Source: an uncultured Bdellovibrionales bacterium (lineage in GTDB: Bacteria; Patescibacteriota; Minisyncoccia; Moranbacterales; UBA1568). Taken from it: 64,000 bases of DNA. Location of the stretch: assembly GCA_964543815.1 (NCBI GenBank), contig CAZIZG010000002.1, positions 50,111 to 114,110 of the forward strand, in the 5' to 3' direction. Below the pieces are notes generated by a model that was not told the origin of the DNA, ran no database searches, and saw only the letters and a list, made by a program, of their open reading frames with translations. Both the position numbers and the translations under genes were made by a program. Of this stretch, positions 1 through 64,000 are shown piece by piece; the first letter of the stretch is position 1, and each line of letters begins with the position of its first letter.

Positions 1-27
1 CATTTTTCTCCCTTGCTTTGCTGCCAT
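1..27 (-). CDS. rpsE: 30S ribosomal protein S5, N-terminal 9 codons only (gene runs off the window start)
   Basis: The minus-strand ATG at 27..25 gives MAAKQGRKM... directly downstream of rplR in the canonical L18-S5 order. Too short to confirm by sequence alone. Confidence 0.3.
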
Positions 28-52
28 ACGATTATTATGTACGAATCATTTA

Positions 53-409
53 CTAAATACTCACACCGCCTGCCCGTAAAGCCTCAGCCACGGCCTTAAC
101 TTTACCATGATAACGATAGCCTGAACGATCAAAGAGGGCACGCTCGATACTCATCGCACCTAAACGCTTAGCGAGAAGCGCTCCGAGGGCCGTAGCACTT
201 TCCACTGTGTTTTTAGGCGATTTTCCTAAATCAGCGAGTTTAGCATGAGTGAGTGTCCTACCAGAAGCATCGTCAATCGCCTGAACGGAAAGACTCTTCA
301 GACTACGAAAGACCGATATGCGAGGACACTCAGCCGAACCAGAAATTTTGGCTCGGATACGACGCTTGCGCTCGAATCGCTTCACTTTTTTTACAACTTT
401 CTTAAGCAT
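53..409 (-). CDS. rplR: 50S ribosomal protein L18
   Basis: 118-aa basic protein with an L18-like sequence (…RISVFRSLKSL…ERALFDRSGYRYHGKV…). Its position follows L6 in the spc cluster. Confidence 0.9.
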   Translation of the reverse strand: MLKKVVKKVKRFERKRRIRAKISGSAECPRISVFRSLKSLSVQAIDDASGRTLTHAKLADLGKSPKNTVESATALGALLAKRLGAMSIERALFDRSGYRYHGKVKAVAEALRAGGVSI

Positions 410-444
410 AGTTCCAAATATTATTCCAGACGATGTATCACACG

Positions 445-981
445 TTAGGCGGCTGCCTTTTTCCCTTCCTTACGTCGGACAATTTCTCCGACATAGCGGA
501 AGCCCTTGCCCTTATACGGTTCTACCGGCTTTAGCTTACGAACGACGGCGGCAAACTCCCCGACCTGCTGCTTATCCGAACCCGTTACCTTGAGTACGTT
601 ACCTTCTACGAGAGCAGCGATACCTTCAGGCAACAACATTTCCACCGGGTGAGAAAAACCAAGAGCAAGTACCAGTTTTTTCCCCTGAAGGTTCATACGA
701 TAACCAACACCATTGAGCTCAAGCGCTTTCTCAAACCCCGTAGTCACTCCGACAATCATATTGGCAATTGATTTGGCGGTAGTACCCCAAAGAGCTTGTG
801 CCTGTTTGGTTTCGCCCACCTTAGCCACCTGAACGTGCCCTTCTTCGATAGTAACTTTAACTTCTCGGCGATGCTCAAACGTCAGGGTTCCTTTTGGACC
901 TTTGACGGAAACCACCCGCTTGTCGAGTGTTACCTCAACACCGGCTGGGATGGCTACTGGTTTTTTTCCAATTCTACTCAT
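445..981 (-). CDS. rplF: 50S ribosomal protein L6
   Basis: Starts MSRIGKKPVAIPAGVEV…VKGPKG, the canonical L6 N-terminus. Lies between S8 and L18. Confidence 0.93.
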   Translation of the reverse strand: MSRIGKKPVAIPAGVEVTLDKRVVSVKGPKGTLTFEHRREVKVTIEEGHVQVAKVGETKQAQALWGTTAKSIANMIVGVTTGFEKALELNGVGYRMNLQGKKLVLALGFSHPVEMLLPEGIAALVEGNVLKVTGSDKQQVGEFAAVVRKLKPVEPYKGKGFRYVGEIVRRKEGKKAAA

Positions 982-1006
982 AGGTGTATATTGCTCGAGA
1001 TAACGA

Positions 1007-1411
1007 CTACCACACTTTGCACAAATATTCCCCCCCTAAGCCCTTAGCATACGCTTCGCCACCAGTCATCACACCTTGTGAAGTTGAAAGAATAGCAATA
1101 CCGTAACCGTTCTTCACCTTCTTCACTTCATGACTCTTCACATAAATTCGACATCCTTCTTTTGAGACACGAGTGATTTCTTGAATGGCTGGCGCTTTTT
1201 TGGTAGGTGAGACAGTCGTATACTTGAGCCAAACACACAGGGTTTCCTTAGCACCATCAGTTTGCTTCTCGACGCGCGCCACAAAACCTTCGCGCTCCAA
1301 AATCTGAGCGATAACGGCTTTCAGTTTCGAGGATGGAAAAACGACCTGGGCCTTTTGAGCGGCCTGAGCGTTTCTGATTCTCGTTAACATGTCTGCGATT
1401 GGATCAAGCAT
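1007..1411 (-). CDS. rpsH: 30S ribosomal protein S8
   Basis: Starts MLDPIADMLTRIRNA, typical of S8. Sits in the spc order. Confidence 0.93.
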   Translation of the reverse strand: MLDPIADMLTRIRNAQAAQKAQVVFPSSKLKAVIAQILEREGFVARVEKQTDGAKETLCVWLKYTTVSPTKKAPAIQEITRVSKEGCRIYVKSHEVKKVKNGYGIAILSTSQGVMTGGEAYAKGLGGEYLCKVW

Positions 1412-1441
1412 AGTCTTCTTTAGCTAATAGCGCGTTTATAT

Positions 1442-1627
1442 CTACCAGGAAGCCTTCTTCACTCCCGGAATTTCGCCCGTTGAGGCTAGTTCACGGAAGC
1501 AGATGCGACAGATGTCGTACCGGCGCAAATATCCTCGCTTCCGACCACACTTCCAACACCGTCTCACGATACGGGTAGAGAATTTCGGTGTCTTCAGTGC
1601 TCTCGCTTGGGTAGATGTCTTGGCCAT
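1442..1627 (-). CDS. rpsZ: 30S ribosomal protein S14 type Z (zinc-binding)
   Basis: 61 aa with [20 protein letters not shown], the C4 zinc ribbon of short-form S14. Lies between L5 and S8. Confidence 0.92.
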
Positions 1628-1633
1628 AATACT

Positions 1634-2197
1634 TTATTTATCGTTAGTGTCACTCGTCTGAAACGGTACGCCCAAATGTCGGAACAAAGCACGTCCCTCT
1701 TCGGTATTGCGCGACGTCGTCACCACATTCACTTGAAAACTGAAAATATGCTGCACTTTCTCCGGAACAATTTCTGAAAAAATCGTATGGTCCTTAATAC
1801 CAAGATTGAGGTTGCCACTATGGTCAACAGAATTGACCGTCACGCCCTGAAAATCACGTACGCGTGGCAGAGCAATAAGGAACAATCGGTCGAGGAAATT
1901 CCACATCCGCTTCCCATGAAGAGTTGTGCGGGCTCCGATTTCCAAATCCTCACGAATCTTAAATCCAGCGATAGCCTTACGTGCTTTCGTGAGAAGTACC
2001 TTCTGACCAGTGATAGCCTCAAGCGAAGCCACTACCTCATCAACACGCTTCTGATCTTTCAAAATCTTACCAATACCAACGTTCACGACCACTTTAGCAA
2101 TGCGCGGTACCGCCATCGGATTCTCAATCTTGAGATCCTTCTTGAGAGCCGGAACGGCTTTCTCGGTATAGGTTGTCTTGATACTAGGGGTTTTCAT
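1634..2197 (-). CDS. rplE: 50S ribosomal protein L5
   Basis: 187 aa with L5-like sequence (…RIAKVVVNVGIG…) at the expected operon position. Confidence 0.93.
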   Translation of the reverse strand: MKTPSIKTTYTEKAVPALKKDLKIENPMAVPRIAKVVVNVGIGKILKDQKRVDEVVASLEAITGQKVLLTKARKAIAGFKIREDLEIGARTTLHGKRMWNFLDRLFLIALPRVRDFQGVTVNSVDHSGNLNLGIKDHTIFSEIVPEKVQHIFSFQVNVVTTSRNTEEGRALFRHLGVPFQTSDTNDK

Positions 2198-2207
2198 AAT
2201 GCTTCAC

Positions 2208-2513
2208 TTAGAGAGCCTTACCGGCACGCTTACTCATACGAATCTTCTCACCGCCTTCAATCTTCCATCCGATACGAGTCGGCTTGTTGGTATGAGGACA
2301 GACCACCATCACATTTGAGACATGGATGGGCGCTTCTTTCTCGACACGCTCGCCCTTTTCACCTTCCCGACGAGCTTTCATATGACGCTTCATCAGGTTA
2401 GCACCCTTTACCACGACCTTCTCAGTCGTCGGAAAGACAGAGAGTACTTCTCCCTGCTTGCCACGGTCCTTGCCGGCCATGATTTGTACTTTGTCGCCTT
2501 TCTTAATTTTCAT
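2208..2513 (-). CDS. rplX: 50S ribosomal protein L24
   Basis: Starts MKIKKGDKVQIMAGKDRGKQGEV, a KOW motif. Sits between L14 and L5. Confidence 0.9.
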   Translation of the reverse strand: MKIKKGDKVQIMAGKDRGKQGEVLSVFPTTEKVVVKGANLMKRHMKARREGEKGERVEKEAPIHVSNVMVVCPHTNKPTRIGWKIEGGEKIRMSKRAGKAL

Positions 2514-2533
2514 AGTATGAAACTGATGATACG

Positions 2534-2905
2534 TTACAGAACTTCGGGAGCGAGTGACACAATCTTGGAAAATCCCTTCTCGCGGAGTTCACGAGCAACC
2601 GGACCAAAAATACGAGTGCCCTTGGGATCCTGGAGATTAGTGTCGAGGATAACCGCAGCATTTTCGTCAAAGCGGATGTAGGAGTTATCTTTGCGTCGAT
2701 ATTCTTTAACCTGACGCACGATGACTGCCTTGACCTTCTCACCCTTCTTCACTAAACCACGCGGCTCAGCTACTTTGACCGAAGCCACCACAATGTCTCC
2801 AAGAGACGCGTAGCGACGTCGCGTTCCGCCGAGCACCTTGAAACATTCGATGACTTTAGCACCGGTGTTATCAGCTACTCGCAATCTTGATTCTGCTTGG
2901 ATCAT
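2534..2905 (-). CDS. rplN: 50S ribosomal protein L14
   Basis: Starts [17 protein letters not shown], highly conserved in L14. Confidence 0.95.
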
Positions 2906-2932
2906 AGTAGTAACAACGTTTAGAAATACTCT

Positions 2933-3196
2933 TTAGGCGACGATGGCGTGACGCTTATCACGACTCATCGGACGACACTCTTGAAACTCCACCATCGTAC
3001 CAAGGGCATACTTACCACTTTCCTCGACATGTACTTTGTACTTCTTTGAGGAGCGATACTGCTTCTGATACTTGGGATGAGCCTTAATAGTGTCAACTTT
3101 GACAACAATTGTCTTCTGCATAGCGTTACTTACCACTACCCCCTTGAGAGTAGGCGCCTTGCTCATCTTTTCAATTGTCTCTTTCTGATTGGTCAT
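2933..3196 (-). CDS. rpsQ: 30S ribosomal protein S17
   Basis: 87 aa with an S17-like OB-fold sequence (…KGVVVSNAMQKTIVVKV…) at the expected operon position. Confidence 0.9.
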   Translation of the reverse strand: MTNQKETIEKMSKAPTLKGVVVSNAMQKTIVVKVDTIKAHPKYQKQYRSSKKYKVHVEESGKYALGTMVEFQECRPMSRDKRHAIVA

Positions 3197-3216
3197 AAAT
3201 ATATGGAGATATTCTA

Positions 3217-3453
3217 CTACTCGACTTCTACTGCCGCACCTTCTACTTCTACGGCAGAGAGGGACTTGATGGTGTTGAGGCGAGCGATGTCTTTTTTCAT
3301 CTTGCGATAATCGCTGTGGTTTTTGGCTTCACGAGTCGACAAATCAAAACGCAGCTTGCGCACCTTGTCCGAGAGCTCCAAGAGAGCTTTGTCTCGTTCT
3401 GCTTCAGATTTTTCTAGCCATTCTTTTACTTTCATACACGCATCATTATTCAA
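3217..3453 (-). CDS. rpmC: 50S ribosomal protein L29
   Basis: L29-like helical protein (KVKEWLEKSEAERDKALLEL…RKLRFDLS…). The true start may be the internal Met at 3435. Confidence 0.8.
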   Translation of the reverse strand: MNNDACMKVKEWLEKSEAERDKALLELSDKVRKLRFDLSTREAKNHSDYRKMKKDIARLNTIKSLSAVEVEGAAVEVE

Positions 3454-3458
3454 AAACT

Positions 3459-3872
3459 CTATTGCTTGACAACAAACTTTGTCTTGATGGCAAGCTTGTA
3501 AGCTGCGAGACTCATAGCTTTTTCTGCTGCTACCCGTGGAATACCCTCGAGCTCAAACAGTACTTTCCCGGCCCGGACCTTAGCGACGAAGTGATCGACA
3601 CTTCCCTTTCCCTTACCCATCGGGGTCTGCTCACCCTTTTTGGTCATCGGTTTATCAGGAAAAACCCGAATCCACACCTTACCACCACGCTGGATAGAGC
3701 GAGTCATAGCCCGACGTGCCGCCTCAATCTGACGAGCTGAAATGAGCCCTTCCTCCATAGCCTTAAGGCCATAGCTTCCAAAACTCACGCTTGTCCCAGA
3801 GGTGGCCGGTTTCCCGGACCATCCGCCGCGCTGGACTTTGCGATGCTTTACTTTTCTTGGCATTAACAACAT
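3459..3872 (-). CDS. rplP: 50S ribosomal protein L16
   Basis: Starts [16 protein letters not shown], the L16 signature. Confidence 0.93.
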
Positions 3873-3880
3873 AAGCGTGT

Positions 3881-4534
3881 TTATTCGGTAGCTCTAAATT
3901 TTTCTCCCTTGTAAATCCAGGTCTTTACTCCGATGACTCCATACGTCGTTCGAGCTTCAGTACGAGCAAAATCAATATCAGCACGGAGTGTATGAAGAGG
4001 GATTTTACCGCGAGATAACCACTCACGACGAGACATCTCAGCACCCCCCAGACGGCCAGAAATTTCAATCTTTACTCCTTCTGCCTCTTTGTTACCCTCT
4101 ACCTGATCAAGCATCCCCTTCAGAACTCGACGAAACGGCATACGCTTTTCCAACTGTTCAGCCACCTGCTGGCCAACAAGCATGGCATTGAGCTCCGCAT
4201 TCTTTACTTCCTGAACCTCCACCTTGAGTTCAACTTTCTTGCCGGCAAAGAAACGCTTCTTAATAACACGTGAGAGATCTTCGATACCCGTCCCGCCACG
4301 ACCGATGAGTACACCTGGGCGAGAAGTATGGATAACTAAACGTAAAGCATTGGCCGAACGTTCAATCGTGACACTAGCGATTGCAGCCGCCTTCCATTTA
4401 CCCATGATAAACTCGCGCATTTCAACATCTTTGCGCAATTGTTCTCGGTAGGTCTTTTTACTTTCAAACCAGCGTGATTGCCAGTTAGTCGTAATACCGA
4501 GACGGATGCCAGTTGGGTGTACTTTATTGCCCAT
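3881..4534 (-). CDS. rpsC: 30S ribosomal protein S3
   Basis: Starts [23 protein letters not shown] and carries a KH domain, characteristic of S3. Confidence 0.93.
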
Positions 4535-4556
4535 AATGTGTTACGTGTACTTTAGT

Positions 4557-5093
4557 TTACGAGGATTTTCGCTGAAACATTTTCTTGACCACTTTGCCAC
4601 CAGTTGGCTTCGCTCCCTTTATCATCTCTTTCTTGAGTTCAGGTTTGGCAATTTTTGCTACTCCCTTTTCTTCTTTCTTTTCCTCTGGAGCTTCAAGCTC
4701 AGCAGCCTTTTCAGTCACAACGACTTTCGGTTCTTTCTTGGTGGTACGATTTTTTCCCTCTACTCGCTCTTCAAGAATAATCGTTATATTGGAACCACGC
4801 CGCATGAGTGGAGTAGCACGACCGAAAGCCCGAGGCAACCAACGCTCTAAACGAAGACCATCACCAACCCGAATCGCTTCGATATAGAGATTGTTTTCAT
4901 CCAGACCAAAATTATTCGTAGCATTCGCTACCGCACTAGCGAGTAGGGTAGCAATCGGCTGCGAAGACTTCTTGACCATCTTTGAAAGCTGAACAAAAGC
5001 TTCACGGGTATCAACGCCAACCAGAGCATGCGTAACCAAGCGCACTTTTCGTGGGGCGACTCGTAAGTTATTGAGGGTTGCGTATACTTTCAT
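4557..5093 (-). CDS. rplV: 50S ribosomal protein L22 with a ~65-aa K/E-rich C-terminal extension
   Basis: L22 core MKVYATLNNLRVAPRKVRLV… followed by the low-complexity tail …EEKKEEKGVAKIAKPELKKE…. Confidence 0.88.
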   Translation of the reverse strand: MKVYATLNNLRVAPRKVRLVTHALVGVDTREAFVQLSKMVKKSSQPIATLLASAVANATNNFGLDENNLYIEAIRVGDGLRLERWLPRAFGRATPLMRRGSNITIILEERVEGKNRTTKKEPKVVVTEKAAELEAPEEKKEEKGVAKIAKPELKKEMIKGAKPTGGKVVKKMFQRKSS

Positions 5094-5101
5094 AGCTTCA
5101 A

Positions 5102-5443
5102 TTATTTCTTGGCAGTAGTAGCGGCTTTAGCGGCTTTAGCAGCATCGAGCTCACGCTGCTTAGCAGCGATTTCGATTTCCTTTTGCATCTTACCACCATG
5201 ACGACGGAAAGTGCGCGTTGGAGCAAATTCACCCAGACGATGTCCAACCATTTCTTCCGTGGTAAATACCGGGATAAAATCCTTGCCATTATGAACACCA
5301 AAGGTGAACCCTACCATCTCAGGCGAGATAACGCAAGCACGCGACCAGGTCTTGATAACCGTTCGGTCACCGAGCTTTTTCCCTTCAATCTTTTTCAAGA
5401 CTCTCGGGTCAACGTATGGGCCTTTTTTGAGACTTCGTGACAT
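5102..5443 (-). CDS. rpsS: 30S ribosomal protein S19 with an A/K-rich C-terminal tail
   Basis: Starts [19 protein letters not shown] and contains [13 protein letters not shown]. Confidence 0.92.
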
Positions 5444-5467
5444 AGATTTCTTCTTGTGGATTCAATA

Positions 5468-6295
5468 CTATTTCTTGGTGCGACGACGGACGATATACTT
5501 ATTGCTCTGGTTCTTGCGGCTACGGGTCTTCTTGCCAAGTGCCGGCTTACCCCATGGTGTCTTCGGATGCATACCAATCGGCTGACGTCCCTCTCCACCA
5601 CCGTGTGGATGATCCACTGGGTTCATAGCGCTTCCACGAACATGCGGACGACGATTCTTCCAACGGCTACGACCAGCCTTACCGATACGCTCAGCACTAT
5701 GTTCGAAGTTACTCACCTGACCGAGAGTAGCGTAGCATTCTTTGCTCACTAACCGGATTTCACCAGAGGCCAGTTTAATCTGGGCCATCGGACCATCCAA
5801 GGCCATAAGAACCGCCTGAGAACCGGCGCTCCGAACAATCTGACCACCCTTTCCAATCTTCATTTCAATATTACAAATCGTGGTTCCGGCTGGAATATTC
5901 TTGAGAAGCATGCGGTTACCATTCACCACCGGGACACTTTCCCCGGAAACCACCGTCCCACCCTGCTTCATACCGTCTGTCGCGAGAATATAGCGCTTCT
6001 CTCCATCAGCATAGTGTACCAAGGCAATGAGAGCCGAACGATTCGGATCTTTTTCCAAATGAGCTATCTTACCAGGGATATCAAGCTTGTCCTGGCGAAA
6101 ATCAACCAAGCGATAGCGACGCTTGTGACCACCACCCTGGTGACGCACGGAAATCTTTCCACCCGAACGACCAGCCCGCTTCTTGTGCGGAGCAAGCAGG
6201 GACTTTTCTGGTGCCTTATCGGTTATACCGTCAGGCTTAACAATCGACATATTACGTCGACCGGCATGGTTCTTTTTGTAGATCTTGATGGCCAT
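5468..6295 (-). CDS. rplB: 50S ribosomal protein L2
   Basis: 275 aa with L2 hallmarks (…MNPVDHPHGGGEGR…). Confidence 0.95.
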   Translation of the reverse strand: MAIKIYKKNHAGRRNMSIVKPDGITDKAPEKSLLAPHKKRAGRSGGKISVRHQGGGHKRRYRLVDFRQDKLDIPGKIAHLEKDPNRSALIALVHYADGEKRYILATDGMKQGGTVVSGESVPVVNGNRMLLKNIPAGTTICNIEMKIGKGGQIVRSAGSQAVLMALDGPMAQIKLASGEIRLVSKECYATLGQVSNFEHSAERIGKAGRSRWKNRRPHVRGSAMNPVDHPHGGGEGRQPIGMHPKTPWGKPALGKKTRSRKNQSNKYIVRRRTKK

Positions 6296-6310
6296 AGGAA
6301 TTCTCTCTGA

Positions 6311-6670
6311 TTACATGCCTGCTTTAAACAGCTCGATGGTCTGGCCCTTGGCCACACTGACAATCGCCTTTTTGATTGAGCCCTTCACCCCGACCGTCCG
6401 GTTGCGACCAGAGACCCGCTTCTTGGCCGGCAATCGTACCATATTGACTGCTACAACATTGACGCCGTATACCTCTTCCACAGCGCGCTTCACTGACTTC
6501 TTGGTTGACGTCTTGGTCACTTCAAAAACGTATTTGTTTTCAACATTCATCGCGTAGGACTTCTCGGTAATGCGAGGACGGGACAGTAAACGCTCAGCAA
6601 GCGGGCTCTCTTTGGGAGTAAGCTTGCGTAGCGTCTTCTTTTCTTCAGTTGTCTTATCAAACAAAGCCAT
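6311..6670 (-). CDS. rplW: 50S ribosomal protein L23 with an N-terminal extension
   Basis: L23 core (…ITEKSYAMNVENKYVFEV…VNMVRLPAKKRV…) at the L4-L23-L2 position. Confidence 0.85.
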   Translation of the reverse strand: MALFDKTTEEKKTLRKLTPKESPLAERLLSRPRITEKSYAMNVENKYVFEVTKTSTKKSVKRAVEEVYGVNVVAVNMVRLPAKKRVSGRNRTVGVKGSIKKAIVSVAKGQTIELFKAGM

Positions 6671-6678
6671 ACGGTTGA

Positions 6679-7332
6679 TTATTTCTTGATAACAGTTTCC
6701 CAGGCCGCAAAGCGCTTCTCAAGTACCGCGATAGAAGCTTCAGTCAAAATAACATACTCGTGATCCAGAAGCTGTACAACGTTGAGATTCTCAGTGAGCG
6801 TATGGTCTACCTTAGGAATATTACGCGACATAAGGGAAAAAAGGAGTTCATCGTTCGCGAGAGCAAATGTCACACTCTTACCGTTGGTGCCAAGCGCCTG
6901 AAGGGTCTCAGCAAATAACTTCGTACGCTTCTCAGTATAAGAAAGAGTGTCAAGTACGAGAAGCTTTCCAGCGCGGACCTTTTCAGAAAGAGCAATCATA
7001 ACAGCCTTCTGACGCATTTTGGCAGTCGTGTTTTTGGAAAAGTTACGTTCTTTAGTCGGACCAAAAGTGACACCACCCTTGCGCCACAGCGGACTACGAG
7101 TCGCACCAGCACGAGCACGACCAGTACCTTTCTGACGCCACGGCTTGATACCAGAACCGGAACGTTCGCCACGATCTTTGGTGTGAGCAATAGCCACGCG
7201 AGTGTTCGCCGTCAGAGCAACGTAGACCTGATGAAGAAGCGTATCATTTGCTGGCACAGCAAAAATAGATTCCTTCAAGGCTAATTCCTTAACGTCTGCT
7301 CCTTTAATATTCTTGACGGTAACTTTGGACAT
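6679..7332 (-). CDS. rplD: 50S ribosomal protein L4
   Basis: 217 aa with an L4-like sequence (…KPWRQKGTGRARAG…). Confidence 0.9.
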   Translation of the reverse strand: MSKVTVKNIKGADVKELALKESIFAVPANDTLLHQVYVALTANTRVAIAHTKDRGERSGSGIKPWRQKGTGRARAGATRSPLWRKGGVTFGPTKERNFSKNTTAKMRQKAVMIALSEKVRAGKLLVLDTLSYTEKRTKLFAETLQALGTNGKSVTFALANDELLFSLMSRNIPKVDHTLTENLNVVQLLDHEYVILTEASIAVLEKRFAAWETVIKK

Positions 7333-7341
7333 ACAATTTCG

Positions 7342-7959
7342 TTAGTTCGCACTCATGACTTTGACAATCCGACCACTCACACCAGGTATAGCCCCCTTTA
7401 CTCCGATGAGACCTTCTGCTTCGTTAACATACACTACCGAGAGATTGAGCGCTGTCATATTTTCGCCACCCATACGTCCGGCCATTCGACGACCCTTAAC
7501 CACGTGTTCAGGAAAAGTAGCGCCGATACTTCCAGGCTTGCGGATATCATGTTTGCGTCCGTGACTGGTCATCTGACCACCGAAACCATGGCGCTTCACA
7601 ACGCCCTGAAAACCCTTGGACTTCGTCACACCAGCGACGTTAACGGTATCACCTACAACAAACTGGGCCACACTCATTTCAGTAGCTACCGGAAACTTCT
7701 CGAGTTCCTTGACCAGTACTTGCACTGCTTCGGCACTCTTACCGCGAGTCAATGCTCGGTCGATACGAAACTCTTTGCGCACGGTACTCTTGGCCGTCTT
7801 TTTTGTCTCAAGCTGTACCGCCAAATAGCCATCCTTCTCCAGCGTCCGATTAACCGTTACGGTATTTTTCGCACATTCAATAAGGGTCACGTTCAAAGCA
7901 CCCTTTGCCTCATCAAAGAGCGTTGTCATTCCAAGTTTTTTTCCGATAATGAATTTCAT
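7342..7959 (-). CDS. rplC: 50S ribosomal protein L3
   Basis: Starts MKFIIGKKLGMTTLFDE, the canonical L3 N-terminus. The ORF track offers a start 27 nt further upstream (7986), but the MKF start matches family conservation. No clear SD at either start. Confidence 0.9.
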   Translation of the reverse strand: MKFIIGKKLGMTTLFDEAKGALNVTLIECAKNTVTVNRTLEKDGYLAVQLETKKTAKSTVRKEFRIDRALTRGKSAEAVQVLVKELEKFPVATEMSVAQFVVGDTVNVAGVTKSKGFQGVVKRHGFGGQMTSHGRKHDIRKPGSIGATFPEHVVKGRRMAGRMGGENMTALNLSVVYVNEAEGLIGVKGAIPGVSGRIVKVMSAN

Positions 7960-8098
7960 TGCCGTGACATTTCTGATTACAAACAAAAAACTGGGCTTTC
8001 AAAGCGCGCCAGTTTTCAGATTTCCTGAAATTTGGTTCGCTTAGTATCTTCTTTCGCACCTGCTGTCAGTCAAGAGAGAAGACTTGAACGAGTATTCC

Positions 8099-8434
8099 TT
8101 ACATCTTAATCTCCACATCCACACCGGCAGGAAGATCGAGATTGGTAAGATTGTCTATTGTTTTTGCTGTTGGATTGATGATATCAATCAAACGCTTGTG
8201 CACTCGCATCTCGTATTGATCCCGAGAGTTCTTGTGCACAAAGGTCGAACGATTGACCGTCACTTTGTGAATTTCCGTCGGCAACGGCACTGGGCCAATA
8301 ATCACCGCTCCGGTCCGTTCCGCTGTTTCGACGATCTTGCGCGCAGACTGATCAATCACCTTGTGATCATACGCCTTGATCTTGATTCTGACACGCAGAT
8401 TTTGCGTTGTTTCGGTCTTTTTCATTGCGTTCAT
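8099..8434 (-). CDS. rpsJ: 30S ribosomal protein S10
   Basis: Contains …[20 protein letters not shown]…, the S10 signature. The true start may be the Met three codons in. Confidence 0.92.
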
Positions 8435-8515
8435 TATATTCTATTCTGATCCCTTTTTCAAGAGAACTCTTGTGGGGACGATTCGTATCGTCCACCACTG
8501 GGAGTTACCTCGAAA

Positions 8516-9706
8516 CTACTTGGTAATCTTGGTTGCGACACCGGCACCAACAGTGCGTCCACCCTCGCGGATGGCGAAGCGCATACCCTCTTCCATAGCG
8601 ACCGGAGCCAAGAGCGTAATCTTGAGCTTGACCGTATCACCTGGCATCACCATCTCAGTTCCTTCTGGCAACACCACTTCACCAGTCACGTCAGTCGTAC
8701 GGATGTAGAACTGTGGCTTGTAGCCCTTGAAGAACGGAGTGTGACGACCACCTTCTTCCTTGGAGAGGACGTAAACCTCGCCTTCGAATTCGGTGTGCGG
8801 AGTAATAGAACCGGGCTTGGCCAAAACCTGACCACGCTCCACGTCTTCCTTCTTAATACCACGGATAAGGAGACCGGCGTTGTCACCAGCAGTACCCTTG
8901 TCGAGCTGCTTGTTGAACATTTCGATACCGGTTACTACCGTCTTGGCAGTATCACGAATACCAACAATTTCCACTTCTTCGTTCAGGTTGACGACACCAC
9001 GCTCAATACGGCCAGTCACTACGGTTCCACGGCCTTCAATCGAAAAGATGTCTTCAATCGGCATGAGGAAAGGCTTGTCGAGATCACGAACCGGCTCAGG
9101 AATTTTAGAATCAAGAGCGGCCATCAAATCGAGAATCGGCTTGGCTGCCTCCTCATCAGCGCTCTTCGACTCAAGGGCCTTCAGGGCGCTTCCACGAATG
9201 ATAGCAGCGTTATCACCGTCAAACTCGTATTTGGAAAGGAGTTCACGAACTTCAGCTTCCACGAGGTCGATGAGTTCTGGATCATCCACCATATCAACCT
9301 TGTTCAAGAACACAACAATCGCTGGGACACCTACCTGGCGAGCCAAAAGAATGTGTTCACGAGTCTGAGGCATAGGACCATCAGTAGCAGACACCACGAG
9401 GATGGCACCGTCCATCTGAGCAGCACCCGTAATCATGTTCTTGATATAGTCAGCGTGACCAGGACAGTCAACGTGAGCATAGTGACGAGCATCACTCTCG
9501 TACTCACAGTGAGAAGTCGAGATGGTGATACCACGCTCGCGCTCTTCTGGAGCTTTATCGATCTCATCGACGCTTTTTTCCTTGGCGAATCCCTTCATGG
9601 AAAGGACGTGGAGGATAGCGGCCGTCAGGGTTGTTTTCCCGTGGTCAACGTGACCGATGGTGCCGACGTTTACGTGCGGCTTGGTGCGCTGAAATTGCTC
9701 TGCCAT
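8516..9706 (-). CDS. tuf: Elongation factor Tu
   Basis: 396 aa with [18 protein letters not shown] and NKVD GTP-binding motifs. Confidence 0.97.
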
Positions 9707-9807
9707 AACCTTTTACTCAAACGAATTACGTTATTTACACTTGTTGTTTTTCAATCGATTTTTCCCGTCCGAAAACGAAAAAAGCTCGAGAAAAAGCGTC
9801 ACTCGCT

Positions 9808-9836
9808 ATAATATCAACTGGTTGAAAAACTGTCAA
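9808..9836 (-). promoter_or_regulatory. Sigma70-type promoter for tuf (TTGACA-17nt-TATTAT on the minus strand)
   Basis: Minus strand reads TTGACAgtttttcaaccagttgaTATTAT, about 100 nt upstream of the tuf ATG and downstream of the fusA terminator. Confidence 0.6.
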
Positions 9837-10040
9837 GGCGAGTGAGGATTATTGATAAAATACGTTATTTCCCCTTAGGCAAGCAACCTTTCAAAGTACC
9901 ATCGGGTCGCCCCAGCATGGTGACCTGATTGCCTTGAAGTCCTCACTCTTTTTCTTCCAGAAAAAACCATGCCCGTTCTGACTTCAAGGCTACTTTGAAA
10001 GATTCTTGCCAATGGAAAATCTAAGACTCAGCCTACTTTA

Positions 10041-10069
10041 GAAAAGAAAAACCAGCCATCGCTGGCTGG
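10041..10069 (-). terminator. Intrinsic terminator after fusA
   Basis: Stem CCAGCCA / TGGCTGG (plus-strand 10052-10058 / 10063-10069) with a 4-nt loop; on the minus strand it is followed by a T-run (rc of gaaaagaaaaa), directly downstream of the fusA stop. Confidence 0.6.
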
Positions 10070-10097
10070 TTGAGAATTCCTGGCACTCTTTTTCTCC

Positions 10098-12206
10098 TTA
10101 CGCGGGCTTCACATCGCCGGAAGCTGTCCGAGTACCGATAATTTCGGTCGCCACGTTACTGGGGACTTCGGCGTAGTGACCGAATTCCATCGAGTAACTC
10201 GCACGGCCCTGTGACATCGAACGCATCTGGGTAGCGTACCCGAACATTGAGGAGAGTGGCACTTCAGCGTGAATCTCTTTCACCTGAGCAGCTCCTTCAC
10301 CGCGGGCATTCATTTCCTTGATAACACCACGCTTGGACGAAAGATCACCCACGATGTCACCCATAAACTGTTCTGGGGTAATAACTACCACCTTCATAAT
10401 TGGTTCGAGAATCATCGGCTTGGCCTTGCGGCAAGCTTCCTTGAAGGCCATAGAACCAGCAATACGGAAAGCAGCTTCTGAGGAGTCGACATCGTGGTAC
10501 GAACCATCGTACACAGTTGCTTTGATATCCACCATCGGATATCCGGCAAGCACACCCGTGAGCATCGCTTCCTGCACACCTTTATCAATCGGTTTAATAA
10601 ATTCTTGCGGAATAGCACCACCCTTCACTTCATTACCAAATTCGTAGCCCTTACCAACTTCGTTTGGTTCCACCCGAAGCCAACAATGACCGTACTGACC
10701 ACGACCTCCAGACTGCTTGATGTACTTCCCTTCGGATTCCGCTTTACCACGGATAGTTTCACGATAAGCCACTTGCGGACGACCGACATTTACTTCTACT
10801 TTAAATTCCCGACGCATACGATCAACCAAAATATCGAGGTGAAGCTCACCCATACCAGACATAATCGTCTGACCAGTTTCTTCATCAGTATGAACGCGGA
10901 AGGTAGGATCTTCTTCGAGAAGCTTCTTCAGGGCCATACCCATCTTTTCCTGATCTGCCTTGGTTTTTGGTTCAACAGAAATATCAATAACCGGTTCCGG
11001 AAAGGTAATTGACTCAAGAATCACTGGCTTCTCCAAATCACAGAGGGTATTTCCTGTAGTCGTTACTTTCATTCCCACGAGCGCACCGATATCACCGGCG
11101 GAAAGCTCATCGATTTCTTCCCGGTGGTTCGCGTGCATGCGGAGAATACGACCGATGCGTTCTTTTTCATTCTTCGTAGAGTTCAGCACGTACGAACCTG
11201 CTTTGACCGTACCAGAATAAACACGAAAGAATGTCAGTTGACCAACAAATGGATCGGTCGCAATTTTAAACGCCAGTGCTGAGAAAATTTCATCATCGCG
11301 AGTTTCTCGTATTACCTCGGCATCAGTCTTCGGATCCGTTCCCTTAACCGGCGGGATATCAATCGGAGATGGGAGATAGTCCACTACCGCATCAAGCACC
11401 AGTTGAACACCCTTATTCCTAAGTGCCGTCCCAGTCATCACCGGATGAAGTTTCACCGCAATAGTTGCTTTGCGGAGAGCCGCTTTAAGTTCTGCCACGG
11501 AAATCTCTTCGCCATTCAGGTATTTCTCCGTCAAAGCATCATCCGTTTCAGAAATCTTTTCTACCATTTTTTCACGCCATTCTTTAGCCTTATCAGCGTA
11601 TTCTGCTGGAATTTCTCCTTCGATTACCTTTTCACCCATCTCACCATCGAAGGTGTAGGCCTTCATAGTCATGAGATCGATGAGACCGTAGAAATCACCA
11701 CGCAGCCCCATCGGATACTGGATAGCCACCGCGTGCGGAGTCAACCGATTCCAGATAGAAGCAAGTGCCTCTTCGAAAACAGCACCCTCTTTATCAATTT
11801 TGTTGATAAAACACATGCGCGGTACTTCGTATTTCTCCGCCTGACGCCACACGGTTTCAGACTGCGGTTCAACACCCTCCTTCCCGTCAAAGACAACCAC
11901 GCCACCATCAAGCACTCGGAGAGAACGTTCCACTTCAACCGTGAAGTCTACGTGTCCCGGTGTGTCAATGATATTGATATGATGCTCCTTCCAAAAACAA
12001 GTGGTGGCCGCTGACGTGATGGTGATACCGCGCTCCTGTTCCTGCTCCATCCAGTCCATGGTCGCTGTCCCCTCGTGCACCTCACCAATCTTGTGAGTGA
12101 TACCGGTATAAAACAAAATGCGCTCGGTCGTCGTCGTCTTACCGGCGTCGATATGAGCGATAATACCGATGTTACGATACTTGTCGATAGGGGTCTTGCG
12201 AGCCAT
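10098..12206 (-). CDS. fusA: Elongation factor G
   Basis: 702 aa with [12 protein letters not shown] and DTPGHVDF G-domain motifs and EF-G domains IV and V. Confidence 0.97.
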
Positions 12207-12260
12207 ACACGTTATGAAAGGAAATTATTTTACTTCAATGATATTTACTTTAGAAAGGAA

Positions 12261-12291
12261 AGAAGAAAGAAAAGTGACTCTTCTTTCTTCT
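12261..12291 (-). promoter_or_regulatory. 11-bp polypurine/polypyrimidine hairpin in the rpsG-fusA spacer
   Basis: AGAAGAAAGAA-aagtgactc-TTCTTTCTTCT, a perfect 11-bp stem followed on the minus strand by a U-rich stretch. Possible attenuator or partial terminator. Confidence 0.4.
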
Positions 12292-12324
12292 CATTCATGA
12301 CAGGAATAGGACATGGGAGAGCCT

Positions 12325-12792
12325 TTAGGCGAAGTGGGCGAAAGCCTTGTTAGCCTCAGCCATTCGGTGGGTCTCATCACGCTTCTTCATAGCGGAACCA
12401 ACCTTATTCGAAGCATCGAGGAGTTCATCAGCCAACTTTTCTGACATAGCCTTCCCCTTCTTGTTGCGACAAGCATCCCTAATCCAACGCATCGCGAGGA
12501 CCTGACGACGCTCACCCGAAACCGGGACCGGGACCTGATAGTTAGCACCACCTACCCGTCGGCTCTTCAGCTGAAGCAGCGGCGACACGTTCTTGATGGC
12601 TTGTTCAAAAGTATTGAGTCCACCCTTCTTGGTGCGCTCGTGAATGATATCGAAAGCATCGTAAATAATCTTTTCAGCCACGCTCTTTTTGCCATTCCAC
12701 ATAATCATCCCAACGAAATGACCAACTAGCGGATTCTCATACAGGGTATCCGGTTTCCACTCGCGGGCAAATTGTCGTTTTCTTCGTGGCAT
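12325..12792 (-). CDS. rpsG: 30S ribosomal protein S7
   Basis: Starts MPRRKRQFAREWKPD and contains YENPLVG…, the S7 signature. Confidence 0.95.
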   Translation of the reverse strand: MPRRKRQFAREWKPDTLYENPLVGHFVGMIMWNGKKSVAEKIIYDAFDIIHERTKKGGLNTFEQAIKNVSPLLQLKSRRVGGANYQVPVPVSGERRQVLAMRWIRDACRNKKGKAMSEKLADELLDASNKVGSAMKKRDETHRMAEANKAFAHFA

Positions 12793-12815
12793 AGCGTCTT
12801 ACAAAAATATCAGTA

Positions 12816-13232
12816 TTAATCCTTCTTCTTCTCCTTCTTGGCCCCGTACTTACTACGACTCTGTTTACGCTGAACACCAGCGGCATCAAAAATACCTCGG
12901 ACAATGTGATAGCGCACACCCGGGAGATCCTTCACACGACCACCACGAATCATGACGATGGAGTGCTCCTGAAGATTGTGTCCCTCACCAGGGATATAGG
13001 CAGTCACTTCCATACCGTTAGTCAGACGCACACGGGCAATCTTACGGAGAGCAGAGTTTGGCTTCTTGGGAGTCGTAGTCGAAACCTTGATACAAACACC
13101 GCGCTTAAAAGGACTGTCGTGAAAGGTGTTGCGATTCTTAACAGTGTTGATGGAGTACATCATGGCCGGAGACTTCGACTTTTTGGCCGAAGAGCTGCGG
13201 GGACGCTTGATAAGCTGGTTGATCGTGGACAC
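12816..13232 (-). CDS. rpsL: 30S ribosomal protein S12 (GTG start)
   Basis: Starts (M)[13 protein letters not shown] and contains [10 protein letters not shown]…, conserved in S12. Confidence 0.95.
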
Positions 13233-13326
13233 AGTGATGGAATTTAGTGCCGCCAGAGCGGTCGGATTTAGTAACAGAAATACAGTCTAGAAAAAACAGG
13301 AAAACTCGTAGCTTTCCGTAGTGCCT

Positions 13327-13356
13327 ATACTACCCTACAGTGCGCCATTCTGTCAA
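13327..13356 (-). promoter_or_regulatory. Sigma70-type promoter for the rpsL-rpsG-fusA operon (TTGACA-18nt-TAGTAT)
   Basis: Minus strand reads TTGACAgaatggcgcactgtagggTAGTAT, about 95 nt upstream of the rpsL start. Confidence 0.55.
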
Positions 13357-13379
13357 TACTGGGGAACAAAACAGAGTTC

Positions 13380-13435
13380 ACCCTGTGAAATTCCGCCAGA
13401 GGCGAATACTTCGTATCGCGAAGATTTCACAGGGT
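13380..13435. repeat. Palindromic element copy 1: 12-bp perfect inverted repeat ACCCTGTGAAAT…ATTTCACAGGGT with a ~32-nt structured spacer
   Basis: Arms at 13380-13391 and 13424-13435. The right arm contains the TGA stop of the S2P gene. Related copies occur at 25986-26040, 22874-22889 and 14651-14667. Confidence 0.6.
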
Positions 13436-14149
13436 AAACCACAAAAACATCCCTAGAACGGAATTGATAAGGTAACCTATCGGTGCCGAAAAGAAGAATA
13501 TCACGAAAATAAGAAGGAAAAGCCCATACTGCTCGAGCATGAGAATAGTCCGCTCAGAAAGAGGCAGAAGCGTATACAGAATTTTGGATCCATCAAGCGG
13601 TGGAATAGGAAGGAGGTTGAAGCAGGCTAGTACGACATTCCAGAAAATCACCAAAAGAAGAAGTCCGTAGAAAATACTAGGGAACGATCCGGAAAGCGCA
13701 TCAGCCAACAATCTAAAACGCTCCATAAATTCCCCTCGTCCCCCGATAACACCAATAAAGCGACCGAGAATATCTTGTTTCGCCAAAAGGGTCAACGGGA
13801 GAAGATACGCAATAAGTGCGGCGCCAGATGCCAAGAGAAGATTGGAGGCAGGGCCAGCAAGCGCCACCCACGTCGGGCCCCATTTCTGATCTCTTAGGTT
13901 ATATGGGTTGTACGGTACTGGTTTGGCCCACCCAAAAGCAAATCCCGTCGTCACAAAGAGAAGTACCGGGAGCACAATCGAACCAAAGGGATCAATGTGC
14001 TTCATAGGATTCAAATTCAGTCGACCCGCATACTTGGCAGTTAAGTCCCCAAGCCACAAGGCCATCACCCCATGTGACACCTCATGAATAATGACCGAGT
14101 AAATAAGGGTAAGAAGATAAAAGCCGACCAAAACAATTTCGTGTGCCAT
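13427..14149 (-). CDS. Site-2 protease family zinc metallopeptidase (M50), polytopic membrane protein
   Basis: HEVSHG (HExxH) within a TM helix, multiple hydrophobic segments, 240 aa. Confidence 0.8.
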   Translation of the reverse strand: MAHEIVLVGFYLLTLIYSVIIHEVSHGVMALWLGDLTAKYAGRLNLNPMKHIDPFGSIVLPVLLFVTTGFAFGWAKPVPYNPYNLRDQKWGPTWVALAGPASNLLLASGAALIAYLLPLTLLAKQDILGRFIGVIGGRGEFMERFRLLADALSGSFPSIFYGLLLLVIFWNVVLACFNLLPIPPLDGSKILYTLLPLSERTILMLEQYGLFLLIFVIFFFSAPIGYLINSVLGMFLWFTL

Positions 14150-14477
14150 AATTTTCAGAATTCATACGGTTAACTCCAAAACATCCCAGAAGCACTCTTG
14201 CCAAAGAGATACGAATATGATACCGTACCCAAAGTAATATCTCAACCCGCCAGGAGCGCCAAGCGCTTGTCCATGGCAGGAAACCCTAAGTGATATCCTA
14301 TGAGCCGAACTTGTGATTTGACCGGCCGCGGAACCCGCACTGGTAATAAAATCAGTCACTCCAAGCGCCATACCCGTCGTACCTTCGCGGTCAATATTCA
14401 GACCAAGCGTATCGGGGGCATGAAGCTTAAGCTGGCTGCCAAAACGCTCCGCACGCTCGCCAAGAGCACGGCCTAGC

Positions 14478-14518
14478 AAAAAACTAAAAACACCCCCTAT
14501 GAGGGGGTGTTTTTTTCT
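14478..14518 (-). terminator. Intrinsic terminator downstream of tRNA-Pro (bidirectional-looking)
   Basis: Stem CACCCCCT-ATGA-GGGGGTG (plus-strand 14491-14509) flanked by A and T runs. On the minus strand the hairpin is followed by TTTTTAGTTTTTT. Confidence 0.65.
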
Positions 14519-14592
14519 TGTCGGGCTGCCGGGAATCGAACCCGGCCTACATCCACCCCATGGACGCGTACTGCCGATATACTACAGCCCGC
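14519..14592 (-). tRNA. tRNA-Pro (anticodon GGG); CCA not encoded
   Basis: The reverse complement folds as a cloverleaf: T-arm CCGGG-TTCGATT-CCCGG, anticodon arm CGTCC-AUGGGGU-GGATG (U33, GGG, G37), D-arm GTAT/GTAC, and a 7-bp acceptor stem CGGGCTG/CAGCCCG. The exact 5' end is uncertain because there is an extra G upstream. Confidence 0.72.
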
Positions 14593-14620
14593 ATTTGCTT
14601 ATTGAAACAGAAATTTTTAC

Positions 14621-14653
14621 AAATGAAAAGAGGCACCAGTTGGGTGGTGCCCC
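14621..14653 (-). terminator. Intrinsic terminator immediately upstream of tRNA-Pro
   Basis: Minus strand reads GGCACCA-cccaac-UGGUGCC followed by UCUUUUCAUUU. This implies a minus-strand transcript ends here. Confidence 0.55.
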
Positions 14654-15200
14654 TGTGTGATGCCGGACGTTGCCGACTAGTGCTGGATGTTCCAGTTGGT
14701 AATTGAGGTGTCGTCGGGATCGAGCACGAAACGCGCCGCGGGTCTCGTGACAAGCGGAGATGTGGAGGCAACTGGGATAGCCACCCCTTCCTTTTTCTCC
14801 TCTTGGTCCTTCAGTGGTAGCTCGCCTTGGCCGAGGTTACCCTCGGAATTTTGATCAGGCATGTTTGCCTCCTACGTGTGGTAGCGCTTCACCACGGTTG
14901 GCCGACGGGAATCGCCTACGTGGTAACAGAGTTCGATCTGAGCCTGTCCGGAGCGCGGACGCTGAGGCGAAGGGATTGCCCCCGAATTCCGCGTGACGCG
15001 GTCAAGGCCAGTGCGTGATGCCATCCCTGGCATCTGAGATTTCTTGTCGGGCACGAATGTGCCTCCTCAGTTTTAAAACAACTCCACCCGCAAACGAAAT
15101 GCGGGAACCACTTTGGAGCGCGTTTGATGAACGTGCCCCGATAGACATCAGGAGTTTGTGGCTCTCTGATACGCAGCATTATACGCCGCTTTTCCTACTT
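14654..15200 (-). other. Unassigned GC-rich non-coding segment; candidate structured RNA or foreign-DNA remnant (not identified)
   Basis: About 550 nt with no credible ORF. It is GC-richer than the flanking DNA and bounded by intrinsic terminators. The minus strand carries several stable hairpins, two with GNRA tetraloops (CCGAGG-GUAA-CCUCGG near 14835-14850; GAUGCCA-GGGA-UGGCAUC near 15015-15032). Confidence 0.25.
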
Positions 15201-15258
15201 TGTCAACCCTCAAAAAAGCCCTTCTTTTGAGGGAAAAATTCGTATAGAAAAGATACAT

Positions 15259-15298
15259 AAAGAGACTCCCGAGAGAGTCTCTTTATTTTTTATCAGGC
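15259..15298. terminator. Bidirectional intrinsic terminator downstream of ndk
   Basis: Stem AAAGAGACTC-ccgaga-GAGTCTCTTT with a T-run on the plus strand and an A-run upstream. A second hairpin, CCCTCAAAA…TTTTGAGGG, lies at 15207-15235. Confidence 0.55.
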
Positions 15299-15305
15299 TG
15301 TATTT

Positions 15306-15914
15306 CTACTCAAGAATACCGTCGAGGTTTACATCGTAGAGCACCTGCTCCTGTACCAAGCGGTAAGAAATGATATCAGTTGGCTCAAACCAAATCGGGA
15401 TTTCACGTTGAGCCTCCTCCGGACTATCGGAACAGTGAATGAGGTTACGAACCGCCCGATTATCGATACTGGAAAGAGCGTAGGAATCCACCGTCAAATC
15501 ACCACGAATGGTTCCAACATCGGAAGTGGTTGGCTCGGTACCGCCGACAAGTTTTTTAACGATTGCCACTGACTGATTCCCCTCGATAACAGCGGCCAAT
15601 ACTGGGCCAGAAGTAAAAAAATCAACGTTTGATTGGATAATATCTTTGCCATATTCCTTGGCCTCTTTCTCGATTGGCAATCCTTGAGCCGTACGATCAT
15701 CAACGATACGGGTACCTTTTTTCATGAACCACTCATCATCCTTGTTGTAGTGCTTCCAGCACTGATCAGCTTTTGGCAAAAGAAATTTTACGGCCACAAA
15801 CTTGAGTCCAGTGCGCTCAATGCGCCTGAGAATCTCGCCCATAAGTGAACGCTGAATGCCATCAGGCTTCACAATTACTAGGGTCTGTTCTTTCTTCGGG
15901 TGTGCTGCTGCCAT
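15306..15914 (-). CDS. ndk: Nucleoside diphosphate kinase (unusually long, 202 aa)
   Basis: Contains LVIVKPDGIQRSLMGEILRRIERTGL and NLIHCSD (active-site His). About 50 aa of insertion and extension relative to the usual ~140-aa NDK. Confidence 0.85.
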   Translation of the reverse strand: MAAAHPKKEQTLVIVKPDGIQRSLMGEILRRIERTGLKFVAVKFLLPKADQCWKHYNKDDEWFMKKGTRIVDDRTAQGLPIEKEAKEYGKDIIQSNVDFFTSGPVLAAVIEGNQSVAIVKKLVGGTEPTTSDVGTIRGDLTVDSYALSSIDNRAVRNLIHCSDSPEEAQREIPIWFEPTDIISYRLVQEQVLYDVNLDGILE

Positions 15915-16043
15915 ACGATTCTTCTCAAAAACTTAGCTCACAATTTATTATGACACGGAAATTTCTTTCGCGCAATACCATCGGCTTTATTCCGTATCGG
16001 CGCAAGTATATCAGCGCCAAGACGAATTGGCAAGACTCAGAAA

Positions 16044-16892
16044 TTACTGTGCGAAAGCACAGACCATATCCTGACACTGATAAACAATATCTCCTTCCTC
16101 ATCAGTCCGATGAATAGTAATCCCCGCCTGTCGTAATCGGTCAACTACTTCTGGCGCTGGATGCCCATAATTGTTTTTACCCACTGAAATAATAGCCTCT
16201 TTCGGATGGATAAGTTTGAGCCAGGCTTCGCTCGTCGAGTACTTAGAGCCATGGTGCGCCGCCTTGAGCACCGTAACAGGCATTTCCTCTGGCAGCACCG
16301 TTTCCTCGTGTGGCAAATCCCCCGTCAACAAAAAACTGGTCTCGCCATAGACGAAGCGTGCTACAATACTCCCTTCATTGGTATTACTGTTGGATAACTC
16401 TTTAGAGAGTGGTGAAAGCGGATACTCAATCGTCAGCGTTCCCCCCTGTGGCAAGGTAAGAGTCGCTCCTCGAAAGACCGTCGTGGCCTCACCTCCAGTC
16501 GCGCGCACTGTTGCCTCATGAAAGAGCTGTGAGGTCTCAGTTTCACTTTCAGCACCGCTGGTCAATACATGCTTCACGTGATAGGTATCAAGAAGCATCG
16601 GCAAGCCACCAATATGGTCCGCGTCCGGATGGGTCGCCACCACAAATTCAATAGTACGGTCCCAAAAAGGCACGTGCCGCCCAATTCGGGCTAAGAGCTC
16701 TTTGCCGGTTCGTCCTCCATCAATGAGAATTTGAACACCGCCCTGAGAAATAAGGATGGCGTCACCCTGACCAATATTGAGAAAAGTAACGCTCGTTTGT
16801 TGCTCGAGGAGTGACAAGTGCCACAGGAGTAGCCCGCCCATTACCACAATCAGACCTATGATGAGCAATCCCAGTTTATACCCGGATTTCAT
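16044..16892 (-). CDS. ComEC/Rec2 C-terminal metallo-beta-lactamase domain protein (TM helix plus MBL fold)
   Basis: HPDADH metal-binding motif and an N-terminal TM helix. Overlaps the upstream ComEC membrane ORF by 17 nt in a different frame. Confidence 0.8.
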   Translation of the reverse strand: MKSGYKLGLLIIGLIVVMGGLLLWHLSLLEQQTSVTFLNIGQGDAILISQGGVQILIDGGRTGKELLARIGRHVPFWDRTIEFVVATHPDADHIGGLPMLLDTYHVKHVLTSGAESETETSQLFHEATVRATGGEATTVFRGATLTLPQGGTLTIEYPLSPLSKELSNSNTNEGSIVARFVYGETSFLLTGDLPHEETVLPEEMPVTVLKAAHHGSKYSTSEAWLKLIHPKEAIISVGKNNYGHPAPEVVDRLRQAGITIHRTDEEGDIVYQCQDMVCAFAQ

Positions 16893-18351
16893 AAATGTAT
16901 CGTGGAAAAATTCGTCCCACCACTAGAATACACAGGAAAAGACAAGCGTACCAGACGAGAAATGCCGTGAAACCAAAGTGAGCAACCGTAATACTGGTGC
17001 CAGGGATATTACCCAACCATTCAACCGTACGGGTCATAATCGTAAGAATCAGGTAGGCAAGTGTCGCCAAGAAAACGTGTGTCCCTGGCCAAAGGAGATA
17101 GAGAAAAGCCGATCCAAAGGCTGTAGTCATCGCAAAAGGCACAAGAAGCACCAGGAAATTTCCCACCACAATGAGGGGTGAAAATGCCTGAAAAGACAAG
17201 AGGATAATCGGGAGAACAAAGATCTCCACCGAAAGCGTCATAAGCACTACCTCACCCACCTGCTTCAGTACCGCCCGCTTCGAACACAGACGCCCCTGAT
17301 AGGGAGCAATAAAAAGAATGCCAAGCGTGGCGAGGAACGATAATTGAAACCCTACATCGTATCGGAGCAGAAGCGGATTATGGACAAGCATGATTACTCC
17401 AGCAAGCAGAAGTGCGTTCACTGGCTGCGCCAGACGTCCGGTTTGGAACGCGATAAAGACGATACTCGCCATAGCTCCAGCTCGAGCCGCTGAGGCAGGC
17501 ATACCAATCATAATAATGAAACAGACAATTCCAATCAGCGCTGTCCAGATAGCGTGGCGCCGCCACAACCCCAGAAAAAGTCCGAGAGAAAGGAGAAGTT
17601 CCGCGATGATGGTAATGTTGTAACCTGAAACGGCAATCATGTGGGAGAGGCCGATACGCGTGAAACTCTCCTTCAGTTCCTGTGGTAGATACCCATCGCC
17701 ACCAAGGAGGAGTCCCTTGGCTAAACCGGCTTCAGGCTCTGAGAGTACTTGTGCGAGCGCTTGCTCTAACCACTGTTTCGGCTGATAAAAATACCCCATT
17801 GCTCGCCCGATATTGTCAGGTGGCAAAAATGCGACTGACTGAGCCAGAGGACATAGATAGCCAATTCCCTCTTTGGCCAGATACATGCGGTAGTCAAAAT
17901 CGGAATCAAAATTCTTGGGCAATTCCAGAGTACACTGGAATAAAAGCACGTCACCCGCTTCAAAACGGGAGCCAAGTGGCGCCTGCCACAACACGGCGAC
18001 CGTCGGACAAACTTGATTCTCGCACTCAGTATAACGGACAATTGTACGCCGATAAAAATCTCGATCCTCCGGATCATTCACTATCCGAACCACACCAATC
18101 ACTAGAGTCGAAGGTACTGAAAGTTTCTGGTATTCTTCGCTACGCACGAAAGCAAGCCATGCTCCTATCCCAAACGCAGCTACTAACACAACAAGTGACA
18201 GCGCCGTCTTGAATTGGAAAGCCACCCACAGAGAAAACAATAGAGCGGCAACAAGAAGGAGAAACGACATGCCCTTCAATCCAAAAGAACCAGCCAAAAT
18301 CCCAGCAACGAATGATAGTAACGTAAAGAAGAATACTCGCTCTTTCTCCAT
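16876..18351 (-). CDS. ComEC/Rec2 N-terminal polytopic membrane (competence channel) domain protein
   Basis: 491 aa with at least 10 hydrophobic helices, in a competence-domain-like arrangement. Together with 16044..16892 it equals a full-length ComEC. Confidence 0.8.
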   Translation of the reverse strand: MEKERVFFFTLLSFVAGILAGSFGLKGMSFLLLVAALLFSLWVAFQFKTALSLVVLVAAFGIGAWLAFVRSEEYQKLSVPSTLVIGVVRIVNDPEDRDFYRRTIVRYTECENQVCPTVAVLWQAPLGSRFEAGDVLLFQCTLELPKNFDSDFDYRMYLAKEGIGYLCPLAQSVAFLPPDNIGRAMGYFYQPKQWLEQALAQVLSEPEAGLAKGLLLGGDGYLPQELKESFTRIGLSHMIAVSGYNITIIAELLLSLGLFLGLWRRHAIWTALIGIVCFIIMIGMPASAARAGAMASIVFIAFQTGRLAQPVNALLLAGVIMLVHNPLLLRYDVGFQLSFLATLGILFIAPYQGRLCSKRAVLKQVGEVVLMTLSVEIFVLPIILLSFQAFSPLIVVGNFLVLLVPFAMTTAFGSAFLYLLWPGTHVFLATLAYLILTIMTRTVEWLGNIPGTSITVAHFGFTAFLVWYACLFLCILVVGRIFPRYIYEIRV

Positions 18352-18389
18352 ACCAGTTGACCAACGATTACGCTGCTCGCCACGTAACC

Positions 18390-18836
18390 CTATTTCAACT
18401 TTTCGAGAGCCTTAAGGAAACTCCTGGCACTCCCAAATGACTTGTACACAGAAGCGAAGCGGATATAAGCCACCTCATCAACATTCTTTAACTTTTCCAT
18501 AATGAGGGTACCGATTTCTCGGCTCGGAATTTCTGAAACCTGTTTTTCGTGAAGTACATATTCAATTTCCCCTAAAATCTTTTCAATTTTTTCTTCGGCC
18601 AGAGGACGCTTTTCAAATGCTCGACGTAGACCCTTCTCAATCTTAGTCTTGTCATACTCCTCCTTGTGACCATCTTTCTTGACGATGAGTAATCGAAAAA
18701 TCTCTACTTCTTCATAGGTACTGAAGCGAGCCGCACACTTCTCACATTCACGCCGACGCCGAATAGCCCGTCCCTCTTGGGTTTCGCGGGAATCAACAAC
18801 GCGGGTATCAGGATGACCACAAAAAGGGCAAAGCAT
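18390..18836 (-). CDS. nrdR: Transcriptional repressor NrdR
   Basis: Starts MLCPFCGHPDTRVVDSRE (zinc ribbon) and carries an ATP-cone, 148 aa. Confidence 0.9.
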   Translation of the reverse strand: MLCPFCGHPDTRVVDSRETQEGRAIRRRRECEKCAARFSTYEEVEIFRLLIVKKDGHKEEYDKTKIEKGLRRAFEKRPLAEEKIEKILGEIEYVLHEKQVSEIPSREIGTLIMEKLKNVDEVAYIRFASVYKSFGSARSFLKALEKLK

Positions 18837-18894
18837 AGGTTAATCAGTTATCTAGAGCATAGCAGAATCGCAGGAAAAAAGGCAAAAATACTGC

Positions 18895-19794
18895 TTAGTG
18901 AACAACAAGTACCGTCCCAATATCAGCCCACTCATAGACGTATTGAGCACTTCCCATCCCGAGCCGGATACATCCATGCGATACCGGACGACCAAGATGA
19001 CTTGCCCCTTCCTTGTAACCACCCGGCCATTCCGGCAATTCATGAATACCGAATTTTCCATCAGGGGTAAACGCCATCCAGAACGGCATGTACAGACCAT
19101 ACGCCTTGGACCAAGGACGCACGGCCTTGTTCTGTACAGAAAACTCCCCTCTGGGTGTGTCCATCCCCCGCTTACCGGAAGAAATCAAGTACTGCTTAAC
19201 TGCTTGGCCATCCTGAAAAAGCACCATCGTTTGACTTGCAATATCGACATCGATATATTTTCCTTCCGTCCGTCGTGCCATGACAGTGGCGGGTGCCACA
19301 TCAAGTGGCGCCACGGTAGTGGTCCGCTGAGTGGTAAAACTCGTTTCAATCAAGGGCCTATACACTCCATCGGGTGTTTCTCGCGGAACATAAGAGATCC
19401 GAAGTATATAACGCGTGCCATCACGCAAAGGCTCTTTGGGTAATAACCGAAACTCTGTTTTCTCTGGATTATTTTCGTACACTACCTCCACCAAAGGGTC
19501 GAGTTCGAAGTGAATATAATACGATTTAACCGACTCCTGAAAACGCACGACAATAGGATCCTCAATCCCAAGAAGTACTTCGGTTGCATCCTCTTCTGGA
19601 ATCACTTCGACCAGACGTGGCGGAAAGACTGTTGGTACTGTGCTCGTAGTCGTGTCGATTACTATCGGTTCAGTTCGAGCAGACGAATCCTGATTGGGAT
19701 TAAACACCCACACGCCAATACCAGAAAGCACCAAAAGAAATAGCCAGAATTTTAAAAAATGAGAGAAGTTTTTGGGTGAAAACTGTATAGACAT
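18895..19794 (-). CDS. L,D-transpeptidase (YkuD domain) with an N-terminal membrane anchor
   Basis: C-terminal …GRPVSHGCIRL… (catalytic His/Cys) and an N-terminal hydrophobic helix. Confidence 0.85.
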   Translation of the reverse strand: MSIQFSPKNFSHFLKFWLFLLVLSGIGVWVFNPNQDSSARTEPIVIDTTTSTVPTVFPPRLVEVIPEEDATEVLLGIEDPIVVRFQESVKSYYIHFELDPLVEVVYENNPEKTEFRLLPKEPLRDGTRYILRISYVPRETPDGVYRPLIETSFTTQRTTTVAPLDVAPATVMARRTEGKYIDVDIASQTMVLFQDGQAVKQYLISSGKRGMDTPRGEFSVQNKAVRPWSKAYGLYMPFWMAFTPDGKFGIHELPEWPGGYKEGASHLGRPVSHGCIRLGMGSAQYVYEWADIGTVLVVH

Positions 19795-19844
19795 GATTTT
19801 GTTTCGCTACAGAGATTCTTCATTCAGCATATCAAGAATCATTA

Positions 19845-19882
19845 CAAAAAGAAAAAGTCATCCGAGTGTTCCCGAATGACTT
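19845..19882 (-). terminator. Putative terminator after the receiver-domain gene
   Basis: 7-bp stem AAGTCAT/ATGACTT with a 14-nt loop, followed on the minus strand by TTTTCTTTTTG. Weak. Confidence 0.35.
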
Positions 19883-19895
19883 GGCGGTTCCGCTA

Positions 19896-20291
19896 TCAAG
19901 CGGTGGCGGCGCGGCTCTCCAAAGCTTGACGAATAACTCCTTCAAGCTCTGCCCTGGTGAAAGGCTTGGCGATGAGGCCAGCCGCCCCGTACTCCAGAGC
20001 AAGCGCCCGGTCCTCCGTCCGAGGATCAAGCGTCATCATGAGCACCGGCACATGCTTCAGACTGTCGTCGGCCTTGATGGCCTGGAGGAGCCCAAAGCCA
20101 TTCAGGCTGGGCATGTTGATATCGGTCAGAACGAGGTCATACTCGGCTACCCGGAGCAGAGAAAGTGCCTCGACCCCATCCGCCGCTTCGACGGTCTGTG
20201 CTTTCATGGCCCGGAGCAACATGCCGACACTTCGGCGCATGGCCAATGAGTCGTCAACGATCAAGACTCGAAGATAAGCAAGTTCGGTCAT
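19896..20291 (-). CDS. Stand-alone response-regulator receiver (CheY-like) protein; GC-rich, compositionally foreign
   Basis: VLIVDDSLAMRR…DLVLTDINMP…AKP (Asp pocket and phospho-acceptor Asp context), 131 aa. Visibly much GC-richer than neighbouring genes. Confidence 0.85.
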   Translation of the reverse strand: MTELAYLRVLIVDDSLAMRRSVGMLLRAMKAQTVEAADGVEALSLLRVAEYDLVLTDINMPSLNGFGLLQAIKADDSLKHVPVLMMTLDPRTEDRALALEYGAAGLIAKPFTRAELEGVIRQALESRAATA

Positions 20292-20299
20292 GTGTCCCC

Positions 20300-20638
20300 C
20301 TAGAGAGCAGTCTCGGCAGGAACTTGACTGAGCTCATTGTTGGCCCAGGCCAGGTAGAGAGCATCCAGTCGCCGCATCATTTCGGCAACCACCGCGGTAC
20401 GCACCACCCATTCCCGGTCCATCCCGACCACGGACATGCGTACCTCGAGCGCCCGCTTCTCGCCATCAATCCAGTCGTGCATCACCAGAATCTCTGGCGG
20501 ACGGAAAGGACTGACAGCAAGCTGTTGTAAGCGCCTGACCATATCAGGCCTCAGCATTTGAATCATCTTCATCTCCTCAGATTGGAAAGGAGGCAGCGCC
20601 TCCGAACGCGAAATCATGTCCGATTTCGGACCACTCAA
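20300..20638 (-). CDS. Hypothetical protein (112 aa), GC-rich, co-oriented 8 nt upstream of the receiver gene
   Basis: ORF with the same GC-rich codon bias as the receiver gene. No recognisable family. Confidence 0.5.
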   Translation of the reverse strand: MSGPKSDMISRSEALPPFQSEEMKMIQMLRPDMVRRLQQLAVSPFRPPEILVMHDWIDGEKRALEVRMSVVGMDREWVVRTAVVAEMMRRLDALYLAWANNELSQVPAETAL

Positions 20639-20664
20639 CCTACCATATTTCCGTGTTTCTGTCC

Positions 20665-20698
20665 ATCAAACCAAACTAAAACCCGAGGTCTTCCCTCG
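20665..20698 (-). terminator. Intrinsic terminator after the AT-rich orphan gene
   Basis: Minus strand reads CCCGAGG-gaaga-CCTCGGG followed by UUUUAGUUUGGUUUG. Confidence 0.55.
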
Positions 20699-20735
20699 GG
20701 TAAATCAGTCCAACAGCAACGGGACTAGCTTAGAT

Positions 20736-21419
20736 TTAATTTTCTCTAAGCCAACTCAAGGCAATATCAATGTTCTCTTCAGCGTGTTTCCCTAATCTAA
20801 CCTCATTTGCTAGCCAAAATCTTAGGCCATCTGTCTTGTTTATAAAATTATCTACAAACAAATGTATTCTTCCGTCAGCCATTTTCATGAACACCATACC
20901 AGATTGATCAGCTACTTCTTTCGCCTGCTTATAATTTTCCCCGCCCATTCTAGTATTTAACTGATACCCATTTTCAGGAATTACCATATGCGTAAGCTTA
21001 TTGCGCAAGTCATCCCATACCTTAAAAAGGTCATTCTGGGGCATCCCCCAACTGATGTGAGCATCTTCCATTAATTGTTTAAATGCATCTGTCTCGTTAA
21101 TCTGCCCAACACGTTTAACTAAAACCCGATCTTTAATTTCTGGATGTTCTTTAAAAATTGGTTTCAACAACTCTTTAGCATGATCCTTTTGAGTTTTTGT
21201 AACCACATCCCTCCCATTCAGAATTGCATTTATTTTTGCTAAATATCCGATTACAGCAAATAAGCCTAAGACTATAAGAAAGTTTCCGCCACCTATTTCT
21301 TTAATCTCACTAAAAACCGCGGGGTGTTCAGCGCGGGCCCAAACAAAAGTATTTGTATCGGCTATTATGCTAAATGGACGATTTTCAATGAGAGAAGCTA
21401 GCTCTTCTAATTTATCCAT
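20736..21419 (-). CDS. Hypothetical protein (227 aa, one predicted TM helix), AT-rich orphan
   Basis: Long ORF whose composition is markedly AT-richer than its surroundings. No recognisable domain. It has its own terminator and sits right after the ftsZ terminator. Confidence 0.55.
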   Translation of the reverse strand: MDKLEELASLIENRPFSIIADTNTFVWARAEHPAVFSEIKEIGGGNFLIVLGLFAVIGYLAKINAILNGRDVVTKTQKDHAKELLKPIFKEHPEIKDRVLVKRVGQINETDAFKQLMEDAHISWGMPQNDLFKVWDDLRNKLTHMVIPENGYQLNTRMGGENYKQAKEVADQSGMVFMKMADGRIHLFVDNFINKTDGLRFWLANEVRLGKHAEENIDIALSWLREN

Positions 21420-21430
21420 GGAATTCTATA

Positions 21431-21458
21431 TCTATTAAAAAGCGCCTCGTAGGGCGCT
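21431..21458 (-). terminator. Intrinsic terminator after ftsZ
   Basis: AGCGCC-cuacga-GGCGCU on the minus strand followed by UUUUUAAUAG. Confidence 0.55.
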
Positions 21459-21463
21459 CGTTA

Positions 21464-22702
21464 TTATTTCTTCATCTTGCGACGGATAAAGGCCGGGATT
21501 TCGAGGTCTTCTTCCTCGACCAGTTCTTTCGATTCGCTCCGAGGAGCTATGCCACGGGGCTGAATCTTTTCGTCAATAATCATGACTGGCTGTTCAATCT
21601 TCCGGGACGGGAAGGTAATAACCTCATCGAGAATTTCCTCTTCGTCCTTTTCTTGCTCCTCCTCTACCACGGCCATCTGAGCGGCCCGCTGACGACTCGC
21701 GACACTCGGAGCACGGTTGATGAGACCGGGCATTTCTTTAGTACGAGGAATATCGAAACCGGTCGCCACCACCGTAATCTGAATTTCACCCTTCCTGATC
21801 TGATCATCCGTTACCGCACCAAAGATGACCTTGGCATTCGGATCAATGTTTTCCGTAATGATATTAGCAGCCTCGTTGATTTCAAGCATCGTGAGATCGC
21901 TTGAACCAGAGATATTAAACAGCACGCCCTTGGCACCATCGATGGAAAGCTCAAGAAGCGGACTGTTGATAGCCGCCTTGGCAGCCTCTACCGCTCGATT
22001 CTCACCGGAAGCAATACCAATACCCATAAGCGCGCTCCCGCTATCTTCCATGATGGCCCGCACATCGGCAAAGTCCACATTGACGATACCAGGCTTGGTA
22101 ATAAGGTCAGAAATACCCTGGACACCCTGGCGGAGCACATCGTCCACGATACGGAAAGCATTTACGAGGGTGGTCTGACGATCGATAATGGAAAGAAGTT
22201 TGTCGTTCGGAATAGTAATGAGCGTGTCGACGCGGTCCTTCAAATTCTCAAGAGCTTCTTCAGCAATAGATCGTCGCTGTGATCCTTCGAAGGCAAACGG
22301 CTTGGTGACAACACCAACAGTGAGCGCGCCTAACTCTTTGGCAGTTTCAGCCACGATAGGAGCAGCCCCAGAACCGGTACCACCACCGAGGCCACAGGCC
22401 ACAAACACCATGTCAGCACCCTTCAACACTTCCTGAATTTCATCACGATTTTCTTCGGCTGCCTGACGACCAATTTCCGGATTCATACCAGCACCAAGTC
22501 CCTTGGTCAGGTTCTTACCGATATGAACTTTCTCCTGAGCCTTAGAATGATGGAGTGCCTGAGCATCCGTGTTGATAGCAACAAATTCTACCCCCTTAAT
22601 CTTAGCATCAATCATCCGAGAAATGGCGTTGTTGCCAGATCCACCAACACCCACCACTTTGATTTTTGCGAATGTCTCGATATCGGGTTTGATCTCAGCC
22701 AT
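21464..22702 (-). CDS. ftsZ: Cell division GTPase FtsZ
   Basis: Contains [10 protein letters not shown] and [10 protein letters not shown] tubulin signature motifs, with a C-terminal acidic linker and conserved tail. Confidence 0.97.
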
Positions 22703-22873
22703 AGATCTCTGTGGATTAGAAATAGTTTTCGTTAAGTTCTTTCAGTATAGCGCTCCTGGCAACACCTACACAAGTGCCCAAATAAGCAGAAATTATCTGA
22801 AAATTCACTCTATCACAGCAGAATATTGAGTGTCAACCCAATGCAATACTGGCTTTGCCAGTCCGCCTTTGTA

Positions 22874-22889
22874 GCGGAATTACACAGGG
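22874..22889. repeat. Solo arm of the palindromic element (GCGGAATTACACAGGG) in the ftsA-ftsZ spacer
   Basis: Matches the right arm of the copies at 13380-13435 and 25986-26040. No left-arm partner nearby. Confidence 0.45.
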
Positions 22890-22965
22890 CCAATCCCACT
22901 ATTTTTGGTAAATAAAAAACAGAAAAAGGCTTTCTTTAAGAAAATTTACCCATGACTTTCGAGTC

Positions 22966-24225
22966 CTAGGGCAAAAATCGAGCTGACCAATGCTTCACCT
23001 TACTGACCATAGTTTGTAACCCTTCCGGGAGAGCCCCAAACATCTTGTGAGGAGAAAACGTTTTGCGCTCTCCGCCCGTCTCCTGTGACAGGAGCAGTAA
23101 TCCAATCACTGTAGCAAACTGCGGATTGTCCACTTCATCCAGGATGCCACCGAGCGCCTTGGGGTATCCGATCTGTGCCGGCAAACGAAGAATTCGTTTA
23201 GCTAAATCCACTACACCAGGAAGGAGCGCTCCACCACCGCACAGCACCGCCCCACCTGGGAGCAGTCCTTCGCGGCCAATATTTTTCAGTTCGGTGTTCA
23301 CAAAAGAAAATATTTCCTCAAGTCGCGCTTCGATTATTTCAGCCACATGATGACGTGATACCATTCCCTCTTCCTGCGAATCAATCGATCCGAGATCAAT
23401 CTCTTCTTTCTTGCCTACCTCGTCAGGCAAGGCCGTTCCGTACTGAAGCTTTACGGCTTCGGCCACTTCAATCGACGTGCGAAGCCCAATAGCAATGTCA
23501 TTGGTAACATGAGCTCCGCCAACGGGAAGAACGGCTAGGTGAAGCAAATCCCCATCCTCAAAAACAGCGAGTGATGTGGTGCTACCACCGATATTGATAA
23601 GTACCGTGCCAAGCTCCTTTTGTTTATCATGCAGCACCGCCTCGGCCGATGCCAATGGTTCCACCACAAAGTTTTCCGCACTCGTACCAGCCTGTTCCAA
23701 GCTCCGGCTGATATTTTTGATATGAGCCGTGCTATCACTCACCACAAGTGCATTCATCTCGAGACGCACCCCATGCATCCCAAGTGGATCTTTGATATTC
23801 TTCTGATCATCTAGTCGATAGTCTTTGGGAATAACATGAACGATTTCACGATTGAGCGGCAGAGTAAGGCGAGCCTGCACCTCCTCAAGAACCCGAGACA
23901 TATCATCATAAATCACTTCACCGTCAGCCCGACCAACAGCAATCACTCCAAGAGCGTTTTGGCAAGCGATTTCTGTACCAGAAACACTCGCTACAACACT
24001 TTCAGCCGGATGACCAGCCATATGCTCAGCCTGTTCCAAAGCAGCATTGCAGGCTTTGGCTACTGCCTCAGCATTCACTACTGACCCTCGTCGAATTCCC
24101 TGCGAAGGAGCCGTTCCAATCCCAACCACTCGGAGCGGTTCTTCTTCCGTAATTTCCTGTGCGATGACAGCCCGAATACTCGAAGATCCGATATCGAGCC
24201 CGACATGGTAATTACTTTTCGACAT
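22966..24225 (-). CDS. ftsA: Cell division protein FtsA
   Basis: Actin-like ATPase starting …GLDIGSSSIRAV…, 419 aa, immediately upstream of ftsZ. Confidence 0.93.
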   Translation of the reverse strand: MSKSNYHVGLDIGSSSIRAVIAQEITEEEPLRVVGIGTAPSQGIRRGSVVNAEAVAKACNAALEQAEHMAGHPAESVVASVSGTEIACQNALGVIAVGRADGEVIYDDMSRVLEEVQARLTLPLNREIVHVIPKDYRLDDQKNIKDPLGMHGVRLEMNALVVSDSTAHIKNISRSLEQAGTSAENFVVEPLASAEAVLHDKQKELGTVLINIGGSTTSLAVFEDGDLLHLAVLPVGGAHVTNDIAIGLRTSIEVAEAVKLQYGTALPDEVGKKEEIDLGSIDSQEEGMVSRHHVAEIIEARLEEIFSFVNTELKNIGREGLLPGGAVLCGGGALLPGVVDLAKRILRLPAQIGYPKALGGILDEVDNPQFATVIGLLLLSQETGGERKTFSPHKMFGALPEGLQTMVSKVKHWSARFLP

Positions 24226-24313
24226 AAAAAATCACAATAGCCAAAATACAAGGAGAAGCTCCATCCGACGGCGGAACTCTGTAGTTCGCATTATACCCCA
24301 AAATACTTTCTGT

Positions 24314-24347
24314 CGCAAAAACAAAGAAGGGTCTCGGCCCTTCTTTG
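24314..24347 (-). terminator. Intrinsic terminator after dgkA
   Basis: Minus strand reads AAAGAAGGG-ccgaga-CCCUUCUUU followed by GUUUUUGCG. Confidence 0.55.
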
Positions 24348-24361
24348 TTTCAATCTATCGA

Positions 24362-24712
24362 CTAACGGAGAATATGCGGTAAAAAAATCATGGTACCGAC
24401 GATACAGGCCCCGAGCGACACGACAAACACTGCTCCTGCCATTACGTCCTTCACTACCCGCGCATAGGGATGGACTCGTGGTTTCAGGATATCCATGATG
24501 CGCTCCACTGCTGTATTGACAAGCTCAAGTGCTAATACCATAACGATGGTAAGAACAAGAAGCATGTTTTCAAAATGAGAGAGTGGCAACCATAGCATAA
24601 GAAGAAGCACCACTCCAGCTGCTGTCAGCTCCATCTGAAAATTACGCTCCTGACGGAAAGTATAAAAAATACCTTTGGCAGCATGGAGAATACTTCGTCC
24701 TAATCTACGCAT
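24362..24712 (-). CDS. dgkA: Diacylglycerol/undecaprenol kinase (DgkA family)
   Basis: 116-aa three-TM protein with a DgkA-like pattern (…NFQMEL…ALELVNTAVERIMD…). Confidence 0.8.
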   Translation of the reverse strand: MRRLGRSILHAAKGIFYTFRQERNFQMELTAAGVVLLLMLWLPLSHFENMLLVLTIVMVLALELVNTAVERIMDILKPRVHPYARVVKDVMAGAVFVVSLGACIVGTMIFLPHILR

Positions 24713-24746
24713 AATTTGCTTATTTTGTGTATTTTTTGTTGCTTCC

Positions 24747-25202
24747 CTATTTCCCCTTGGGGCGTGCCTCGGTCACAGCGTCCTGAATAGTGAACATTTC
24801 ATCACTATGGTCATAGCCAAGGAGATGAAGTACGCCGTGCGAAAAGACATAGGCCAATTCATGCTCAAGCGTTACCTCATCTTCTTCCGCTGCTGCCTTG
24901 ATAACATCATAGCAGAAAAAAATCTCACCTAGAAATACCACCTGATTATTATCAGCGACACAAGCTGCGGTGTCCGCATACTCCCCAAAGGAAAGAATGT
25001 CGGTCACGGCATCTTTGTCACGATAGGTACGATTGAGCTCCTGGATACGTAGCGCACTCACTGCCACGGCCGTGAGCGAGATATCTTTGGATAAAAGACC
25101 CGGAAGTGGGCAGCGCTTGATGGTCTCACTGGCTATCGCAGCAAAAAAAGATTCTGGAACAAGATTATCAACCTCAGCACTGTAGCTTAGGTGAACGGCC
25201 AT
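24747..25202 (-). CDS. ybeY: rRNA maturation endoribonuclease YbeY
   Basis: Contains HGVLHLLGYDH, the zinc-binding H3 motif. Confidence 0.9.
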   Translation of the reverse strand: MAVHLSYSAEVDNLVPESFFAAIASETIKRCPLPGLLSKDISLTAVAVSALRIQELNRTYRDKDAVTDILSFGEYADTAACVADNNQVVFLGEIFFCYDVIKAAAEEDEVTLEHELAYVFSHGVLHLLGYDHSDEMFTIQDAVTEARPKGK

Positions 25203-25203
25203 A

Positions 25204-25665
25204 CTAGGACAGAAGTAACATCACTACCCGTCGAACATCGTCACCAGGAGCGCGGCCGGCAATTTTTTTCATTACGACTCCCATCGCTTGACCAAGCTGT
25301 GTTTTGGAAGTAATACCCGCCTCGGTGAGGGTCTCCTTCACAATCGCCTTGAGTTCCTCCTCTGGCATCGCGGCCGGAAGATAAGCAGAAAGGAGAGTTA
25401 GCTCCTCTTGTTCTTTGGCAGCTAGATCAGCCCGGCCACCACTTGTATACTGTTCAATACTGTCTTTGCGTTGCTTGACCAGTTTCTTGATAACATCCAT
25501 CACATCTTCGTCGGACATATCTGCTGGCGTCACCCGCTTGTCGATAGCGATGTTTTTAACGGCACTCTGAAGCAGACGAAGCGTGTCCCTACGGAACGCG
25601 TCGCCTGCTTTCATTGCCTGTTTCAAATCATCGGAGAGAGTTTGATAGAGACTCATACGGACCAA
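25204..25665 (-). CDS. GatB/YqeY domain protein
   Basis: 153 aa with a YqeY-like sequence (…LKQAMKAGD…RRDTLRLLQSAVKN…). Confidence 0.8.
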   Translation of the reverse strand: MVRMSLYQTLSDDLKQAMKAGDAFRRDTLRLLQSAVKNIAIDKRVTPADMSDEDVMDVIKKLVKQRKDSIEQYTSGGRADLAAKEQEELTLLSAYLPAAMPEEELKAIVKETLTEAGITSKTQLGQAMGVVMKKIAGRAPGDDVRRVVMLLLS

Positions 25666-25671
25666 AAAAGA

Positions 25672-25926
25672 TTAAATTCTCTTTTTAATATCACGGAGTG
25701 CTTCATCGTCGAACTTACCGAGTTTCTTGAGCCGAGTAATTTCTTTGCGAATCTTGACTTTGTAGAGAGCTCCAGCACGTCGTTTGTCACGGCTCTGCTC
25801 TTCGGCCCGAAAACGAAGCTTTCGAACCTGCTTCAAAACACCACTCTGTTGGACGCGGCGAGAAAAACGCCGAATGAGACTTTCAGCTGTTTCGCGCTCT
25901 TTTCTTTTTACCTGAATCATATACAA
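25672..25926 (-). CDS. rpsU: 30S ribosomal protein S21
   Basis: 84-aa basic protein with …ESLIRRFSRRVQQSGVLKQVR…, as in S21. Confidence 0.85.
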   Translation of the reverse strand: MYMIQVKRKERETAESLIRRFSRRVQQSGVLKQVRKLRFRAEEQSRDKRRAGALYKVKIRKEITRLKKLGKFDDEALRDIKKRI

Positions 25927-25985
25927 GACCTCCTTTCAAAATGAGCTTTCGCTCTTCTATCGAATCATAGGGCACCTTACGAGAT

Positions 25986-26040
25986 TTACCCTGTGTAATT
26001 CCGCGAAGCGGACCGGCTACGCCGGATTACACAGGGTGAA
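25986..26040. repeat. Palindromic element copy 2: TTACCCTGTGTAATTCCG…CGGATTACACAGGGTGAA with a nested CCGGC-TAC-GCCGG hairpin
   Basis: Arms at 25988-26003 and 26023-26037. The right arm contains the TAA stop of the HIT gene. Lies in the spacer upstream of rpsU. Confidence 0.6.
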
Positions 26041-26377
26041 TATTTTCGCTTAAACGTGCCCCGCCGAGGAGATGAAGGTGCAGATGGTCAATCTCTTGGC
26101 CACCATCCCTCCCTACCCGGATAAGCAGTTTATACCCTTTTTCAGAAATTTTCAAGTCTCGAGCAATATCTCGGGCTACCCGAAACATATTCCCAACTAT
26201 GAGTACGTCCGTATCCTCCAAATGGGCGATACTTTCAATGGGCTTCTTCGGAATAATAAGGATATGGATTGGAGCCATTGGATGAATGTCGCGGAAGGCC
26301 AAGATATCCTCATCTTCATAGAGAATATCAGCAGGAATTTCTTTCCGAATAATTTTAGAAAAGATAGTCTCGGCCAT
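26027..26377 (-). CDS. HIT-family (histidine triad) nucleotide hydrolase
   Basis: HLHLHLLGG histidine-triad motif, 116 aa. Confidence 0.88.
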   Translation of the reverse strand: MAETIFSKIIRKEIPADILYEDEDILAFRDIHPMAPIHILIIPKKPIESIAHLEDTDVLIVGNMFRVARDIARDLKISEKGYKLLIRVGRDGGQEIDHLHLHLLGGARLSENIHPV

Positions 26378-26382
26378 AGCAC

Positions 26383-27810
26383 TTAGACATTGAGCGACAC
26401 ATTGGTTTTCAAAATCTTTTTGACTGCGTCGACGAGTTTCTCTTGGGTTACGGTTTCTTGTGTTCCAGAGACCATATCTTTGACAATAGCAGTCTCATCA
26501 AGTGCCTCTTTCTGACCAATGATAACGGTTACCTCAACACCAAGCCGATTGGCGACCCGCATCTGAGACTTGAGACTGCCCCGGCCAAAGCTCTCTGCAA
26601 TGAGAATACCATTTTTCTCGAGAGCCGAGAACAAACGTAGACTCTTTTTCTTGGCCATATCACCGAGCTGCGCCAAAAAGACACGGGGTTTAGGTTCTTG
26701 ATATGGCTTGACCTGAGTGCGCTTCATCTCAAGCACGATACGATCAAGCCCCAAACCAAAACCAATGACCGGGGTCGGCTCACCACCAAGTGTTTCAATC
26801 AAGCGATTGTAACGACCGCCGCCACCGAGTGAATAGTTCTTGCCATCCTTGTCGGTCGATCGAATTTCGAAAACGGTATTGGTGTAGTAATCAAGACCAC
26901 GAACAAGCCGAGTGTTAATCGAGTACGGAAGCTCGAGCTCATCGAGATATTCAAGCAAACGCTTGAAATGATCACGTGATTCCTGATCGAGATAGTCGAT
27001 AGACTGCGGTGCATGGGCGGTCAGCTGGATACACTTGTCTTCCTTGCAGTCGAGAATGCGCATTGGGTTAGCAACTAATCGTTCGCGACAATTTTGACAG
27101 AGTTTGGTTTTCTGAGCTTCGAGATAACGCACCAGCGCCTTCTCATAGTCCCGTCGTGATTCCGGAGTACCAATACTATTCACTTGAAACTCGATATTTT
27201 TGAGCCCGAGCTGACCAACCACTCGATACGCGAGCTGAACAGTCTGCGCATCAATGATAGGATCATTCTCACCAAAGATATCAAAGTTAGCCTGCCAGTG
27301 CTCACGGTAGCGTCCCTCCTGTGGGCGGTCATAGCGAAACACCGGGCCCATCGTAAAGAGCTTGATAGGTTTGGGTAAAACACCCATGCCATGCTCGATG
27401 TAGGCACGACAAAGTCCAGCTGTCATCTCGGGACGAAGCGCCACTCGGTCTCCACCGCGAGTATTGAAAAGATAAATTTCCTTATCCAATATATCTGTCC
27501 CTTCACCAATAGTACGGAGATACAGATGGGCATATTCTACGGTCGGCAAGTCAATACGTTGAAAGCCATATTCTTGAGACGCAGCGGAGAGCGCCTTGCG
27601 CACTCGTTCCCAGTACGGCTGCTCATCGGGCATGATGTCACGCATCCCACGCAGTGTCTGAAGCAGCAACTCCTCCTGATCTTTTGAGGTAACAACTTTC
27701 TTCGATGTATCTTTACTGGTCGCTTCTTTCTTGGTCTGGACAGATTTTTTTACAGCACTCTTTTTGGTGCTTTTGGTGGATTTCTCCTTGCTTACTTTCT
27801 TCTCTGGCAT
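26383..27810 (-). CDS. hisS: Histidine--tRNA ligase with a ~50-aa lysine-rich N-terminal extension
   Basis: Class II aaRS motifs (…LRGMRDIMP…, …GGGGRYNRL…). The N-terminus reads MPEKKVSKEKSTKSTKKSAVKK…. Confidence 0.93.
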   Translation of the reverse strand: MPEKKVSKEKSTKSTKKSAVKKSVQTKKEATSKDTSKKVVTSKDQEELLLQTLRGMRDIMPDEQPYWERVRKALSAASQEYGFQRIDLPTVEYAHLYLRTIGEGTDILDKEIYLFNTRGGDRVALRPEMTAGLCRAYIEHGMGVLPKPIKLFTMGPVFRYDRPQEGRYREHWQANFDIFGENDPIIDAQTVQLAYRVVGQLGLKNIEFQVNSIGTPESRRDYEKALVRYLEAQKTKLCQNCRERLVANPMRILDCKEDKCIQLTAHAPQSIDYLDQESRDHFKRLLEYLDELELPYSINTRLVRGLDYYTNTVFEIRSTDKDGKNYSLGGGGRYNRLIETLGGEPTPVIGFGLGLDRIVLEMKRTQVKPYQEPKPRVFLAQLGDMAKKKSLRLFSALEKNGILIAESFGRGSLKSQMRVANRLGVEVTVIIGQKEALDETAIVKDMVSGTQETVTQEKLVDAVKKILKTNVSLNV

Positions 27811-27843
27811 ACCCGTAGGTGATTAAGGATAAGGATGAAATAA

Positions 27844-28473
27844 CTAGTAAATAGAAAAATGACTTACTGGCCACGCCCGAAGTAATACCCGCCCAATAAC
27901 CTTACTCTCGTCAATCGGTCCGAAGGCACGAGAATCATAACTGAACATTCGGTTGTCACCCATAGCAAAGTACTGCTCCTGACCAATCTCCATCCGCGGC
28001 ATATCCTGTGTCAGTACTGACGAACTCAGGTAGGCGCTTTCATCAAGAACAAATCCTTCTGGGTGTTCGGTATTATAGATAATGACCTTGCCCCGCCGAA
28101 TTTCAACAGCCTCGCCTGGTAGACCAATGACTCTTTTAATAAAAAACTCCTCCGTATTCTTCGGAAATCGGAACACCATAACATCCTGACGCTTGATTTC
28201 TTTGAAAGGTTTCACCTGAAAAAAAGATGTGTCACCCAATCCGACGGTAGTCTGTTTGTAGCCAAACTCACTAATGACGAGATACTGCCCATCCTGGAAA
28301 TTCGGCTCCATACTGGAACCTTGCACAAAAAACGGCTGGAACAAAAAAACCCGAACAGGTATAATAATAACTACGGCGAGAAGAAAGACGCGTACCATTT
28401 CCTTGAATAATCCCCCGATACCGAGGTACTCTTCTTCTGGCTCTGCTTCTCCCTTCTTCATCTCTTCGCCCAT
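27844..28473 (-). CDS. lepB: Signal peptidase I
   Basis: N-terminal TM helix, catalytic-Ser box (GSSMEPNF) and box D (GDNRMFSYDSRAFG). Confidence 0.88.
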   Translation of the reverse strand: MGEEMKKGEAEPEEEYLGIGGLFKEMVRVFLLAVVIIIPVRVFLFQPFFVQGSSMEPNFQDGQYLVISEFGYKQTTVGLGDTSFFQVKPFKEIKRQDVMVFRFPKNTEEFFIKRVIGLPGEAVEIRRGKVIIYNTEHPEGFVLDESAYLSSSVLTQDMPRMEIGQEQYFAMGDNRMFSYDSRAFGPIDESKVIGRVLLRAWPVSHFSIY

Positions 28474-28523
28474 AGCACAAACAACGTTTCAAATTAGCAA
28501 AACATTGCTATTGTAACAGATTT

Positions 28524-28545
28524 TTGACCCACTAGCAAGGGTCAA
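28524..28545. promoter_or_regulatory. Inverted repeat TTGACCC-N8-GGGTCAA in the divergent lepB / LCP promoter region
   Basis: 7-bp perfect IR between two divergently transcribed genes. Candidate operator or overlapping -35 elements. Confidence 0.35.
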
Positions 28546-28586
28546 ATGAAGGCAGAAAGAAGCCTCTTTTATCACTTACACGCGAC

Positions 28587-30158
28587 ATGGACGATATCAA
28601 GAAAAAAATCACAGAGACTAGACCGCGTCCTTTCGTGCTCACCCCCACCGAACCAGAAACGGTCACGATACGACCAGAGCTGTGGAGCAGACCGCCCAAA
28701 AAAAAGCGTCCTTTCCGGATATCACTTGTCATTCTTCTTTCTGCTTTAGTCCTCTTTATCGGTGGCTTTTTCCTCTTACTCTCAAAGGGTATTTCCATCG
28801 GTCAACATATGCAGTTTGACAATAGCGCCAAACGATCATTTTTGACCGAGCTCCGTGCTCTGACGAACACCTTTCTCGGCGATGATACCAAGCTCCTTCG
28901 TGGTGAAGAGAAGGGTCGGATTAACATCCTTCTCCTTGGTCGGGCCGGAGAACACTATCCCGGCAAGAACCTCACCGATACGGTTATGATAATGAGTATT
29001 GATACTGCACACAAACGCGTAGCGCTCCTCTCTCTCCCGCGCGACCTCTACGTCCCCTTAGGGAAAGGCGAATACTATACCAAGCTCAATTCCGTCTATC
29101 AGTACGGCCTCACAAATAACACCGGCATCACTCCACTACTTGAAACAATTGAGACAATCACAGATCTTCCGATTCACTACTTCACGACACTGGATTTCGA
29201 CAGCTTTGAAAAAGTCGTTGACACCTTAGGTGGTATCTCCGTTGATGTACCCCGTGACCTCGTCGATACCCGCTATCCCGGCAAGAATTACAGCTACGAA
29301 ACTTTCCAGATTGAAAAAGGTTGGCAAACACTTGATGGTACCACTGCGCTCAAGTACGTCAGGGAACGACACGCTGATCCAGAAGGTGATTTCGGTCGGG
29401 CCAAACGCCAGCAACAGGTTATTCAGGCAATCAAGAACAAGGCCTTCTCGCTTGGCACTCTCTTTAATGTCTCCACTGTGAGCCATCTCCTCGATACCCT
29501 GGGTGACAGCGTAAAGACAAATATGACCATCGAAGACATGGCACGCTTTCTTGAACTCTCACGCACCCTCGATACCAAGAATGTCACCACTGTGGTAGTA
29601 GATGCCTGGAAACCAGATAGTCTCCTTCGTGTTTCTCACCTCCAGGTTGGTCCCGTTGCTGCCTTCATTCTTGTACCCCGGGTCGGCAATTGGAGCGAAG
29701 TTCATGATTTAGCAGCTACTATCTTCAGTCAGGACCAGCGAGAAAAGCGAAGGAGCTTGATTCAAACTGAAGCATCAACACTCACCATCCTCTCGGGGGC
29801 CAGTAATCGAGAAACGGCAGGTAAAATTGCCACGCTCATCGAAGAAGAAATTGGCTTCGCCAAAGTTACCCTTGTCACCCTGCCCGCTTTGGAAAAAGTG
29901 CCTGAAGAGAGTATCATGACAAAGAGAGGGTCTCTCGACAAGCCCTATAGCGAGGATGAGCTCCTCAAACGCTTCTCTCTTACGAAAGCTGCCTCATTAC
30001 CCGGGAATATCACCTCGAGTGTAAACAACGATTTTACCATCCTCCTCGGCAGCGATCTCGTCGACTTGTTTTCCCTGGCTAATACGCCAGTTGATACCAC
30101 GATTGACGACGGTACCTTCTCCGAACCCCTTCCACCTCAACTGAAAAAGAAGCATTAA
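28587..30158 (+). CDS. LytR-CpsA-Psr (LCP) family cell-wall polymer transferase
   Basis: N-terminal TM helix and LCP core (…INILLLGRAGEH…TDTVMIMSID…LLSLPRDLYV…), 523 aa. Confidence 0.85.
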   Translation: MDDIKKKITETRPRPFVLTPTEPETVTIRPELWSRPPKKKRPFRISLVILLSALVLFIGGFFLLLSKGISIGQHMQFDNSAKRSFLTELRALTNTFLGDDTKLLRGEEKGRINILLLGRAGEHYPGKNLTDTVMIMSIDTAHKRVALLSLPRDLYVPLGKGEYYTKLNSVYQYGLTNNTGITPLLETIETITDLPIHYFTTLDFDSFEKVVDTLGGISVDVPRDLVDTRYPGKNYSYETFQIEKGWQTLDGTTALKYVRERHADPEGDFGRAKRQQQVIQAIKNKAFSLGTLFNVSTVSHLLDTLGDSVKTNMTIEDMARFLELSRTLDTKNVTTVVVDAWKPDSLLRVSHLQVGPVAAFILVPRVGNWSEVHDLAATIFSQDQREKRRSLIQTEASTLTILSGASNRETAGKIATLIEEEIGFAKVTLVTLPALEKVPEESIMTKRGSLDKPYSEDELLKRFSLTKAASLPGNITSSVNNDFTILLGSDLVDLFSLANTPVDTTIDDGTFSEPLPPQLKKKH

Positions 30159-30174
30159 TTCTTCTCATCCCGCT

Positions 30175-30717
30175 ATGAAACTTATTATTGGACTCGGTAA
30201 TCCCGGCAACAATCACACGCTCACTCGTCACAATGCTGGTTTTCTTTGTCTCGACTCTCTCCAGAAAGAATGGGGCGCCGAAGCTTTCCAGCCAAACAAA
30301 AAAATGTCCGCTCTCGTGAGCGAAGGGGCCGTTGGCCGAAACAGAGTCCTCCTCGTCAAGCCAGAAACCTTTATGAATGCTTCCGGCACTGCGGTCAGTC
30401 AGCTCGTCCACTTCTATAAGCTCGAGCCAACCGACATCGTCGTGATCCATGACGACCTCGACATCGCCCCTGGTACTTACAAACTCACTCACTCATCGCG
30501 CGCCGCTGGTCACAATGGCGTGGCTGATATTATCGAAAAGCTTGGCACCCAGGACTTCACCCGCATCCGCCTCGGTATCGGCCGACCGACTGAGGTCTCA
30601 GGTATTTGCATGCCATCCCATGATTTCGTCCTCCAAAATTTCTCCAAAGACGAACTTGCTACTCTCTCTGCTCTCTTTCCGCAAGTAAAAGATGAGCTTG
30701 TCAAATGGCTCAATTAG
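30175..30717 (+). CDS. pth: Peptidyl-tRNA hydrolase
   Basis: Starts MKLIIGLGNPGNNHTLTRHNAGF, the canonical Pth N-terminus. Confidence 0.93.
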   Translation: MKLIIGLGNPGNNHTLTRHNAGFLCLDSLQKEWGAEAFQPNKKMSALVSEGAVGRNRVLLVKPETFMNASGTAVSQLVHFYKLEPTDIVVIHDDLDIAPGTYKLTHSSRAAGHNGVADIIEKLGTQDFTRIRLGIGRPTEVSGICMPSHDFVLQNFSKDELATLSALFPQVKDELVKWLN

Positions 30718-30723
30718 CAAAGA

Positions 30724-30755
30724 AAAAAGACCAGCGTATCGCCGGTCTTTTTTGT
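30724..30755 (+). terminator. Intrinsic terminator after pth
   Basis: AGACCAGCG-uau-CGCCGGUCU followed by UUUUUUG. Confidence 0.6.
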
Positions 30756-30935
30756 CGTTTCTCGTTTCTATCCTCAGCCGAAGAGAGCAAAGACAAACCT
30801 TCACTCCCCTACATTTCAGAAAGAACGGGCTAGGAGGGATGCCAGTTCTTCCCCTGAGGACAGAAACCAAAAACTACTCATCAGTGGAACCCTATTGTAG
30901 CAAAATTCCCATCATTTGTCAACGCGTCTATAGTT

Positions 30936-30970
30936 CAAAAAAGACCCTCTGTGACGAGGGTCTTTTTATT
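30936..30970. terminator. Bidirectional intrinsic terminator after rplY
   Basis: AAAAAAGACCCTC-tgtgac-GAGGGTCTTTTTATT, with A and T runs on both sides. Confidence 0.6.
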
Positions 30971-30989
30971 GTTCTATTTGAAAAAAAGA

Positions 30990-31676
30990 TTACTTTTTCT
31001 CTTCTTTCTTGGTGGCGTCGGCAGCAGGAACAGTAGTATCCGCTTCCTTGACCACACCCTCTACCTTAGTGACATCAGCTTCTACCTTTTCATCAAGAGC
31101 AGCCATCTGAGCCTCGGTACGAGGTGCTTCCACAAGGACGATAGTGGTTAACTCATCATTCAAAACCTTCACACCACTTGGGAGCACCAAGTCCTTCACC
31201 TGCACATGTGTAGAAAAATCCTTGAGAGTCGAAAGATCAATAGTGATGCTATGTGGCAAATCCTTCGGGAGACAGCTCACGGTTACTTCTTCGAGAGTCT
31301 TCACGAGAACACCACCAAGCTCACGAACAGCTGGGGACTCATTCACGAACTCAAGTGGGATATGAGCTTCCAACTCTTCGTTCATGCTCACCTCAAAAAA
31401 ATCAATATGAGAGATACGATTAGACATCGCATCATGAGCCAAATCCTGTACGATGACACTAGCCTGCTTCTTGTCTCCAATAGCAAGGTTGATAATACTC
31501 GATTCACCAGCCACGGCATACACCTTACTAAAGGTCAAAAAATCAACCCAAAGCATCTGTGGTACACTCTTGTGACCATACATGATTGCAGGAATCTGAC
31601 CCTTCTTGCGAGCGGCCTCAATCTTGGCACTCGAAACTTTTTCACGAAGAGTAGCTGCCAGTTTAATATCTGCCAT
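30990..31676 (-). CDS. rplY: 50S ribosomal protein L25 / general stress protein Ctc
   Basis: 228 aa with an L25 N-domain (…GQIPAIMYGH…) and a Ctc-type C-terminal extension with an acidic/lysine tail. Confidence 0.85.
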   Translation of the reverse strand: MADIKLAATLREKVSSAKIEAARKKGQIPAIMYGHKSVPQMLWVDFLTFSKVYAVAGESSIINLAIGDKKQASVIVQDLAHDAMSNRISHIDFFEVSMNEELEAHIPLEFVNESPAVRELGGVLVKTLEEVTVSCLPKDLPHSITIDLSTLKDFSTHVQVKDLVLPSGVKVLNDELTTIVLVEAPRTEAQMAALDEKVEADVTKVEGVVKEADTTVPAADATKKEEKK

Positions 31677-31715
31677 AACGAAATACTACCGGATTAGACT
31701 GTTTAAAAAAAATGT

Positions 31716-32039
31716 TTATGGTATCAATCCCTCGACACCACCAGTATAGTGTTTCAGAAATTGGTGGGCCTCGATGACATTGTCCGCTGAGACTGCTTCC
31801 CCTGAGAATACCGTTCGGGCCTCACTCTGTTCCAAATCAGTCAGCGTCCCCAGAGTCACGACCCCAAACTGGCCGAGTGACACGAAAACGATGGTTGAGG
31901 CACTACAGCCATCACAGGTCATGTGGAGAGTGGTACGCTTATCATCCTCGTCAATCACGAGCATTTTAGTCGAACGGTACTTTTTATTGCAGACCGGACA
32001 ACGGATGAGTGACTGGATGTTTTCAAGTGGCAGTTTCAT
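31716..32039 (-). CDS. Hypothetical zinc-ribbon protein (CPVC…CDGC)
   Basis: 107 aa with CxxC…CxxC at the N-terminus. No family recognised. Confidence 0.5.
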   Translation of the reverse strand: MKLPLENIQSLIRCPVCNKKYRSTKMLVIDEDDKRTTLHMTCDGCSASTIVFVSLGQFGVVTLGTLTDLEQSEARTVFSGEAVSADNVIEAHQFLKHYTGGVEGLIP

Positions 32040-32121
32040 GTTTGTATACTAGCAAAAATGGCTCGAAACAAGCAACTTTTGAGTAAAAGCAGTCTACCAG
32101 AAACTACCATGGAGGTCAACC

Positions 32122-32148
32122 CCAAGAAAAAAGAGCCTGGGGAGGCTC
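32122..32148 (-). terminator. Intrinsic terminator after hypothetical gene 32162..32638
   Basis: Minus strand reads AGAGCCU-cccc-AGGCUCU followed by UUUUUUCUUGGGG. Confidence 0.6.
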
Positions 32149-32161
32149 TCATAATCGCATG

Positions 32162-32638
32162 CTAGCGATAATAACAGGAAGAAGCACCAGAATGCGGATC
32201 GTACACGATATAGACCAGTGCACCGCCCTCGAGATCCCATTCCCAATCATTCCGAAAGCGCGTCTCTTCGGCGGCCCTGAGCATCTCAATCCGAGCAAAC
32301 AACTCATCTTGCCATTCCGGCAGGAAATCTGTCACCCAGGGATTCGACAATGCGGTCTCAGCAAATCGTTCCACCACGTCACCGCGATCACATTGCCGAT
32401 AACGAAATCCTGGACAAGAGAGCAGTGGGTACTGATACCCCCGCCTCGGCTTGAAGAAAGTTTGCACATCCCCACCCCGTCGAAGCGGATTACCCTCCTG
32501 GTATTCCAGATCGGGCCACAGTCCGGAAGACGCGTTCCTTTCAAGCTCAGACCGGTCACGATGGAGAATCTCCATCTGACCACAGTGTGCGCACAAAAAA
32601 CCAAACATAACGCCCTCGCTTTTCAACAAAATTATCAA
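32162..32638 (-). CDS. Hypothetical Cys-rich protein (CAHC … CPGFRYRQC), possible metal-binding
   Basis: 158-aa ORF with its own terminator. No family recognised. The start may be the internal Met (MFGFLCAHCG). Confidence 0.5.
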   Translation of the reverse strand: MIILLKSEGVMFGFLCAHCGQMEILHRDRSELERNASSGLWPDLEYQEGNPLRRGGDVQTFFKPRRGYQYPLLSCPGFRYRQCDRGDVVERFAETALSNPWVTDFLPEWQDELFARIEMLRAAEETRFRNDWEWDLEGGALVYIVYDPHSGASSCYYR

Positions 32639-32681
32639 TGTTCAATGTTCAAAAACGTAGCACACCCCTCTCCACTCCGTC

Positions 32682-32712
32682 AAATAAAAAAGAGCCTTTA
32701 GAGCTCTTTTTT
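32682..32712 (-). terminator. Intrinsic terminator after gyrB
   Basis: Minus strand reads AAGAGC-ucuaaag-GCUCUU followed by UUUUUAUUUG. Confidence 0.55.
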
Positions 32713-32731
32713 ACATCATGAAAAATCAGCA

Positions 32732-34783
32732 CTAGATATCCAAGTTTTTGACGGTCTTGGCATGCGTTTGAATGAAGCGACGGCGCGGCTCCACTTCACT
32801 CCCCATCAAAATATCAAAGAGTTCATCAGCTGCTTCTGCATCTTCAATCGTCACCTGAAGCATGCACCGGTGATCAGGATTCATGGTCGTTTCCCATAGC
32901 TGTTCTGGGTTCATTTCTCCGAGACCCTTGTAGCGCTGGATAGCGACGCCGCCAATTGTTTCCGAACCCTCAATAGCTTCTTCCAGCACCGGTTCCTGGC
33001 CCGCTTCTAAGGCCTCTTTGGCTTTCTTGGCTTTCTTGGCAGTCGACTTGGCCGAGGCCTCTTTTCTCATTTCATCGAGTACACGCTCTTTTTCAGCGTC
33101 CGTGTAAACATAACGAATGTCCTTACCCTTGGCCAATCGATAAAGTGGCGGTTGAGCGATATACACATTGCCGCCACGCACCAACTCTTCGTAGTAGCGA
33201 TAGAAGAATGTGAGAAGAAGCGTCCGAATATGCGAACCATCGACATCGGCATCGGCCATGATAATAATCTTGTGATAACGCAACTTGGCGACATCAAAAG
33301 TCTCGCCGATACCGGTACCCAGAGCAATAATAATCGGCTTCAAAGTATCAGACTTCACCACCTTATCGAGACTGGTTTTCTCCACGTTTACCAACTTCCC
33401 CCGAAGTGGCAAAATAGCCTGAAACATTCGATTACGCCCCTGTTTGGCACTACCGCCGGCCGAATCCCCCTCCACGATGTACATCTCCGACCGACTGGCA
33501 TCACGACTGGTGCAATCAGCGAGCTTTCCCGGGAGCGTCATCCCCTCAAGAGCGCCTTTGCGCAGCACCGCATCCTTGGCTGCTCGAGCTGCTATTCTCG
33601 CTCGCACTGTAAGGAGGCACTTTTCAATCATCGCTCGAGCATCGCTCGGGTGAGTATCAAGAAACTCTACCAACGCCTCCGATACAACGGAAGAAACGGC
33701 GCTACGCACCTCAATATTGTTAAGTTTGTCCTTGGTTTGACCTTCAAACTGAGGATTGGCCAATTTCACCGATACTACCGCCGTCAATCCTTCTGCCAAA
33801 TCATCGGAGGTCATCGAGCCCTCCTTTTCCTTGATGAGATTATTCTTTTTAGCATAATCATTAAGCACTCTCGTGAGAGCCATCTTGAGTCCCGTGACAT
33901 GTGTTCCGCCACCAGGATTCAAAATATTGTTCGCAAACGAAAAGAGATGTTCTTTAAAACCATCCGTAAACTGAAGCGAGGCTTCAACGTTGATATTGTC
34001 AACATTTTTCTCGACATAGAATGGGGTTACATTCTTGACTGTGCGCTTGCGATTGAGAAATTTAACAAACGAAATAATACCGGAATCAAAATAGAAACCA
34101 TGACGCTTCACTTTGTAAGCTTCTGCCTCTGTCGGAGCTTCACGCCAATCCTCCACTTTGACGCGCACACCCTTAGTAAGGAATGCCTGATAACGGAGGT
34201 ATTCAAGAATCTTGGTCCAAGAATATTTAATTTCTGGAAAAATCTCTGGGTCAGCCTGAAAAGCTACTGTGGTACCAGTGCGATCAGATTTACCAATAGA
34301 CTTCACCGCGCCTTCTGGCTTACCACGCTTGTAACTATGAACCCATATCTTTCCTTGGCGTTCTACCGTCACCTTAGTATGGACAGAGAGGGCATTCACT
34401 ACCGATACACCCACCCCGTGTAGACCACCAGAAATTTTATAACCACTGCCTTCACCACCAAACTTACCTCCAGCATGGAGCACCGTCATGACCGTCTCGA
34501 GGGTCGACTTCTTCGTCTGAGGATGGATATCAACTGGAATACCACGACCGTTATCGACAACCTCAACCCAATTATCCGGGAGCAGGCGTACGATAATTTC
34601 ATTACAGTAACCGGCCATGGCCTCGTCAATCGAGTTGTTGACCACTTCCCAAATAAGATGGTGTAACCCTTCAAGGGAGGTGCCTCCAATATACATACCA
34701 GGGCGTTTGCGTACTGGATCAAGTCCTTCAAGTACCTGGATGGAACTCGCATCGTATGAAGATTGGTCTGTCTTTTTGGCCAT
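32732..34783 (-). CDS. gyrB: DNA gyrase subunit B
   Basis: 683 aa with a GHKL ATPase N-domain (…PGMYIGGT…), a TOPRIM domain (…EGDSAGGSAKQGR…) and a C-terminal GyrA-interaction region. Confidence 0.97.
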   Translation of the reverse strand: MAKKTDQSSYDASSIQVLEGLDPVRKRPGMYIGGTSLEGLHHLIWEVVNNSIDEAMAGYCNEIIVRLLPDNWVEVVDNGRGIPVDIHPQTKKSTLETVMTVLHAGGKFGGEGSGYKISGGLHGVGVSVVNALSVHTKVTVERQGKIWVHSYKRGKPEGAVKSIGKSDRTGTTVAFQADPEIFPEIKYSWTKILEYLRYQAFLTKGVRVKVEDWREAPTEAEAYKVKRHGFYFDSGIISFVKFLNRKRTVKNVTPFYVEKNVDNINVEASLQFTDGFKEHLFSFANNILNPGGGTHVTGLKMALTRVLNDYAKKNNLIKEKEGSMTSDDLAEGLTAVVSVKLANPQFEGQTKDKLNNIEVRSAVSSVVSEALVEFLDTHPSDARAMIEKCLLTVRARIAARAAKDAVLRKGALEGMTLPGKLADCTSRDASRSEMYIVEGDSAGGSAKQGRNRMFQAILPLRGKLVNVEKTSLDKVVKSDTLKPIIIALGTGIGETFDVAKLRYHKIIIMADADVDGSHIRTLLLTFFYRYYEELVRGGNVYIAQPPLYRLAKGKDIRYVYTDAEKERVLDEMRKEASAKSTAKKAKKAKEALEAGQEPVLEEAIEGSETIGGVAIQRYKGLGEMNPEQLWETTMNPDHRCMLQVTIEDAEAADELFDILMGSEVEPRRRFIQTHAKTVKNLDI

Positions 34784-34801
34784 AGATCTGAATGTAGCGG
34801 T

Positions 34802-35200
34802 TTAATCTGCAGAGTCTGAAAAAATACGGCGGAGCGAAAATTCAATAAGGAGCACTGCCGAAAACAAAAGAAGAGCATCCCACCAATTAAGTAACCGTTC
34901 TTTCTGGAGGAAAATAACCCCGATAATAAAGAGGGTTAATAGGAAGGATTGTCGAAAAGCTCCGCCCAAATAATGAATCACGCCTACTCCTAACATACGC
35001 CGATAGAGGGCTGTCATGATAAGCGTCATAACTCCGAGCAAAAAAGCGAAGCCGCTCACAAAAAAAAGTACCTCCGCTGTTAATCCTGTATCTGGATTAA
35101 CAGCCACCACAATACCCAACCACGCGCCAAACGAGAGAAGTGTGAAGAGACGAACCCCCCACAAGTAAACTTGAAGCGACATAGCGCGTGAAAAAGGCAA
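34802..35200 (-). CDS. Hypothetical integral membrane protein (4 TM helices)
   Basis: 132-aa hydrophobic ORF. No family recognised. Confidence 0.5.
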   Translation of the reverse strand: MPFSRAMSLQVYLWGVRLFTLLSFGAWLGIVVAVNPDTGLTAEVLFFVSGFAFLLGVMTLIMTALYRRMLGVGVIHYLGGAFRQSFLLTLFIIGVIFLQKERLLNWWDALLLFSAVLLIEFSLRRIFSDSAD

Positions 35201-35305
35201 TAGTCCAAAAAATACTCAGGAAGTACCCTTGTATTTCCTCTCCTATTCTAGCTGCTTTTCCACAAAAGAGCAATCCCATGAAAGGAGAATATTACACCTT
35301 AAATA

Positions 35306-35338
35306 AGCCAAAAAACAATCCCGCTTCCGCGGGATTGT
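35306..35338 (-). terminator. Intrinsic terminator after efp
   Basis: Minus strand reads CAAUCCCGC-ggaa-GCGGGAUUG followed by UUUUUUGGC. Confidence 0.6.
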
Positions 35339-35351
35339 AACGGATTGTAAC

Positions 35352-35909
35352 TCAGGCACGTGAGACGTAGGTACCCTTTTCCGTATTGATAATGATACGG
35401 TCACCCTGCTTAACAAAAAGCGGTGTTGTGACCTGAAGTCCGGTTTCCAGTGTTACCACTTTGTCACCACCTGAGGCCGTATCACCCTTTAATCCTGGGG
35501 GAGCTTCAACAACGGTCAGGGTCACTTTAACCGGAATTTCTAGGTTAATCGGGCGACCATTCCAATTAAGAATACTGACTTCCGTCCCTTCAACAAGATA
35601 CTTCGTCATGGCTCCGAGTACCTCCTCAGAGAGAAAAAATTGGTCATAGCTCTCAGTATCCATGAACTGATACTGGTCCCCTTCATGATAAAGATACTGA
35701 GCATGTGACTTTGACATTTCTGCCTCTTCTACTTTGTCAGCACCCGAAAAGGTGAAGTCGATAATCACCCCAGAGAGAAGATTTTTAAGCTTGGTGCGCA
35801 TCACCGCCCCACCGCGTCCAATCATGGAGTGGAGGTATTCAAGCACAAGATATGGCTCACCGTTATGAATAATGGTTCGCCCTGTTTTGATATCGGTCAA
35901 TCCGAGCAT
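35352..35909 (-). CDS. efp: Elongation factor P (Arg at the tip of the modified loop)
   Basis: MLGLTDIKTGRTIIHNGEPYLVLEY… aligns to EF-P. The KPGKG loop is replaced by IGRGG. The ORF-track start at 35960 would overlap rpsR, so the internal Met (35909) was chosen. Confidence 0.88.
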   Translation of the reverse strand: MLGLTDIKTGRTIIHNGEPYLVLEYLHSMIGRGGAVMRTKLKNLLSGVIIDFTFSGADKVEEAEMSKSHAQYLYHEGDQYQFMDTESYDQFFLSEEVLGAMTKYLVEGTEVSILNWNGRPINLEIPVKVTLTVVEAPPGLKGDTASGGDKVVTLETGLQVTTPLFVKQGDRIIINTEKGTYVSRA

Positions 35910-35919
35910 AGTCCAAACC

Positions 35920-36114
35920 TTAGCGAACAAGATACGGGACGAGAGCCATATAACGGGCACGCTTCACGGCGAGAGCCAAACCACGCTGTTCCTTGGCGGA
36001 CAAACCGTAACGCTTCGGCGGATACATCTTGCCCTGCGAGTTCAAAAACTTGCGGAGAAAATAAGCGTCTTTGTAATCGATATTAGCGAGCTTCTTGCTC
36101 ATTGCTGCTTCCAT
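35920..36114 (-). CDS. rpsR: 30S ribosomal protein S18
   Basis: 64 aa with …IDYKDAYFLRKFLNSQGKMYPPKRYGLSAKEQR…, the S18 signature. Confidence 0.88.
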   Translation of the reverse strand: MEAAMSKKLANIDYKDAYFLRKFLNSQGKMYPPKRYGLSAKEQRGLALAVKRARYMALVPYLVR

Positions 36115-36144
36115 GGTCGTAATGTTAGATAATAAATCGCTCTA

Positions 36145-36618
36145 CTAGAATGGTACATCTTCGATCTTTATTTCATCCTTTTCATCGTCGAGGTTGATAG
36201 TTGGAATTTCTTCCTCTGCTGGAACCGGCGCACTCTTGGTAGCTGCTGGAGCGGTATTTCTCGGAGCACTTTGACTCTGGGCACCACCCTGAGCTCGACT
36301 ACCAAGCTGCATCGTTTCCCCTACAATCTCAGTTACTTTGCGTTCAGTGCCATCCTTGGCAGTATATTCCCGACTCTGAAGTCTCCCCTCAACATAGCAT
36401 TCTTGACCCTTGGTCAGATACTGACCGGCAATTTCCGCCAACCGACCCCACAAAATGACCGTATGATATTCTGTACGTTCCTGACGAGTCCCTCCCTTAT
36501 CGGTCCAAAAATTATTGGTAGCCATCGAAAGCGTAGCCACTTGCTGACCACTCGTCGTTGTCCGCATATCCGGATCACGGGTTAGACGTCCGACCAAAAT
36601 CACTTTGTTGACGTTCAT
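36145..36618 (-). CDS. ssb: Single-stranded DNA-binding protein
   Basis: Starts MNVNKVILVGRLTRDPDMR… (OB fold) and has an acidic C-terminal tail …EDVPF. Confidence 0.92.
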   Translation of the reverse strand: MNVNKVILVGRLTRDPDMRTTTSGQQVATLSMATNNFWTDKGGTRQERTEYHTVILWGRLAEIAGQYLTKGQECYVEGRLQSREYTAKDGTERKVTEIVGETMQLGSRAQGGAQSQSAPRNTAPAATKSAPVPAEEEIPTINLDDEKDEIKIEDVPF

Positions 36619-36646
36619 ACGCCTACTGTTAGGATTATTTGTTTAT

Positions 36647-37153
36647 CTAGATGTCCAACTTTGCTTTGAGTTGTTCATCAATTTCAGCCGTGCTCACTGC
36701 CTTCTTTTCTGTCTCCTGAGAGACTACTGGAGCCTGGGGCATTGGACGAACAGCTCCGCGCTTCTCATAACGATTGCCACGATTTTCAGTCCGTGGACGT
36801 TCCTCACGCGGAATCGGCTTGAGTTCTGGTAAATCATCAGCACTGACGATCAGGAATCGTAAAACATCCTTGGAAAGTTGCAGGGCCCGATTAATCTCTA
36901 CCAACGGATGAATCTCTGAGACTGTAGCCAGCTCATCCTGTTCATCCTTATCAGGCAAAGTAAAACGACGAGCAATATATGTCCCACGAACCTCTTTTTT
37001 TACCGGGTAGGCTAATTTCCGCTTTTCTTCCGTCTGCGGGGCAAGAAATGCACCGCCAAAAGAAACCACTAACTTCTCTACCTCTTCACGGATGCGACCT
37101 ATTTCAGCGTCTTTCGATTCCCCCACTAAATAAAATAACTCGTACTCCTTCAT
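36647..37153 (-). CDS. rpsF: 30S ribosomal protein S6 with a C-terminal extension
   Basis: Starts MKEYELFYLV…, an S6-like N-terminus, at the internal Met. This completes the classic rpsF-ssb-rpsR arrangement. Confidence 0.85.
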   Translation of the reverse strand: MKEYELFYLVGESKDAEIGRIREEVEKLVVSFGGAFLAPQTEEKRKLAYPVKKEVRGTYIARRFTLPDKDEQDELATVSEIHPLVEINRALQLSKDVLRFLIVSADDLPELKPIPREERPRTENRGNRYEKRGAVRPMPQAPVVSQETEKKAVSTAEIDEQLKAKLDI

Positions 37154-37322
37154 ACCATTTATAACTACTAATAAATTACAAAAAAGCCCACAACGAAAGA
37201 AAATCCTCCGCATGCGGGCTGGTTGCTCCTGGTCCCTTCAACGAAGTTCAGGGCGGGAGAAACATCGGACTTTCTTGTTGTGTCGGAAGCGTACCAGAAA
37301 AATCAAATCTTGGCAAGTACCC

Positions 37323-38237
37323 CTAGGAAGATCTCCGACGCATCAGTATGGCGCCACCAATCCCAAGAACCAGGGTTCCTGTGAAAATCAGGAAGATCAG
37401 CAACGGACGAGGAACCTTACCGAAAACCTGCAAGTATTTCTCGTCGACTCCCTCTGTAACCAACCTTTTCTCTGGAAGGCCCACCGCCAAAATCTTTTGG
37501 TCAAGAACCTCATTATCACTCCCTCGCAGGCTAACAGTCACCTGATTGGCGCAAGTACCCTCAGTCGGAAATGACGCAATCACCGTCTCGGCACCTGAGG
37601 TAACGATTTGTTTTTCCATTAAAACCGCACACTCCTTGCCGCTCATGTCATCCAGCGTTACATGAAGGAAGAGGGTCTTTTCTGAAACTACCGCTTTTGT
37701 TTGGTCGATATTCACTGTAAGCCGAAAACTATCTTGCCAGGCGTACCGTTCCCGATCAAATTTAGCACCAGTTATCCTCGCTTCTGTCTGCCCAACCTCT
37801 ACCGAACCGAGAAGATAGGACTCGTGAGCCAACGCTCGACCTGAACCATTTTCCTGAAGAGAAAACGTGTACTGATACTCTCCTCCTTGAAAGACCGCTG
37901 GGAAAGTAAGCGCGACACTTGCTGTTTCATTTCCTTTGAGCATAACCACACTTCCAGTCGTAGAAAGGTCTCTTCCCTCAAAAACCTGCTTTCCGAGAAT
38001 GAAAGCTGAAAGATCCTTATTTTTATCAGTTGCAGAAACATCACAATGTACCGTCAATGCTTCACCCGAAACCTGAACAAATGCTCCGACGATATCAGTC
38101 TTTGTATTTTCAGGAAGACAATATATAGACACGGGATAATCAACTGGCGCCGACTTGATCCTTTGTAGCGGCACAGCCAACCCCAATACCGTAAGAAACC
38201 CGAGAAAGATGGAGGTTGTGAGATTCCTCTGTTGCAT
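37323..38237 (-). CDS. Secreted surface protein with a C-terminal TM anchor; paralog A of the N-terminal module of the giant ORF
   Basis: Signal peptide (MQQRNLTTSIFLGFLTVLGLA…), a beta-rich body, and a C-terminal TM helix plus basic tail (…LVLGIGGAILMRRRSS). Local similarity (G-K/E-ECA … VSL.GS…VLD) to aa ~300-400 of the 38282..42679 product. Confidence 0.6.
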   Translation of the reverse strand: MQQRNLTTSIFLGFLTVLGLAVPLQRIKSAPVDYPVSIYCLPENTKTDIVGAFVQVSGEALTVHCDVSATDKNKDLSAFILGKQVFEGRDLSTTGSVVMLKGNETASVALTFPAVFQGGEYQYTFSLQENGSGRALAHESYLLGSVEVGQTEARITGAKFDRERYAWQDSFRLTVNIDQTKAVVSEKTLFLHVTLDDMSGKECAVLMEKQIVTSGAETVIASFPTEGTCANQVTVSLRGSDNEVLDQKILAVGLPEKRLVTEGVDEKYLQVFGKVPRPLLIFLIFTGTLVLGIGGAILMRRRSS

Positions 38238-38281
38238 AGCTTTTATATTGAAAATACGACTTATTTAACCCATCCTGTGAC

Positions 38282-41200
38282 CTATGGCGCCACTTCTTTC
38301 CAGTTGTAGTCACAAGAGCGAGTCCCCGGACAATTGATGGTGTTACCACAGCCATCATTAGTAATAACATACTGAGAACCCACGCAGACATTGTCTGTAT
38401 CAGCAGTATGATTGACACAATTATCCGTCGGAACACAAACGTTTGAACATATCGTTCCGTTCCAAAAAAGAGGGATCGCACAGGTAGCACCAACACTTTT
38501 AGTACTGAGTGTTATTCCGTCATGGACGAAAGTAAAGGTATTCCCTCCAGCAGAAACGTGCTTAATTGGTCGGATAACCGTACCCGGGGTAGCTGATGTC
38601 GCTGTACTAAACTCGATACCATCCTGCTGAATTGAGGGAGTCATTGTGAGATTCGAACTCGTCCAAGCAACATAGATATTACACGTTGAAGCACCATTTG
38701 GTATGGTACAAGCCCCATTAGTGAAGTTGGCCGTTGGTACCCCCGCCTCACAAATCCCAAGCGTTGCATTCCATACACCCGCACAAGTCCCACGAACCGT
38801 GACCATATCGCGCGTGGCAAGAGTATCATCACGCAAACGTACCGAATTATTCCCAAATGTTATGGGAAATGCTACGGCCGTACCAGACAGAGCAGTTGAA
38901 TACGTAATATTGCGAGTCCAATTATAGACACTGGCACTCGCCAAATTCTGTGTCCACCAGGTGAAATTGACATCGCACGTTGATTGACCCACGGGAATCG
39001 TACAGCTCGTTGGCCAAGCCGAAAGCATCCCCCCACTTGCCTGGCAAATACCCTGATTCCAGATGAGCGCACCGAAACAAACCGCTGTCATAGTAGCCTG
39101 TTCAAACAATCCTCCCTGATCTCGCAATGTAACCGTGTGAGAGCCGTAATCCAAAGCAACCGGCTGGTTACTCGCTGCTGGATTGTTACTCGTATAGCCC
39201 GTTCCAGAAACTGAGAGTTCGATTGGCGGCACCGCATCGCCGGCAGTTGTCCAGCTCACTCGCCCAGTACAGGTACTATTACCCGCCAAAATAGTACAAC
39301 CTTGAGCCTGAGTAATACCACTCGTTGTTCCCATTCGAAAAGTCACACTGATAGTACCATTAGAAGTAATATTATTAAACGTATACGAACCCGGAGCGCC
39401 AATATTAACCGGGCCGCTCCCCGTATTTACGATAACAGTATCAATAACGTATGGGTAATTTTCTGTAATAGTAAAAGTGCGACTGCTTCCGGCAGGAATA
39501 CCACTGATACTGCCTGAGGGAGAAATGAACCCACCTGAACCAGCCGTAGCAGTAATGGTATAGGTCGTGGGAATAGGTGCGGTGCACGTACCACTATTGG
39601 TACCGACCGGACTACCAGCACCAAGACAGGTCCACTGATAATTAAGCGCTGTGTCAGCCGGTGAATTCGAGTACGTTCCGGAAACACACGTTTCTGCGGT
39701 CACGCCACAGACTCCGTTTATGGTCGTGACACAAGCATTCGGAGCACTCGTATTAACCGCTCCTGACCAACTTGATGACCCGCTTCCATTGGTCGCCCGC
39801 ACGGTATAGCTGTGCGCCGATCCCGCCATGAGACCCGTGTGACTGAAGCTTGAAGTAGCCCCATCATAAATCTGAGTTCCACCGTCGCGGAGCTGATAAC
39901 TGGTAGCGCCGGAAACACTGTTCCAACCAATGTTTATAGTACCACTGCCGCAGGCAGCTGGTGATGCATTAAGCGATGTAGGTGTGCCAGGAATGCCGGC
40001 GGCACAAGCATTCGGAGCATTTGCGTTAACTACCCCCGACCAAGCCGACGATCCGCTCCCGTTCGTTGCTCGTACCGTATAACTATGGGAGGATCCATCA
40101 GTCAGTCCCGTGTGATTAAAGCTCGGAGTGGCCCCATCATAAATCTGAGTTCCACCGTCGCGGAGCTGATAACTGGTAGCGCCGGAAACACTGTTCCAAC
40201 CAATGTTTATAGTACCACTGCCGCAAGCTCCGGGATTTGCTGAAAGCAACGAGGGTGTACCAGGGACACTCACTGCCTTCGCTTCCGTACACGAGGGGGA
40301 ATTAGATCCGCCACCTGAACCCATACAGGTCCAGTTATAGGTAGTAGCGGTATCACCATCCAACCGAGTTGTTCCAGCAACACAATTGTAGTGCGTCGGG
40401 GCACAAACTCCATCTACCCGAGGAGGATTCACGGTGATAGTTGTCGTATCAGTAGCTGTTCCTGCCACATTAGAACAACTGATGGTATAGGTAAATACCC
40501 CGGTCGGTAGACCCGTCAACCTATAATTACTATAGCTCAAGTCACTCCTACTGATACCATTTCCAGAAACCGAGCAACTCGTAGCACTAGTCGAACTCCA
40601 AGTCAGTGCTGCGTTCTCACCCACAGTGATAACGGTACCACTTCCAGCATGTACTACGGAATCCCCTCCCGTTATCACTGAAAATGTTTTTCGCCACCAA
40701 GATTCTTCGACAGACGCGACTGGACCACTTGCTGAAATAGTAGCGGTTGGAGCTACTACTGCTGGATTCACCTGAAGCGTCCGCGTCAATGAGGTAGCCG
40801 ACCCACCGGGGCCCGTACAGGTCACACTCTGTGTGTAGGTCCCAGCGCTCATCGCCGGTGTACTAATTCCAGCATTACTCGTTCCTACATTGCCATTCCA
40901 GATACCTGACCCCGTACAAGAAGTGGCATTCGTTGAGGAGAAAGATATTGATGATGTACTCCCAGCTGTTATAGTAGCGGGATTAAAGGGACTCAGTGTC
41001 ACCGTTGGAGCAGGTGGAGCGGCTATCATAAAATTTAACCGCCCTATATCCATAGACCAGGCCAAATCGGCGCCGGAGCTATTTCTGACGTTGATGACGA
41101 GACGCAACGAAATAAAGTGCCCTCCCGATGACATGCCTCCCGGAATAGCAAATGAGGCATTATAAGGACCAACCACTGTTCCAAAAAATGACATCCCTGA

Positions 41201-42679
41201 AAAGGGCACTTCTACATATCCCCAGGCCGGCAAAGTCTGAGTACCGACTATATCAGCATCGTAGATGGGTCCTGAAAAGTACCCTACCGTTGCAACAGTC
41301 TTTGAAGCTGCCCCCATAGGAGTATCCTTTTCAAAGGTGTACGTCGTTGAAAGTGTCATTGTGTCTCCTGGAACGTATGATGCCTTATCTGAAGATACCG
41401 TAGCTGTTGATGTGACCGCCACTTCACCCATATACATTTGTGTAGTAGACAGGGTCATGGCATGAGTCTGATGCGCTACCCCTATAAGCCCTCCTCCTAC
41501 CACAATAAGAAAAACTCCAACCTTCATGACGCTCGATCGACGGAACAAGGCTCGCCCTCGAAAGAAAACAGCCATGATAACAATGAGTCCCACTATTGCG
41601 TACCCGACCCTTTGTTTGGTAAAAAAAGGAGATGCAACATCCTTCGAGGCATCCTGCGGAAGAAAAAGATTCTGATTCGTCATTTTTTCCAAAGAGAATG
41701 ATTGCTCAATACTATCAAGCACATCACCCGATGAACTAAGCAACGTCACCTCCGCCACACCAGAACGACACGATGCCTGAAATGAAAACTCTGCGACAGC
41801 GCCCATACTATCATTAGTGACATCGGCGCATTCCCCTTGGTCGTGCTTCAAAACAAGGTGTACTCGCAAATCCCTCGTGGGTCGATTAATGGCAACCACC
41901 CCTGACACACTTCCTTCTTTTTGTCCTTTGTACAGAAGGACATTCGCAATTTTACTGGCGGGACCCGGGACCCGAAAACGGAGCACAGAGACCTTTCCTT
42001 GTGTCGTATGAATGATAGCGACATACCCACCAGCGGAAAGTTTTGGCTGCACTACTACAGCCTTGCCGGCCTCTAGATTTACTTTTTCTGATCCTGCCTC
42101 AACACCAAAAAATGATTCTTTGTGATAAATAATATCCAACGTTTCATCTCCTTCTTGAGAAATACAGGAAAAACCACTTTCATTTCCATCAACCGAACAA
42201 GATGCTTTGCTCCCATCTCTTTCGCCAAAATCCCTTTCTGTTACCTTTTGTCTTCCCAAGGGAACACCTCTCTCGGTCTCAGCATATATCCATACTACAA
42301 CTTTACCTTCAAGAGAAACAGGAAAAACGTATGAAAGAGGCATAACCCTTACCTCCCCTTCGTGCAGAGTATCGATTTTTCCAATTGGCATTACATCAAG
42401 AGGATTACCCTCTTCATCCGTTGTAATGATTCCATAGACAATACCATTTTGCTGCCCTCGCCCCCCTAGTACCGAAAATGACCCCTCTACTCCATCTTCC
42501 CGAGATTGGACAGAAACATCTCCAACGTTGACGTCAGCTACCACCGTGGTGTGCTGTGATGATGCAGGAATATCTGCCGGCACTGATTGCATGGCTGTAT
42601 CCTCTGCTCGCACAGAAAAAACACTAAAAGAAAAAACTGCCAGAAGCACGAATCCAAATACAAAACTTCTGAAAATCAT
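38282..42679 (-). CDS. Giant cell-surface protein (~1465 aa from the ATG at 42679): signal peptide, paralog-B module with TM anchor, a second signal-peptide-like segment, then a long Ser/Thr/Gly/Cys-rich body with two tandem Fn3-like repeats
   Basis: The ORF-track version begins at a TTG (42748); the first ATG with a signal peptide is MIFRSFVFGFVLLAVFSFSVFSVRA at 42679. At aa ~385-430 the sequence reads …IVGLIVIMAVFFRGRALFRRSS-VMKVGVFLIVVGGGLIGVAHQTHA…, a TM anchor plus basic tail followed in frame by a signal-peptide-like segment. There is an internal ATG at 41527. Confidence 0.6.
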   Translation of the reverse strand: MIFRSFVFGFVLLAVFSFSVFSVRAEDTAMQSVPADIPASSQHTTVVADVNVGDVSVQSREDGVEGSFSVLGGRGQQNGIVYGIITTDEEGNPLDVMPIGKIDTLHEGEVRVMPLSYVFPVSLEGKVVVWIYAETERGVPLGRQKVTERDFGERDGSKASCSVDGNESGFSCISQEGDETLDIIYHKESFFGVEAGSEKVNLEAGKAVVVQPKLSAGGYVAIIHTTQGKVSVLRFRVPGPASKIANVLLYKGQKEGSVSGVVAINRPTRDLRVHLVLKHDQGECADVTNDSMGAVAEFSFQASCRSGVAEVTLLSSSGDVLDSIEQSFSLEKMTNQNLFLPQDASKDVASPFFTKQRVGYAIVGLIVIMAVFFRGRALFRRSSVMKVGVFLIVVGGGLIGVAHQTHAMTLSTTQMYMGEVAVTSTATVSSDKASYVPGDTMTLSTTYTFEKDTPMGAASKTVATVGYFSGPIYDADIVGTQTLPAWGYVEVPFSGMSFFGTVVGPYNASFAIPGGMSSGGHFISLRLVINVRNSSGADLAWSMDIGRLNFMIAAPPAPTVTLSPFNPATITAGSTSSISFSSTNATSCTGSGIWNGNVGTSNAGISTPAMSAGTYTQSVTCTGPGGSATSLTRTLQVNPAVVAPTATISASGPVASVEESWWRKTFSVITGGDSVVHAGSGTVITVGENAALTWSSTSATSCSVSGNGISRSDLSYSNYRLTGLPTGVFTYTISCSNVAGTATDTTTITVNPPRVDGVCAPTHYNCVAGTTRLDGDTATTYNWTCMGSGGGSNSPSCTEAKAVSVPGTPSLLSANPGACGSGTINIGWNSVSGATSYQLRDGGTQIYDGATPSFNHTGLTDGSSHSYTVRATNGSGSSAWSGVVNANAPNACAAGIPGTPTSLNASPAACGSGTINIGWNSVSGATSYQLRDGGTQIYDGATSSFSHTGLMAGSAHSYTVRATNGSGSSSWSGAVNTSAPNACVTTINGVCGVTAETCVSGTYSNSPADTALNYQWTCLGAGSPVGTNSGTCTAPIPTTYTITATAGSGGFISPSGSISGIPAGSSRTFTITENYPYVIDTVIVNTGSGPVNIGAPGSYTFNNITSNGTISVTFRMGTTSGITQAQGCTILAGNSTCTGRVSWTTAGDAVPPIELSVSGTGYTSNNPAASNQPVALDYGSHTVTLRDQGGLFEQATMTAVCFGALIWNQGICQASGGMLSAWPTSCTIPVGQSTCDVNFTWWTQNLASASVYNWTRNITYSTALSGTAVAFPITFGNNSVRLRDDTLATRDMVTVRGTCAGVWNATLGICEAGVPTANFTNGACTIPNGASTCNIYVAWTSSNLTMTPSIQQDGIEFSTATSATPGTVIRPIKHVSAGGNTFTFVHDGITLSTKSVGATCAIPLFWNGTICSNVCVPTDNCVNHTADTDNVCVGSQYVITNDGCGNTINCPGTRSCDYNWKEVAP
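39735..40285. repeat. Tandem direct repeat (2 copies of a ~273-bp unit) inside the giant surface-protein gene, encoding two ~91-aa Fn3-like modules
   Basis: A near-identical ~100-bp core (…ccccatcataaatctgagttccaccgtcgcggagctgataactggtagcgccggaaacactgttccaaccaatgtttatagtaccactgccgca…) begins at 39859 and 40132. The protein repeats read GTINIGWNSVSGATSYQLRDGGTQIYDG…YTVRATNGSGSS. Confidence 0.85.
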
Positions 42680-42808
42680 ATATAAAAAATGTTTGTTTTC
42701 TTTTTTATACCACAAATATACTCTGTTTCCAAATAATGAGATATCCAACCCTTGCTGTCATCAATGGGATTAAGGAGTAATCTTCTGTTTTGATTTCATC
42801 ATTTTTTG

Positions 42809-42851
42809 AGAAAAAAAAACCGCCACCTTAGAATTTCTTCTAAGTTGGCGG
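42809..42851 (-). terminator. Intrinsic terminator after the GC-rich lipoprotein gene
   Basis: Compound stem CCGCCAC-CTTAGAA-tttc-TTCTAAG-TTGGCGG. On the minus strand it is followed by a run of 9 U. Confidence 0.6.
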
Positions 42852-42865
42852 AAACTGATGGTCAG

Positions 42866-44815
42866 TCAGTTCGGTGCGAGAATGGCCCACGGCTGTGGAC
42901 CCACTCCCGCGATGACACGCTTCACGGCAAGCGTCTGGCGATCAAGTACCGCCACACTGTCACCATCGAACCAGATGTCCTTCCGGGGCAGTGCCACCCA
43001 GACTTCGTTCCCAACCAGAGTCATGCCCATGGGCATATCCCCAGTCATCACCCGTCCGGTTTCCTGAAGCGTCGCTGGATCGTAAGCCACGACATGGGAG
43101 TCGTAGTCACTCACGAGGAGTCGCTTGGTAACCGGATCGATCAGAAGTCGCATGGCATGCTGCCACTGACCCGTAAGCCCCGGCAAGCCACGTGTCACCA
43201 CGTTGCCTGTCGAAAGGGTGATGGTTGAAAGGGTGTTGTCGCCGGAGTTGGCGACAGAGAGCACCCCTCCATCCTCCACCACATCCTGCGGCACCGACCC
43301 CACCGTGAAGGTTCGGCTGATTTGGCAGGATGACTCGCAGCCAAACTCGGTCACCGTACCGGAAGTACCAGCCCGATAACCATCGCGACTCTTATAGGTG
43401 TCTTGCTCACCGTACATACCACTTCTGGCAGCATTGAGCGAGTAGAACTTTCCAGTAGTCGCCGAGTAGTGCAGCCTCATGGAGACCATGTCGGCCGGAA
43501 TGAATCCCGGCCCTGTCTCCAGCCGTTCACCCGTGAGGTGATTAAAGCAGATGACCTTGCCCTGCCAGATATAGGCGTCCGGATACTGATTGCCCAATAT
43601 CACGCACACCTGCGTCGGTGACGAAGCGACACTGTGAATCCCGTGTGCCAGAGCCGGCGCCGGATCAAGCTGGAAGGCTGAGAGCACCACTCCTGTCTCA
43701 CCATCCAGGCGATACAGAAACTGAGCGTACGTGGCCGGCGCAGCGTAGACCACGCCCGCCACCGCACTCCAAGCCAGGTGGCCATTGGTGAACTGGTAGC
43801 TCCCAAGCGCATCGCCCAGGTGTACCGTCCGCGACGCACCCGAGGCCGAGACAATGGAAACGCCCGCCTTGGTCGTGAAGTTTCCCTTCCAATTCCCCAC
43901 AAACACCTGGCCATTGGTTGTGGCCGAGCGAGTAGTGAAACTGAGGGTGGTAGCGGCACTGGGGTAGCCGAGGCTCCCCTGAATGCCGCCGACCGTGAGC
44001 GTATTGCTCGCGCCCATCGGCCAGCGCTCTTCACCCGGGAGACCCGGGAGGATGTTGACGGTCTTCCCCGCACTGTCGCAGGTAACCGTCGCCAACACTT
44101 GACCCATCTTGCCCGTCCCACTGACGCCGGTGCAATTGAGCACCTGGTCGTAGGTCAGGGTGAGCCTGGTCAGTTTGGCAACAACATCCGTTGCACCATC
44201 AGCCGGCACTTGGCGGTCAGCGGTGACAAGCGTCGCTTGCAACAACTTCGGACCGCACAGGGTCGGCTTGACCTGACACTTGAAGTCACCGAGAGCGCCG
44301 AAGCGCACGAGGACATTCCCGGTGTAGGGCCCGATGCCATACACCCCACCGACATCACTGCCGCCGACACGCACGCCCACCAGGTTGCCCCGGTAGTCAC
44401 GGTAGTCATAGGAGTTACCGTCAGCGAGCACGTTGTAGTTCGTGCTCGCCGCACCGACGAAGAGCGACGGGTAGCGTACTGCTGCCCAGTCAAAGAGCTC
44501 GTCGTTACTCACCTGGTCAGTATTGACTGCCAGGGCCTGAGCTCGTCCACCCTGACCGGTCTTGGCCGGGGTGAACCGAATTTCGATGGTCGCCGGAGCG
44601 ACTGAAGGTGGCACTGAGAGCGCCTGAGCCCGTGGCGACCCATCAAAAACGGTACCGCGGTCGACAGCTGACCCAGTGAAGGGGACTGCGACTATGGGCT
44701 TGTCAGTCACAGGAGCAGAGGGAGTAGTGGCTGATCCACCACCTCCACAACCGGAAAGCACCAGAAATGAAACCGCGGCCAGGGCCGCGCAAAGCGTACG
44801 ATAGACCGAGGCCAT
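42866..44815 (-). CDS. Lipoprotein with Ig-like and YVTN/beta-propeller-like repeats; GC-rich, compositionally foreign
   Basis: Lipobox FLVLSGC right after an N-terminal signal, 649 aa. Repeated …DSHVVAYDPATL… and …LLVSDYD… beta-propeller-like segments. Strong SD (GGAGGG) before the ATG, unlike native genes. Visibly high GC with overlapping spurious ORFs in other frames. Confidence 0.65.
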   Translation of the reverse strand: MASVYRTLCAALAAVSFLVLSGCGGGGSATTPSAPVTDKPIVAVPFTGSAVDRGTVFDGSPRAQALSVPPSVAPATIEIRFTPAKTGQGGRAQALAVNTDQVSNDELFDWAAVRYPSLFVGAASTNYNVLADGNSYDYRDYRGNLVGVRVGGSDVGGVYGIGPYTGNVLVRFGALGDFKCQVKPTLCGPKLLQATLVTADRQVPADGATDVVAKLTRLTLTYDQVLNCTGVSGTGKMGQVLATVTCDSAGKTVNILPGLPGEERWPMGASNTLTVGGIQGSLGYPSAATTLSFTTRSATTNGQVFVGNWKGNFTTKAGVSIVSASGASRTVHLGDALGSYQFTNGHLAWSAVAGVVYAAPATYAQFLYRLDGETGVVLSAFQLDPAPALAHGIHSVASSPTQVCVILGNQYPDAYIWQGKVICFNHLTGERLETGPGFIPADMVSMRLHYSATTGKFYSLNAARSGMYGEQDTYKSRDGYRAGTSGTVTEFGCESSCQISRTFTVGSVPQDVVEDGGVLSVANSGDNTLSTITLSTGNVVTRGLPGLTGQWQHAMRLLIDPVTKRLLVSDYDSHVVAYDPATLQETGRVMTGDMPMGMTLVGNEVWVALPRKDIWFDGDSVAVLDRQTLAVKRVIAGVGPQPWAILAPN

Positions 44816-44952
44816 GATGGGCCCTCCATAAAAGTTGATACTAAATTGTCAAAGCCCGCATGGCGGGGTGACTGTGAGACGAGTCAAAAACAAGGGATTA
44901 ACCTGCCTTCTCGTTGTCAACAAAATAGCATTATTAAGCCATTTTGTCAATA

Positions 44953-46230
44953 TTAAAGGAGCTTTTTATAATTATCAGCCCAGTAGAGAATACCATTGAT
45001 GTATGGAGCATAGCTCGTCCCAAGATAGGCTGCGGCTGCCCGTTTCCAGGCCGACCGATTCCCATCATCTACTCCGGGAACCTTATCAAGCTTCAAGGCC
45101 ATCGCCATAACACCATCTGTTAGATTCCAGGGACTGGGTGGATTATGTCCAGTTGCTGAGGCTACCGACGACTTATAAGCGACCCAGGTGTCGGGCATAA
45201 ACTGCGCCACCCCCATAGCCCCACCAGTTCCAATATACCCTTTAGGATTACAGGATACTTTTTGTTTACGATAATCGATATCAAGTTCCTTCGTAATTGT
45301 TTTGAAAATATCACGCCGACGGAGAAAAGTGGCCCAGGCTGTCTTACCAAGTTTCTTTGCTTTATAACTCGCATTCGCTCCATCCTCAACCTGAGCATAG
45401 GTGCAACCTCCAACATTAGCACCGAGGTTTGTTTCCATTTTGAGAACTCCGAATAAAAAACCCTTAGGAACGCCCGTTTTCTTACTGGCAAAATCTACGG
45501 CATCTTCAATATCTTTAGCGTTGTAGGACTTACCAAGTATCTTATTCAAATCACCCTGCAATTCACTCAGTTCTTTTTTTAATCGATTCACCGTGGTAGC
45601 CTGGTCCTCAAGATCATCCTGGACATCATTCTTTGCCACCACCAAATTTTGTTTTTGTTTATTTTGGATAGCAAGCAGCTCTTCGTGATCTTGTTTCGCA
45701 TCTTCTAGTGTCGACTTCTCATCTACAATTTTACTTTTCGTCACATTGATGTCATCGATTATCGAGGCTATCTTTTCCTGCGTTGAGAGCAGACCCTCCT
45801 CATTTTGAAAAAAATGAGTTACATCATCCTGAGAGAGAACAATTTCCACAAGTGGCGTACCATCTGATAGATAGAGCTCCTGCATGAGGCTCCCTAAAAT
45901 TTTCCGTTCCAAGGTAAGTTGATTATCCAAATTGGCAATTTCAGCCTCTTTTTGATCGATGGTCTGACTGGTCTGATTGAGGAGATTCTGCACACGAAGT
46001 ATGGCTGCCTGAGTCGATGTCAGATTGGTCGTAATCTGGTTGAGATTACTTTGGAGAGCGCCATACTTTTTCTCAGCATCCTTCAGTTTCTTTTCCAGTT
46101 TTTCGATATCATCCTGAATCTCGTCCGCTGATTCATCAGCCTGCGCCGGATGAGCATACACACATAAGGAGAGGATTCCAAAAAATCCAAGAAAAAACAG
46201 ACTCAAAAAAGTGGTTTTGATATTGCTCAT
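44953..46230 (-). CDS. Secreted coiled-coil protein with a C-terminal MltB-like lytic transglycosylase domain
   Basis: Signal peptide at the internal Met (MSNIKTTFLSLFFLGFFGILSLCVYAHPAQA). About 230 aa of coiled coil, then …GGAMGVAQFMPDTW…, the MltB/Slt35 signature. Confidence 0.75.
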   Translation of the reverse strand: MSNIKTTFLSLFFLGFFGILSLCVYAHPAQADESADEIQDDIEKLEKKLKDAEKKYGALQSNLNQITTNLTSTQAAILRVQNLLNQTSQTIDQKEAEIANLDNQLTLERKILGSLMQELYLSDGTPLVEIVLSQDDVTHFFQNEEGLLSTQEKIASIIDDINVTKSKIVDEKSTLEDAKQDHEELLAIQNKQKQNLVVAKNDVQDDLEDQATTVNRLKKELSELQGDLNKILGKSYNAKDIEDAVDFASKKTGVPKGFLFGVLKMETNLGANVGGCTYAQVEDGANASYKAKKLGKTAWATFLRRRDIFKTITKELDIDYRKQKVSCNPKGYIGTGGAMGVAQFMPDTWVAYKSSVASATGHNPPSPWNLTDGVMAMALKLDKVPGVDDGNRSAWKRAAAAYLGTSYAPYINGILYWADNYKKLL

Positions 46231-46407
46231 AGTACCATCTAGTATATCATACCCCGGTCTTCGGGGCATTGACACGGATTCACTCTTATTCCATACTAGT
46301 CGAGTTGGTCCTGTTACTTCAGTCAACACTTGGGAATCTCCAAGGGACACTGACCTGACTGGATTAACCCTTTTTTCTAGTTCCTACCAACCAGAGGAGG
46401 TCCCGCT

Positions 46408-46989
46408 GTGGATTTTCAGAAAAACCCCGTTACGCATGCCATTCTGACCTGCTACGACGATCGTATCGATGACGTCGTGGGTCAGGAAGTGGAGCGAATT
46501 CGGTCAGAGGGCGGCATCATTCGGGACAAAGACATCATCCGACCCCCAGGTGGCGTGCACATGCTTGCCGGCAAGACCGACTGCCGCAAGGCCTTCTACG
46601 AGATGATTTCTGGCCTGCATGTCATCGCCAGGACGACGGTCTTCCATCTTTGGCCTCACACCAACTGCCAATACTGCGGCATCCATCTTCCAGAGAAACT
46701 GGGCAACGGCAGCAAAAGCGATCTTCGCTTTCACCTGCGAAGCGCCGAAAAGATGCTCGATGGAGCCATGGGACACTTCGCTGCCAGCGCTGCGGGCACC
46801 GTTCCCACTCTCGATGTCCGCATCATCCTGACTGTCGACCAGCGCATCATCACCATCGACCAAGCGCATGGCCTACTTCCCAATGTCCCTGAGGGCAACC
46901 AACACGGCGCTCCGTGCTTGAGCTCGACCCTTCACCCAGGCAACGGACACCATCGTTCCCACGGAATCTCTCATCATCAGCAGAGCTAG
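46408..46989 (+). CDS. Beta-carbonic-anhydrase-like protein (tentative); GC-rich, strong SD, GTG start
   Basis: CxDxR (ILTCYDDRID) and HxxC (HTNCQYCG) motifs spaced as in beta-CA, 193 aa, with a His-rich C-terminus. GAGGAGG lies 7 nt before the GTG. Confidence 0.4.
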   Translation: MDFQKNPVTHAILTCYDDRIDDVVGQEVERIRSEGGIIRDKDIIRPPGGVHMLAGKTDCRKAFYEMISGLHVIARTTVFHLWPHTNCQYCGIHLPEKLGNGSKSDLRFHLRSAEKMLDGAMGHFAASAAGTVPTLDVRIILTVDQRIITIDQAHGLLPNVPEGNQHGAPCLSSTLHPGNGHHRSHGISHHQQS

Positions 46990-47011
46990 TCTCCGGTGGT
47001 AAACCACCACT

Positions 47012-47046
47012 AGGCGTACCTGTAACACCAGGACGCCTTTTTCATT
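47012..47046 (+). terminator. Intrinsic terminator after the beta-CA-like gene
   Basis: AGGCGUACCUG-uaaca-CCAGGACGCCU followed by UUUUUCAUUUC. Confidence 0.55.
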
Positions 47047-47048
47047 TC

Positions 47049-47789
47049 TTATACTTTCTGAAGAAGAGTTTGCTTTTTCTGCCAAATAGCAATGGTCAGA
47101 GCCAAACGAAGAGCAATAACAGCGCAAACCAGGAGAAATATCATGAAGTTAAGTGGCGGCAAGACCATGGTTGACGTCTCAAGCATCATTCTCCACTCTG
47201 GAAAATTTTTGATAAAGAAGTGAAGTGCTGCTGACACATAGGCAAGATACCCAACACGGAGGAGCCGTCGCCACCAGATACCACCAAGCTCTTCAATAGC
47301 ATAACGATTGGAGATAACCGCCATCATAATGAAGATGGCGAGCGCGACCAGGGCCGCCGCAAACGCATAGAGATTAGAAACGAAAAATGTTCCAAAGTTC
47401 CATTGGTGATCAAGGATAAATATCGGGTTTGTTTCATAGCCGCGTGGTTTCCACCACAGATAGAACACCAGCGACATAACGGCATGAGAAAGACCAAAGG
47501 CAAAACCGGCCAATCCGAGATATTTCCGATAGATAATAAGACAATCAACGAAGTCCCAGAAATAACACAGACCAGAAAGACCAAAGGAGAGACCAATAAG
47601 TATCATTGCTCCATCAGCCAAAGCCTTATTCAGGATAACAGGAAGTGTTCCTGGTTCAGTAATCGAAAGATACCAAGCACAGAACGCGAGTATCACTCCG
47701 CTAAACCAAAGCGTATGGAACCAGAGCCGAAGCGGTACAATAGCTCCACATTTAGCCATGATTTCTCCAAACCGCCGCGCAAAAGGCAT
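47049..47789 (-). CDS. Hypothetical polytopic membrane protein (~6 TM helices)
   Basis: 246-aa hydrophobic ORF with conserved His residues in TM segments. Possibly ferric-reductase/MsrQ-like, but not established. Confidence 0.5.
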   Translation of the reverse strand: MPFARRFGEIMAKCGAIVPLRLWFHTLWFSGVILAFCAWYLSITEPGTLPVILNKALADGAMILIGLSFGLSGLCYFWDFVDCLIIYRKYLGLAGFAFGLSHAVMSLVFYLWWKPRGYETNPIFILDHQWNFGTFFVSNLYAFAAALVALAIFIMMAVISNRYAIEELGGIWWRRLLRVGYLAYVSAALHFFIKNFPEWRMMLETSTMVLPPLNFMIFLLVCAVIALRLALTIAIWQKKQTLLQKV

Positions 47790-47809
47790 ACTGAGTAACT
47801 CCTATTGTT

Positions 47810-48865
47810 TTATTTTTCTTCGGCTTCTTCAGTATCACCATCTGGTGCCACAATCATCTCTTTTGATTGTTTGAGAATGCCCTTTTCGATTTCACTCTGT
47901 ATCTTGGGATTTTCCTTAAGGAAAGCCTTGGCGCTCTCGCGGCCAGCACCGATCTTGGTTTCACCATAGAGAAACGAATTACCTGATTTCTTGAGCACGG
48001 CATAGCGTACACCAGAATCAAGTAGATCACCAACTCGTGAAATGCCCTCATTGTACATGATATCAAATTCAGCCGTACGGAATGGGGCTGACACTTTATT
48101 CTTCACTACTTTGACTTTCACTCGATTTCCAACCACCTCTTCTCCCTTCTTAATCTGAGCGCTGCGCCTCACCTCCAAACGAACCGATGAGTAAAACTTA
48201 AGCGCTTGACCGCCAGTGGTCGTCTCTGGATTACCAAACATCACGCCAATCTTCATACGAATCTGATTGATGAAAATGACTGTGGTATTGGAATTGGCAA
48301 TAATAGCCGTCAATTTTCGCAGCGCCTGTGACATAAGACGAGCCTGACGACCAACATGCTGATCACCCATTTCTCCCTCTATTTCCGCCTTGGGGACGAG
48401 TGCTGCTACTGAGTCAACGACAATTACATCCACCATATTTGATCGGACCAGGGTCTCGACAATATCAAGTGCCTGCTCACCGGTATCCGGTTGAGAAATG
48501 AGAAGATCGTTGATTTTAACTCCAATCCGTTTAGCGTACTCGGGATCCAAAGCATGTTCAGCATCGACGAACGCCGCTACGCCGCCACCTTTCTGAGCGT
48601 TAGCTACAATATGCAGTGTCAGTGTCGTTTTACCAGAAGATTCTGGGCCATAAATTTCAACGACCCGACCCCGTGGCACGCCACCAATACCGAGAGCGAT
48701 ATCGAGCGAAACTGATCCAGTAGGTATCGCCTCCACATCTACTTTTTTTACATCGCCAAGCTTCATCATCATTCCCTCGCCAAACTTTTCCTCAATAGCA
48801 TCCAGTACTGCATCGATACGTGTTTTCTCCCCTTTCTCTCCCGACACCTGTTTTGCCTTAGCCAT
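47810..48865 (-). CDS. recA: Recombinase RecA
   Basis: Contains …[16 protein letters not shown]… (Walker A) and …[24 protein letters not shown]… (L2 loop), 351 aa. Confidence 0.97.
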
Positions 48866-48924
48866 AAGATTTATGTATTTCTTGTTTACTTCACTTTCAT
48901 ATTACAATACACCAAAAAACTTGT

Positions 48925-49662
48925 CTAGGGATTTATTGTTTCTACTGCCGGTACCACCGATTCCTCTGGTGTGGATAGAGTCGGTACATAGCGAGATTCC
49001 ACAGAAAGCGTCACGACTTTCTCACGATTAAATCGATTCATCGATCGTACCACAATCGTATTCGTGCCAGAACGAACAATGAGCGTATCAGCAAATTGCC
49101 CGTTAGTATCAACGAAGACATTCTGCCCGTTCAACGTTACCTGCGCCCCTTTATCCGTTCTCCCTCGCACACTAACCTCCTGACTATCTATAACTGATCC
49201 GTTTTCCGGCTCAAATAGCGAGAGCTGGGGTTCGGCTGCAAAACTCTTAAATTCGCGATAGAGGTAAAAAAAGGCGCCAAAGACTGTCAGAAAGATAAGC
49301 CCGACTACCAATGAACGCGACGTGATGACGAATGAGAGCGGGGAAAAAGAACTCGCCCCTTGAGGCTTTTGTTCCTGGCCCAAATTTACTTTAATATTCC
49401 GCTCCCGATCATAGAGCTTTATCATGGCTCGTTCGTCCACATTCAAATAACGTGCATAACTCCGAAGAAATCCCCGCACATAAACATCGGCTGGCAACTG
49501 TTCGTAGGCGCCATTCTCCAATGACTCAAGGTACTTCACTTGAATACGGGTAGCCTTGGAAACATCCTGCAGACTCATGCGAAAATCTGTTCGCAATTTG
49601 CGCAACTTTTCACCAAGCGTCAACGACTCAACTTTTTTTCGAGTAAATCCTGATTGTGCCAT
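48925..49662 (-). CDS. RodZ-like protein (HTH domain, TM helix, C-terminal DUF4115-like domain)
   Basis: N-terminal XRE-type HTH (…LTLGEKLRKLRTDFRMSLQDVSKATRIQVKYLESLENG…), one TM helix and a beta-rich C-domain. Start taken at the internal MAQSG. Confidence 0.7.
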   Translation of the reverse strand: MAQSGFTRKKVESLTLGEKLRKLRTDFRMSLQDVSKATRIQVKYLESLENGAYEQLPADVYVRGFLRSYARYLNVDERAMIKLYDRERNIKVNLGQEQKPQGASSFSPLSFVITSRSLVVGLIFLTVFGAFFYLYREFKSFAAEPQLSLFEPENGSVIDSQEVSVRGRTDKGAQVTLNGQNVFVDTNGQFADTLIVRSGTNTIVVRSMNRFNREKVVTLSVESRYVPTLSTPEESVVPAVETINP

Positions 49663-49741
49663 AGTACCTCGAGTATACCATACCAATACAGACGAGAAAA
49701 TACTTTAGATAAAGGATATTTTAAATTTTTCCTCTTCCTAA

Positions 49742-49766
49742 AATGAAAAACCCCACCATGGGGTCT
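49742..49766 (-). terminator. Intrinsic terminator after ftsK
   Basis: Minus strand reads ACCCCAUGGUGGGGU followed by UUUUUCAUUUU. Confidence 0.5.
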
Positions 49767-49778
49767 TTCTCTTTTCTC

Positions 49779-52157
49779 CTAGATTTGCCACTTGTCACGT
49801 TCGGCCTGCTCCGCCAAAGGATCGTCTTGCTCTGGCTCCTCACCACTCTCGGCATCACTCGCGCCAGAGGCCTGTGAAAGGAGTACCTTTTTCTTGCCGT
49901 CAACGATACCAATCACACCGTTTTCCTCCAAAAGATGCATCAGGCGAGCCGCTCGTGGGTAACCGATACCAAACGTTGTCTGCAAATTTGTTGTCGAGGC
50001 CCGACCTGATTGGATAACAATACGTTTTACTTCATCATAGAGATCATCCTGTTTCGAACCATCGTCCATGGCATCCATAGCAAGAGTAATGCTATCACTC
50101 CCAGCATCATCACCGAGAGTATCATCCGTTTCATCGTTTCCGAGATCATCTTTCTGGTCTTCCAAAAATGTTGTGACCCGCTTTACCTCATCATCTGAAA
50201 CAAAAACTCCCTGAATACGCTTCATTTCCTTACCGTCAGCTGCCGAATACAACATATCTCCATTTCCAAGGAGCTTCTCCGCTCCACCAGTATCCAAAAT
50301 GGTTCGAGAATCGATTTGGCTCTTGAGCTGAAAGGAGATACGAGCTGGGATGTTTGCTTTGATGAGACCAGTAATGACCGTTGCTTCTGGACGCTGCGTG
50401 GCCAGTACCAGATGGATACCAACGGCCCGAGAAAGTGAAGCCAAACGAACAATAAGTGATTCCACTTCTTTGCCATGGGTAGCCATAAGATCCGCCATTT
50501 CATCAATCATAATGACAATGTATGGCATATGTGGGAAAGCTTCTTCGGTAGAGCGGCCCGTCTCAGCATCAACGATACGTCGCTTCTCACCTTTTTCAGT
50601 CAAATCGTGATACCCTTCAATATCCTGGACCCGTGCCTCCTCAAGGATTTTGTAACGATGATCCATTTGTCCGGCCGCCCACCTCAAAACATTAACCACT
50701 TTTTTATTCTCAACAATAACCCCCGTCTTCAGATGCGGGATACCCCGATACCGCGAGAATGAAACACGCTTCGGATCAACCAAAATAAGCTGTAAATCCT
50801 CGGGAGAATTTTGATACAAAAGCGAAAGAAGGAAAGTATTCATACAAACACTTTTCCCCGACCCAGTCCGACCAGCAATGAGCACATGTGGCATTTTGGC
50901 CAAATCAGCAAAGATATGATTCCCCGCTACATCCTCACCAAGTACCACCATCAAATCGGAACGACGTTTCTTCCATGATTCACTTTCCAGTACTGCCTTG
51001 AGACGTACCGTCGCCACGGACTGATTTGGTACTTCGATACCGATGAGTGACTGACCCGGGATAGGCGCTTCAATACGGATGGACTTAGCAGCCAAAGCCA
51101 GGGCCAAGTCACTATTCAGTGTCGTAATCCGAGAAAGCTTCACTCCAAAAGCGGGTCGAAAAGTATACTGGGTCACGGTCGGTCCAATACGAACGTCACC
51201 CGGCTCGACATCAATACCAAAGTGCTTAAGGGTACTTTGGATAATATGCTTATTTCGCTCCACATCCCCTCCTACTGCCTGACCAGTAGTTGACTCAAGC
51301 AAATCAACTGGCGGTAGTTCCCACTGATATTTTCGACGGCGCAAAGAACGTTTTGGTCGTATGAAAGCTGGTACCAACACCGTCTCTTCATCAGCATCCT
51401 TAGCTACTTCTTTTTCTTCGTCACCACGAAACTCAATTTTACTAATATTATGTTCCTCCAGGGCCGCTTGAGGCGCTGCTGCCACGGGGGCTTCCTCAAA
51501 CTCGTCGGCAAGGGGCGATGTCAGGAGTGGCTCAGTTTCTGATTTAGCGACACTCTCTTCCTGACTCGCTTCTTTAGGTACTTCTTTACTTTCCTTTTCT
51601 CCACGCATCCGTGTCATCATCTGCTCAAACGTATGCATCAGTGAAACATTAAAAGCCGCAATCATACCAACCGCGAAAAGAGCAAGCGCAATAAGCGTCC
51701 CAGCAATTTTTCCGGTAAAAGCAAAAAAGATATAGGCCAATCCAAATCCGAGATACCCACCACCTCGGCCATTTTGAGCCACCTTAAGCATTTCCTTGGT
51801 AGTATCAGCCGTATAGAGGTGAAGCAATCCAAGAAGGGCCACGAAACCAACGATAAGCCCAATGAACTTGACCGCATCCGCGAGCGTCGTGGTTCGACGC
51901 CGAAGAAACATGAGCGCAGCCGCGAGGAGCACCAGCGGCGAGAGCCACTTCCCAAAACCAAGCATCATCCCCAGTCCCGTATCAAGCCACTCCCCTAAAA
52001 TACCAGCGGCACCAAAAAATCCTAGGAGAAAGAGGATTGCCAAAGCAAATAAAAAAACGGCGGCGATGCTCCGCTTGGCATCACTATGCAGTATCTCTTC
52101 CCAATTAAATCCTTCTTCCGTGCTCTCCTCGACTAATGCTTTTTTCTTTCGTCCCAT
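49779..52157 (-). CDS. ftsK: DNA translocase FtsK/SpoIIIE
   Basis: N-terminal TM segments, a linker, an ATPase domain (…LIAGRTGSGKSVCMN…, Walker A/B) and a C-terminal gamma domain, 792 aa. Confidence 0.93.
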   Translation of the reverse strand: MGRKKKALVEESTEEGFNWEEILHSDAKRSIAAVFLFALAILFLLGFFGAAGILGEWLDTGLGMMLGFGKWLSPLVLLAAALMFLRRRTTTLADAVKFIGLIVGFVALLGLLHLYTADTTKEMLKVAQNGRGGGYLGFGLAYIFFAFTGKIAGTLIALALFAVGMIAAFNVSLMHTFEQMMTRMRGEKESKEVPKEASQEESVAKSETEPLLTSPLADEFEEAPVAAAPQAALEEHNISKIEFRGDEEKEVAKDADEETVLVPAFIRPKRSLRRRKYQWELPPVDLLESTTGQAVGGDVERNKHIIQSTLKHFGIDVEPGDVRIGPTVTQYTFRPAFGVKLSRITTLNSDLALALAAKSIRIEAPIPGQSLIGIEVPNQSVATVRLKAVLESESWKKRRSDLMVVLGEDVAGNHIFADLAKMPHVLIAGRTGSGKSVCMNTFLLSLLYQNSPEDLQLILVDPKRVSFSRYRGIPHLKTGVIVENKKVVNVLRWAAGQMDHRYKILEEARVQDIEGYHDLTEKGEKRRIVDAETGRSTEEAFPHMPYIVIMIDEMADLMATHGKEVESLIVRLASLSRAVGIHLVLATQRPEATVITGLIKANIPARISFQLKSQIDSRTILDTGGAEKLLGNGDMLYSAADGKEMKRIQGVFVSDDEVKRVTTFLEDQKDDLGNDETDDTLGDDAGSDSITLAMDAMDDGSKQDDLYDEVKRIVIQSGRASTTNLQTTFGIGYPRAARLMHLLEENGVIGIVDGKKKVLLSQASGASDAESGEEPEQDDPLAEQAERDKWQI

Positions 52158-52227
52158 AAAATTTCTAGGCCATCAATAACAGAAATATTATACCATGCAT
52201 GCAGGCATTCGTTTCGCCTTACCCCGC

Positions 52228-52860
52228 TTATGAAAACATGCCTTTAATCTTCCCGAGCCATCCACCATCAGGTCTCTTTGCAGCCACTTTCGGCATTGCA
52301 GTGAGCCTCCCATCTTGTTCCATTTGTTGTTTCATCTGGTTCAGGATGATTTCCGCTGCTGCGACATCATTGGTAGCAGCACGAGCTGCTGCCGTTTCTA
52401 CTCTTTGTTGTTCCTGAAGCTTTCCTATGCGTGCCCGAGAAGCATTAAGCAGCCGATCCTGCTCCTCTTTTATTTCCATGAAGCGGTTCTCACGTATCAC
52501 CCGCTCCACTTCCTCTCGCACCATAGCTTGATTGGTTCCCCGATACAATGAAAGCGTCATGAGATCGGCTATGGTCTCATCAATCGCGGGTCGTATCTCG
52601 GCGGGTAACAGCACTGATATTCGCCTAAAATCAGGCATCTTCACACCCTGAAGCGCTTCTTCCAAACGCAGAAAGATAGCGCCCTTATTCACGTATTCAT
52701 GCTGAAGCAAACCCTCCGCTTGTATTTTTTCCTCAATCGTTTGTGGCACCAGCCTCCCCTCTTTCATTGAAGCGACTGACACTTCCTCCAAAGGAGCAAG
52801 ATCAAGCTCGATATCTACTGTTTTATGATGTTGCCCCGACTCAGAAAATGCTTCCGACAT
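52228..52860 (-). CDS. Hypothetical protein (210 aa) with a C-terminal amphipathic helix (…GGWLGKIKGMFS)
   Basis: Helical, charged ORF. The terminal segment looks like a membrane-targeting amphipathic helix of the MinD/FtsA type. No family recognised. Confidence 0.5.
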   Translation of the reverse strand: MSEAFSESGQHHKTVDIELDLAPLEEVSVASMKEGRLVPQTIEEKIQAEGLLQHEYVNKGAIFLRLEEALQGVKMPDFRRISVLLPAEIRPAIDETIADLMTLSLYRGTNQAMVREEVERVIRENRFMEIKEEQDRLLNASRARIGKLQEQQRVETAAARAATNDVAAAEIILNQMKQQMEQDGRLTAMPKVAAKRPDGGWLGKIKGMFS

Positions 52861-52875
52861 AGATTTTAATAAAGT

Positions 52876-53136
52876 TTACTGTTGAATTTCTCCAGACGCA
52901 TCAGCCCTATCAAGCTCAGCCAAAAGGTCAATACCCGCCTGTTCCAAGGCGGTTACCTCAGCCTCAATCTCAACATCAAACTGCCGCTGCAACGCCACGT
53001 TTCTTGCCCTGGCTTCATCAGATAACAAAGTACTCTCTCGAAGCAGTGACTCAGTACGTAAAACACCGGTATCACTTTCAGCAAGTAACGCCTCGATATC
53101 AGCGTGATTCGCATTGGTTTGTGTATCCTCTGTCAT
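52876..53136 (-). CDS. Hypothetical small acidic protein (86 aa)
   Basis: Sits between two co-oriented unknowns with 15-17 nt gaps. No family recognised. Confidence 0.45.
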   Translation of the reverse strand: MTEDTQTNANHADIEALLAESDTGVLRTESLLRESTLLSDEARARNVALQRQFDVEIEAEVTALEQAGIDLLAELDRADASGEIQQ

Positions 53137-53153
53137 GGTATCAATTCAATCAA

Positions 53154-54359
53154 TTACCCCATGGCCACCGAATATTTGCGCCGCGCCGACCTTTTCGTTG
53201 GTACTGGCGGTTGCACTGGAATGTCCACTTCCGGACCAGCTGGCACCGCTGACTCCACTGTTTCAGCTATTTTTGGCCTAACCTTGCGCACCTCGAGGTC
53301 AGTATTTTGCTTTTCTAAACTGGCTATTTCACTTTGCACCACAGCCAAAACCTCGCCCAGATGTCCGAGACTTCTCAATTGCTTTTCTTTCCGCTGTGCA
53401 AGATCTTTCATCGATGACTCAAGCGCCTTCCGCAGTCCACCCCGCACCATTGATTGAATTTGAGTCTCAAGTGCTTGATACTGAGCCTCCACTTTAGCTC
53501 TTTCAGCCTCAATCTGCCGCTTCTCGACCAACAACTTTTCTTCCTCTGCCCGCTGTTTTTTCAAAACCTCATTATTTCCTTCTTGTTTAGCTGTAAGCCG
53601 AGCATTAATCCGTTCAGATGCAGAGGCGACGAGATTCTGATAAGACTCATACTTTTTTTGGAGCTCCGCCACCCGTACGCCCCGTACGCCCGCTTCTTGT
53701 CCATATTGACGCTCCCGGTCCTCTGCGAGCGCAATCTCGACTTCGGCTGATTTGAGTGCTTCCGGACTTACCGTCATACCAAGTCTCTCCATGCTTGCTT
53801 TGAGATCATTCATGCTTTTTCTTCCGGAAGCTGCCCTAGTTGCCGCTGCGTCACTCTCTCTATTGGCTTGCTTTTGCTGCTCAGCAGCCGCTCTTACCCT
53901 CCCCTCAAACAGAGCTGCCATTTTAGCACTTTTCCATACCCGAAACCGATCCAGAGCATTTTGCACCGGTGTTGTATTTTTCACAGACTCATAAGCTCCT
54001 TTGAGAAGGTCTTGAGTAGCCCGTTTCAGTTCACCAAAGCGTGCTCGTTTGGTCAGGGAAGTTATGGCGTCAGGTCCTGTCGGTCTTTGCTCGGACACAA
54101 ATTCCTCAGACTCCACCCGAAATGACTGTTCTGCACCTGGGCGAACTTCCAGGACATTATCGGTATGCCCGATACTCTCCATGCCAAATTGGGAATCATT
54201 CGCCGAATCATCTGATAAATCAGGTTCCTGATTCGGATTCGATTCTTCATCGAGTGGTGCCAGTTCCAAATCTCCGGCCAAAAGCGCCGCATTCTCCTCC
54301 GGCGTCAGATTTGGATCTATGGTATGAGAAATGTCCAGTTGTCGTTCAAATGATGGCAT
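53154..54359 (-). CDS. Hypothetical coiled-coil protein (401 aa) with an acidic disordered N-terminus
   Basis: Long heptad-like Q/E/K/R-rich region (…ERAKVEAQYQALETQIQSMV…). No NTP-binding motif. It is the first gene after the rpoC terminators. Confidence 0.55.
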   Translation of the reverse strand: MPSFERQLDISHTIDPNLTPEENAALLAGDLELAPLDEESNPNQEPDLSDDSANDSQFGMESIGHTDNVLEVRPGAEQSFRVESEEFVSEQRPTGPDAITSLTKRARFGELKRATQDLLKGAYESVKNTTPVQNALDRFRVWKSAKMAALFEGRVRAAAEQQKQANRESDAAATRAASGRKSMNDLKASMERLGMTVSPEALKSAEVEIALAEDRERQYGQEAGVRGVRVAELQKKYESYQNLVASASERINARLTAKQEGNNEVLKKQRAEEEKLLVEKRQIEAERAKVEAQYQALETQIQSMVRGGLRKALESSMKDLAQRKEKQLRSLGHLGEVLAVVQSEIASLEKQNTDLEVRKVRPKIAETVESAVPAGPEVDIPVQPPVPTKRSARRKYSVAMG

Positions 54360-54404
54360 ATTCTTTTCGTTTGTTTGTTTTCAGTATAGTCCTTTTTTTG
54401 CTTT

Positions 54405-54434
54405 CCAAAAAGAAAACGGGGTTTCAACCCCGTT
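54405..54434 (-). terminator. Intrinsic terminator (second of two) after rpoC
   Basis: Minus strand reads AACGGGG-uugaaa-CCCCGUU followed by UUCUUUUUGG. Confidence 0.55.
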
Positions 54435-54462
54435 CGTTCCTTATTCAACTCAAGCATTATAG

Positions 54463-54496
54463 CACAAAAACACCCCTTTTACAAGGGGTGTTTTGT
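54463..54496. terminator. Intrinsic terminator (first) after rpoC, bidirectional-looking
   Basis: ACACCCCTT-ttac-AAGGGGTGT flanked by A and T runs. Confidence 0.6.
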
Positions 54497-54517
54497 TCGA
54501 GAATCTCCTGCACAGCA

Positions 54518-57500
54518 CTAGGCATTCTTCTGAACATCAAGTCCACGATAGCCCGTACCAGCTGGGATGAGACGTCCGATAATGACGTTCTCTTTGAGGC
54601 CACGGAGACGGTCCTCCTTACCAGCCACAGCGGCATTAATAAGAACTCGGGCGGTCTCCATAAACGAAGCAGCCGAGAGGAATGACTCAGTCGAAAGAGC
54701 CACCTTGGTAATGCCCAAGACCATAGACTCACCGACCGCTTCTCGACCCTTCTTCCCGAGAGCCTCTTCGTTAGCCTCCAAGAACTGGTCCTTTTCGACA
54801 ATATCACCCGGAAGGAGGAGGGTATCACCCGGATCCGTCACTCGGATACGAGACAGCATCTGACGAATAATTACTTCGATGTGCTTGTCATTAATAGCCT
54901 CACCCTGGGTAGCATAGATTTCTTCAATCTCACGGATGATATAGCGGTGTACTGCTTCCTGGCCCATAACCGTGAAGAGCTTGCGGAGGTCGAGATGTCC
55001 CTCAGAAAGAATGGTTCCAACAGAAACCAAATCCCCTTCTTTCACTTTAAGGGTCACGTTCTGTGGCACCTGGTACTCATGCTCCTTTTGGTCATTATCC
55101 ATCACATGTATCTTGACCACCTTGGCGCTATCACGGGCAATGGATTTAACCTGTCCGTCTACCTCGGAAAGAATAGCTTCCGTCTTTGGTACACGCGCTT
55201 CAAAGATTTCTTCCACTCGTGGGAGACCCTGGGTAATGTCAGAACCAGCCACACCACCGACATGGAACGTACGCATCGTCAGCTGGGTTCCTGGTTCACC
55301 AATAGCTTGGGCGGCCACGACACCGACTGAGGCACCAAGTTCCACCAAAGCACTGCGACCAAGGTCAACACCGTAACAGAGACGACATACGCCACGACGA
55401 GACTTACAGGCAACCAACGAACGAATCTTCACCTTATCGATAGCTTTCTTCGCCTCTACCAATTTACCCTGTTCACGGTCAATAAGCACGCCCTTCTTCA
55501 CCAGCACCTCTTTGGTTTCCGGATCTTTAATTGCCTCGACCGTTACTCGGCCTTCGATTCGGCTCCCGTAGTTCTGGCCAATGGCATCAGAATCAGCTCG
55601 GTACAAATAGGTCCCTTCAGTGTCCTGACAATCTTCTTCTCGAACAATAATATCCTGGGACACATCCACCAAACGGCGTGTGAGGTATCCGGCAGTAGCA
55701 GTACGAAGAGCGGTATCGGCCATACCCTTACGAGCACCGTGAGTTGAGATGAAATACTCGAGAACGTTAAAACCTTCCTTAAACGAGCTCTTGACCGGGA
55801 GTTCGATGGTTTCTCCGGTCGGACCGGCCATTAATCCCTTCATACCAGTCATCTGTACCACGACTGACTCAGAACCACGAGCTTTGGAATAAATCATGGC
55901 ATGGACCGGCCCCTCTTTATCGAGGTTGGCTCGAACAGCATCCGTAATCTTATTCTTGGTCTCATTCCAAATTTCAATCACTCGGTTTTTGCGTTCTTCA
56001 TTGGTAAGGAGACCCATATTATACTGGTCTTTCACCTCAGAAATACGCACTTCTGCTGCTGCCATCAAGTCTTTCTTTTCCTTCGGTACGATAAGGTCAT
56101 TCATACCCCAGCTGATAGCAGACCTCGATGAAGCCTTAAAGGTCAAATCCTTCATGCGATCAGCGAATGTAGCCGCTTTATCCTGACCGAGGGTCTCAAG
56201 GATACGAGACATGAGCACCTTCAAATCCTTCTTGGTCATTTCCTCATTCACGAAGCGGAGACTTTCCGGCAAGATATCATTCAGGAGAATCCGGCCAACC
56301 GAGGTCTCAATAATGGTGCCCTGGAAAGAAAGTTTTACCTTGGCATTCACCGCCACAATACCGTTCTGGTAGGCAAGGATAGCCTCATCCATAGTACCAA
56401 AGGCTTTTCCTTCGCCCTTCTGACCCGTTTTCATATGGGTCAGATAGTAGGCACCAAGTACCATATCAAGCGTCGCAGAAACAATTGGCTCCCCGGAAGC
56501 GGGCTTCAAAAGGTTCTTGGACGAGAGCATAATGGTTGCGCTCTCATGACGAGCCTGATCAGTAAGCGGCACATGCACCGCCATCTGGTCACCATCGAAG
56601 TCGGCATTGAATGCGCTACACACCATCGGGTGCAGACGAATAGCCTTTCCTTCAATCAGAACTGGCTGGAATGCCTGGATGGACAAGCGGTGAAGAGTCG
56701 GTGCTCGGTTCAAAAGCACATAGTGGTGCTCGATGATTTCATCAAGAATTTCATAGGCCTCTTCGGTTTCGGCATCCACCATGCGACCAGCCGTTCGGAC
56801 GTTATGAGCATATTCTTTGGCGATGAGCTTATTGATGATGAACGGTTTGAAGAGCTCCAGTGCCATCTTCTTCGGTAGTCCGCACTGATGGAGCTTGAGC
56901 TTCGGTCCAACCACAATAACAGAACGACCGGAGTAGTCCACACGCTTCCCAAGAAGGTTCTGACGGAAGCGGCCCTGTTTCCCCTTGAGCGCATCCGCGA
57001 GTGAGCGAAGTGCTCGACGCTGACCAGTTGAAGCAGCCGTTGAAGCCTGGCCTCGACGAGCCGAGTTGTCGAAGAGAGCGTCTACCGCTTCCTGAAGCAT
57101 ACGCTTTTCGTTGCGGGTGATTACTTCTGGCGCCCCAATTGACATCAATTTCTTGAGACGATTATTACGGTTGATGATGCGGCGATAGAGATCATTCAAA
57201 TCAGAAGTAGCAAATCGACCGCCATCAAGCGCCACCATCGGACGAAGATCCGGTGGAATAACTGGGATAGCAGTTGGGAGCATCCACTCGAGACGTAGAT
57301 TCGCCTTTTCAAAACCCTGATACACTTTGAGACGCTGCAAAAGCTTCTTTTGGTCAACGGATTCGTCGGTTGAGAGCTCCTCCTTGAGGACTTTGACCTG
57401 GGAAGGGATATCAATTTTCTCGAGAATCTTTCTAATAGCCTCAGCACCGATGCCGGCAGTAAAAATCTGGCCGAAGCGACTCGAGAGGTTGAAGTATTCA

Positions 57501-58114
57501 ACCTCAGACAAAATCTGATAGGAACGCACGTTCTTGATATCCTCTTTGGTATCACGATACTGGGCTTTCAATTCTTCGAGATCTTCCTCAAGTTTTTTCT
57601 CGTTCTTCTCTGCTGCCTTCATTTCCTTCTGCTTGCTCTTGTACTCCTTTTCGAGGGCATCAAGGGCTTGTTCCTTCAGCTTCTCATCCACACTCATGAT
57701 GATGTACGAGGAGAAATAGATAACACGCTCGAGATCCTGCGGGGAAATACCGAGGACGAGACCAATTTTAGACGGCACGCCACGGAGAAACCAGATATGA
57801 GAGACTGGTGTCGCGAGCTTGATATAGCCCATACGTTCCCGTCGCACGATAGCACGGGTGACCTCGACACCACACTTGTCACACACGATGCCGTTGTAAC
57901 GAATCCGCTTATATTTGCCACAATAACACTCCCAATCCTTGGAAGGACCGAAAATCTTTTCGCAGAACAAACCATCTGGTTCGTAACGCTGAGTGCGATA
58001 GTTGATGGTTTCCGGCTTGGTCACTTCGCCGTTCGACCAATCAAGAATCTGATCAGGGCTGGCGAGAGTCAGTCTCACGCTGTCGAAATCGCTTACCTTG
58101 GTAATGTTTTCCAT
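54518..58114 (-). CDS. rpoC: DNA-directed RNA polymerase subunit beta'
   Basis: Contains a zinc finger (CYCGKYKRIRYNGIVCDKCGVE) and NADFDGD (catalytic), 1198 aa. Confidence 0.98.
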   Translation of the reverse strand: MENITKVSDFDSVRLTLASPDQILDWSNGEVTKPETINYRTQRYEPDGLFCEKIFGPSKDWECYCGKYKRIRYNGIVCDKCGVEVTRAIVRRERMGYIKLATPVSHIWFLRGVPSKIGLVLGISPQDLERVIYFSSYIIMSVDEKLKEQALDALEKEYKSKQKEMKAAEKNEKKLEEDLEELKAQYRDTKEDIKNVRSYQILSEVEYFNLSSRFGQIFTAGIGAEAIRKILEKIDIPSQVKVLKEELSTDESVDQKKLLQRLKVYQGFEKANLRLEWMLPTAIPVIPPDLRPMVALDGGRFATSDLNDLYRRIINRNNRLKKLMSIGAPEVITRNEKRMLQEAVDALFDNSARRGQASTAASTGQRRALRSLADALKGKQGRFRQNLLGKRVDYSGRSVIVVGPKLKLHQCGLPKKMALELFKPFIINKLIAKEYAHNVRTAGRMVDAETEEAYEILDEIIEHHYVLLNRAPTLHRLSIQAFQPVLIEGKAIRLHPMVCSAFNADFDGDQMAVHVPLTDQARHESATIMLSSKNLLKPASGEPIVSATLDMVLGAYYLTHMKTGQKGEGKAFGTMDEAILAYQNGIVAVNAKVKLSFQGTIIETSVGRILLNDILPESLRFVNEEMTKKDLKVLMSRILETLGQDKAATFADRMKDLTFKASSRSAISWGMNDLIVPKEKKDLMAAAEVRISEVKDQYNMGLLTNEERKNRVIEIWNETKNKITDAVRANLDKEGPVHAMIYSKARGSESVVVQMTGMKGLMAGPTGETIELPVKSSFKEGFNVLEYFISTHGARKGMADTALRTATAGYLTRRLVDVSQDIIVREEDCQDTEGTYLYRADSDAIGQNYGSRIEGRVTVEAIKDPETKEVLVKKGVLIDREQGKLVEAKKAIDKVKIRSLVACKSRRGVCRLCYGVDLGRSALVELGASVGVVAAQAIGEPGTQLTMRTFHVGGVAGSDITQGLPRVEEIFEARVPKTEAILSEVDGQVKSIARDSAKVVKIHVMDNDQKEHEYQVPQNVTLKVKEGDLVSVGTILSEGHLDLRKLFTVMGQEAVHRYIIREIEEIYATQGEAINDKHIEVIIRQMLSRIRVTDPGDTLLLPGDIVEKDQFLEANEEALGKKGREAVGESMVLGITKVALSTESFLSAASFMETARVLINAAVAGKEDRLRGLKENVIIGRLIPAGTGYRGLDVQKNA

Positions 58115-58147
58115 AGTTTTGAATTGAAACGAGTGATTGAAAGTGAG

Positions 58148-61100
58148 TTAGACGGTTTCGACATCGGCCACTTCGGTCACGTCGTCGTCCTCTGTCCGAG
58201 CTCCCTTCAATTCGACATTGAGACAGAGACCCTTCAGTTCGTTTACCAATACATGAAAACTTGCTGGCAGGTTCGGACTCTTAATTGGCTCGCCCTTGAT
58301 GATCGACTCATACGCCTTGGAACGACCCAAGACATCATCGGACTTAATTGTGAGCATTTCTTGCAATGTATACGCGGCGCCATACCCTTCAAGGGCCCAT
58401 ACTTCCATTTCACCGAAGCGCTGTCCACCGAACTGTGCCTTACCGCCAAGCGGCTGCTGAGTAATGAGTGAGTAGGGCCCGATGGAACGCATGTGGAGCT
58501 TGTCTTCAATCAAGTGATTGAGTTTCATGATGTACATGACACCCACTGTTGATTCATTATCAAACGGTTCACCACTCTTACCATCAACGAGACGAATCTT
58601 GCCGTTCTCTGGGAGACCGGCTTTCTTCAGTTCCTCACGGATATCTCCTTCAGAAACACCATCGAGAGCTACCGAAGCTACCTTATACCCTTGTTTCAAG
58701 GCCGCCCAGCCCAAATGAGTTTCAAGAATCTGGCCAATGTTCATACGAGAAGCGATACCCAGGGGATTGAGAATCACATCAACCGGAGTACCATCAGGCA
58801 GATACGGCATATCCTCAGCTGGCGCCACCATTGAGATAACACCCTTGTTACCGTGTCGTCCGGCAAGCTTGTCACCCACCGAAATCTTACGCATCTGAGC
58901 GACCGATACCTGAATCTGTTCAAACACACCCATCGGGAGCTTGTCGCCACGTTCTCGGGAGAACACCTTCACATCAACCACTTTACCGTGCTCGCCGTGC
59001 GGAAGGTAGAGTGAGGAGTCCTTCACATCACGCGACTTCTCACCGAAGATAACACGGAGCAATCGTTCTTCAGCAGTCAAATCACCTTCACCTTTCGGAG
59101 TAATCTTTCCGACCAAAATATCACCGGAAGAAACTTCGGCACCAATACGGATGATACCACTCTCATCAAGATTTTTGAGGCGGTCCTCACCGATGTTAGG
59201 GATATCTCGAGTTACCACTTCCGGTCCAAGCTTCGTATCACGTACATCGATGGAGAAATCCTCGATATGAATAGAGCTCCAGCGATCCTGCTGAACAATG
59301 CGCTCAGAAACGACGATGGCATCTTCGTAGCTAAATCCTTCCCAAGAAACGAAGGCAACCACCATATTCTGACCGAGGGCCAACTCACCATGATCAGTTG
59401 AGGCACCATCAGCCAGGAGATCACCCTCCTTAACCATTTCTCCCTTAAGCACACGCGGCACCTGGTTCATGGAGGTAAACGCGTTACTCTTTTCAAAACT
59501 CTGGAGGAGATACTCGGTATCGATATAATCCTTTTTGGCACCAGCCGGGGCTGCTGAACGAACAACAATGCGATTGGCATCAGAAGCGATAACTTCACCA
59601 GCCTGAAGCGCGAGCACTACCTGGCCAGAATCACGAGCAGCTTTGTCTTCAATCCCAGTACCAACAATCGGTGCCTGCGGAATAACACAAGAAACAGCCT
59701 GACGTTGCATGTTTGAGCCCATAAGAGCACGGTTGGCATCATCATGCTCGAGGAATGGAATGAGAGCCGTCGCAATAGAAATACACTGCTTGACCGAAAC
59801 ATCGATATAATCAAGCGCCTCCGCCTCGATAGTTTCTGGATGACCTTTTACACGAGCACCCACCATCTGCTCATTGATATTACGATGATCATCGAGTGAA
59901 ATACGAGCATGAGCGATAATTTTTCGATCCTCTACGATAGCATTCAAATACTCAATATCGAGAGTCACAAATGGTTTCACTTTAACCATCTCCCCCTTCT
60001 TTTCTTTGGCTATTTTTTCAGCCATTTCAGTAGTCAGCTTCTCACCTGCCTTGTAACCAGCTACTGCTTCACGCAAAATGCGGTTTTCCAATTCCTCCTT
60101 CTTAGCTGCCACTTCCTTTTTCACCGCAAGGTATGGCGTTTCGAGAAAGCCGTATTCATTGACCCGAGCATAGCTCGCGAGGTGTCCCACGAGACCAATG
60201 TTTGGACCTTCCGGTGTTTCAATTGGACAGATGCGACCATAGTGACTGTGATGCACATCACGAACTTCGAAACCAGCACGCTCACGAGTGAGACCACCAG
60301 GACCCATCGCTGAGAGGCGACGCTTGTGTTCGAGCTCTGCAAGCGGGTTCACCTGATCCATGAACTGCGACAGCTGTGAACTTGAGAAAAATTCTTTGAC
60401 CGATGCGGCTACTGGACGCGGGTTAATCAGCTGTCCCGGGACGACTGTATCAGGGTCACAGGTACTCATGCGATCCTTGATGTTCCGTACCATACGGTAC
60501 ATACCAACACGAAGTTTGTTCTGGATGAGTTCGCCAACGGCACGCACCCGACGATTCCCGAGATGGTCGATGTCATCAGCCTTGGCTTCCGGATCATTGT
60601 TGAGACGAATAACCTCCTGAACGATGAGAATCAAATCATCTGTGTTCAAGATACGGTTTTCCTCAGTGTCGGCCCGTTCGATAGAGAGACGCTGATTCAA
60701 ACGATAGCGTCCGACGGAACCGAAGTCATAGCGCTCAAAGTTGAAAAACATGGCGTCAATCATCTGCTTGGCATTCTCTTCAGTAGCCAAATCACCTGGA
60801 CGAAGGCGCTTATAGACTTCCCGATAGGCTTCACCTTGATTATGCGAAGGATCCTTTAAAAGAGTGTTCTCAATAAATTTGTTGTCACCCTGATCAGTGT
60901 CGGTAAATTCAGCCCGCAATCGCTTCTCATCAAAACCAAAGGCCTTGAAAAGCGCCGTGATAGGCAGCTTACGCTTGCGATCAATTTTCACAGAAATTAC
61001 TCCGTCGAGGTCAGTTTCAATCTCGAGCCAGGCACCACGATTCGGAATAATTTTAGCCCCAAAAAGCTTCTTCCCCTTCTGATAATCCATGGTGAAGAAC

Positions 61101-61558
61101 ACGCCTGGAGAGCGAATAAGCTGAGAGACAACAACGCGCTCCACTCCGTTGATAATAAACGTACCGCGCTCCGTCATGATGGGGAAATCACCGAGGTAAA
61201 TTTCCTGTTCCTTGACCTCGCCGGTCTTTTTCATGAGGAGCGTCGCCTTGGCACGGAGTGGTGCCTCATAGGAAATATTCTTATTCTTAGCAATAAGAGC
61301 TGGGTACTTCGGCTCATCAAGGTAGTAATCTGTAATCGTCAATTCCAAATCCTTGCTCGTAAAATCAGCAATAGGATTAATTTCAGAGAAAAGCTCCTTA
61401 AGACCCTTATCCCAAAACCACTGGTAAGAGTCCTTTTGTACCTCAATAAGGTCAGGAAGTGATACCGTTATACGATTATTGAAAAACCGACGCTTCGAGA
61501 GGGATGATTCCTTCCCAAAACTTTCTTTCACTCGCAATGCTTTCTCTGCTTTGGACAT
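58148..61558 (-). CDS. rpoB: DNA-directed RNA polymerase subunit beta
   Basis: 1136 aa with conserved beta-subunit blocks (…GQRFGEMEVWALEGYGAAYTLQE…). Confidence 0.98.
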   Translation of the reverse strand: MSKAEKALRVKESFGKESSLSKRRFFNNRITVSLPDLIEVQKDSYQWFWDKGLKELFSEINPIADFTSKDLELTITDYYLDEPKYPALIAKNKNISYEAPLRAKATLLMKKTGEVKEQEIYLGDFPIMTERGTFIINGVERVVVSQLIRSPGVFFTMDYQKGKKLFGAKIIPNRGAWLEIETDLDGVISVKIDRKRKLPITALFKAFGFDEKRLRAEFTDTDQGDNKFIENTLLKDPSHNQGEAYREVYKRLRPGDLATEENAKQMIDAMFFNFERYDFGSVGRYRLNQRLSIERADTEENRILNTDDLILIVQEVIRLNNDPEAKADDIDHLGNRRVRAVGELIQNKLRVGMYRMVRNIKDRMSTCDPDTVVPGQLINPRPVAASVKEFFSSSQLSQFMDQVNPLAELEHKRRLSAMGPGGLTRERAGFEVRDVHHSHYGRICPIETPEGPNIGLVGHLASYARVNEYGFLETPYLAVKKEVAAKKEELENRILREAVAGYKAGEKLTTEMAEKIAKEKKGEMVKVKPFVTLDIEYLNAIVEDRKIIAHARISLDDHRNINEQMVGARVKGHPETIEAEALDYIDVSVKQCISIATALIPFLEHDDANRALMGSNMQRQAVSCVIPQAPIVGTGIEDKAARDSGQVVLALQAGEVIASDANRIVVRSAAPAGAKKDYIDTEYLLQSFEKSNAFTSMNQVPRVLKGEMVKEGDLLADGASTDHGELALGQNMVVAFVSWEGFSYEDAIVVSERIVQQDRWSSIHIEDFSIDVRDTKLGPEVVTRDIPNIGEDRLKNLDESGIIRIGAEVSSGDILVGKITPKGEGDLTAEERLLRVIFGEKSRDVKDSSLYLPHGEHGKVVDVKVFSRERGDKLPMGVFEQIQVSVAQMRKISVGDKLAGRHGNKGVISMVAPAEDMPYLPDGTPVDVILNPLGIASRMNIGQILETHLGWAALKQGYKVASVALDGVSEGDIREELKKAGLPENGKIRLVDGKSGEPFDNESTVGVMYIMKLNHLIEDKLHMRSIGPYSLITQQPLGGKAQFGGQRFGEMEVWALEGYGAAYTLQEMLTIKSDDVLGRSKAYESIIKGEPIKSPNLPASFHVLVNELKGLCLNVELKGARTEDDDVTEVADVETV

Positions 61559-61783
61559 AAAAAGGCACTCATGGGCGCTCTCCTTGTTAGAACAAGTAGG
61601 GCCGATGAGATTATCGGATAAACTATTGGATTATGGATAGGAGGTGGATCCGCTCCATTGGGTTGGAAAATGTTAGCTTTGCTTTCAGCGCAACCATTTC
61701 CTTCTCGGTCTCGCCATAGACCTTGCACCCAAAGGCGATTCGAGGCTAGAAAAGTCAGTCACTTTTTCTCCACAGTACGACTC

Positions 61784-61812
61784 AGTGTAACAATCTTTAT
61801 TTTTTCTGTCAA
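61784..61812 (-). promoter_or_regulatory. Sigma70-type promoter for rpoBC (TTGACA-17nt-TACACT)
   Basis: Minus strand reads TTGACAgaaaaaataaagattgtTACACT, about 225 nt upstream of the rpoB ATG. Confidence 0.5.
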
Positions 61813-61913
61813 ATAGAAACCAAAAAACGGCTCAAAATAGGCCCTTGTTACGAAAAATATTGGTTTTGGCTCCACAAGGTACTTCACATGGGGTAATACC
61901 ATCTCCTGAAAAA

Positions 61914-62198
61914 TCAGGAGGATTCCTTCTGCTTCACACCAAAAGCATACACCTTTTTTACCGTTTCAGCAATGCGAGTCGAGGTATATACATCGGGAAG
62001 CTCTGATTCTACCACTACTTCAGCAATCTCATCTGGTTTTAGCTGATACTCTTTCAAAATTTCAGTTATCCCCCCAAAAACCTGCTGACCCATATCGCGT
62101 GCTTCCGGCCATTGACGAATGGCTAGACACTCCCCATCTCGCAGTAGCGCTAGAGATGAGGTTGCCTTTTTTAGTTGAAGCTTTAATACGTAAGACAT
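61914..62198 (-). CDS. TsaB/YeaZ-like N-terminal domain protein (truncated; GPGSFTG motif degenerate)
   Basis: 94 aa aligning to the N-terminal half of TsaB (…ALLRDGECLAIRQW…ARD…), but with …ELPDVYTSTRIAE… where …GRGPGSFTGVRIG… would be. Confidence 0.4.
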   Translation of the reverse strand: MSYVLKLQLKKATSSLALLRDGECLAIRQWPEARDMGQQVFGGITEILKEYQLKPDEIAEVVVESELPDVYTSTRIAETVKKVYAFGVKQKESS

Positions 62199-62207
62199 AA
62201 GTAGAGG

Positions 62208-62948
62208 TTAGTGTAGCTGTTTCCAGTCAAAGTTCCAAGGATCGGTCTTGCGATCCGGCGCGATATCGCTGTGGCCCACAACAGACTTGATACCGTACTT
62301 CTTCTTAAAGAACGACACAAGCGCATTGACGGCTTCATACTGGGCCTTCGTAAAATTCGCATCCTCCTTATTCATTATCTCAATACCAATGGAAAAATCA
62401 TTCACGCCCTTGCGACCATCCGGCATCTTACTCACTCCGGCATGATAAGCAATGTTTTGATCCTCTACCAGCTGATAGATGGTGCCATCACGAGCGATGA
62501 GATAATGAGCGCTCACCCCGTATCCCTCATAAATCTGAACGATTTTTTCCACTGAATACGGGTCGCTGCCGTTGGGATTATAGGACGAATGAAGCACAAT
62601 CGTATCAATAGTTCGGGATTTCTTTGAAACAGAAAAGCCACTATTCATGAGACGTCGTGATATCGCTGGACCACCTTCTACTTTCTCCGGTATCGCCTCT
62701 ACATCGGCAATTTTGCTTGTTTCTGTTTCAATCTCAAGCACCGCCATCTCTTCTTGGGCCCGATTCTCGGCCGTATCTTTAATCGTGTTGGCCTCTGATT
62801 TTAATTGCTCATACCGCCCCAATCCTGATGTCTCAGGCACGGAATGAGAATTAGTAAAGTTCATCGTCGAATGAGAAACACTGAAAAAATAGTACCCAGC
62901 ACCGAGTACCATAATACCCAACGTCACAAGAAGCCCAAATAGTCCCAT
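62208..62948 (-). CDS. N-acetylmuramoyl-L-alanine amidase (Amidase_2/PGRP fold) with an N-terminal membrane anchor
   Basis: Contains …HYLIARDGTIYQLV…AYHAG…FSIGIE…GHSDI…. Start set at the internal Met (62948), because the longer ORF-track start would overlap the neighbouring terminator hairpin. Confidence 0.8.
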   Translation of the reverse strand: MGLFGLLVTLGIMVLGAGYYFFSVSHSTMNFTNSHSVPETSGLGRYEQLKSEANTIKDTAENRAQEEMAVLEIETETSKIADVEAIPEKVEGGPAISRRLMNSGFSVSKKSRTIDTIVLHSSYNPNGSDPYSVEKIVQIYEGYGVSAHYLIARDGTIYQLVEDQNIAYHAGVSKMPDGRKGVNDFSIGIEIMNKEDANFTKAQYEAVNALVSFFKKKYGIKSVVGHSDIAPDRKTDPWNFDWKQLH

Positions 62949-62980
62949 ATATTTCAAGTATACACCTGCTCCCCGAAGGA

Positions 62981-63007
62981 CCAAAAAGCCCGGCATTGAT
63001 GCCGGGC
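62981..63007 (-). terminator. Intrinsic terminator after the ElaB/YqjD-like gene
   Basis: Minus strand reads GCCCGGCA-ucaa-UGCCGGGC followed by UUUUUGGUCC. Confidence 0.6.
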
Positions 63008-63035
63008 CATGTTTTCTCCTCTAAGAAAAAAGTGT

Positions 63036-63293
63036 CTATTTCTTCTTGCTCTTTTTTCCAGAACTCATGAGCAGTGCAGCAGCCGCGCCCAAAGCAGCAC
63101 CAATACCAGCTGCTACAATAGCTGCCTTCTCCGGATTCTTCTTAACATAGCTCTCAACTGTTGAATATGTGCTCTCAAGCTGCTTCTTCACCTTGGCTAC
63201 CTCCTTTTCGGCCAACACTTTACTCTTGTCTATCTGGGCTACTACTTTATCTTTCAGAGCCTCCGCCAATGCTACCGTTTGCTTCTTTGCCAT
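63036..63293 (-). CDS. ElaB/YqjD-family (DUF883) C-terminally membrane-anchored protein
   Basis: 85 aa: helical N-part, then …KNPEKAAIVAAGIGAALGAAAALLM… TM anchor and KK tail, as in YqjD/ElaB. Confidence 0.6.
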   Translation of the reverse strand: MAKKQTVALAEALKDKVVAQIDKSKVLAEKEVAKVKKQLESTYSTVESYVKKNPEKAAIVAAGIGAALGAAAALLMSSGKKSKKK

Positions 63294-63317
63294 ACACTTT
63301 ACCGTAATGTTATTTAA

Positions 63318-63656
63318 TTATTCACGATTGGAAACCATTGAGAGTAAAAGCGCTACCGACCCCATGATGATGCCTACCACTATTTCTCCCAGTCCAGGAA
63401 GCTGGTAGGCCGCATCCAAAATCCTCGCCAAGCCAACCAGAAAAAAGAGTACGCCAAGAAAAAAGAATGCCACCAGAATAATACGACGAAGGAGTACCTG
63501 CACATAACGTTCCACACCGTGCCTTGCGCTCTGCATTACTCCCTGAGCAATCCCCTGCATGCCACCCAAAACATATTCCACTGCCCCTCCCAATGATCCA
63601 AGGGCACTATCACTCTTTTTAGTTCTCGCTGATTCTGTTTTCTTTTTTTCTGTCAT
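63318..63656 (-). CDS. YqjE-like (DUF1469 / phage_holin_3_6-family) membrane protein
   Basis: 112 aa with two TM helices, adjacent to the YqjD-like gene as in the yqjD-yqjE pair. Confidence 0.5.
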   Translation of the reverse strand: MTEKKKTESARTKKSDSALGSLGGAVEYVLGGMQGIAQGVMQSARHGVERYVQVLLRRIILVAFFFLGVLFFLVGLARILDAAYQLPGLGEIVVGIIMGSVALLLSMVSNRE

Positions 63657-63699
63657 AATTTTATGTTCGTATTTATTATAGCATATTTTAAAACTATCG

Positions 63700-63727
63700 C
63701 ATCGACTTCTTCAGTCTATGCTATAAT
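63700..63727 (+). promoter_or_regulatory. Extended -10 promoter (TGcTATAAT) for the lamin-tail-domain gene
   Basis: The sequence tatgcTATAATaag lies 20 nt upstream of an AAAGGAA SD and the ATG at 63748. Confidence 0.45.
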
Positions 63728-63747
63728 AAGAACACTAAAAAAAGGAA

Positions 63748-64000
63748 ATGAAACCTGGTGTGTACCTCGGCGTGGGGGCGTTCGGGATTCTCTTTTTCTT
63801 ATTTTTTCCTTCTCGGTCCCAAGCGACCACTGATTTTTCTGTGATGTTCAGCGAGGTCTCTCTCGCTGGCGATTCAGCAAACGATGAGTTCATTGAACTC
63901 TACAATCCAAGTGACATCCCGCTTTCAATCGCTGGTTGGCAGCTTCGACGTCGCACGGAAAGCGGTACCGAAAGCTCAATTAAGGTCTTTGGTAAGGACG
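63748..64000 (+). CDS. Lamin-tail-domain (LTD) secreted protein, N-terminal part (runs off the window end)
   Basis: Starts MKPGVYLGVGAFGILFFLFFPSRSQA (signal peptide), followed by …DEFIELYNPSD…IAGWQLRRR…, the LTD signature. Confidence 0.6.
   Translation, partial: MKPGVYLGVGAFGILFFLFFPSRSQATTDFSVMFSEVSLAGDSANDEFIELYNPSDIPLSIAGWQLRRRTESGTESSIKVFGKD

Follow-up and report, generated by a model that had tools for sequence, protein, structure and literature searches.

A giant bacterial surface-protein gene that appears to be the fused form of a two-gene envelope module, with a predicted internal signal peptidase site

In a window of 64,000 nucleotides, one minus-strand open reading frame (ORF) raises the question of what is made from a single frame in which a membrane anchor is followed by a second signal peptide. 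Read mechanically, ORF 38282..42748(-) is uninterrupted, reaches a TTG at 42748 and encodes 1488 aa. In order and with no stop it contains a signal peptide, three beta-sandwich domains, a transmembrane (TM) helix, the loop RGRALFRRSSVMK, a second signal-peptide-like segment (THA/M) and 1058 aa. In the 1488-aa numbering the stretch FRRSS-VMKVGVFLIVVGGGLIGVAHQTHA-MTLS spans aa 402-434, and M408 is encoded by the ATG at 41527. Hydropathy gave three hydrophobic segments, at the N-terminus, ~378-403 and ~404-428 (ORF numbering). The preference of the initial annotation for the ATG at 42679 over the TTG was borne out, since the N-termini of homologs are colinear with this residue (M24 in the 1488-aa numbering) and public gene callers mostly choose it. 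A promoter-like site at 42761..42733 would also place the transcription start downstream of the TTG. The gene is chromosomal, flanked by the housekeeping genes recA, rpsF, ssb and gyrB. The locus was 100% identical across assemblies from six different samples. An apparent 100-bp insertion in one of them (L004) was a scaffold gap, a run of 100 N in the fn3 repeat, and as this was the only difference an assembly error does not account for the missing stop. The in-frame junction is real. Coordinates are collected in Table 1.

Table 1. Features of the giant gene, its surroundings and its split relatives (positions are those of the window).
Feature	Position	Strand	Basis or description
Type I signal peptidase gene (Peptidase_S26)	27844..28473	-	E 3.3e-42; enzyme required by the proposed cleavage
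304-aa protein	37323..38237	-	Signal peptide, two beta-sandwich domains, TM, basic tail; conserved downstream partner
Giant gene	38282..42679	-	1465 aa from ATG 42679; 1465-aa product called in public assemblies
Lineage-variable C-terminal extension, ~909 aa	38285..41011	-	Ig-like/fn3-like repeats
C-domain 1, conserved beta-sandwich	41012..41458	-	cdom HMM E 6.6e-42; AlphaFold2
Internal signal peptide, putative h and c regions, VGVFLIVVGGGLIGVA-HQTHA	41459..41521	-	Family alignment; positionally homologous to split C-domain signal peptides
Basic loop RGRALFRRSSVMK, predicted cytoplasmic	41522..41560	-	Net charge +5; contains ATG 41525..41527
TM1 VGYAIVGLIVIMAVFF, predicted stop-transfer anchor of N-module	41561..41608	-	Hydropathy, alignment, AlphaFold2 helix 351-378
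N-module, three beta-sandwich domains	41693..42544	-	aa 46-150, 159-237, 243-329; AlphaFold2 and conserved columns
N-terminal signal peptide MIFRSFVFGFVLLAVFSFSVFSVRA/ED	42605..42679	-	aa 1-25 from ATG 42679; n/h/c regions, V-R-A at -3..-1
Intrinsic terminator	42811..42851	-	13-bp stem, one internal mismatch, then U9; -19.3 kcal/mol, z = -4.55
649-aa lipoprotein, YVTN-type beta-propeller	42866..44815	-	TIGR02276 32.1 bits, cut-off 27.85; conserved upstream partner
Coiled-coil and SLT_2/MltB-like lytic transglycosylase domain protein	44953..46350	-	Pfam SLT_2
Split loci	L007, L089, L090/L091, L102, L105, L106		N-only gene (TM and basic tail), then C-domain 1 gene

Relatives were sought in an exhaustive HMMER search of 1.84 billion proteins, and the hits numbered 522 in all. 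Forty-five cluster representatives (24-35% identity) aligned across the same junction, and many homologs matched query aa 10-557 colinearly in one stretch. The closest relative found (L097, 41% identity) was fused with the same junction, which was also present at three further metagenome loci, tandem second copies included. A metagenome profile search with a 7-sequence alignment returned 5 loci; the single giant protein as query returned no match. No relative was found by a core-protein search of the contigs of GTDB representative genomes, so the species is not one of these representatives. Searches of Pfam, NCBIfam and PDB gave no relative for the core, and no description of the family was found in the literature. 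Divergence within alignment A2 was too great for pattern scanning.

Approximately 20 representatives ended after the first TM and basic tail (N-only). Eight N-only loci were examined. At six of them the N-only gene was followed after 1-50 nt by a gene for a signal peptide, an AxA motif and the C-domain; the AxA aligned with that of the fused forms, and the cdom HMM recognised the C-domain (E 3e-36 to 3e-7). P0037 and P0153 form one natural split pair. The N-only genes end in TAA or TAG, which excludes UGA recoding as the source of the split forms. Two other candidates were rejected. P0111, which resembled a stand-alone C-domain, was a fused gene truncated at a contig end, and L092_4418, a 188-aa protein whose gene precedes an N-only gene, had a similar C-terminal motif with no significant profile match. 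In a neighbour-joining tree, built without support values, split forms were scattered among fused ones. As the family includes both split two-gene loci and colinear fused homologs, the giant gene is best read as a fused member of a bipartite family of envelope proteins. The initial annotation had offered, as one explanation, two ancestral genes joined by loss of a stop. The joining is supported by split versions at six independent loci, where a stop is present at the junction, but a recent loss is not, as at least 45 divergent representatives and L097 are already fused and carry no stop there. The fusion thus appears to be an old, conserved state.

In the AlphaFold2 model the pLDDT is ~90 across the N-module, and the N-module HMM matched the giant protein at E 1.6e-104. 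Cys 161, 172, 284 and 304 of this module are invariant or nearly so in the family. TM1 has just 16 uncharged residues, and no conserved motif was found ahead of it in the family alignment. The loop that follows corresponds to the tail of an N-only protein merged with the n-region of the internal signal peptide.

The second hydrophobic segment, aa 374-407 from ATG 42679, was described earlier as a textbook signal peptide, and in charge, h/c regions and cleavage-site pattern it does behave as one across the 45 fused representatives. Its n-region RGRALFRRSSVMK is positively charged (+5; family median +3). The h-region VGVFLIVVGGGLIGVA is unbroken over 16 aa and is followed by the polar c-region HQTHA, in which T-H-A agrees with the von Heijne rule of small neutral residues at -1 and -3. 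A cut by signal peptidase I is predicted after Ala407, which is aa 430 in ORF numbering, and would fall between nt 41459 and 41458. In the family alignment TM1, basic loop, TM2 and then AxA/LT follow one another in the 45 representatives. Position -1 is Ala in 44 and Gly in one, position -3 is small in all 45 (A26/V11/T7/G1), position -2 is variable and polar, and 36 homologs have Pro or Gly at -4..-7. Positions +1 to +3 (L-T-L) are conserved as well and form the first beta-strand, so part of the conservation of the motif is structural. In the AlphaFold2 model the first strand of C-domain 1 begins at ~407, and the linker at 394-404, adjoining the -3/-1 residues, has a pLDDT below 50; as these residues lie beside a low-confidence linker, their conservation is not obviously explained by the fold.

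Signal peptidase I cleavage at this segment is the most likely mechanism suggested by the sequence. The module would derive from two genes. The product of gene A would carry three beta-sandwich domains between a signal peptide and a TM anchor and end in a short basic tail; that of gene B would consist of a signal peptide, the conserved C-domain 1 and a variable extension. On fusion, A's tail would combine with the n-region from the signal peptide of B in one short basic cytoplasmic loop. The N-terminal signal peptide would launch Sec export of the N-module, TM1 would halt transfer with the basic loop remaining inside, and the second hydrophobic segment would resume export for the last 1058 aa. 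The cut by signal peptidase I would then fall after the conserved A/V/T-x-A, which is THA/M in the giant protein. The predicted products are an N-subunit of 382 aa, held by the TM hairpin, and a C-subunit of 1058 aa with Ig-like/fn3-like domains, whose mature N-terminus would be MTLSTTQ (MTLSTTQMYMGEVAV). The latter is probably attached non-covalently; since it would have no anchor of its own after cleavage, its retention has to be assumed. Fusion would secure a 1:1 stoichiometry of the subunits and bring both to one insertion site; gene pairs spaced by 1-50 nt may approximate this through co-expression. With the beta-propeller lipoprotein encoded upstream and the 304-aa paralog encoded downstream, the giant protein may build a complex at the cell surface that has a conserved base near the membrane, a fast-evolving distal part and an adhesive or structural role. 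We consider it probable that the precursor is a fused two-gene module cut at the internal signal peptide into two non-covalently associated surface subunits that act in an envelope complex with the neighbouring products.

The same topology would also result if nothing were cut. The product would then be a single polypeptide of 1440 aa with both large domains outside and TM2 as a permanent signal-anchor, as the initial annotation had also proposed. A retained TM2 would account for cell attachment of a C-part with no other anchor, AlphaFold2 places the two segments as side-by-side helices (pTM 0.72), and the h and c regions together are at the long end for a signal peptide (21 residues in the giant protein, family median 24). 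A signal-anchor, however, needs no near-invariant Ala at -1, small residue at -3, variable -2 or Pro/Gly-rich polar c-region, and in the split genes the homologous segment, AxA included, forms a normal signal peptide at the N-terminus. The hairpin is conserved within one family, but not in all homologs. This uncleaved form is possible and rather unlikely.

Internal initiation at ATG 41527, beside or in place of the full-length product, would give a separate secreted protein of 1081 aa. It is suggested by an in-frame ATG exactly where the second signal peptide begins (MKVGVF...), but this Met is not conserved: L097 has IVK where the giant protein has VMK, and only 18 of 45 homologs have a Met in the region. 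No Shine-Dalgarno or RBS-like motif was found upstream of 41527, which counts for less because clear Shine-Dalgarno motifs are absent from the genes of this locus anyway, and no promoter-like site was found near 41527 on the minus strand. Such a start is very unlikely to matter. A recent accident (stop loss, a pseudogene, or two genes joined in error during sequencing or assembly) might be suspected from the two-gene versions elsewhere, but it is improbable in the extreme given the identical assemblies, the fused state of all the closest relatives (33-41% identity) and of the divergent representatives, and the family-wide compact form of the loop.

Under the preferred reading, cleavage at the internal signal peptide, the large subunit would begin with C-domain 1. 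This domain comes after the junction in all fused forms; where the module is split, it makes up the body of the second gene. The C-part is Cys-rich (34 Cys), and the extension contains a tandem duplication (40003..40225 / 39730..39952). Query aa 550-597 were matched by many multi-repeat sequences. The repeats resemble fn3 at the fold level only, as Pfam fn3 (PF00041) scored 19.6 bits (E 0.0011), under its 25-bit gathering cut-off. Fold searches returned generic beta-sandwich matches only, and a PDB sequence search gave no relative with E below 0.007. The 1058-aa C-part has no C-terminal TM and no LPXTG, and no LPXTG-like or PEP motif was found in the giant or the 304-aa protein. The beta-sandwich folds and conserved Cys pairs indicate an extracellular character for the giant protein.

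That signal peptidase processes polyproteins at internal signal peptides is textbook knowledge for enveloped viruses. For bacteria, to our knowledge, only isolated cases exist. Viral glycoprotein precursors (orthobunyavirus Gn-NSm-Gc; flavivirus and alphavirus structural polyproteins) share with the giant ORF the order of ectodomain, TM, short cytoplasmic stretch, internal signal peptide and ectodomain. By the account in PMC6784171, which cites Shi et al. 2016 (PMC4978261), the Bunyamwera virus precursor is cut by host-type signal peptidase at an internal signal peptide. In the viruses this cut yields two cooperating membrane-associated surface proteins, while in the giant protein cleavage is only predicted. 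The giant gene is chromosomal and bacterial, and no sequence or specific fold relationship to the viral proteins was found.

A bacterial precedent is FbcH of Bradyrhizobium japonicum, reportedly a cytochrome b-c1 precursor cut at an internal signal peptide. Like the giant gene it is a single bacterial ORF that joins a membrane protein to an exported domain through an internal signal peptide, and its parts are separate adjacent genes in other bacteria, as in the six split loci here. It differs in belonging to a respiratory complex of a diderm, in its unrelated sequence and in a polytopic upstream part, where the giant protein has an exported domain with a single anchor. In the monoderm Clostridioides difficile the SlpA-type precursor gives two non-covalently associated surface subunits, an outcome like that proposed here. 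SlpA, unlike the giant protein, depends on a dedicated cysteine protease, Cwp84, for its cleavage and lacks both an internal TM and an internal signal peptide, and the two are not homologous. Tandem Ig-like, fn3 and MG-domain surface proteins (alpha-2-macroglobulin MG, fibronectin type III, adhesin repeats) are alike at the domain level only (TM-scores 0.13-0.20), and the giant protein has neither the thioester nor the bait region of the alpha-2-macroglobulin type.

On balance we lean slightly towards a widespread unnamed family, probably of Patescibacteria-like monoderms, whose polyprotein precursors are split by signal peptidase I into a membrane-anchored base subunit and a large distal one. 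Bacteria would then have a counterpart to the processing of viral glycoprotein precursors. The natural fused (at least 45) and split (approximately 20) cluster representatives are controls for each other, and the logic of fusion (stoichiometry, co-insertion) is directly testable. For annotation, such ORFs should be left unsplit and unrepaired, and the second hydrophobic segment should not be annotated as a usual TM. In small-genome bacteria, which are poorly understood, the family is also the mark of a conserved envelope module of three genes, for the beta-propeller lipoprotein, the bipartite giant and the small paralog. The episymbiont-like origin proposed earlier is plausible, but the three closest GyrB relatives (82%, 69% and 66% identity) are uninformatively labelled, those that come next (up to 59%) mix Patescibacteria/CPR- and 'Gammaproteobacteria'-labelled MAGs, and the closest GTDB representative is labelled otherwise. 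None of 80 GyrB-anchored loci contained a family member, and synteny of gyrB with the giant gene is not conserved at that distance.

The 304-aa protein has two hydrophobic segments by hydropathy, at the N-terminus and at 275-300. The initial annotation had taken it for a paralog of the N-terminal module with the same architecture, and profile comparisons agree: it is a remote paralog of domains 2-3. The local sequence similarity claimed with this was detectable by family profiles only, as BLASTP found none (best E 1.6, in the wrong region). An hmmsearch comparison gave E 1e-6, and hhalign of the ectodomains only gave E 2.5e-6 at 89% probability (reversed control E 0.054). The common RRSS tail did not hold up. 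Because its codons differ (cgt cga tcg agc against cgg aga tct tcc) and the motif is conserved in neither family, it is ruled out as a mark of recent duplication and is a chance likeness between two basic tails.

Earlier placed downstream, the genes for the lipoprotein and the MltB-like protein are in fact upstream (5') of the giant gene when read on the minus strand, and the terminator of Table 1 parts the lipoprotein gene from it. The lipobox LSGC of the lipoprotein (FLVLSGC/GGGG) fits L-[AS]-[GA]-C at the end of a signal peptide. SLT_2 scored 36.9 bits on the MltB-like product (cut-off 24.3), over profile positions 71-169 of 292 only, and the NCBIfam MltB equivalog scored 26 bits against a cut-off of 281, so the product appears to be a domain relative of MltB and not an ortholog. 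The order lipoprotein-giant-small is kept in L095, L096 and L097. The MltB-like protein is 77% identical in L097, where it also stands before the lipoprotein and the giant homolog. The distal part of the giant protein diverges much faster than the neighbouring genes (41% against 77% identity), which fits the expectation for a surface structure exposed to a host or to phage.

The giant ORF was uninterrupted. Its mechanical version spans 1488 aa and reads ...FFRGRALFRRSS-VMKVGVFLIVVGGGLIGVAHQTHA-MTLS... at aa 395-434. Hydropathy analysis gave one N-terminal hydrophobic segment and a segment pair at this junction. The DNA of the locus was 100% identical across assemblies of six different samples, so the in-frame junction is real, and the absence of a stop codon noted in the initial annotation was confirmed. 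The sole apparent difference was a run of 100 Ns in one scaffold (L004). This gap falls exactly in a tandem duplication (39730..39952 and 40003..40225, 84% nucleotide identity) whose two copies encode fn3-like repeats (aa 819-893 and aa 910-984). Two Logan contigs also break there, indicating that the repeat disrupts short-read assemblies.

The ATG at 42679 is a better start than the TTG at 42748, as was originally preferred. Most public gene calls start at this ATG, giving a product of 1465 aa, and residues are numbered from it unless the mechanical ORF is stated. The product opens with a signal peptide of regular form, MIFR-SFVFGFVLLAVFSFSVFS-VRA/ED, in which the slash marks the predicted cleavage site. 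Homolog N-termini are colinear with this start (e.g., query 7-589 against hit 8-604) and a promoter-like site at 42761..42733 would put the transcription start downstream of the TTG. A strong intrinsic terminator directly follows the lipoprotein stop at 42811..42851(-), with a 13-bp stem containing one internal mismatch and then U9 (-19.3 kcal/mol, z = -4.55). It was not picked up by the consensus scan. The terminator makes the giant and 304-aa genes a transcription unit apart from the lipoprotein gene.

Genes at the giant-ORF locus in order of minus-strand transcription
Feature	Coordinates	Strand	Position in the order
recA			upstream of the two small ORFs
Two small ORFs		-	between recA and the coiled-coil/SLT_2 gene
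Coiled-coil/SLT_2 protein	44953..46350	-	upstream of the lipoprotein gene
Lipoprotein, 649 aa	42866..44815	-	upstream of the giant ORF
Giant ORF	38282..42748	-	between the lipoprotein gene and the 304-aa ORF
304-aa ORF	37323..38237	-	downstream of the giant ORF
rpsF, ssb, rpsR, efp, gyrB		-	downstream of the 304-aa ORF, in that order

An exhaustive HMMER search with giant aa 1-597 against 1.84 billion representatives gave 522 matches at E < 1e-3. Dozens of these matches, from proteins of 534-1595 aa with 24-35% identity, cover aa 10-557 colinearly and cross the junction. The common order in 45 aligned representatives was signal peptide, N-module, TM1, short basic loop, second hydrophobic segment, x-A-x-A, L-T-L and C-domain 1. 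At the predicted cleavage site position -1 was Ala in 44 and Gly in one, position -3 was Ala in 26, Val in 11, Thr in seven and Gly in one, and position -2 varied among polar residues such as H, S, E, Q, D and N. Pro or Gly was present at positions -4 to -7 in 36 of the 45. The median net charge of the loop was +3, and that of the window protein +5. These features match the (-3,-1) signature of signal peptidase I substrates and follow the positive-inside rule. AlphaFold2 modeling (24-sequence alignment, pLDDT 78.6, pTM 0.72) placed the start of the first C-domain 1 strand at about residue 407 and gave a linker of low confidence at residues 394-404. L-T-L, conserved at +1 to +3, is thus structural, and the model offers no obvious structural reason for the conservation of small residues at -3 and -1.

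A metagenome search gave five matches, two of which matched identically (L097 and L098; only L097 was analyzed). All four further distinct loci carried the fused junction, including L097, the closest relative found (41% identity). In the other three (L099, L100, and L101), with giant fused homologs of 1549-1591 aa, a second family member lies immediately downstream, showing that the family expands by tandem duplication. In L099 and L101 the second copy also has the fused TM/signal-peptide junction; in L100 the copy is truncated by the contig end.

Approximately 20 representatives stop right after TM1 and a basic tail of 4-10 residues. The DNA context of eight such N-only loci was examined. In six (L007, L089, L090/L091, L102, L105, and L106) the N-only gene ends in TAA or TAG and a second gene begins 1-50 nt past it, encoding an N-terminal signal peptide ending in AxA and then C-domain 1 (HMM E 3e-36 to 3e-7). 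The predicted cleavage sites were KVHA/LTL, HTSA/ITL, KASA/VQY, SASA/ATF, SVHA/LTL, and TASA/ATF. One of the eight loci ends at a contig edge, and in L092 a TrwB-like gene follows in place of a C-domain 1 gene. By position, the internal segment in fused proteins is therefore the homolog of a genuine signal peptide, in line with the initial call of the second hydrophobic segment as a signal peptide. The fused loop corresponds to the tail of gene A plus the signal-peptide n-region of gene B. In a rough neighbor-joining tree without support values, N-only forms were scattered between fused forms as four or more clusters, which hints at repeated fusion or fission in the family.

The N-module, C-domain 1 and the 304-aa protein had no Pfam or NCBIfam match, and a PDB sequence search found no relative of the giant core. 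Fn3 in the giant C-terminal repeats scored 19.6 bits, which is sub-threshold. The giant protein family is new and unnamed. Four N-module Cys are invariant or nearly so in the family and the C-part contains 34 Cys, which fits an extracytoplasmic location. A conserved strand motif at the C-terminus, P-[TS]-V-[ND]-[VIL]-x-F, closes most family members (loci L007, L089, L090, L102, L105, and L106; many cluster representatives, such as P0018, P0040, P0017, and P0065). It is either fully terminal or precedes an amphipathic tail of about 20 aa, and keeps its terminal position despite inserted extra domains. The window protein has the version PTVTLSPF (~41000..41011) and then a long extension. In L092 (GCA_020047435.1, 4418..9699) the N-only member lies between a 188-aa secreted protein, whose C-terminal motif resembles that of the family, and a TrwB/VirD4-like coupling ATPase, with an LTD/PKD protein next in order. 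This arrangement suggests that in this lineage the N-only member may be tied to an apparatus for DNA transfer or secretion.

The best-supported reading of the giant protein is a polyprotein-like precursor. The N-module would be exported via Sec, TM1 would stop transfer, the basic loop would be kept in the cytoplasm, the internal signal peptide would re-initiate export and signal peptidase I would cut after Ala407. The expected products would be a hairpin-anchored base subunit of 382 aa and a distal subunit of 1058 aa. The window encodes a type I signal peptidase (27844..28473), with a LytR_cpsA_psr gene nearby. The topology, with both large parts exported and the loop inside, is well supported, and cleavage at the internal signal peptide is rather probable. 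The main rival has the identical topology with the protein left uncleaved. It would explain how a C-part without its own anchor stays on the cell, and is given a fairly low probability. The C-terminal motif could be a docking strand or membrane-surface helix retaining the C-subunit. A separate product from internal initiation at ATG 41527 (M408 in mechanical ORF numbering), suggested in the initial annotation, is unlikely, as this Met is absent in L097 and most homologs and no RBS precedes the ATG. A recent stop loss or artefact at the junction was excluded by conservation of the fused state. The proposed origin from two genes is borne out by the split forms; the fusion is old and conserved and not a local event. 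The earlier interpretation is partly supported: it stands for paralogy, signal peptide, gene-fusion origin and start codon, and is revised for local fusion and internal initiation.

In logic, the closest known analogues are viral glycoprotein precursors that carry internal signal peptides (PMC6784171, citing PMC4978261). The giant family would be a bacterial variant of this processing principle. A further analogue is FbcH, the cytochrome b-c1 precursor from Bradyrhizobium japonicum. The natural split and fused versions make the cleavage hypothesis testable.

The 304-aa protein has a hydrophobic segment at its N-terminus and another at its C-terminus. Its small family included four database homologs (37-53% identity) that likewise have the signal peptide, conserved Cys, TM and basic tail, and two more homologs directly downstream of giant homologs (L095 and L096). 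BLASTP of the 304-aa protein against the giant protein gave no match. Profile-profile comparison with the N-module, restricted to the ectodomains, gave E 2.8e-5 with five sequences (reversed control E 0.15) and E 2.5e-6 with seven (89% probability; reversed control E 0.054). The match pairs aa ~97-250 of the small protein with N-module aa ~199-325 and includes the conserved motif H-x-x-x...G-x-E-C...C...V-S-L...V-L-D. The N-module HMM (hmmsearch) matched the 304-aa protein at E 1e-6. Its model has two beta-sandwiches and a TM helix (pLDDT 66.8), compared to three beta-sandwiches in the N-module model. On these profiles and models the 304-aa protein is a remote paralog of the N-module with the same architecture, as had been claimed. 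The claimed local similarity was absent at BLASTP level and the shared RRSS is coincidental, being conserved in neither family. A recent duplication was rejected; the two genes encode RRSS with different codons.

The order lipoprotein, giant, small was also found in L096 (633/1474/309 aa) and L095 (449/1595/293 aa), and the order SLT, lipoprotein, giant in L097. Identity to L097 was 77% for the SLT protein, 36% for the lipoprotein and 41% for the giant core, indicating that the surface proteins diverge much faster than their SLT neighbor. The G+C content at 42001..46000, the lipoprotein/SLT region, was 0.51-0.52 compared to ~0.48 in the rest of the window. The organism is likely a CPR-like monoderm. 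By GyrB, the three closest relatives in the GTDB representative set (82, 69, and 66% identity) were labeled "Bdellovibrionales," "bacterium" and "Pseudobdellovibrionaceae." The next relatives (≤59%) had Patescibacteria/CPR labels (Falkowbacteria, Saccharibacteria, Peribacteria, and Buchananbacteria) mixed with "Gammaproteobacteria." These inconsistent labels suggest mislabeled MAGs or an unplaced lineage. Among the GTDB representative loci L009-L026, "Bdellovibrionales," "Pseudobdellovibrionaceae" and "Gammaproteobacteria" MAGs were interleaved with Patescibacteria/CPR MAGs at similar GyrB identity.

Follow-up and report, generated by a model that had tools for sequence, protein, structure and literature searches.

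Among bacterial envelope proteins, stable mRNAs are known from E. coli ompA, with its 5'-UTR stabiliser, from lpp, whose mRNA has extensive internal structure, and from S-layer genes with their leaders. Surface antigens that vary by recombination include Neisseria pilE/pilS and mosaic adhesin and receptor genes. Selection for local RNA structure within bacterial coding regions, as seen in analyses of the Katz and Burge type, is reportedly a weak genome-wide tendency. The lpp transcript is in addition a highly translated lipoprotein mRNA (PMC5924895). In the Flavobacteriales, a lineage blind to the Shine-Dalgarno sequence (SD), rpsU (bS21) is a rare SD-led gene (PMC9976891, PMC7797042, PMC13000453).

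The gene described here encodes a predicted lipoprotein of 649 aa and lies in a 64,000-nucleotide stretch of DNA, referred to below as the window (Table 1). Like the ompA, lpp and S-layer genes, it is a monocistronic envelope gene: its predicted promoter, its SD and its terminator are all strong, and the structured 5' UTR, ~100 nt long, has its first hairpin starting close to the predicted 5' end. Its leader, however, shares neither sequence nor Rfam family with ompA, its structure excess spans the 1.95-kb coding sequence (CDS), its codons are not those favoured in highly expressed genes, and the stability of its mRNA is something that we infer. With rpsU it shares a strong, conserved SD on one gene of a lineage whose other genes have none, which implies special translational control; it differs in coding for a surface lipoprotein in another lineage, in being surrounded by native starts with T at -1 instead of upstream adenines, and in having no evident autoregulatory logic. 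As in pilE/pilS, domain segments are replaced with sharp edges between near-identical strains, module phylogenies are discordant and some genomes hold a second paralog, but no silent promoterless cassettes were seen and no dedicated recombination signal was identified in the lipoprotein family, and the exchange is seen in relatives rather than in the window's own strain. The folding test applied to the CDS is of the same kind as that of Katz and Burge (shuffles preserving protein and dinucleotides) and points in the same direction, toward more structure than expected by chance; here the effect is family-specific, large (z down to -8), absent in 16 neighbouring or control genes, and coupled to GC3 far above that of the host.

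Table 1. Features of the lipoprotein gene, its transcript and its product (window positions).
Feature	Position	Strand	Description and basis
-35 box	44945..44950	minus	TTGACA, first of four TTGAC motifs; promoter scan, TTGACA-17-TATTTT with TG upstream
Extended -10 element	44922..44930	minus	TGCTATTTT; promoter scan and ortholog alignment
Structured 5' leader	44816..44915	minus	conserved, ~100 nt; nhmmer profile and covariance model R1
Leader helix P1	44879..44914	minus	long imperfect hairpin; purine-rich 5' arm, CU-rich 3' arm, outer pairs ACGAG/CUCGU
Leader helix P2	44855..44867	minus	CCCGC-CAU-GCGGG hairpin; ortholog folds, RNAalifold, covariation
Conserved motif after P2	44845-44852	minus	TT[GAC][AC]CAA[TC]
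Shine-Dalgarno sequence	44822..44827	minus	GGAGGG, 6 nt before ATG; context tatGGAGGGcccatcATG
Helix P3	44801..44829	minus	small hairpin; 3' part of SD region pairs with G of AUG and codon 2
Lipoprotein CDS	42866..44815	minus	649 aa, ATG start
mRNA secondary-structure excess	42866..44815	minus	pervasive, whole CDS; predicted folding energies
Signal peptide and lipobox	44747..44815	minus	residues 1-23; Cys23 is the predicted lipidated residue
Probably disordered tether	44516..44746	minus	residues 24-100; low confidence
Alpha/beta and Ig-like domains	43928..44506	minus	small alpha/beta domain (residues 104-190), Ig-like domain (residues 191-296); AlphaFold model
Beta-propeller	42869..43918	minus	seven-bladed, YVTN type, residues 300-649; module swapped between strains
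Intrinsic terminator	42811..42851	minus	CCGCCAACUUAGAAGAAAUUCUAAGGUGGCGG then U9; folding energy -28.2 kcal/mol, z = -3.2

The N-terminus of the protein (MASVYRTLCAALAAVSFLVLSGC) has the positive n-region, hydrophobic core and lipobox (LSGC, matching [LVI][ASTVI][GAS]C) of bacterial lipoproteins; lipidation is predicted, and Cys23 and Gly25 are invariant across 33 family members. Residues 1-77 and 83-100 have pLDDT <50 in the AlphaFold model. The alpha/beta and Ig-like region that follows carries the conserved motifs CGPK, LNCxGV and PGEERWP, and in homologs it gives faint matches to Big_5 (PF13205). Residues 300-649 are modelled as all-beta (pLDDT mostly 85-95), the protein scores 32.1 bits with TIGR02276, whose cut-off is 27.85 (E = 8.4e-8), and the best compact PDB match of the model in Foldseek is the 7-bladed E. 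coli YncE (target TM-score 0.70, rmsd 3.3), so that the original prediction of a beta-propeller lipoprotein is supported. YncE resembles the C-terminal 350 residues, but it is a soluble periplasmic single-domain protein, whereas here a lipid anchor, a tether and the alpha/beta and Ig-like domains precede the propeller. Foldseek against the PDB found generic propellers only, no Pfam family covers the whole lipoprotein, and PADLOC gave no match. Since the gene has its own promoter and its own intrinsic terminator, it is considered monocistronic; its neighbours encode a giant Ig/fn3-rich protein of ~1,470 aa and a secreted protein of ~300 aa.

That the gene is far GC-richer than its host had been noticed from the sequence, and the calculated values agree: the GC content of the CDS is 0.607 (GC1/2/3 = 0.62/0.515/0.685) compared with 0.4825 for the window, and native genes have GC3 mostly of 0.41-0.56 (about 0.48), the genome average being represented by the 64-kb window and short flanks. 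Edges of the GC-rich block coincide with the CDS boundaries, GC3 is elevated over the entire length of the gene, and the flanking intergenic DNA has 0.29-0.45 GC. Codon usage is also atypical and amounts to a generic move of third positions toward GC; selection for the codons of highly expressed genes was rejected, because the gene shifts away from GCT, GGT and CGT (r = 0.32). Antisense open reading frames are present as originally described (275 aa at 43778-44605 on the plus strand, and others) and are spurious, being long because the codons TTA and CTA are absent from the gene. The longest open antisense stretch has 307 codons compared with 193 +/- 48 in synonymous shuffles; a P value of just 0.026, a genome-typical rate of TCA and the lack of TTA and CTA led us to reject an overlapping antisense gene.

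Homologs were collected by a word-indexed search (7 relatives), a 33-sequence profile (the same set) and an exhaustive HMM search, which revealed a wider family. Only about 45 clusters of the exhaustive search share this architecture, with its MATT.. N-terminus and its leader. No full-length homolog was found outside the family among 1.84 billion representatives, and beyond it there are generic YVTN-repeat proteins only. Orthologs 33-48% identical to the window protein occupy the same locus in relatives (syntenic in L008/L014, L019, L026 and L027, the L numbers designating homolog loci). Several relatives share the gene order RecA .. SLT-domain gene, lipoprotein gene, giant surface protein, ~300-aa protein, S6-SSB-S18. 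The 14 distinct homolog loci that were read all look like relatives; those with housekeeping neighbours keep the gene order, and most of the genes around them are SD-less, with T at -1. While the housekeeping neighbours are 79-95% identical, their fourfold sites are identical at a fraction of 0.30-0.40, i.e., near saturation, and the lipoprotein itself is 40% identical; the lipoprotein gene must therefore have been at the locus before the species split. The adjacent giant and ~300-aa proteins have diverged to the same extent (28-47%) but are not GC-rich. Across 12 loci, family GC3 is 0.59-0.72 and neighbour GC3 0.36-0.72 (r = 0.18), and the family gene of L027, analysed separately, has GC3 of 0.74. 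In the higher-GC relatives L025, L022 and L027 the lipoprotein gene looks native.

Upstream of the gene, the original prediction reported four TTGACAA/TTGACT motifs at ~30-nt spacing, and they are indeed there (minus-strand starts: TTGACAA at 44950, 44920 and 44852, TTGACT at 44887; spacings 30, 33 and 35 nt). Over the whole window TTGACAA is not enriched (13 found, 11.9 expected); the three copies in 105 nt on one strand form a genuine local cluster (Poisson ~2e-7 per 105-nt stretch and ~3e-4 for the whole window, estimated from window motif counts). As to their proposed role as -35-like boxes, the first is a conserved -35 TTGACA, and transcription is predicted to start near 44915, but the other three lie within the predicted transcribed leader and are not conserved as TTGAC. 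The promoter TTGACA-N17-TGCTAnnnT, with TTGACA or TTTACA at -35, is conserved in the 12 orthologs that have a recognisable promoter, L022 being the exception, with TGCTA kept throughout the aligned orthologs apart from TGGTA in L027. At the positions of motif 2 (44914-44920), motif 3 (44882-44887) and motif 4 (44846-44852), orthologs have GGCAAC, TTTCGCC or TTGGCTC, and TTACCAAC or TTAACAAC. The alternative that the repeats are tandem promoters or a repeated operator of a DNA-binding regulator, and not parts of an RNA leader, is thus quite unlikely. The non-random cluster and the occurrence of three such motifs in L008 are in its favour, but a -10 partner at the correct spacing exists for the first motif only, and 9 other orthologs lack TTGAC at positions 2-4, where base-pairing partners or a different conserved motif are nevertheless retained; a repeated operator fails on conservation, as only the first motif is kept as TTGACA.

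The leader is predicted to form three helices backed by covariation and has no Rfam family match. Matches to R1 and the nhmmer profile are restricted to the regions upstream of family genes in the 171-303 kb searched (window match at 44804-44921, E = 6.7e-15). Rfam 15 has no gathering-level match in the window, the best one in 44700-45000 being to an unrelated snoRNA model (E = 1.7). MAFFT alignments of the leaders were out of structural register and were replaced by a 7-sequence seed, a covariance model and re-alignment. In the resulting set of 12 distinct leaders, which are aligned to the model's own structure so that counts are biased toward it, 88.4% of cells are paired compared with 81.9 +/- 1.3 in shuffles, and double-change cells number 15 compared with 5.6; neither value is reached in any of 500 shuffles. 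Slid controls are paired at 33-66%. Helix P1, which starts 1-8 nt past the predicted transcription start, was obtained as the same hairpin from independent minimum-energy folds of 11 orthologs and also by RNAalifold; 86-91% of its cells are paired, and 4 of 8 pairs are changed on both sides. The closing pair of P2 is G-C or A-U (4 sequences each), and its loop varies from 3 to about 40 nt among orthologs. Two further ideas were dropped: a long-range pairing of the leader UAGUC with codons 5-7, possible in some orthologs but in neither the window nor L012, and mimicry of the anti-SD (CCUCC) by the 3' arm of P1, which holds in L012 and L016 only.

An SD is kept in every ortholog and at all 14 family loci (GGAGG, GGAGA or AGGAG), mostly within GGAGGCCATCATGGCAACC. 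Native starts have a 4-mer SD core in 3 of 39 cases and T at -1 in 34 of 39, and the gene was accordingly rightly singled out as having a strong GGAGGG in an SD-poor genome. Neither the window nor the homolog loci contain a 16S rRNA gene. P3 of L008 has a compensatory double change (GGAGaCCAUCAUGGuC) that turns codon 2 from Ala to Val.

Predicted folding of the coding mRNA exceeds expectation. Averaged per 120 nt, the folding energy is -46.4 kcal/mol; shuffles with unchanged protein, codon usage and dinucleotides average -41.8 +/- 0.56 (z = -8.2). When the strands are compared, z is -7.2 for sense and -3.0 for antisense. The first 120 nt of the CDS have less structure than the shuffles. In ten family genes (window and nine relatives), z values are -8.2, -4.6, -6.0, -3.8, -6.1, -5.2, -3.6, -3.5, -4.6 and -3.4; two short homologs from high-GC genomes have a weak excess (z = -1.7 and -2.0), and 16 control genes, including GC-rich genes of L025 and L027, range from -1.55 to +1.70. 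Local GC heterogeneity and dinucleotide bias were rejected as sources of artefact, since the excess persists both with dinucleotide-preserving shuffles and with shuffles in 30-codon blocks (z = -5.3 to -6.7), and so were long inverted repeats, as just short imperfect ones are present. Between L010 and L011, 175 predicted pairs are broken compared with 215 +/- 9 under the null, and double compensatory changes are enriched (32 compared with 20.9 +/- 4.0), rate heterogeneity along the gene being incompletely controlled in this pair. These calculations show that the excess of predicted structure stems from how synonymous sites are arranged, and that the sense strand shows it most.

The same pair of alleles illustrates the mosaic nature of the family. 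Flanks of L010 and L011 encode proteins 94-99% identical with the same base at 95-99% of fourfold sites, and their leaders are identical until about 17 nt before ATG. The propeller segments have 42-58% nucleotide identity, and complete identity returns ~35 nt before the CDS ends and includes the terminator. The N-terminal part, the GC-richest (GC3 0.69), is 81-98% identical between the two and has therefore not been recently replaced; propeller alleles have GC3 of 0.54 in L010 and 0.66 in L011. Identities of the N-part and the propeller are discordant across the family (91/45, 45/72, 73/35 and 47/80%). In some genomes a second paralog is a potential donor, and both paralogs have a full promoter and leader. 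Allele comparison thus shows a family whose evolution proceeds by recombination, with propeller and N-terminal parts being swapped. Because segments are exchanged among family members, there is a horizontal component, inside the family, which is demonstrated for family members and not for the window's copy; seven other contigs with an identical protein are 100% identical to the window. The window's strain is present in samples such as ERZ3756520 and SRR6837569. The propeller may be an exposed binding or antigenic tip under diversifying selection.

The gene had originally been interpreted as a recent horizontal import from an unrelated high-GC donor that brought its own SD along. Its GC (0.61 compared with 0.48), GC3 of 0.69, strong SD and generic codon shift toward GC are what such an import would look like, but this reading is already largely refuted and retains only a very slight probability. 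Syntenic orthologs occur in several species with saturated synonymous divergence, every homolog context examined resembles a relative (by gene order where housekeeping genes are present, and by mostly SD-less neighbours with T at -1), and the 14 loci read point to no donor lineage. Promoter, leader and terminator are AT-rich and conserved alongside the gene. Besides atypical composition, none of the common marks of horizontally acquired genes was found, neither patchy presence nor mobility signatures nor distant-donor homologs: the sole tRNA is 28 kb off, no integrase or meaningful flanking repeats were found nearby, and searches for plasmid and phage homologs found none. A more serious alternative, which we hold as tentative, is a shared allele pool, in which the gene is an old resident and its GC is high only through repeated recombinational replacement from higher-GC relatives, with no selection on GC or RNA structure. 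Segment replacement between near-identical strains is seen directly, module relationships are discordant family-wide, in relatives of 0.58-0.61 GC the copies look native and have the same leader, and alleles do vary in composition, as the two propellers above exemplify. Ongoing exchange of alleles with relatives of higher GC could account for some of the GC excess with no selection on GC.

Allele replacement, however, leaves unexplained the z values of -3.4 to -8.2 against composition-preserving shuffles, as GC-rich controls from high-GC relatives have z near 0. Moreover, it is the part of L010 and L011 not recently replaced that is GC-richest, family GC3 is uncorrelated with neighbour GC3 over the 12 loci, and the AT-rich leader and terminator flanks are native-like. 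GC-biased gene conversion, by which frequent recombination at the locus would raise GC3 passively through repair bias, agrees with the recombination mosaic and with the elevation of GC3 over the whole gene, but it is improbable and as the sole cause was rejected: the adjacent giant gene has hypervariable patches with ordinary GC3 (0.36-0.40), the giant and ~300-aa genes match the lipoprotein gene in divergence, yet are GC3-poor, and excess folding specific to the sense strand is not predicted by conversion.

On balance, we regard it as somewhat probable that this is a long-resident, fast-evolving, monocistronic surface-lipoprotein gene, and that selection maintains its GC-rich, highly structured, SD-led mRNA. 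What looks foreign belongs to an expression module of the gene's own and is conserved with it; the purpose of such an mRNA is probably stability or translational control. The module has five parts: a sigma-70 promoter close to consensus, with an extended -10; a structured leader of ~100 nt that is predicted to form helices P1 and P2; a canonical SD, part of which pairs with the start codon in P3; a coding region with GC-rich synonymous sites arranged for pairing well above chance; and a strong terminator. These parts are found again in all orthologs examined, however GC-rich or GC-poor the neighbours: GC3 of 0.59-0.74 and an SD are always kept, and so are the near-consensus promoter and the ~100-nt leader, except in L022, in which promoter and full leader are unrecognisable; terminators were checked in the window only. 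Selection would keep the lipoprotein mRNA heavily folded, the mRNA most likely being long-lived and/or under translational control, and high GC3 may be the means to this heavy folding. An SD would be needed for loading of ribosomes onto the folded mRNA, whereas ordinary genes of the lineage appear to start without SD, in an AU-rich context with T at -1. The protein is predicted to have a lipid anchor, followed by a tether of ~75 residues, the small alpha/beta domain, the Ig-like domain and the YVTN propeller with its 7 blades; its gene sits in a fast-evolving surface module together with the genes for the giant and the ~300-aa secreted protein.

A further and rather doubtful extension would be the existence of two translation regimes, one for ordinary SD-less genes and one for a small class of GC-rich, folded, SD-led mRNAs. 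These would be stable but gated by the new, dedicated leader RNA (P1-P2 and the SD/AUG hairpin). Translation would occur only once the SD is exposed, be it by a factor, a signal or a ribosome subpopulation, so that the mRNAs would in effect serve as a stored-mRNA switch for surface variation or a life-cycle stage. Candidate members of an SD-led class are this lipoprotein gene, its paralogs and perhaps other 'ACGGGG' lipoproteins, e.g., L026 4226-4918.

A resident gene can carry the standard signature of horizontal transfer (atypical GC, codon usage and ribosome-binding signal) as a stable trait under selection, and compositional island finders would mislabel such a GC-rich resident. If the mRNA-structure reading is true, this would be an unusually clean natural case of synonymous sites recruited for RNA structure over a 2-kb CDS, with folding tied to the use of SD in an otherwise SD-less lineage. 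The leader, tied to a defined gene, is a candidate for a new cis-regulatory RNA motif, and module swapping marks the propeller as a probable interaction surface of the envelope of this uncultured bacterium.

The target gene has a GC content of 0.607 (0.62/0.515/0.685 at codon positions one to three) in a window of 0.4825, and GC3 in native window genes is ~0.41-0.56. In a 150-nt profile the CDS boundaries form the edges of the GC-rich block, with intergenic flanks at 0.29-0.45 GC. Codon usage shows a broad third-position shift to GC, departing from the GCT, GGT, and CGT codons favoured by ribosomal-protein and elongation-factor genes. The long antisense ORFs called spurious in the original prediction exist because TTA and CTA codons are absent. 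The start region, tatGGAGGGcccatcATG, is led by a Shine-Dalgarno (SD) sequence, while the SD 4-mer core occurs in 3 of 39 native starts; GC-richness and this contrast, both claimed from the sequence, are borne out. A strong terminator is predicted 3' of the stop codon, and the target is therefore monocistronic.

Recent acquisition from a high-GC donor, the original explanation for these features, is unsupported. Among the contigs of 14 distinct homologs, the order RecA .. SLT-domain coiled-coil gene, target, giant Ig/fn3-rich surface-protein gene, ~300-aa secreted-protein gene, S6-SSB-S18-EF-P-gyrB is shared by four other species (loci L008/L014, L019, L026, and L027) and in part by L010, L011, and L015. 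Proteins of the target's neighbours are 79-95% identical between the window and L008, and fourfold sites are 0.30-0.40 identical, near saturation. The target was therefore present at this locus before the species split, which left time enough for an imported composition to ameliorate. Its surroundings hold no tRNA, mobility genes, or flanking repeats, and plasmid and phage searches gave no homolog. These comparisons show the target to be a resident of this locus, present clade-wide as a monocistronic lipoprotein gene.

The family gene has GC 0.55-0.64 and GC3 0.59-0.74 at every locus, uncorrelated (r = 0.18) with neighbour GC3, which spans 0.36 (L010, L011, and L015) to 0.72 (L025). It looks native in the higher-GC relatives L025, L022, and L027. 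In L025 the neighbours likewise have no SD and, for the most part, T at -1, suggesting that L025 is a relative and not a foreign donor; the RecA - SLT-domain gene - family gene order suggests the same for L027.

Features of the window and of related loci (window coordinates unless a homolog contig, L number, or residues are named)
Feature	Location	Strand	Remarks
Target ORF	42866-44815	-	649 aa
Four TTGAC motifs, target upstream region	begin 44950, 44920, 44887, 44852		
Target, disordered stretch	residues 1-100		AlphaFold model
Target, small alpha/beta domain	residues 104-190		AlphaFold model
Target, Ig-like domain	residues 191-296		AlphaFold model
Target, all-beta propeller	residues 300-649		AlphaFold model, pLDDT about 85-95
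Giant gene, Ig/fn3-rich	38282-42679	-	about 1,465 aa from likely ATG
Secreted protein, 304 aa	37323-38237	-	downstream of giant gene
Giant-gene hypervariable patch	L010 4863-5141		46-67% nucleotide identity between near-identical strains
Family paralog, slot A	L019 2605-4524		before giant gene; own promoter and leader
Family paralog, slot B	L019 9929-11110		after ~300-aa gene; own promoter and leader
Second GC-rich ORF	46408-46989	+	193 aa; GC 0.574, GC3 0.675; SD agAGGAGGtcccgctGTG
Homologous ORF	L014 312-824	-	product 69-75% identical (range for both homologous ORFs)
Homologous ORF	L019 400-963	-	as for L014
Inserted five-gene block	L026 2518-6374		Fic, 159-aa protein, 230-aa lipoprotein, C39-like peptidase, NUDIX
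230-aa lipoprotein gene	L026 4226-4918		GC 0.59, GC3 0.70
AT-rich outlier, 227-aa ORF	20736-21419	-	GC 0.374, GC3 0.325
Overlapping ORF	32159-32701	+	between gyrB and next gene
Overlapping ORF	32162-32638	-	between gyrB and next gene

Upstream elements are conserved across orthologs except L022, in which promoter and P1 are not recognisable. The promoter consists of TTGACA (or TTTACA), 17 nt, and TGCTAnnnT, i.e., a -35 box and an extended -10. The leader of about 100-125 nt opens with (G)GCAACGAGA, and comprises P1, a long hairpin with one purine-rich and one CU-rich arm, then a linker whose 3' end is TAGTCC or ATCGTCC. P2, a GC hairpin that varies in length, comes next, followed by TT[GAC][AC]CAA[TC], 8-27 nt of spacer, and GGAGGCCATCATGGCAACC. 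The four TTGACAA/TTGACT motifs originally proposed as -35 boxes or a repeated operator are all present, and from the conserved layout the first is therefore the -35 box; the others lie in the leader (5' end, 3' side of P1, and post-P2 motif) and are not TTGAC in most orthologs. The TTGACAA heptamer is not enriched window-wide (13 observed vs 11.9 expected); its clustering upstream of the target is non-random locally.

P1 and P2 recur in separate minimum-energy folds of 11 leaders and are both predicted by RNAalifold from a 7-sequence seed. A covariance model of P1, P2, and a small SD/AUG hairpin (P3) matches the leader 5' of every family gene in the 171 kb searched, including six loci outside the seed, with weaker matches in L022 (E 3e-4) and L025 (E 0.03-0.004); it has no other match with E <0.01 in the 171 kb, and nhmmer concurs. 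Among 12 distinct sequences, 88.4% of cells are paired vs 81.9 +/- 1.3 in shuffles, and two-sided changes occupy 15 cells vs 5.6 expected (0/500 shuffles reaching either value), counts biased to the model since the alignment was fitted to the same structure; slid controls give 33-66%. In P3 of L008, A replaces G in the SD region, and a C-to-U change in codon 2 (Ala to Val) matches it. No Rfam family matches the leader.

The coding mRNA is also predicted to be unusually folded. Mean folding energy in 120-nt windows was compared with synonymous shuffles retaining protein, codon usage, and all dinucleotide counts. The target gives -46.4 kcal/mol vs -41.8 +/- 0.56 (z = -8.2), nine other family genes z = -3.4 to -6.1, and two short homologs from high-GC genomes -1.7 and -2.0; 16 control genes, including EF-Tu, EF-G, rpoC, FtsK, gyrB, the giant neighbour, and GC-rich genes of L025 and L027, lie between -1.55 and +1.70. 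The excess persists when shuffles are confined to 30-codon blocks (z = -5.3 to -6.7), is stronger in sense (-7.2) than antisense (-3.0), and is distributed along the target; no long inverted repeats account for it. The first 120 nt have the opposite sign (z = +1.8 and +2.4), as expected near a start site. A comparison of the L010 and L011 alleles, which share 71% nucleotide identity, finds 175 predicted pairs broken vs 215 +/- 9 in a site-matched null, and double compensatory changes are enriched (32 vs 20.9 +/- 4.0). In every genome background examined, the family keeps its high GC, its SD, promoter, and leader, and the excess folding of its mRNA.

Family members exchange modules by recombination. 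L010 and L011 are near-identical strains (giant genes with 94% protein identity and 95% of fourfold sites the same; ~300-aa genes 99% identical). Their leaders are identical until ~17 nt 5' of the ATG, identity is 81-98% over the first ~925 nt of the family CDS and only 42-58% over the ~1,050 nt coding for the propeller, and the final ~35 nt plus terminator are identical again. Identities of N-part and propeller are discordant across the family (91/45, 45/72, 73/35, and 47/80%). Some relatives carry a two-paralog module; the window has slot A only, and its allele does not vary among the contigs compared (seven others are 100% identical to the window).

Such exchange provides the main rival explanation, that GC is kept high solely by allele exchange with higher-GC relatives. 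It accounts for the composition of the target, but fails for the folding excess, which is set by the arrangement of synonymous sites. Biased gene conversion would likewise raise GC3 where recombination is frequent, yet the hypervariable patches of the giant gene are not GC-rich, which argues against it. Fast evolution as the sole cause is ruled out, since the adjacent giant and ~300-aa proteins are equally divergent (28-47% identical between species with 80-95% identical housekeeping proteins) and their genes have ordinary or low GC3.

The original assignment as a surface beta-propeller lipoprotein is supported by the lipobox, the YVTN match, and the propeller model. The target protein begins with a signal peptide, MASVYRTLCAALAAVSFLVLSGC, whose lipobox is LSGC. 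Pfam gave no match to the protein; the NCBIfam YVTN beta-propeller repeat scored above cut-off. Among compact PDB structures, the AlphaFold model (seven homologs as input; mean pLDDT 74.7) best matches the 7-bladed YncE of E. coli (target TM-score 0.70). An exhaustive HMM search across 1.84 billion representatives yielded ~25 full-length clusters, all beginning MAT../MA.. and having an L-[SA]-[AG]-C-GGGG lipobox, and ~20 shorter clusters without the N-terminal domain; outside these ~45, the matches were generic YVTN-repeat giants only. Cys23 is identical in 33/33 aligned members.

Other compositional outliers occur. The second GC-rich ORF opposes the strand of its neighbours and encodes a Cys- and His-rich protein (TCYDDR, PPGG, HTNCQYCGIH, His-rich tail) with no match in Pfam or PADLOC and only a weak excess of folding (z = -0.4 to -1.8); the public call, for this strain, of a 121-aa gene on the opposite strand is probably wrong. 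The L026 block separates the SLT-domain gene from the family gene, and its 230-aa lipoprotein (..VLAACGGGG) is encoded among AT-richer neighbours with excess mRNA folding (z = -3.5), hinting at a broader class of GC-rich, structured lipoprotein mRNAs. The AT-rich outlier ranks last in the window for codon adaptation and has C at -1 and no clear Pfam family. Neither overlapping ORF matches Pfam; the plus-strand candidate has an SD-like GGGGAGG and folding z of -2.6.

Native window starts have T at -1 (TATG) in 34/39 cases and are rich in A at -6, and related loci, including that of the 58% GC relative L025, use the same SD-poor start style. A dominant T at -1 is not known from any described lineage. 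SD use is reported to be moderate in Bdellovibrionota and lowest in Bacteroidia, Verrucomicrobiales, and Cyanobiaceae (PMC10798248), so its near absence here suggests a mislabel or an atypical sublineage. The ortholog-bearing L014 and L015 are GTDB-representative MAGs labelled uncultured Bdellovibrionales bacterium, a label treated with caution.

Prediction and comparison point to the following functions for the target mRNA and protein. In a putative complex with the giant neighbour, the propeller would form the exposed and diversifying surface for interaction. Selection may keep the mRNA heavily folded, high GC3 being the means of building such structure; the likely gain would be longevity and/or gated translation, and the SD would load ribosomes on folded mRNA in a lineage otherwise without SD use. 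The ompA, lpp, and S-layer genes have stable, structured mRNAs encoding major envelope proteins. The putatively long-lived or gated target mRNA may be likened to these (for lpp, see PMC5924895), and the closest precedent for an SD-led gene in an SD-poor lineage is rpsU in Flavobacteriales (PMC9976891, PMC7797042). A resident gene with a conserved anomaly is of greater interest than a plain acquisition would have been.
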